A DNA stretch of 21,163 bases from Ignisphaera sp. (GCA_038889075.1 JAWAHS010000013.1:1-21163); one strand, 5' to 3'; shown: positions 1 through 21,163, counted from the stretch's first letter. Made by a program: numbers and translations. The notes: generated by a model not told the origin, from the letters alone.

Positions 1-1038
1 GCATTTATATGTAGGGATAGGGGTAGTAAGAGAGGGTCTGTTGCTATTGTGGGGGCTGGTCCAGCTGGTCTTGCTGCTGCTGGCTATCTTTCTTGCCAGG
101 GTTACGATGTTGATGTCTATGATAAGCTCCCCTATGCAGGGGGGCTCATGATGTTTGCCATACCCGGCTACAGGATATTTCCAGATAATGTTGTTGAGGG
201 TGTAGAGGATTTAAGGGATAGGCTGTCGGTAAGGTTTATGTTTAGGGTAAAGGTGTTTGCAAGAAATCAGGAGAGGCATGATGAGGGTGATGATTATGTT
301 GAGAGGACTATAGCATTGGAGGAATTGTTGGAGAGATACAATGCGATTCTTATAGCTACAGGTACATGGAGGTCTAGAAGGCTCGGTATAGAGGGTGAAA
401 ATGCTATAAATGTTGCTACAGCGCTGGAGTACCTCTATATGTGGAGACTCTACGAGGAAGGACTATCACCTAGACAACCGCCTAGGGGTAGAAGGGTTGT
501 TATTATAGGTGCGGGGCTTTCAGCTATTGATGCAGCTGAAAAGGCTTTAGAGGATGGAGCTGAGGTTTATCTAACCTATAGAAGGACTATAGCTGAGGCT
601 CCTGCAGGGGAGTATCCTATAATCAGCCTTATTAGAAGGGGTATTAGATGGATTGAGCTTGTTCAGCCTAGGAGGATTGTTTCTGTTGGTGGTTTTGCTA
701 GGGGTGTTGAGTTTGTTAGGGTTAGGCTTGGGGAGCTTGATGAGAGTGGTAGGCCTAGGCCTATAGCTATAGAGGGATCTGAATTCACAATAGAAACAGA
801 TCTAGTTATAGCAGCAGTAGGAGAAATACCAACACCACCATTCACAAAGTTTGTAGGTATTGAAACCGATGGAGGTGGCCGGATAGCTGTAGACAAGTCT
901 TATCGAACAGGTATTGAAAAGATTTTTGCTGCTGGAGATGTAGTTTCAGGACCCACCTTTATAGGCAGAGCATTTGGGTGTGGTCTAAGGACTGCAAGAT
1001 CCCTAGACATCTACCTAGCTACTAGGAGGTTTAGGTGA
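1..1038 (+). CDS. FAD/NADPH-dependent oxidoreductase, glutamate synthase small-subunit (GltD/SudA/NfnB)-like; 5' end lies just outside the window
   Basis: The frame is open from base 1 (AFICRDRGSKRGSVAIVGAGPAGL), so the track start at 49 is internal. Motifs: FAD-binding GAGPAG, GGLMMFAIPGYR, IATGTW, NADP-type GAGLSAID followed by YRR, LGELDESGRPRP, and IFAAGD. Confidence 0.9.
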   Translation, partial: AFICRDRGSKRGSVAIVGAGPAGLAAAGYLSCQGYDVDVYDKLPYAGGLMMFAIPGYRIFPDNVVEGVEDLRDRLSVRFMFRVKVFARNQERHDEGDDYVERTIALEELLERYNAILIATGTWRSRRLGIEGENAINVATALEYLYMWRLYEEGLSPRQPPRGRRVVIIGAGLSAIDAAEKALEDGAEVYLTYRRTIAEAPAGEYPIISLIRRGIRWIELVQPRRIVSVGGFARGVEFVRVRLGELDESGRPRPIAIEGSEFTIETDLVIAAVGEIPTPPFTKFVGIETDGGGRIAVDKSYRTGIEKIFAAGDVVSGPTFIGRAFGCGLRTARSLDIYLATRRFR

Positions 1039-1044
1039 TCGGTA

Positions 1045-1557
1045 TTGGCTGATGGTAGGGTGCCCCAGGTTTCATCAATGGCTGTAAGAAGATTTATACA
1101 GTATGATAGGTGTATAGGGTGCCATACCTGTGAGGAGGTCTGTGCCTTTCTACATGACGAGATCATGGGGATAGAGCTCTACGAGGCTGTACGAGGGCTT
1201 AAGAAACCTATATCGTGTTTCCACTGTGTGAGAGCTCCTTGTGTAGCGGTGTGTCCCACAGGGGCCCTTGTATACGATAGGGAGGGAGCTGTAGTGCTGA
1301 GAGCTACGAGGTGCATAGGATGCACCTCATGCATTACTGCATGTCCGTTTGGAGTACCACAGCTCCTCCCAATAGGCTATACAACAAAGTGTGATCTGTG
1401 TGCAAAGCTTAGGTCAGAAGGTCTAGAGCCTGGCTGCATAGCAGCCTGTCCAACAAATGCCATTATATGGACATCACCCGACGATCTAATTAAAAGGATT
1501 AGGAGAACAACTATAGCGAAAATTATGGAAGCCTACGGCTCAACATCCAAAGTATAG
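1045..1557 (+). CDS. Four-cluster 4Fe-4S electron-transfer protein (DmsB/HycB/CooF-like)
   Basis: Four Cys groups: CIGCHTCEEVC, CFHCVRAPCVAVCP, CIGCTSCITACP and KCDLC...PGCIAACP. TTG start with AGGTGA upstream, 6 bp after the previous stop. Confidence 0.9.
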   Translation: MADGRVPQVSSMAVRRFIQYDRCIGCHTCEEVCAFLHDEIMGIELYEAVRGLKKPISCFHCVRAPCVAVCPTGALVYDREGAVVLRATRCIGCTSCITACPFGVPQLLPIGYTTKCDLCAKLRSEGLEPGCIAACPTNAIIWTSPDDLIKRIRRTTIAKIMEAYGSTSKV

Positions 1558-1742
1558 ACCGGTACCACAGCCCATCCAAACGGTCACCGGACGACTACTA
1601 TATTGTGTAGATGATGCTTAAACAACTTGCTTTAACCAATTTTAAAACCAGAGTAGCTGGATCATCGCTCTAGGGACTATAGGCTCCATGTAATTGTTGA
1701 AATTTAGGGATGTAGTATATGGGAAAACAATTAGGATAGACT

Positions 1743-1960
1743 TTGAGATGCATTCCTATTGACGAGACTACCAGAAGAGCCAATATCATTGGCCTTCCTA
1801 TACTTGACGAGGCTGTACTGAGAATGTTCTATGAGGGAATGGAGCTCCATGTTGGAGGGAAGATGCACCTATATACCTATCCTTGCAGATGGGTATATAG
1901 CTTCGCCTTATATATTCACGAGGTTTGGATGTAGTAGAACAATCTTATAGTGAAGATTGT
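1743..1960 (+). pseudogene. Possible degraded remnant of a radical SAM/SPASM-domain gene
   Basis: Reading across frames gives ...LRMFYEG / NGAPC / GRCTYIPILADGYIASP, reminiscent of the SPASM C-x-x-G...I-x-x-DG motif. Several shifts are needed, so the call is weak. Confidence 0.2.
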
Positions 1961-2144
1961 AGGTTGATATGCTTTAAGTTCAGCAAGCTGAAAGCTTTGA
2001 AATATGGTAGAAAGGTTGTTAATCGGATGGAAATAAAATCCTACTCCAAAGCTGTAAAGGATGTGGTATACAGTTCTTCAAATATTTTTGAGAATCGAAG
2101 TTCCTAACACTATTTGAATTCATTATTGAAAGTTCACATAGATG

Positions 2145-2176
2145 GAAACACGTGTTTCGCAGAGTGCCTTATATAA
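2145..2176 (+). promoter_or_regulatory. 14-bp palindrome (candidate operator) plus TATA box of the 609-aa gene
   Basis: GAAACACGTGTTTC (2145-2158) is a perfect palindrome. TTATATAA is at 2169-2176, and an AGGTG RBS precedes the ATG at 2219. Confidence 0.6.
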
Positions 2177-2218
2177 GTGTAGTAGCCTAAACAATACCTG
2201 AACTAAAGGTGTTGAAAA

Positions 2219-4048
2219 ATGGGGATGCAAATAAATTTTGATAAAGATACTGGAATAAGGTCGGTAGCTATAGTACTACTATCGTTTTTAGCACTATCTA
2301 TGCTACCAGTATCCGGAACTGTACTAGCGGGGAGGAATGATAGTAATGCATCTGCTTACCAGGTTGAGCTGGTAAGGGCTGAAGTTCTCCGTATGATGCT
2401 TACTGTGGTAACTAATTTGAATATATCTGAAGGACTGAGGATATCCATAGATGAGCTACTGAGTGTTAATATATCTGATCTAGAGCTTGATGAGCTGAGG
2501 GAGTGGGTTTCAAATGCATCGAGGCTTCTAGCCGGTGTTGAGAGGGAGGTCAGGGAGGGTAGAGCATATGCTGTTGGTATAGCTCTACAGAGATATCTAA
2601 ATGGTCTTGCAGGAGCTGTTGAGGCTAGGGCTAGAAGATTCAATCTCACGAAAGAGGAGATAGAGGGGATAGTGGTTAGCATATCCCGTACTGGGACAGC
2701 CAGAGAAGAAGCTGTAAGGATTCTAGAGAGGGTGCGTGAAAGGATACAGATATACAATGTGAAGAGGTTTGCAGAATCTATTGTTAGAATGGGTGTGGAG
2801 AGTGTTGAGGAGGACTCCATAGAGTCGATTATAAGGGCGCAGCAGATGCTTGAGAAAGCTACTGGAATACTCAATGCAACAATTAATAGACTGGAGACTG
2901 CAAACATCTCGGATAATGCATTAGAGGCCATCAACCGTGCTATGGAGAACGTTAGAACGGCAAGGGAGATTCTGGGAAACATATCTAGTGAAATCGCTGG
3001 AGCTGCTACGCCTATTGAGAGGGAGCGGGTTAGAGAAGCTGTAAACAAAACACTTTCAAATATGGTTGAGAGAGTGCTGAATGAAGTTAGCGATGTTAGG
3101 GAGGAGATAGAGGTGCTTATCGAGGAGTGTAGAAATGCAAATGCAACACAGCTTGTAGGGAGGTTGGAGGCTCTACTTCGACAGCTAGATGATATAGCTA
3201 GTAAAGTTGCAAATATATCTACAGTAGATCTCCATACAGTAGTTTCAGAGATTTCAAGGGTAAAGCTCGAGGTTAAACGGATTGAGAGGGAGCTGGAGAT
3301 CAGCATTGAGGAGCTTCCAAGACACTTCATTGAACTGGATGAACTCTTTGACAAGACTGTTAGAGAGTTGAGGAGCCTTGTAGATGATGTCAATAGGGCT
3401 ATAGAGAGGCTTAGCACTATAGATACATCTAGAATTGTATGTATAGCCATATACCCACCTCCACCGGCATGTGAAATAGCTAGAAAGCTACCAGCAATTC
3501 TAGAGGAAGCTAGAAGAACTACTATAAATGTACAGCAGAGTATAGAGAAGGCTATAGAACTCTACAATATGGATAGAAGGAGTGAAGCACTTAATCTACT
3601 ACTTAGAATAAGGACAGAGCTACACTCTTTGAAATTCCAGCTAGAGAGCATAGAGAAGCTTCTACATGAATTTATAACAAAGACACAGATACCGCTAACA
3701 GCTACACCAGTTATACCACAGCCCCCAGTTACACCAAACAAGACAGCAGTGCAACTAAGTATAGCAAGGATCTATATTAGGGGGAGGACACTCCATATGA
3801 TAATGGCTATTAGAAATGGTGGAGCTAGGGATATTGAGGCGGATAGAGTTGTTATTAGAGCTGGAGATCTAGAGATAGAGAAGAGCGTAGATATAGTTGT
3901 TAGAGCTGGTTCTACAGTACAAGTAACAATAGGTATAGAGATCGATGTATCTACAGCTGTTAAGCTACTTCAATACCACCAAATCCTAATAGAGATATAT
4001 AGGGAAGGGAATTTGATAGCATCAGCAGCTACAAATATAGGTGTATAG
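2219..4048 (+). CDS. Hypothetical secreted/surface alpha-helical (coiled-coil) glycoprotein with P/T linker and C-terminal beta-rich (Ig-like) domain
   Basis: N-terminal hydrophobic signal (VAIVLLSFLALSMLPV), long E/R/L/I amphipathic helices, 13 N-x-S/T sequons counted by hand, a CIAIYPPPPAC loop, a TATPVIPQPPVTP linker and an alternating beta-strand pattern at the end. Confidence 0.8.
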   Translation: MGMQINFDKDTGIRSVAIVLLSFLALSMLPVSGTVLAGRNDSNASAYQVELVRAEVLRMMLTVVTNLNISEGLRISIDELLSVNISDLELDELREWVSNASRLLAGVEREVREGRAYAVGIALQRYLNGLAGAVEARARRFNLTKEEIEGIVVSISRTGTAREEAVRILERVRERIQIYNVKRFAESIVRMGVESVEEDSIESIIRAQQMLEKATGILNATINRLETANISDNALEAINRAMENVRTAREILGNISSEIAGAATPIERERVREAVNKTLSNMVERVLNEVSDVREEIEVLIEECRNANATQLVGRLEALLRQLDDIASKVANISTVDLHTVVSEISRVKLEVKRIERELEISIEELPRHFIELDELFDKTVRELRSLVDDVNRAIERLSTIDTSRIVCIAIYPPPPACEIARKLPAILEEARRTTINVQQSIEKAIELYNMDRRSEALNLLLRIRTELHSLKFQLESIEKLLHEFITKTQIPLTATPVIPQPPVTPNKTAVQLSIARIYIRGRTLHMIMAIRNGGARDIEADRVVIRAGDLEIEKSVDIVVRAGSTVQVTIGIEIDVSTAVKLLQYHQILIEIYREGNLIASAATNIGV

Positions 4049-4124
4049 AGTCAAAATAATTTTCCCTAAATATTCAAATGGAATCTAAAATAAACATTCA
4101 CATACCCCTAGGTGAAGAGATGGT

Positions 4125-4892
4125 ATGAGATTCGTCTTCCAGGCCCTAATCCCTATAACAATCCTATTAATTGTGACGATACCTGGTAGCATATATACAG
4201 AGATGCCGCCTAATATAACCATCTATATAGATGGAAATGGGGTAGCTATAGTAACCATAACTACAGATGCCATTGAGGGTATTAGCTCCATCTCCCTACC
4301 TATAGAGCCTTTGGAACCTACAATAGAGGTTAGATGCGATGACTATGAGATTCCATGGCTACTTACAGATACCCTACAGCTACACCTATACACTGAAAAC
4401 AGGTGTAGTGTTACAGTGAGCTATATAGCAAATGTATCGATTCAAGGAGGCGTGCTCGCCATAGATATAGCTGGTGGTATACCTGTAAAACTTGCTCTAG
4501 ATCCAAAAATAGTACTTTTAACAGTACCGCAAAACATAGCATCTGTAGCTTACGAAAATGGTCTACTCACAATAGTCTTCACCGGACCAGTAACAATAGC
4601 ATACACAATGCTAACAGAAAAACTGCCAACAACACAACCAACTAAATCACCGGTAGAGAGTTCAACACCAGCTCCATCAACAACACCCACTACTCCAACA
4701 CCATTACCTACAGCTACACCACTGATCTCCAAACCTACTCCACCACCGGCTATAACAACATCGCGGCAAACAATAGAAGAAATACGGACAGAAACTCTTC
4801 AACTAACAACAATAGTAGTTGTTGGGATAGCTATAGTAGCAACAACCGCAATATCCATCGTATTGTTAAAACACAGAGATAGTCTAAAATAG
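4125..4892 (+). CDS. Hypothetical membrane-anchored surface protein (signal peptide, beta-rich domain, P/T/S linker, C-terminal TM helix)
   Basis: GGTGA RBS; hydrophobic N-terminus; PTTQPTKSP...TTPTTPTPLPTATP linker; TIVVVGIAIVATTAISIVLL followed by KHR. Confidence 0.8.
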   Translation: MRFVFQALIPITILLIVTIPGSIYTEMPPNITIYIDGNGVAIVTITTDAIEGISSISLPIEPLEPTIEVRCDDYEIPWLLTDTLQLHLYTENRCSVTVSYIANVSIQGGVLAIDIAGGIPVKLALDPKIVLLTVPQNIASVAYENGLLTIVFTGPVTIAYTMLTEKLPTTQPTKSPVESSTPAPSTTPTTPTPLPTATPLISKPTPPPAITTSRQTIEEIRTETLQLTTIVVVGIAIVATTAISIVLLKHRDSLK

Positions 4893-5116
4893 CATTCAAT
4901 ATCTAGAAACCCCACCCAACCAATTTCTAATAAATTCTATAGATCTCGAAGGTATGGGCCGAGCTTAGACAGCTTCTCCATACCCTAATGAAATGGGAAA
5001 TATTCTAGGTGATATATACTTAGATGCCTTCTTCAAATTCTCTACAATTAAAGGCTTTCAGCAATTCTAAGATAAATCTACCTCCTACTACTCTTCCCTC
5101 TGCATGTTTCAACTTT

Positions 5117-6499
5117 TTACTTTAGAGAGGAGTTTATTAGCTTCTTTACATCCTCTTTAAGCTTTGCTAGAACCTCTTCATCGATTTCAAGGAGGGTTGG
5201 ATCACGGCCACGGCCCCAGCTGTAGATTATAGGTATAAGCTTACCGTTTCTACGTCTATAATAAAGATAGATGATCTTCTCTGAGAGTGCAATGTTCATC
5301 TTGTGCCAGTGGTTTACTACTCTAGAACCGAACCTCACAACTAGTTTACCTCTATTTTTAAGCCATAGCATTTCATTTATTAGCGTAGACCAGTACTCCT
5401 GCGGATCAGTAATGACATTGAATACCTCGACTCCATGGAACATAACTATGTCGGGGTTTAGCTTCTCGATAAGCTCAATAGTTATTGCATGTAGATGTGT
5501 TACTGAGTAGCTGGTTGGATTTATCGATTCAATGTATAGGTATTTCTCTAGAAGCTTTACTGCATCATCTCTGGCTAAGCCGGCGTATCTAGTAAGGGCT
5601 GCAATGTTTGCCTCTAGACTTTCATCTCGTGAGTATCTGTATGATAGAAAGAGTCCTCTAAGATTATTTGTGGCAAGCAGATCTATAAATGGTATTGCTA
5701 CAAGGGGGGTTCTAGCCATAGGTGGGTATGATACATAGACTATATCACCTCTTCTCACAGGTTCTAGTAGGTGTTTGGTAATCTCAAGGGTTCCGTGAAT
5801 CAAATCTCCTTTGCCTAGAGATCTTTCTGGTCTCGGAGGTAGGTATACCTTAAAACCTTCTCCCTCAACGATGGCAAAGGGCAACTCAGTTACAGAGACC
5901 GGTGTTCCGCGAGCCTTTCTAAGTTCAAGTATTCGTGAGAGTAAGCCACGTACAGACCTGTGCTTGAGGTAGAGTATAGCATCTGCGACAAACTCTATAG
6001 CTCCAAGCTCCAGGGACTCTCTTCCAAAGGGGAGTTCCGCTACAGCAACCAGCAGACCGTTAACTGCTTGGGCAAGCTGGTAAAAGAAGTTTAGAAGTAG
6101 TGCCCTCTGTGTTTCTCTCCTTTCACAGAGCTCTAAAGCAGCATTAACCGAATCTATCACTACAATATCGTATCTATTTTTCGCAACGAGCTCCGCTATG
6201 GTATTCATAATCTCTTCAGCTGATGTAATTGGAAGTCTAACAAACTGTAGCAGCCCCTTACCCTCAACCTCGCCCAACCTTATTCCAAGCCTCTCCATGT
6301 TATAGAACAGCCTATCTTTATCCTCATAGAATGTTATGTAGAGGCATCTCCTTCCCAGTAACGAATTTGCATAGCAGATCTTAGATGCAAGAGTAGTCTT
6401 ACCGGCACCAGGATGACCAACTATCAAAAGCATAGTACCAGGTCTAAGTCCACCAAGTAGAAAGTCGAGCTCCCTGGAACCAGTAGTAATTGTATCCAA
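5117..6499 (-). CDS. KaiC/RAD55-like RecA-superfamily ATPase, two domains, second domain degenerate
   Basis: ITTGSRELDFLLGG, Walker A GHPGAGKT, YITFYE, Walker B IVVIDS, EFVADAIL and LELRKARGT. The likely start is TTG at 6499 (GAGGGAG upstream), because the track start at 6571 lies upstream of the TATA box. Confidence 0.88.
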   Translation of the reverse strand: MDTITTGSRELDFLLGGLRPGTMLLIVGHPGAGKTTLASKICYANSLLGRRCLYITFYEDKDRLFYNMERLGIRLGEVEGKGLLQFVRLPITSAEEIMNTIAELVAKNRYDIVVIDSVNAALELCERRETQRALLLNFFYQLAQAVNGLLVAVAELPFGRESLELGAIEFVADAILYLKHRSVRGLLSRILELRKARGTPVSVTELPFAIVEGEGFKVYLPPRPERSLGKGDLIHGTLEITKHLLEPVRRGDIVYVSYPPMARTPLVAIPFIDLLATNNLRGLFLSYRYSRDESLEANIAALTRYAGLARDDAVKLLEKYLYIESINPTSYSVTHLHAITIELIEKLNPDIVMFHGVEVFNVITDPQEYWSTLINEMLWLKNRGKLVVRFGSRVVNHWHKMNIALSEKIIYLYYRRRNGKLIPIIYSWGRGRDPTLLEIDEEVLAKLKEDVKKLINSSLK

Positions 6500-6544
6500 T
6501 GAAGCTCCCTCAACATTCGCTATACATATCACTTCCCTTACTAT

Positions 6545-6558
6545 AAGTTTATAAACTT
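6545..6558 (-). promoter_or_regulatory. TATA box for the KaiC-like gene
   Basis: TTTATAAA (6548-6555) lies within the palindrome AAGTTTATAAACTT, with purine-rich TAAAG 5' of it on the minus strand. Confidence 0.55.
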
Positions 6559-6714
6559 TAATGCAATTCATACATCTATCTATAATCTAAATAATACATT
6601 TATAGCGGTCCATCACCTCCAACCTGGAGGATAGGGCTTTGAGTTGCAACCAATCTCTATACACAGGGATTTCCATGCGATCTACCCATTGATTCTAAAG
6701 CGTTAAATACTCTA

Positions 6715-7323
6715 TTAACAATGCAATCTAGTATCTCTATCTACTATTCTTGTAGATTGAAAAATGTATTGTTTATTTGTGTGTAGCAACTTCGCCATCA
6801 GGGGAACAGCTGTGATAATTACTAGAAGAGCTAGTGTGGCTATTATGAAGAGCTGTGGAGTGGTCAACTCAGTAGTTGGGTAGAGGTTTCCCTAGTTACC
6901 GTAACTGTTGTGGTGGCAATTGTAGAGGTCTTTATGGGGTTATGGTGCTACTAGCAAAGGTGGTTGATATAGATGGTGTTGCTGATGGTAGTGCTGAGGT
7001 CGTTTGTATACTAGGGCTAACTATTGTGGTGATCATACCAGTTTGTGCAGCTGTTGAAGCTATAGTTTTAGTAATTACCTTACCCTCTATACCTAGAATG
7101 ATCTCAATCTCGATAGATCCATCAGATCCTATGTCAACCTTAACCACCAGTTCTCTGCCACTCAAGTTATTCCACGTTCTCGGGAATGTGCGATGGTATC
7201 ACCTGGAGATACAGCAACATCTTTGTAGAAGATGTTCTGCTGATCTATATTGTCGTACTTGATAAGCTCTACGTCTATTGCTATGGGATAGTCACCTCTA
7301 TTACATACGGTGAAACTTCCCAT
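6715..7323 (-). pseudogene. 3' remnant of a membrane-anchored surface protein with at least 3 frameshifts
   Basis: Successive frames read SFTVCNRGDYPIAIDVELIKY...VAVSPGDT / SGRELVVKVDIGSDGSIEIEIILG...T/S-rich linker...TITP / IKTSTIATTTVTVTRET / YPTTELTTPQLFIIATLALLVIITAVPLMAKLL...stop at 6715. No signal peptide is present; the 5' part is missing next to the amidohydrolase stop. Confidence 0.7.
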
Positions 7324-7402
7324 GGGGAGAAGCTCATGTTGAGTGTATGTCTTGCAGTATTTATATGGAGAGCCAGGGGTATTGGATAAAAATGGGTGTA
7401 TG

Positions 7403-8617
7403 CTAGATCTCAAGTGAATAAACATTTACGGCATTTTTATATAGTATTCTCTCAGCTATTTCTAGAGCATCACTTAAATCTATTAAATCCAAAGAGAGCC
7501 ACTCTTTTAGCAGTGAAATAAGGGCTTTTCTCAATGCTACCGCACTTATCCAGTGTAGCTCCGGGGTGTAGTATCCATCTGAGGCATACATGATTTTTGA
7601 GGCTGGTGCTAGTTCTAGGGCTTCTCTAATCCTATGTTCTAGGTTAGCTAGGCCGAATGGAGTTGCTACAGATATATCCATGTATACGTTGGGGAAGGCA
7701 TTGGCCAGGTAGGATGTTATAGCAACATTGGGATATCCCCCATGCACTAGTACTATCTTTGTTTTTCTCGTTCTTTCATCTTTAAGAAACTGGAATAGTA
7801 GATGGGGAAAGCTCTTTGATAGTAGTATATCCTTATCCCCTATTCCTGTGTGTATCTGTACAACCTTGCCGTACTTCCTACACCTCTCTACAACTAGTGA
7901 GAGTACGTATTCTCTCAAAATCCTGATAACTGGGCCAAACCAGGTCTGTTCACAGTGTTTCTCTTTACATTCTGTGAATTCCTTTCTAGCCTCATCTTCG
8001 TCTCTCCACGATATATCTAAGCCGGTTCTGTATGCTATGATGGATTTAAATCCTACATATCTAGAGTCTTTGGCGAATTTTTCGATAGTGTGCTCTATAT
8101 CTGCTACAAAGTCTGTAAATGTGCTGCTCTCTTCAAAAATACGCTTTACATCCGGTTCAATTCTATGTATATATCTAGCTGAGATCCATCTGGGTAGCAA
8201 CTCCTCGAATTCCTCAATTCTTAGATTGGGCAGTGCATGCTCACCCCTAGCCTCAGAGTACCCATCATCAATAACAAGCCCTCTAATTCTAGCCTGTCTA
8301 AATAGAAGCTCTACATAGTCTCTAAAACTCCTTTCAACCAGCCCAGATCTCTTCTTCATAATTTTCAAGGGGTCTCCTAAGCCATCCACCTCTAGAAGTT
8401 TAGATAGCTCCCTCAGCATAAACCTGTATATCAGCAGAGTCTCCAGATCTCTAAACCCCTCTCCACCCTCATATGCCGGTCCTCCTATGGCTAGCAATCC
8501 AGCTAGATGCTCTGGCGATAATCTAACGTATCTAAAGGGATGCGAGTGTGTATCTATAATCCAGGTGTTCTGAATCCTCTCTTCAAACTCCAGAGATTCC
8601 CCTATCCTCTGACCCAC
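7403..8617 (-). CDS. Metal-dependent amidohydrolase, FluG/NodGS N-terminal-domain type
   Basis: IIDTHSHP (HxH), FKSIIAYRTGL, QIHTGIGDKD, VLVHGGYP, NVYMD, MYASDG and ILYKNA. Confidence 0.88.
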   Translation of the reverse strand: MGQRIGESLEFEERIQNTWIIDTHSHPFRYVRLSPEHLAGLLAIGGPAYEGGEGFRDLETLLIYRFMLRELSKLLEVDGLGDPLKIMKKRSGLVERSFRDYVELLFRQARIRGLVIDDGYSEARGEHALPNLRIEEFEELLPRWISARYIHRIEPDVKRIFEESSTFTDFVADIEHTIEKFAKDSRYVGFKSIIAYRTGLDISWRDEDEARKEFTECKEKHCEQTWFGPVIRILREYVLSLVVERCRKYGKVVQIHTGIGDKDILLSKSFPHLLFQFLKDERTRKTKIVLVHGGYPNVAITSYLANAFPNVYMDISVATPFGLANLEHRIREALELAPASKIMYASDGYYTPELHWISAVALRKALISLLKEWLSLDLIDLSDALEIAERILYKNAVNVYSLEI

Positions 8618-8637
8618 TATACTCCCCAGCTACTACC

Positions 8638-9996
8638 CTAGTATACATCGAGGAAGGTGCTCCTCTCCCAATCAGTAACCCTATAGTAGTATTGATCCCA
8701 CTGAAACTTCTTTAGCTTCACGTATTCGGAGACAAGGGTATCGCCCCAGAACTCCCTCATGAGGACACTCCGATCAAGCTCCTTAATAGCCTCCAGAAGA
8801 GTTTCCGGATACCTATACCAGCCTCTTTCCTCCCTATCTTTCTCTGGATAGCTTGCTGGATTATCTAGACACGGCTCCCCTGGATCCATCTTCTTCATAA
8901 CTCCATCTATACCAGCTGCTATAATGCTTCCAATAGCTAGATACGGATTAGCAGTTGCATCAACGAATTTCATCTCTAGTCTAACAGATTGCGCCTCTCT
9001 ACCCTTTGCAGGTCTAGCTATCCTTATTGCAGCCTCCCTATTTTCAGGGCCATAGCATGTAAACGCAGATGCCCATGCACTGGGTCTAAGTCTCTTATAG
9101 GAGTTTACAGAAGATGCTGTAAAGGCTATAATCTCTTTAAGATGTCCTAGAACCCCGCCTATGAAGTGGTAGGCCTCGTCACTTAGGAGATGTTTATCAC
9201 CCTCATCATAGAATATATTAACCCCATCCCTCCACATACTGATATGGATATGCAGCCCACTGCCCGGTAGATTCTCCGAGGGTTTGGGCATAAAGGAGGC
9301 ATAGAGGCTGTGCTTCCCTAGAACTCCCCTAAGGGTCTCCCTAAAGTATATAAAGTTATCCGCAGCCCTAATGGGTGCCTCAGGCTTCAGAGACAGTTCG
9401 TGCTGACCAGATCCATATTCTGGATAGTAGTGGTCTACATATATACCCTGGTACTCAAGCGCATTCACTATCTCACTTAATATAGGGTGAACGGCATTCA
9501 TACCCTCGGTAGAGAAGCAGAGGTGCCTTTCATACGGCTCTATCACCCCCCTAGGACTCTTCTTAAGTATATAGAATTCGGGTTCGATACCTATCTTGAA
9601 TTCATACCCCAGATTCTTTAAATATCCTCTTAGCTTAGGCCTCGGATCAACTTCGTGGGGTTTGTCCCCCACGTACTGCTCCACTATCATAGCTGCCGTA
9701 GCATCCACATAGGGAAGCACCTTAAATGTTGAGATATCGGGGATCAGTGTTACCTCTCCCCGTGGTCCATATATGGTTCCACTTACAGCGAGATCCGTTA
9801 TGCTAAACCCTGACTGCATGATCATAGCTAGCGTAAGTCCTCCTCGAAGATCTGTATCTATGTTTTTAGCTGTTGAAACCCTTCCTCTAATCACATTATC
9901 TAGATCTATGTACAGGTATCTGATGAACTTGATATTCTTCTCTCGAATAGTCTTTTCAATCAATTCCGGTGTTATTTTATCGAGGTTTAGACTCAT
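8638..9996 (-). CDS. Glutamine synthetase-like protein, probable gamma-glutamyl-amine/polyamine ligase
   Basis: GIEPEFY, EYGSGQHE, SFMPKP, GSGLHIHIS, NSYKRL, NREAAIRI, RLEMK and ANPYLA. It lacks the DGSS motif and has SAWAS where true GSI has GYEAP, so it is not called glnA. Confidence 0.9.
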   Translation of the reverse strand: MSLNLDKITPELIEKTIREKNIKFIRYLYIDLDNVIRGRVSTAKNIDTDLRGGLTLAMIMQSGFSITDLAVSGTIYGPRGEVTLIPDISTFKVLPYVDATAAMIVEQYVGDKPHEVDPRPKLRGYLKNLGYEFKIGIEPEFYILKKSPRGVIEPYERHLCFSTEGMNAVHPILSEIVNALEYQGIYVDHYYPEYGSGQHELSLKPEAPIRAADNFIYFRETLRGVLGKHSLYASFMPKPSENLPGSGLHIHISMWRDGVNIFYDEGDKHLLSDEAYHFIGGVLGHLKEIIAFTASSVNSYKRLRPSAWASAFTCYGPENREAAIRIARPAKGREAQSVRLEMKFVDATANPYLAIGSIIAAGIDGVMKKMDPGEPCLDNPASYPEKDREERGWYRYPETLLEAIKELDRSVLMREFWGDTLVSEYVKLKKFQWDQYYYRVTDWERSTFLDVY

Positions 9997-10014
9997 TGAA
10001 GAGCACCTAAAAAA

Positions 10015-11403
10015 TCATATCTTTCCATACTTGTCGGGAACAATGGATCGGGCTAAAATCCACAGTATCGATACCCATGCGATGCTGATTGCTCCAGTGA
10101 TAACTGCTATATCAATACCGTAGCTGGTTGTAAGGTCGTAGAACATTGCAAAGACCGTTATCGCTATACCTATGAAGCCTAGGATTGGTGTTGCTGGCCA
10201 TCCTGGTACCTTCCACGGTAGCTGCTTGACTATTTCGGGGTGGGTCTTTCTGAATTTAAATGCTGCTAATAGTGTTAGAAACCATGAGACTATCCATGCC
10301 CAAACCAGCTCGTATCCCAAGAGCATATAGCCTAGTGTATGCCCTACAAAGGTTCCCATCAGTATTAGGGTAACCGATACTATCAGCACCAGCACTATGT
10401 TGTATACAGGGGTTCCAAATCTCGGATGTACATATCCAAACCATTTGGGAACTCTATATCCTCTTTTAGCCAATCCATATAGATCTCTAGCAGGCTGGTA
10501 CATGGTTCCCATGAGTAGGCATGTAGAGGCTGCTAGCCATGCGGCAAACGCTATCACCATGCCTCCTACAGGGCCCCATAGCCTATAGGCAGAGGTTGCA
10601 TATACAGCCTCATAGAATTTGACGACCTCTTCATATGGTAGTGTTCCAACTAGGCCTATCAGAGCCCATGTATATATGATTACGAAGGTTAGAGAGGCCC
10701 AGAATAACACTCTCGCTATATCAACCGGCTTCCTAGCTTCTTCACCAGCGAATAGCACGGTTGAAGCTCCCATGAATGCGTATACAGCTGGTGGTATAGC
10801 TGCCACCACCCCTCCCCATCCATTCGGAAAGGGGTTGGTGAAATTCGCAGGGTTTATATAGAATGTTGCTGATATTGCATACCCAACCATTATCCCTATG
10901 AGAAGTACTGTAAGCATAAACTGTGTACCAGCAGCTATCGCTACACCCAGTATATTCAGTACAGCAAATAGTACTACAAAGATTAGTGCAAAGATTGTAA
11001 CCCACAGCATCTGATCACCTAGCTCCACACCAGCATATGAAAGCATGCTGTAGATATAGGTACCTAGAGCTAGACTCGTCGAACCTCCCGCAATAATCCA
11101 GCCAATGCTAAATGCTATGGATGCTATAAAGCCCAGCCTAGTACCGTAGAAGTGGGAGACCCAGGGCTCGGGACCACCTGCAGATGGTCTCCACACAACC
11201 AGCTCACCAAAGGATAGCATCAAAAACATCTGCGTAATACCTGCAATCAGATAGCTTATAATTACAGCCGCTCCTGCTGACACCATGGCATATCCTGTGA
11301 AAGTGAATATACCATCTCCTACAACAGCACCAACTGCAAGAGTGTAAAGCCAGGCAAATCCGAGCACCCGTTTGAGCCCGGCTACAGTTTCTCCACTACC
11401 CAT
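10015..11403 (-). CDS. APC-superfamily amino acid/polyamine permease
   Basis: LKRVLG, VGAVVGDGIF, FGEL...PSAGG, YAFMG...AGEEARKP, FGYVHPRFGTP and about 12 hydrophobic segments. The start is probably ATG 11403 or 11412 (GGTGGGG RBS), not 11457. Confidence 0.92.
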   Translation of the reverse strand: MGSGETVAGLKRVLGFAWLYTLAVGAVVGDGIFTFTGYAMVSAGAAVIISYLIAGITQMFLMLSFGELVVWRPSAGGPEPWVSHFYGTRLGFIASIAFSIGWIIAGGSTSLALGTYIYSMLSYAGVELGDQMLWVTIFALIFVVLFAVLNILGVAIAAGTQFMLTVLLIGIMVGYAISATFYINPANFTNPFPNGWGGVVAAIPPAVYAFMGASTVLFAGEEARKPVDIARVLFWASLTFVIIYTWALIGLVGTLPYEEVVKFYEAVYATSAYRLWGPVGGMVIAFAAWLAASTCLLMGTMYQPARDLYGLAKRGYRVPKWFGYVHPRFGTPVYNIVLVLIVSVTLILMGTFVGHTLGYMLLGYELVWAWIVSWFLTLLAAFKFRKTHPEIVKQLPWKVPGWPATPILGFIGIAITVFAMFYDLTTSYGIDIAVITGAISIAWVSILWILARSIVPDKYGKI

Positions 11404-11459
11404 CTCTACCATCCCCACCACACAGGCATTGTATGGAGAACATCTATGTCGGCACATGC

Positions 11460-11517
11460 TTATTAAACTTTAGTACCACATGTAATACTCTGCATAGTAT
11501 GCTGTTACATTTGTAAC
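11460..11517 (-). promoter_or_regulatory. TATA box and upstream inverted repeat of the permease/GS-like/amidohydrolase operon
   Basis: The minus strand reads AAAG-TTTAATAA (TATA at 11467-11460). A GTTACA-tt-TGTAAC inverted repeat is at 11504-11517. Confidence 0.5.
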
Positions 11518-12270
11518 CATCCCATAGCTAGATACCGTAGTCAAAATTACCGACAGTATAGTAGCATATAGATCGAGATAGCCGGAAATACTATGCAGCA
11601 ACCCTATCTATTAATTGCGGTAAAAGTCTGCCTATCTCCTCCAGCTCCATCTTCTCATGGTTCTAGCCTTCCCTTCGATCTCAGGAAGAGTTTGATTCAA
11701 GATCGGTGTTCTTCTACAGTAGCTCTATCCAACCTATACCATTCAGTTTCGCTAGCTATGGAAAATGGTATCGCAATAGAGATCCCAAAATAGTGGCACC
11801 GCTTCTAAAGCAAAAATCAGAAAAACTAAGCTATACAGAGATTATAGACTACTGACTAGGGCTATCGATGAACAGCCTTAGTAAAGGGTCTTCCACCTAG
11901 ATCCATACCCTCTGAAACACACTTTGGATGCTATACAGCTTTATGGTTGATACCGGCATCGCTATAGGTATACCTGTTTCTAATAGCTATATCTATGAAT
12001 AGATTTTTGAATTCTGTTCTACTACGGCATTGTTTCTCTAAGGTTCGGTCTACACCTATGTAGCAAAGCCATTGGAAGTATTGCACTAGCTGCATTGAAG
12101 ATTGCTGAAGATTCGATACCTAGGGAAATGGTTAATGTCTTCTTAAGTATCTTTGATACCTTCTCTTCTATGCTGCTATAAGATTCTAAACCCTGGTGGT
12201 TCCAAGGTTTGATAGATCTCTCTGCTCGGTACTTGAAATACATTGTGTATATATGGTATTGGTCTGTATT

Positions 12271-13311
12271 CTAGCTTCTTCCCTCTCTCCAGAGTCTCCA
12301 TGCTTTTGCAAGCTCGTCCTCTACATAGACCTCCTTTATTTTTTCGATGCTACCATTTTTTCTATAGATTGTAGCTAGGCTATCGGTTTTTTCACCGACA
12401 TAGCCTATTGCGGTAGCTTCTACACCTATGCTGTGGAGTGTTTTCAGTGCTTCTTCAACTCTGTCTTGGGGTATCGTAGCTATCAGCGTGCCTGAGCTGA
12501 TGAGTTTGAGTGGGTCTAGCCCTAGTGTACCTGTTATTGCAGCGGTTTCCTCAGCTAATAGGATGTTCTCCTCCCAGATGTATATGGTTTTATTGGAGGC
12601 GTAGGCTATCTCTACCAATCCACCGAGTAGACCTCCTTCTGTAGGGTCGTGCATTGAGGTAGCCAGCCCTGCTTCTGCTAATGCCAACGCCTCTTTAACA
12701 ACACTCACCTTCTCAATAAACCTCTCACCACGTTTGATGATCTCTTCGGAAACGCCTAGCTTTAGTAGCACATTCTTGAAATCCGTTGAGAGGATTGCTG
12801 TACCTTCAATAGCAGCAGACTTGGTCATCACCACCGCATCGCCAACCCTGGCACCGCCTGTTGTTACATATCTACCCCTCTGAGCCACCCCTATGGCCGT
12901 CATGGATATGAGTGGTCTTGCAATACCTGGTGTGTACTCGGTATGGCCACCTACAACCATAGCCCCCACCTCCCTCGCTGCCATATCTATCTGGCTCGTT
13001 ATCCTATCTATAAGCTCCTCTGTAGCGTTTTCAGGTAGGTAGAGCACTGAGAGAAGCCAGCGGGGCCTAACCCCCCTTACAGCTATATCGTTAGAAGCTA
13101 TATGCACAGCCAGCCAACCGAGAAACTCAACAGCACCAGTAATAGGATCCACATGTATAACTAGAACCCTCCCACCACCGATATCTATTATAGCTGCATC
13201 CTCACCTATAGAAGGACCGACAATGACTGATGGATCTGGAATACCAACCCTACTTAAAACATATTTAGAGAGTAGATTTGGGGGAAGCTTACCAGCCATA
13301 TCCAACCCCAT
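12271..13311 (-). CDS. AIR synthase-related protein (PurM/HypE/ThiL superfamily)
   Basis: GKLPP, GPSIGEDAA, DPITGA, ASNDIAVRG, VVGGHTE, SMHDPTEGGL and DPLKLISSGTL. GAGGAGGT RBS; start at 13311 or 13299. Confidence 0.9.
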   Translation of the reverse strand: MGLDMAGKLPPNLLSKYVLSRVGIPDPSVIVGPSIGEDAAIIDIGGGRVLVIHVDPITGAVEFLGWLAVHIASNDIAVRGVRPRWLLSVLYLPENATEELIDRITSQIDMAAREVGAMVVGGHTEYTPGIARPLISMTAIGVAQRGRYVTTGGARVGDAVVMTKSAAIEGTAILSTDFKNVLLKLGVSEEIIKRGERFIEKVSVVKEALALAEAGLATSMHDPTEGGLLGGLVEIAYASNKTIYIWEENILLAEETAAITGTLGLDPLKLISSGTLIATIPQDRVEEALKTLHSIGVEATAIGYVGEKTDSLATIYRKNGSIEKIKEVYVEDELAKAWRLWREGRS

Positions 13312-13858
13312 ACCATAGCATTACCTCCTCAGATATAGACAACGGACACCACATCACTAATCCGCATACTTCTCGCTACAAGTCCCATCCTTATAAGCTT
13401 TTAAAACAGAAGTGCACATCCAGAAAGATGTAGATAAAAGCTTATGGAATTGCTATGGCTACATATACAAAAATGAGGCAGTGGTAGGTTTAGCTCAATA
13501 TCATCCTAAAGGATGTCAAAGGTCATGCTGTACTCTCTACTATGGCGGGATTTCACCACCAATCGTTTTCGATACCCACTGGATACAGCGGAGCTACGAA
13601 CCGATAAACCGTCCGAGGAAGAATATCTATTCCTTTGGATAGAGAGAAGGTCTGGTCATCTAAAACCTCCGATTTACTGTACATAGGTTGGATATTTGCT
13701 TCTCCATGCTGTGTATACAGGATGAGATACGCTCCTTCTTACTGATGGCCAGATATCTACTATGCCGATCTGAACCAGCAGCTCTAAATAGGTATAGAGT
13801 GTGGTATCTACACGAGATTCTAAAAGCTCTCTACGAGGTATGTGTAGTGGATAGGTTG

Positions 13859-14320
13859 ATGCATGAAAAGTGTGGCTACGAATATGTATTCCATATATAC
13901 TCCTGTAATACATATAGAGATGGATTCGGAACCGCTATAGAAAGTTCATCAAGGCATATCCTCCTAGCTGATGTGCCTAGAGATTACGGAGGTGGGAATG
14001 CCGGTCCCAAACCCTATAGAATTGCTACTGCATCACTGGTAAGTTGCTTCACCATCTCTCTACGTATATACTTGCAGAAATACGGTGTTCGCATAGATAG
14101 AGTTGAGGTTTTGCTGAAGGATCTTTCGATATACAGGTGTTTCTAGGGATGGAGGGTTTTGAGAAAGGTTTAAAGAATATAGCCATGTATGTTGATGTAG
14201 AGAGCGGCGAGCGTTGTGCTAATGTATACAGTGTTGTTAAGGAGGTGTTGGATAAGTAGATAGTAGGTTTGACGATTAGGAAAACCGGTATTCTCGACGT
14301 AGAGACGAAGGTTAGGTGTC
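13859..14320 (+). pseudogene. OsmC/Ohr/YhfA-family protein, disrupted
   Basis: ADVPRDYGGGNAGP...ASLVSC in the main frame, with PNPIELLL in the +1 frame. After a 1-base loss in the T-run near 14109-14112 it continues AEGSFDIQVFLGMEGFEKGLKNIAMYVDVES...KEVLDK*IVGLTIR (TAG at 14257-14259). Ends are approximate. Confidence 0.75.
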
Positions 14321-14878
14321 TAGACTGGATGATACAACCTTACCGGCTCTTAATACTAGGTGGTGTTTAGAGAGTTTCGTCAAAGCCTTCCTAAGCTTTT
14401 CAAGACCTTTAATATAGTCGCCGGGCTTTAGCTCCCTGTATGCCTCGCCATAGTTTTCGGGACACGTGGTTAAAACTATACTACCTGTAGACCATTCCAA
14501 CGGGAGGCGATGGTCTCTGGCTATATTGAATAGCTCTACCAATGTCTCCTCATCTATAAGCCACATCTCCTCAACTACCGAATAGACCTTAATTACACAT
14601 GCCGCACACCTATCCTCAAAATATCTATATACCTCTAGACACACATCTTTTAAAACATCATCGACATCTATAATGCTCGGCTCTTCAGAAGGGCAAAACC
14701 CGACCTCGGGTACTATATCATTTAATCCCAGCTTAATATCCGTAAACAAAGATACACATTCCTGTGCAATCACCATATACCTACCCTTAAGCTTTGCATA
14801 TCCACGTCGCAGCAATGCATATATAAGTGAGATAGGTATAGAAAGCCTACCACCAGAGTCTACGATTTTAATCTCCAT
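14312..14878 (-). CDS. Hypothetical protein (188 aa, several Cys including CAAC)
   Basis: Intact ORF with host-like codon use, an ATG start and an upstream TTAAATA TATA-like element; no recognised motif. Confidence 0.7.
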   Translation of the reverse strand: MEIKIVDSGGRLSIPISLIYALLRRGYAKLKGRYMVIAQECVSLFTDIKLGLNDIVPEVGFCPSEEPSIIDVDDVLKDVCLEVYRYFEDRCAACVIKVYSVVEEMWLIDEETLVELFNIARDHRLPLEWSTGSIVLTTCPENYGEAYRELKPGDYIKGLEKLRKALTKLSKHHLVLRAGKVVSSSLDT

Positions 14879-14995
14879 ACTCCAACACTATCCATATCAA
14901 ATACTGGAGTAATACCACTATTTAAGCTCTAGATCAACATATTCAAAATACGTCCCACCGTTCTGACCAATATTAACAATATAATAGAGTGGTAT

Positions 14996-15043
14996 TGGTG
15001 CAGCGGCCAGGATTCGAACCCGAAATCTCCGGCTTTGGGAGGC
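14996..15043 (-). repeat. att site: degenerate direct repeat of the 3' part of tRNA-Gly(CCC)
   Basis: tggtgcagcggccaggattcgaacccgaaatctccggctttgggaggc aligns to 17104-17150 with 4 substitutions and 1 inserted base. Confidence 0.93.
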
Positions 15044-15120
15044 TTGTTCATATCTATGCTGATTTGCACGTCTGAAGCTTATCACATGCGACATCTAGTT
15101 GCAGATGTGTTTGTTTTGAG

Positions 15121-15779
15121 TCAAAGATTCTCTGATAATATTTCTCTCAGTTTCTCGAGGTACAGAGGATAGGTTCATCTGCTTCTGTTAGGTAGGTCTT
15201 CGTATCTTGCTTCTGAGATCCTTAGTTCTCCGAATCTGTTCTGTATGAATCTTGCTACTTCTCTTGGCATAGCCTGTACCATTATCCTCCAGGAAACTTT
15301 CCTAAGCATCTTTGGTAGGGTTAGATTGCGTCTCTTAGCGTACCTGGCAACAGTTCTCCTATCGATATCTATTGGTTCTGCTGCTTTCTCAGTAGTTCTG
15401 CTGTTTCCCTGTATATGTATATCCATTCGCAGGGCTTCTGATGGCCTTTCAGCCCTAGGTAGTATCTATAGAATCTATTGAAGTAGACCAGCCTCTTTGT
15501 CTCTAGGTCTATAGACTCTATAACAACTACTTCATCGGGTCTCCATGTTCTGATCATATCTCCGGTACGCGTTCGAACCTTGTGCCAGATTCTAACATTA
15601 TTCTGTATACTGTATAGTATGTTCTGTGGTTCTCCTTTAGAAAGCCTACGATCTTCCTAACATCTTCCAAGGGATCTGGTAGGGTCTAACATCCAATTTG
15701 TAGGCTCTGCTTGCTACAGCCTCCATTATCGAGCCAAACGTTTCCGGAGAGATCTTTCTTTTGTGATCAGATACCTCGC
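15121..15779 (-). pseudogene. Tyrosine recombinase/integrase, C-terminal catalytic domain, multiply frameshifted
   Basis: Stitched translation: ARYL/HKRKISPETFGSIMEAVASRAYKLDVRPYQI/LEDVRKIVGFLKENHRTYYTVYRIMLESGTRFE/MIRTWRP...YYLGLKGHQKPCEWIY.../IDRRTVARYAKRRNLTLPKMLRKVSWRIM...ARFIQNRFGELRISEARYEDL/LTEADE/YPLYLEKLREILSENL*. This gives the R...K...KxxR...R...Y catalytic set. Confidence 0.85.
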
Positions 15780-15794
15780 CAGAGCCTCTAGGTT

Positions 15795-15898
15795 CATATT
15801 ATCACCTTAACCCTTGGTTTCCTCTTCTTCGCCTCGGGGGCTCTGGAGCTCCAGAGCTCCCTTCTCAGTAGTTCCCTCAAGGCTATTTCATAACTCAA
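15795..15898 (-). pseudogene. C-terminal fragment of a small basic protein, possibly ribbon-helix-helix (CopG-like)
   Basis: Reads LSYEIALRELLRRELWSSRAPEAKKRKPRVKVII*. Its stop overlaps (ATGA) a GGTGA-preceded start, MNLEAL, that runs into the integrase remnant. Confidence 0.35.
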
Positions 15899-15928
15899 CC
15901 TTAGATCGAGTACTATGGTGTAGCAAGG

Positions 15929-15936
15929 TTTATATA
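15929..15936 (+). promoter_or_regulatory. TATA box of the cargo gene pair
   Basis: CAAGG-TTTATATA lies about 36 bp before ATG 15973, with a GAGGCGA RBS. Confidence 0.55.
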
Positions 15937-15972
15937 TGAGTACTGCATCTATTTCATGAGGCGATAGTACAT

Positions 15973-16320
15973 ATGAAGGGTTTAATCGTTTGTGTTTGTC
16001 AAGGCACGTGTCCGTCGTTTCATAAGATGAATGTGTTTGAAGTAGTTAACCATTTCAGAAGGAATAAGAAAGTTGACTTCGTAGTGATTCACCCGCAACT
16101 CTGCGCAACCGACGGCGATAACTTCTGGAGGGCGTTGTTGAGTGGTAAATGGGATGGAGGGATTGTGGTGGCTGGCTGCGATCCAACAATGCAGCGGAAG
16201 ATGTTTGGATGGGTTTTCCGAGAGTTGGGTTTCGATGAGTCTAAGTTTAGAGGTGTTGAAATAAGGAATATGAGTACTGAGGAAGCCATCAAGGCTATTG
16301 AGGAGGCTCTGAGTGCGTGA
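15973..16320 (+). CDS. Stand-alone protein resembling the N-terminal domain of heterodisulfide reductase subunit A
   Basis: LIVCVCQGTC, HPQLCATDG, IVVAGCDP, ELGFD and VEIRN parallel the HdrA N-terminal pattern (CxC...C..G...VVAACxP...NIRE). No FAD domain. Confidence 0.75.
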   Translation: MKGLIVCVCQGTCPSFHKMNVFEVVNHFRRNKKVDFVVIHPQLCATDGDNFWRALLSGKWDGGIVVAGCDPTMQRKMFGWVFRELGFDESKFRGVEIRNMSTEEAIKAIEEALSA

Positions 16321-16538
16321 GGTGTTTAGGTTTGACTAGGAACTGGTATCCAGTAATAGACTACGAGAAGTGCAGTGGGTGCCTAACATGCTATAACTTC
16401 TGCCCGCACGGGGTGTACGGCCTAGGCGCTGACGGGAAGCCGGTGGTGGTTAAACCGGATAACTGCATTGAGCTGTGCAGGGGTTGCCAGAAAATCTGCC
16501 CCTCATCAGCGATCAAGTATTATGGAGACGAGCAGTAA
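16317..16538 (+). CDS. 2x[4Fe-4S] ferredoxin
   Basis: WYPVIDYEK-CSGCLTCYNFCP and CIELCRGCQKICP. The start may be TTG 16332 (GAGGTG RBS). Confidence 0.92.
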   Translation: MRCLGLTRNWYPVIDYEKCSGCLTCYNFCPHGVYGLGADGKPVVVKPDNCIELCRGCQKICPSSAIKYYGDEQ

Positions 16539-16628
16539 GGAATTCCAACCCTTTAATTCTTTCGTAGCCTCTTTAAGCCTGGTTAGGTGTGGTAGGTGGA
16601 TAGATATCCCTCAGATTGCCGAATACGT

Positions 16629-16750
16629 TCAGGGAGCTCCTTCCTGGATGTAGTGTAGAGCTCTCCCGAGCATGAACCCTGCCTTAAATCCACTGCCTTT
16701 CCTAAGATGATATAGGGATAGGTTGAAGTAGTACTCTATGAGGGTTTTAG
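16629..16750 (-). pseudogene. Fragment resembling zinc-dependent phospholipase C/P1 nuclease family
   Basis: LIEYYFNLSLYHLRKGSGFKAGFMLGRALHYIQE resembles the LG-x-ALHYxxD zinc-ligand helix; it is fused in frame behind the integrase N-terminus. Confidence 0.45.
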
Positions 16751-16799
16751 AGGGCTGTGGTGCTTTGCATAACCAGTATAAACTCTGACACAGCCTCTC

Positions 16800-16976
16800 G
16801 CTGTTCAACTTAGATTTTCTGTTTAAGAGTCTCCACATAGTGGTTCTACTTACCTTAAGAACCTCCTACACCCTATCCTTACCATGTTTATCCACGGCGT
16901 ACTGGAGGATCTTAGCTCTATCCTCTTGGCTTAAAGCTTTTAGGTTCAGAGTATTGTACTAGGTTTTCACAGCCAT
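16800..16976 (-). pseudogene. N-terminal HTH region of a crenarchaeal integrase, with two in-frame stops
   Basis: MAVKT*YNTLNLKALSQEDRAKILQYAVDKHGKDRV*EVLKVSRTTMWRLLNRKSK (TAG at 16961-16959 and 16868-16866). Contains the HTH pattern LxVSRxTxWR and starts about 125 bp downstream of the tRNA. Assignment to the integrase rests on recalled family resemblance. Confidence 0.7.
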
Positions 16977-17103
16977 ATCCGTTGTCTCCTAGATAGATAG
17001 TATTATCGTGTAGCAATATTAGTTAATCGTTTCATGGTGTATGTGCGGGTCTGAAACAATGGTTCTGTATCTGTGTGAAAGAGTTGACTGCAATTCTATT
17101 GTT

Positions 17104-17182
17104 TGGTGCGGCGGCCGGGATTCGAACCCGGGATCTCCGGCTTGGGAGGCCGGCGTCCTAGACCAGGCTAGACGACCGCCGC
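17104..17182 (-). tRNA. tRNA-Gly, anticodon CCC, intronless, CCA encoded
   Basis: Reverse complement GCGGCGG TC GTCTAGCCTGGTCTAGGAC G CCGGC CTCCCAA GCCGG AGATC CCGGG TTCGAAT CCCGG CCGCCGC ACCA forms a full cloverleaf of 79 nt. Confidence 0.98.
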
Positions 17183-17200
17183 GCTATAGTTTCTGTTGAG

Positions 17201-17219
17201 GATAAAATTTTTATATTTT
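17201..17219. promoter_or_regulatory. AT-rich divergent promoter between tRNA-Gly and the GH36 gene
   Basis: GATAAAATTTTTATATTTT gives TATAAAAA on the minus strand about 26 bp before the tRNA, and TTTATAT on the plus strand about 30 bp before TTG 17247/17250. Confidence 0.5.
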
Positions 17220-17249
17220 GCTGGCTCTACTGAGTTTTGGTGGTATTTG

Positions 17250-19355
17250 TTGGAGGGGGTTATATCTGTTGATGGTGTTGGTTTGAGGGTTGTTGGTGTT
17301 GAGCTGATTTTTATTGATGGGTCTAGGGAGAGCTGTGTGTTTGCTGGCGCTGAGGCTGGTAGATATGTGTATAGGTGTGCTAGTGCTACTCTTAGTATCT
17401 ATGTCGATGGTGGTTTGGTAGGTATCGATGTGGATTCTGTTAAGCTGTTGAATTCTATGTTCTTTGCTGAGCTTGTACTTGATTTAGGTGTTGTCGGCAG
17501 GGTGCTGGCTCTAACCCTACATCCAGAGGCTGGCTCTATCTACTCTCCAGCCTTTAGATACTACAATCCTTTAGCTGTTGATAGAGAGCCTACGGCACCT
17601 AAACCGGATGACAATCCCATTTACCCTCCGAGGTTCGAGGCTATAGATCATGGAACCTTTGTTAGCCGATTCCCGTGCTGGACGTATCCCGTGGTTACAT
17701 CTGTGGAATCTATACCGAGCTACACCATATTTACACTAGCTAGAGCTGGTGATAGCTATATCGCTATACTGGCTCTAAGCAACGGTGATGCTACAGCGTA
17801 TATAGGGTCTGGCTCTAGAGTTAGGCTATTCATTGGAAGAGAGAGATATACTGTTGGTAGATCTTGGATACTATCTATTGGAGTATCCAGCGATCCGTAT
17901 AGAGCTGTTGAGAAGTGTACAGAGGGTGCTGCAAGAATAGGGATACTTAAGCTGAGAATTGATAAGAAGCTGCCAAAGTTTGTCAACAGATTTGGCTGGT
18001 GTTCCTGGAACGCTCTACTTACAGAGGATCTATCACACGAAAGTGTTGTTAGAATTGTAAAGGGTCTGCTGGATAGGGGTGTACCGATAAGGTGGATCAT
18101 CATTGACGATGGGTGGCAGAATGAGGTTAGGAAAGGTGTGGAGTGGTTTATAAGGGTACTGCGAGATTTATCGGCAAATGAAAGGTTTCCAAAGGGGTTG
18201 AACGGTCTTGTAGATGAGGTTAGAAATCTGGGGATAGACCATGTCGGTCTGTGGCATACGATAAACATCCACTGGGGAGGTTTTGAAGAAGCTGTATCTA
18301 GAAGGCTCGGTGTTGAAGGCTATAGATTCCCGAGAGCAGATAGCTATGTACCTCCACCACAGATCGAAAAGGCTATAGAATTCTATAGCAGATTCTATAG
18401 ATGGGTTAGAGACAACGGCTTCAGCATTGTAAAGGTCGATAACCAGTGGTCTATACACGCACTATACTGGGGTGGGTATACAGTTGGCGAAGCGTCTAGA
18501 AATATACAGATTGCACTTCAGGTAGGTGCCTCTATAAACGGTCTAGAGATTCTAAACTGTATGTCTATGGCTCCAGAGGACTACAGTAACTACTTCCTAA
18601 GCAACGCCATGAGGGTTTCCATGGACTACATACCGTTTTGGAAGGGAGATGCAAAGCTGCATACACTATTTAGCATATACAACTCCCTTCTATTTAGCCA
18701 CATAGCCTATCCAGACTACGATATGTGGATATCCTACGATCCATATGCAAAGATACACGCAGTTGCAAGGGTATTCAGTGGAGGACCGATATATATAACG
18801 GATAGACATCCGGAGAAAACCGATGTTGAGCTGATCAGGAAGCTCGTACTAGATAACGGAGAGACTGTAGCGGTTAGTGAACCAGGTCTACCAACAAGAG
18901 ATACACTGTTTAGAGATCCGTATAACGAACCTGTGCTACTAAAGGTTGCATCCAGGGTAGGGGATACATATGCACTAGCACTATTCAATGTAAATAGGGA
19001 GGGTATTGAGATATCCGAGGATGTAACCCTCGATATACTTCCCTATAAACTCGAAGGCGAGAGATATGCGTACTATATGGTATTCAGCGGTAGAAAGGGT
19101 GTTATAGGTAGAGAGGATAGAGTTGCAGTTAGCCTAAGGGAGCTGGAGACGGAGATAGTGGTGATAGCCCCTGTAGAGGAGGGCAAAGCTGTTATAGGGT
19201 TAAAGGAATACATACTACCACCATATCCAATTGAGATAGGTAGATACGGTAGCAAGGTATACGTTAAATCCAAGGCCTCCGGAACACTTGTATATCTACT
19301 AGATGGCGAATTTAAAGAGATGGCGGTTGAAAAAGATCAGATTGCAATACTATAG
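17250..19355 (+). CDS. GH36 Sip1/raffinose-synthase-like alpha-galactosidase
   Basis: FGWCSWNA, IIIDDGWQ, GLWHTINIHWGG, VKVDNQ (nucleophile Asp), NCMS, MRVSMDY (acid/base Asp), PDYDMW and SGGPIYITD. The start is probably TTG 17247/17250, as the track start at 17196 overlaps the promoter. Confidence 0.92.
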   Translation: MEGVISVDGVGLRVVGVELIFIDGSRESCVFAGAEAGRYVYRCASATLSIYVDGGLVGIDVDSVKLLNSMFFAELVLDLGVVGRVLALTLHPEAGSIYSPAFRYYNPLAVDREPTAPKPDDNPIYPPRFEAIDHGTFVSRFPCWTYPVVTSVESIPSYTIFTLARAGDSYIAILALSNGDATAYIGSGSRVRLFIGRERYTVGRSWILSIGVSSDPYRAVEKCTEGAARIGILKLRIDKKLPKFVNRFGWCSWNALLTEDLSHESVVRIVKGLLDRGVPIRWIIIDDGWQNEVRKGVEWFIRVLRDLSANERFPKGLNGLVDEVRNLGIDHVGLWHTINIHWGGFEEAVSRRLGVEGYRFPRADSYVPPPQIEKAIEFYSRFYRWVRDNGFSIVKVDNQWSIHALYWGGYTVGEASRNIQIALQVGASINGLEILNCMSMAPEDYSNYFLSNAMRVSMDYIPFWKGDAKLHTLFSIYNSLLFSHIAYPDYDMWISYDPYAKIHAVARVFSGGPIYITDRHPEKTDVELIRKLVLDNGETVAVSEPGLPTRDTLFRDPYNEPVLLKVASRVGDTYALALFNVNREGIEISEDVTLDILPYKLEGERYAYYMVFSGRKGVIGREDRVAVSLRELETEIVVIAPVEEGKAVIGLKEYILPPYPIEIGRYGSKVYVKSKASGTLVYLLDGEFKEMAVEKDQIAIL

Positions 19356-19362
19356 CTTTATC

Positions 19363-19389
19363 TCCAGATACCCAATCCATGTATCTGGA
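19363..19389. repeat. Intergenic inverted repeat (9-bp arms, 9-nt spacer)
   Basis: TCCAGATAC-ccaatccat-GTATCTGGA, extendable by AGCTT (19354-19358) and AAGCT (19393-19397). Confidence 0.7.
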
Positions 19390-19412
19390 TGGAAGCTTCA
19401 AGGTGGTAGAGA

Positions 19413-20867
19413 ATGGGCTTAAAGTTTCCTAGAGGATTTGTATTTGGTTTCTCTGAAGCTGGATTCCAGTTTGAAATGGGTTTACCTGGATCAGAGGATC
19501 CAAATACAGATTGGTGGATCTGGGTACACGATCCAGAGAATATAGCAACCGGTATTGTGAGTGGCGATCTTCCTGAAAATGGTCCTGGGTACTGGAATCT
19601 GTATAAGCAGGATCACGATCTGGCTGATAGGCTTGGAATGGATGGTGCTAGGATTGGTATTGAATGGAGTAGGGTGTTTCCAAAACCGACACTCGATGTA
19701 AAGATATCGACGGAGATTGATAGAGATGGAAATGTAGTTTATGTAGATGTGGATGAGAGAGCTCTTGAGGAGCTGGATAGATTAGCAAATAGAGAGGCTG
19801 TTAATCACTATAGAGAGATGCTCAGAGATTGGAAGGATAGGGGCAAGATTCTTATAGTAAACCTCTACCACTGGCCGCTACCGATATGGATTCACGACCC
19901 TATAAAGGTTAGGAGGTTTGGTCCTGATAGAGCACCATCGGGATGGCTTGATAGTAGAACAGTTGTAGAATTTGCAAAGTATGCAGCATATATAGCGTGG
20001 AAGCTTGGGGATCTCCCAGATATGTGGAGCACTATGAATGAACCGAATGTGGTCTATAGCCTTGGCTACATGAATGCTAGAGCAGGGTTTCCACCAGGCT
20101 ATCTATGCTTTGAAGCGGGTCTAAAGGCTGCTAGGCATCTAATAGAAGCTCATGCAAGAGCCTACGACATGCTGAAGAGATATGCAGATAAACCTACTGG
20201 AATAATATATGCAACCACGGTTGTTGAGCCGCTTACCCATGAGCATAGAGATGCTGCTGAGGTAGCCTATAGAATGCAGAATTTCGAATTCCTGGACTCG
20301 ATAGTATTTGGAAGATCTAGCTTCATCGGTGAGAGGAAGGATCTCGAGAGGCACCTCGACTACATAGGTGTCAACTACTATACGAGACAGGTTGTAGTCT
20401 CCTCTAAAACCCTACTAGGTTGGAGTACGGTACCGGGCTATGGATTTGCATGTCAACCAGGTGGTGTATCTGCCACTGGAAGACCGTGTAGCGAATCTGG
20501 ATGGGAGATATATCCAGAGGGTATGCTAACTGCTCTTGAGAAATTCTGGAAGAGATATGGATTACCTCTAATGGTAACTGAAAACGGTATTGCAGATGCT
20601 ATGGATAGATACAGATCGAGATACATAGTATCGCATCTAGCATACATCCACAGAGCCATTGAGGGTGGTGTTGATGTGAAAGGCTATCTTCACTGGGCAC
20701 TTATAGATAACTATGAGTGGGCACGGGGCTTTGGAATGAGGTTTGGTCTACACTATGTAGATCTAAATACTAAAAAGAGGTATCCTAGACCAAGTGCACT
20801 AGTATTTAAAGAGATTGCAAGGAATAAGGAGGTTGTTGATGAACTGCTGCATCTAGTAGAGATATAG
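19413..20867 (+). CDS. bgaS: GH1 beta-glycosidase/beta-galactosidase (archaeal LacS/CelB type)
   Basis: FGFSEAGFQFEMG, SGDLPENGPGYW, IEWSRVFP, NLYHWPLP, TMNEP (acid/base), GVNYY, VTENG (nucleophile) and DNYEWARGF. Confidence 0.95.
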   Translation: MGLKFPRGFVFGFSEAGFQFEMGLPGSEDPNTDWWIWVHDPENIATGIVSGDLPENGPGYWNLYKQDHDLADRLGMDGARIGIEWSRVFPKPTLDVKISTEIDRDGNVVYVDVDERALEELDRLANREAVNHYREMLRDWKDRGKILIVNLYHWPLPIWIHDPIKVRRFGPDRAPSGWLDSRTVVEFAKYAAYIAWKLGDLPDMWSTMNEPNVVYSLGYMNARAGFPPGYLCFEAGLKAARHLIEAHARAYDMLKRYADKPTGIIYATTVVEPLTHEHRDAAEVAYRMQNFEFLDSIVFGRSSFIGERKDLERHLDYIGVNYYTRQVVVSSKTLLGWSTVPGYGFACQPGGVSATGRPCSESGWEIYPEGMLTALEKFWKRYGLPLMVTENGIADAMDRYRSRYIVSHLAYIHRAIEGGVDVKGYLHWALIDNYEWARGFGMRFGLHYVDLNTKKRYPRPSALVFKEIARNKEVVDELLHLVEI

Positions 20868-20900
20868 GTGTATTTACTGATAGCTGGATTGTGTTGGACA

Positions 20901-21163
20901 CTAGATTATAGGCAGTTTTATAAGCTCTGGATAGTACTCCCTCAAAACTCTATACATGCTTGCTCTCGATATAAATGATCTCAGTGCCGATAGTGAAACA
21001 CCATAGTATCTCTCAGGCTCTTCACTAAATATTTTGTACACCCTTATCAGAGTCTCCTTCAGCTCCGCATACTCCCTCTCATTTATCTCACTAGCCCTCT
21101 GACTATATATCTCTATAGGCTCCCTGATATCCTCTCCAAAGAGCCATCCATTAATGCCATCCA
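20901..21163 (-). CDS. glgP: 3' end of an alpha-glucan (glycogen/maltodextrin) phosphorylase, partial; not in the ORF track
   Basis: The minus frame is open from the window edge: DGINGWLFGEDIREPIEI...EREYAELKETLIRVYKIF...SMYRVLREYYPELIKLPII*. It matches the DG-NGW-FG ... R-hydrophobic-x-x-EY phosphorylase C-terminus. Confidence 0.72.
   Translation of the reverse strand, partial: DGINGWLFGEDIREPIEIYSQRASEINEREYAELKETLIRVYKIFSEEPERYYGVSLSALRSFISRASMYRVLREYYPELIKLPII

Follow-up and report, generated by a model that had tools for sequence, protein, structure and literature searches.

A predicted archaeal three-gene operon for the gamma-glutamylation of an organic amino compound in Ignisphaera sp.

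Introduction

A three-gene operon that handles an organic amino compound by gamma-glutamylation is probably encoded (with a probability of roughly 0.6, judging from sequence) in the 21,163-nucleotide stretch of Ignisphaera sp. DNA analysed here at its full length and called “the window” (GCA_038889075.1, JAWAHS010000013.1:1-21163). In the mechanism that we propose, an APC-superfamily permease would import the compound, inward being the presumed direction of transport; a non-canonical glutamine synthetase-like (GS-like) ligase would then use ATP to make gamma-glutamyl phosphate and would transfer the glutamyl group onto the amino group of the compound, and not onto ammonia; and a metal-dependent amidohydrolase would cut an amide in the same pathway, which could be some other amide of the substrate or else the gamma-glutamyl amide, whether or not this has first been converted further. 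The ligase and the amidohydrolase correspond, as separate proteins, to the two halves of plant NodGS and of the fungal developmental regulator FluG, and also to the Streptomyces glnA3-SCO6961 pair; the purpose of the whole may be catabolic or detoxifying. The host, Ignisphaera sp., is a hot-spring archaeon.

This module is an archaeal member of a known bacterial pairing and no new kind of system. The split arrangement pointed out in the first-pass annotation of this DNA is not in itself new: neighbouring GS-like and amidohydrolase genes have already been described in bacteria, as has the polyamine-induced glnA3-SCO6961 operon (PMC6478659, PMC5403932). Within the literature searched, we found no description of an archaeal FluG-like pair, nor any mention of the pair in the Nitrosocosmicus paper or in the RB-TnSeq preprint on P. 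putida.

Results

The ORF listing bears out the first description of three co-oriented genes, all on the minus strand and separated by only 18 bp (9997-10014, permease to ligase) and 20 bp (8618-8637, ligase to amidohydrolase), and we infer that they are co-transcribed as an operon. The permease gene lies at 10015..11412, in an ORF open to 11457 that encodes 480 aa from its first ATG; position 11412 is the second ATG of this ORF (M16), where the recorded 465-aa protein (P0393) begins. The GS-like ligase (452 aa) occupies 8638..9996, and the amidohydrolase (404 aa, GTG start) occupies 7403..8617. Two flanking signals were read by eye on the same strand: a TATA-like box, TTTAATAA, at 11460..11467, which is a candidate archaeal promoter 5' of the permease gene, and an oligo-T run at 7388..7392, a candidate archaeal terminator 11 nt past the amidohydrolase stop codon. 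Because the box, read from 11467 to 11460, ends just 3 nt 5' of the first ATG, 11412 is favoured as the probable start of the permease. A scan with bacterial promoter and terminator models, which says little about an archaeal host, called no terminator and 7 promoter-like sites, where 13.6 would be expected. As first noted, no PuuB-type oxidase, aldehyde dehydrogenase, or PuuD-type hydrolase lies nearby: a Pfam scan of the window's remaining ORFs that are 80 aa or longer, 14 in number, found no DAO-type oxidase over the cut-off, no aldehyde dehydrogenase, and no class I GATase hydrolase, nor did it find in these 14 ORFs any aminotransferase, dehydrogenase, or oxidase able to convert a glutamylated intermediate.

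The permease is assigned by Pfam (AA_permease_2, 119 bits; AA_permease, 100 bits), and its top NCBIfam model, TIGR00909, reaches 150.7 bits, far under the cut-off of 556.8. It is 40–42% identical (about 300 bits) to the permeases of Bacillota clusters with amidohydrolase and GS-like genes, and just 21.5% identical to E. coli PuuP, over 330 aa and with 36 bits. Since the permease is not PuuP-like, a specificity for polyamines lacks direct support, and we count this against the preferred reading.

The ligase scores 319.5 bits with Gln-synt_C and 38.9 bits with Gln-synt_N_2, and it falls below the cut-offs both of TIGR00653, the canonical type I glutamine synthetase (290 bits, cut-off 429), and of its best-scoring model, NF045547 or gamma-glutamylputrescine synthetase (438 bits, cut-off 650), a model for which none of 14 control genomes gave a score over the cut-off. 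Aligned to E. coli GlnA, it conserves E129, E131, E212, E220, H269, H271, R321, R339, R344, and E357, and it carries the substitutions Y179C, E327W, S53V, N264P, and R359K. The initial reading, that the metal, ATP, and glutamate motifs are kept while Trp replaces the flap Glu, is thus upheld, with RPSAWASAF in the translation and W at E327. The reported loss of DGSS stands only in part: the motif is absent from the translation, but the Asp of ITDLAV is placed opposite D50 of E. coli GlnA by a MAFFT alignment whose N-domain is uncertain. Of the acidic pair that handles ammonium (D50 and E327), and that the GS-like part of FluG/NodGS lacks, the second is thus replaced, while the first may survive as an acidic residue, so that the ligase might conceivably still use ammonium. 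In PDB sequence comparisons, the ligase scores highest with bona fide GSI-alpha enzymes (8ool, 250 bits; 4lnf, 231 bits) and lower with GmaS (9qur, 215 bits) and PA5508 (4hpp, 145 bits), which speaks against the preferred reading. The same genome, 99.6% complete, contains on contig C8 a second, canonical GS with LDGSSIKG and PGYEAPV, which leaves the window copy free for another role; on its sequence features, the window ligase is not the housekeeping GS.

For the GS trees, tblastn matches of at least 380 aligned residues were kept (111 hits, 92 unique), a threshold that shortened genes do not pass, nor does the third GS paralogue encoded in one genome (G110, locus L134). In the careful IQ-TREE analysis of 33 rows, which also leaves out redundant rows and the long branches EcPuuA, L133, and L135, the GS-like proteins form a clade with 100/100 support, with canonical archaeal GS and Bacillus GlnA outside it, and the window ligase joins three fungal amidohydrolase-GS fusions in a sub-clade with 100/99 support. 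The same topology was obtained from a 108-row FastTree and from a 57-row quick tree, the latter a subset of those 108 rows picked by hand. Grouping with GSI-alpha, which would have spoken against a specialised ligase, is therefore not what we found. In addition, C179 and W327 are common to the ligase and two of the three aligned fungal fusions (P0250 and P0252). The substrate of the ligase is probably an amine rather than ammonium.

The amidohydrolase belongs to Amidohydro_2 (69 bits), and its sole PDB sequence match, 2qpx (E 4.5e-25), is also the top Foldseek match (TM 0.81/0.87) of its AF2 model (pLDDT 90.5). 2QPX is, in turn, the published structural template for the N-terminal half of FluG (PMC6478659), and all seven residues of the 2QPX/FluG catalytic set (PMC6478659 Table 2) are present in the window enzyme as H24, H26, K191, Y196, H256, H292, and D347, with K191, which corresponds to the carbamylated lysine of that set, H256, H292, and D347 invariant across 24 homologues; a binuclear metal site is predicted. 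The motifs KSIIAYRTGL and QIHTGIGDKD, picked out at first sight, are both found in the translation. In a tree of 51 rows, drawn from 94 unique hits plus named proteins, the enzyme falls inside a 49-row family clade (support 100) to which four fungal N-domains also belong, although the tree does not resolve where in the clade these branch. Its proposed membership of the FluG/NodGS group is therefore sustained, both by the clade that it shares with the N-domains of fungal fusions and by its nearest structure, 2QPX. The fusions themselves contain both Pfam domains, and their matches to the amidohydrolase (P0003) have E values from 6e-34 to 6e-32; those compared are from the fungi Chlorociboria, Funneliformis, Geosiphon, and Ceratobasidium.

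The linkage of the two enzymes is conserved, as the pair recurs across archaea and bacteria: a GS-like gene is present in 70 of 79 amidohydrolase-anchored loci on genome contigs, within 400 bp in 28 of them, and among 16 other loci from Thermoproteota, 13 have it directly upstream of the amidohydrolase. The unfused pair was confirmed by tblastn in at least 559 prokaryotic loci, several archaeal phyla among them. A permease of the window type (P0001-type) occurs in 32 of the 79 loci, and all three genes in 31. The enzyme pair is thus widespread, but among the loci examined the archaeal triads with this permease type are those of our organism and one congener, the others being from Bacillota. 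That congener, Ignisphaera sp. SKYB63, has the identical gene order, with 85, 83, and 72% identity. Sixteen other genomes of the genus yielded one full copy and one fragment of the module, which is accordingly accessory. Synteny of the flanking genes in five genomes of the genus involves a KaiC-like gene with many paralogues and orthologues just 59–65% identical, and with such paralogues and such divergence, gain and loss of the module are indistinguishable from its flanks.

Related loci usually bring further genes. A second hydrolase follows the lineages. Of the 44 Bacillota loci, 41 have M20; GGT is present in 10 of the 11 loci from Nitrososphaerota and in 6 of the 7 from Bathyarchaeota; and both Thermoproteota loci on genome contigs encode a GATase_6-like protein, with further cases in the metagenome loci L138 and L144. 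Across 94 loci, we counted M20 in 43, a PRK08360-like class-III aminotransferase in 37, and GGT in 18 (the GGT of locus L044 scores above the TIGR00066 cut-off), and a divergent sigma-54 activator is found in both Bacillota loci scanned upstream of the amidohydrolase (L053 and L095). Our genome has its own GATase_6-like gene, unlinked to the operon (C14:28883-29731) and 72% identical to its SKYB63 orthologue; the Pfam matches of this type are weak (29–34 bits), and the protein has no PDB sequence match. In the sister loci L142-L144, a DUF6885 protein, for which the PDB sequence search gave nothing useful (best E 0.65), replaces the amidohydrolase after the GS-like gene, so that this slot is variable. 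With a second hydrolase and an omega-aminotransferase usual in related loci, the amidohydrolase may or may not be the deglutamylase.

Discussion

A ligase and a hydrolase acting on one and the same bond would make a futile cycle, and this we also count against the preferred reading. An alternative is that the amidohydrolase is no deglutamylase, but acts on a different amide, for example by opening a cyclic one or by taking off an N-acyl group and so freeing the amine for the ligase, deglutamylation being left to a separate hydrolase, here the Ntn-type GATase_6-like protein of C14. We consider this unlikely overall, while giving weight to the second hydrolase that accompanies the pair lineage by lineage, to the presence in this genome of the orthologue of the SKYB63 gene, to the variable slot held by DUF6885 in some sister loci, and to the published remark that 2QPX and FluG-N resemble cyclic amidohydrolases (PMC6478659, Discussion). 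Against it, SCO6961 has been assigned to gamma-glutamyl hydrolysis by the S. coelicolor authors, although by prediction only (PMC5403932); moreover, the second hydrolase is not linked to the operon in the window, and the role given here to the GATase_6-like protein comes from those weak Pfam matches. Tentatively, and with about the same doubt, all these loci could belong to one conserved and as yet undescribed pathway with a GS-like/FluG-N core (in archaea, Bacillota, and Chloroflexota, and fused in fungi and plants). Its other members would be a dedicated type of APC permease, an omega-aminotransferase resembling PRK08360, and a gamma-glutamyl hydrolase that varies with the lineage (GGT, Ntn GATase-like, or M20), and the amidohydrolase would catalyse a distinct, conserved step other than deglutamylation. 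If so, a substrate found in a tractable prokaryote, for example from what induces the sigma-54 activator of Bacillota, would name the long-sought FluG/NodGS metabolite.

It is quite improbable, in our view, that the module is biosynthetic or signalling, with a theanine-like or FluG-like gamma-glutamyl amide stored or exported via the permease and its level tuned by the amidohydrolase. The clade that the ligase shares with FluG-type fusions would fit such a role, as would the proposal that FluG works via a gamma-glutamylated metabolite and the synthesis of theanine by a plant GSI-like enzyme (PMC6478659 and PMC9909507, respectively), but the context of the relatives looks catabolic (sigma-54 activator, omega-aminotransferase, GGT, and uptake-type APC permeases), and patchiness within the genus agrees with a trait that is optional and serves nutrition or detoxification. 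It is even harder to believe that the ligase is a second genuine glutamine synthetase, assimilating ammonium and merely lying next to unrelated genes. The GSI-alpha enzymes at the top of the PDB matches, the intact metal, ATP, and glutamate residues, and the Asp aligned at D50 would allow it; E327, Y179, S53, and N264 are nevertheless all replaced, the TIGR00653 score stays at 290 bits against 429, canonical GS falls outside the fully supported clade of the ligase and is already encoded on C8, and a GS-like gene accompanies the amidohydrolase in 70 of the 79 loci. The reading that we prefer is, then, the gamma-glutamylation of an imported amino compound.

The interest of this module goes beyond one archaeon, given that the substrate of FluG is described as unknown (PMC6478659), and likewise those of GSI-like proteins in general (PMC9909507). 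Its recurrent partners, namely a single type of APC permease, a single type of aminotransferase, and a further hydrolase, offer practical routes to the substrate, and further routes are opened by thermostable archaeal enzymes and by genetically tractable Bacillota with a dedicated sigma-54 activator. For the archaeon itself, the module may be an accessory trait for scavenging nitrogen or detoxifying amines.

Comparison with Known Systems

The E. coli Puu pathway (PuuP-PuuA-PuuD-PuuC-PuuB-PuuE) follows a like logic, with a permease beside a glutamate-amine ligase and a gamma-glutamyl amide that is hydrolysed later. It differs in that PuuA forms a separate long branch in our GS trees, apart from the window ligase, in that PuuB-, PuuC-, and PuuD-type genes have no counterpart in the window, and in that the Puu hydrolase is class I GATase-like, whereas that of the window is a TIM-barrel metallo-amidohydrolase. 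PA5507 and PA5509 might, we presume, be amidohydrolase-like. PA5510, near PA5508, appears as a “probable transporter” or permease in the available descriptions. In Haloferax mediterranei, GlnA-2 is a GS paralogue without E327 and D50 and with Y179 replaced, for which glutamate-putrescine ligase activity has been shown (PMC8394153). Going by that description, it resembles the window ligase as an archaeal GS paralogue lacking E327 and having Y179 replaced, and differs at D50, where the window ligase has an Asp in an uncertain N-domain alignment; the word “amidohydrolase” is absent from the text of PMC8394153.

Closer in layout is the polyamine-induced S. coelicolor operon of glnA3 (SCO6962), SCO6961 (amidohydrolase 2), and SCO6960 (PMC5403932), where GlnA3 is a gamma-glutamylpolyamine synthetase and SCO6961 the predicted hydrolase of the pathway (PMC5403932, PMC9397018). 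As published, its order is the same, with the Amidohydro_2 gene coming straight after the GS-like one, and it has no permease, while the small SCO6960-like gene is missing from the window operon. FluG/NodGS has both domains homologous to the window enzymes, but in one polypeptide, whereas the window has two ORFs, with a stop codon and a 20-bp gap between them, plus the permease; FluG-type fusions and the window amidohydrolase have the 2QPX-type catalytic residues in common. Of the sigma-54-linked cluster of Bacillota we found no description in the parts of the literature searched. Its order (amidohydrolase, APC permease, M20 amidohydrolase, and GS-like gene, with or without a class-III aminotransferase) differs from that of the window, and it adds an M20 hydrolase of the TIGR01891 type and, in the scanned loci, the sigma-54 activator. 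It nevertheless shares the three gene families of the window, all three of them being present in 30 of 44 Bacillota loci, and its GS-like protein is 33–37% identical to the window ligase.

Arrangement of the three genes

The 1.95-Mb genome (99.6% complete) whose contig C13 is the window carries the triad as three ORFs on the minus strand, separated by gaps of 18 and 20 bp: an APC permease (10015–11457, AA_permease_2 match), a GS-like ligase (8638–9996, with Gln-synt_C at 319.5 bits plus Gln-synt_N_2), and an amidohydrolase (7403–8617, Amidohydro_2 match) with an oligo-T run 3' of its stop codon. Among named genomes, 'Ignisphaera sp.' MAGs are the closest to this one. Most likely, the permease starts at the ATG at 11412, as proposed in the first-pass annotation, judging from the 465-aa form on record and from the TATA-like TTTAATAA, which precedes the earlier ATG by just 3 nt. 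All the motifs quoted in that annotation were found in the ORF translations, and its statement that no PuuB oxidase, aldehyde dehydrogenase, or PuuD hydrolase is nearby agrees with our scan of the 14 other window ORFs, which showed no oxidase of the Puu type, no aldehyde dehydrogenase, and no class I GATase-like hydrolase.

Downstream of the triad lies a KaiC-like ATPase gene (5117–6571, minus strand), whose syntenic counterpart in the triad-bearing congener Ignisphaera sp. SKYB63 is 75% identical, the genus having many paralogues at 30–42% identity. The 830 bp between this gene and the amidohydrolase (6572–7402) hold only two short overlapping ORFs, 6876–7262 (plus) and 7162–7425 (minus), both without Pfam matches, and the corresponding position in SKYB63 is occupied by a GATase_6-like gene. 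Elsewhere in the window, the 17104–20867 region has a tRNA-Gly(CCC) and then, on the plus strand, genes for a raffinose-synthase-like protein (alpha-galactosidase-type) and a GH1 glycosidase. The 2219–4892 region contains a 609-aa ORF with a sub-threshold ferritin-like match (21.8 bits) and then a 255-aa ORF without a Pfam match, the G-over-C skew being high up to about 4000.

The ligase and the amidohydrolase

The window ligase differs from the cell's own glutamine synthetase, the genome having two PF00120 genes, of which the copy on another contig, C8, has LDGSS and PGYEAP. When aligned to E. coli GlnA, and in its numbering, the window ligase keeps the metal ligands E129, E131, E212, E220, H269, and E357, together with H271, R321, R339, and R344, and carries the five substitutions Y179C, E327W, S53V, N264P, and R359K; an Asp is still present in the D50 column, in a part where the alignment is uncertain. 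The protein scores 290 bits with TIGR00653, under the 429 cut-off, and its best-scoring model is NF045547, at 438 bits and under a cut-off of 650 that was reached in none of 14 control genomes. Counting against a non-GS reading, the PDB entries closest to the window ligase by raw sequence score are true GSI-alpha enzymes, at 250 bits, ahead of a GmaS (215) and PA5508 (145).

Three tree analyses were made on hand-chosen subsets (FastTree with 108 rows, a quick IQ-TREE with 57, and a careful IQ-TREE under LG+C20 PMSF with 33), with A. nidulans FluG, plant NodGS, CsTSI, SCO6962/SCO6961, PA5508, Haloferax GlnA-2, and LSEI_0440 not among the rows. All three agree in placing every amidohydrolase-linked GS-like protein in one fully supported clade, outside of which fall Bacillus-type GlnA and the canonical archaeal glutamine synthetases (the C8, SKYB63, and Sulfolobaceae-like f5 copies), and E. 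coli PuuA sits elsewhere on a long branch in the 108- and 57-row trees. Within the clade, the window ligase falls in a sub-clade (support 100/99) that also holds the GS domains of three fungal fusion proteins, from Chlorociboria, Funneliformis, and Geosiphon, each having Amidohydro_2 plus Gln-synt_C, and C179 and W327 are common to the window ligase and two of these three fusions. The first-pass view of a noncanonical enzyme is in line with these trees, where it groups with fungal FluG-type fusions and not with GSI-alpha.

The amidohydrolase is of the FluG N-terminal type. Its only match in a PDB sequence search was 2qpx (E 4.5e-25), which was also the top fold match (TM 0.81/0.87) of its AlphaFold model (pLDDT 90.5, pTM 0.91), the next-best folds, at TM 0.61–0.70, being those of 4i6v (amidohydrolase 2, uncharacterised) and of uronate isomerases. 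The 2QPX structure (LSEI_0440) has served as the template for the N-terminal half of FluG, with the catalytic set H17, H19, carbamylated K166, Y171, H227, H263, and D317 (PMC6478659). The corresponding residues here are H24, H26, K191, Y196, H256, H292, and D347, with K191, H256, H292, and D347 unchanged across 24 homologues. An exhaustive HMMER search gave 1544 relatives at E ≤ 1e-3, including four long proteins (625 to 1098 aa) with both domains, the 625-aa one having just the start of the GS domain. Four fungal N-domains fell within the 100-supported family clade of the amidohydrolase tree, with no firm sister group; together with the 2qpx match, this supports the kinship to FluG/NodGS claimed at first reading.

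Conservation of the linkage and partner genes

Amidohydrolase homologues at E ≤ 1e-20 occur in 17 of 401 sampled genomes of the phylum, this one counted, with 12 of the 15 genomes of family f5 among the carriers. Of the other 16 loci of the phylum, 13 have a GS-like gene directly upstream, and the remaining three hold the most distant homologues (25–28% identity). A scan with one genome per species gave at least 559 confirmed amidohydrolase loci; in the best 79, a GS-like gene was found in 70 (within 400 bp in 28) and a window-type permease (>200 bits) in 32. The linkage of the pair noted in the first-pass annotation recurs across archaea and bacteria. The full triad is present in 31 of these 79 loci, 30 from Bacillota plus SKYB63, where the gene order is the same and the identities are 85, 83, and 72%. 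The window permease is 40–42% identical to the Bacillota-linked permeases, in contrast to 21.5% with PuuP. Few members of the genus have the module: among 16 other genomes, one carries it in full and another has just a fragment (G413:C15:995-1255), in which 88 residues match the N-terminus of the amidohydrolase but are interrupted by two in-frame stop codons, and which may be a decayed remnant.

The Bacillota cluster comprises the amidohydrolase, an APC permease, an M20 hydrolase (TIGR01891 type), and the GS-like gene (loci L053, L095, L049, and others), and in many cases includes a class-III aminotransferase as well. In the three loci scanned, the cluster is adjoined by a sigma-54 activator, which in L053 and L095 is divergent and has PAS, AAA+, and HTH_8 domains. 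GGT is the extra gene in Nitrososphaerota and Bathyarchaeota loci, and a GATase_6-like protein in Thermoproteota loci. Among 94 anchored loci, we counted M20 in 43, the aminotransferase in 37, GGT in 18, a long APC permease in 18, and GATase_6-like in 2, none of these being in the window. The best NCBIfam model for the aminotransferase was NF006228, below cut-off, in all six loci checked, from five phyla. In several archaeal loci, a long APC permease (542–549 aa) followed by a Metallophos-like protein (316–320 aa) is found close to the GS-like gene or immediately 5' of it (L042:4002-6589, L138:2391-4999, L044:2507-5157).

Sister metagenome loci have the order GATase_6-like, permease (69% identical), aminotransferase, GS-like (55–56%), and DUF6885. 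The DUF6885 protein, whose best match in a PDB sequence search was just E 0.65, occupies the amidohydrolase slot right after the GS-like gene (L142:2071-3009, L143:2893-3798, L144:7368-8264) and may be a non-homologous replacement of it.

Proposed function

The best-supported reading has three steps, in which the permease would take up a compound, the ligase would gamma-glutamylate an organic amine in an ATP-dependent manner, and the amidohydrolase would hydrolyse an amide. Given that a second hydrolase is near-constant in the other loci, the amidohydrolase may do something other than gamma-glutamyl hydrolysis, leaving the glutamyl group to a separate enzyme. In this genome, that enzyme would be the Ntn-type GATase_6-like protein encoded in an unrelated setting on contig C14 (28883-29731; L217:7890-8741), between thymidylate-synthase-like and nucleotidyl-transferase genes; its counterpart adjoins the pair in SKYB63, the Desulfurococcales locus L042, and L144, with a homologue in L138. 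Against this, SCO6961 was put at the gamma-glutamyl hydrolysis step by the S. coelicolor authors, as a prediction (PMC5403932). A permease unlike PuuP and an omega-aminotransferase as partner would fit diamines or omega-/diamino acids equally well as candidate substrates.

Comparison with known systems

For bacteria, both the unfused pair and its relation to FluG have already been published (PMC6478659, PMC5403932), together with a fusion inference for the pair (PMC4017328), and an amine-ligating archaeal GS paralogue is also known (PMC8394153). Neither the archaeal pair nor the Bacillota cluster was the subject of any paper in our literature search, which covered few subscription journals. 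The feature is real, was rightly recognised at first reading, and is an archaeal addition to the known bacterial pair, its main value being a route to the substrate of FluG and NodGS.
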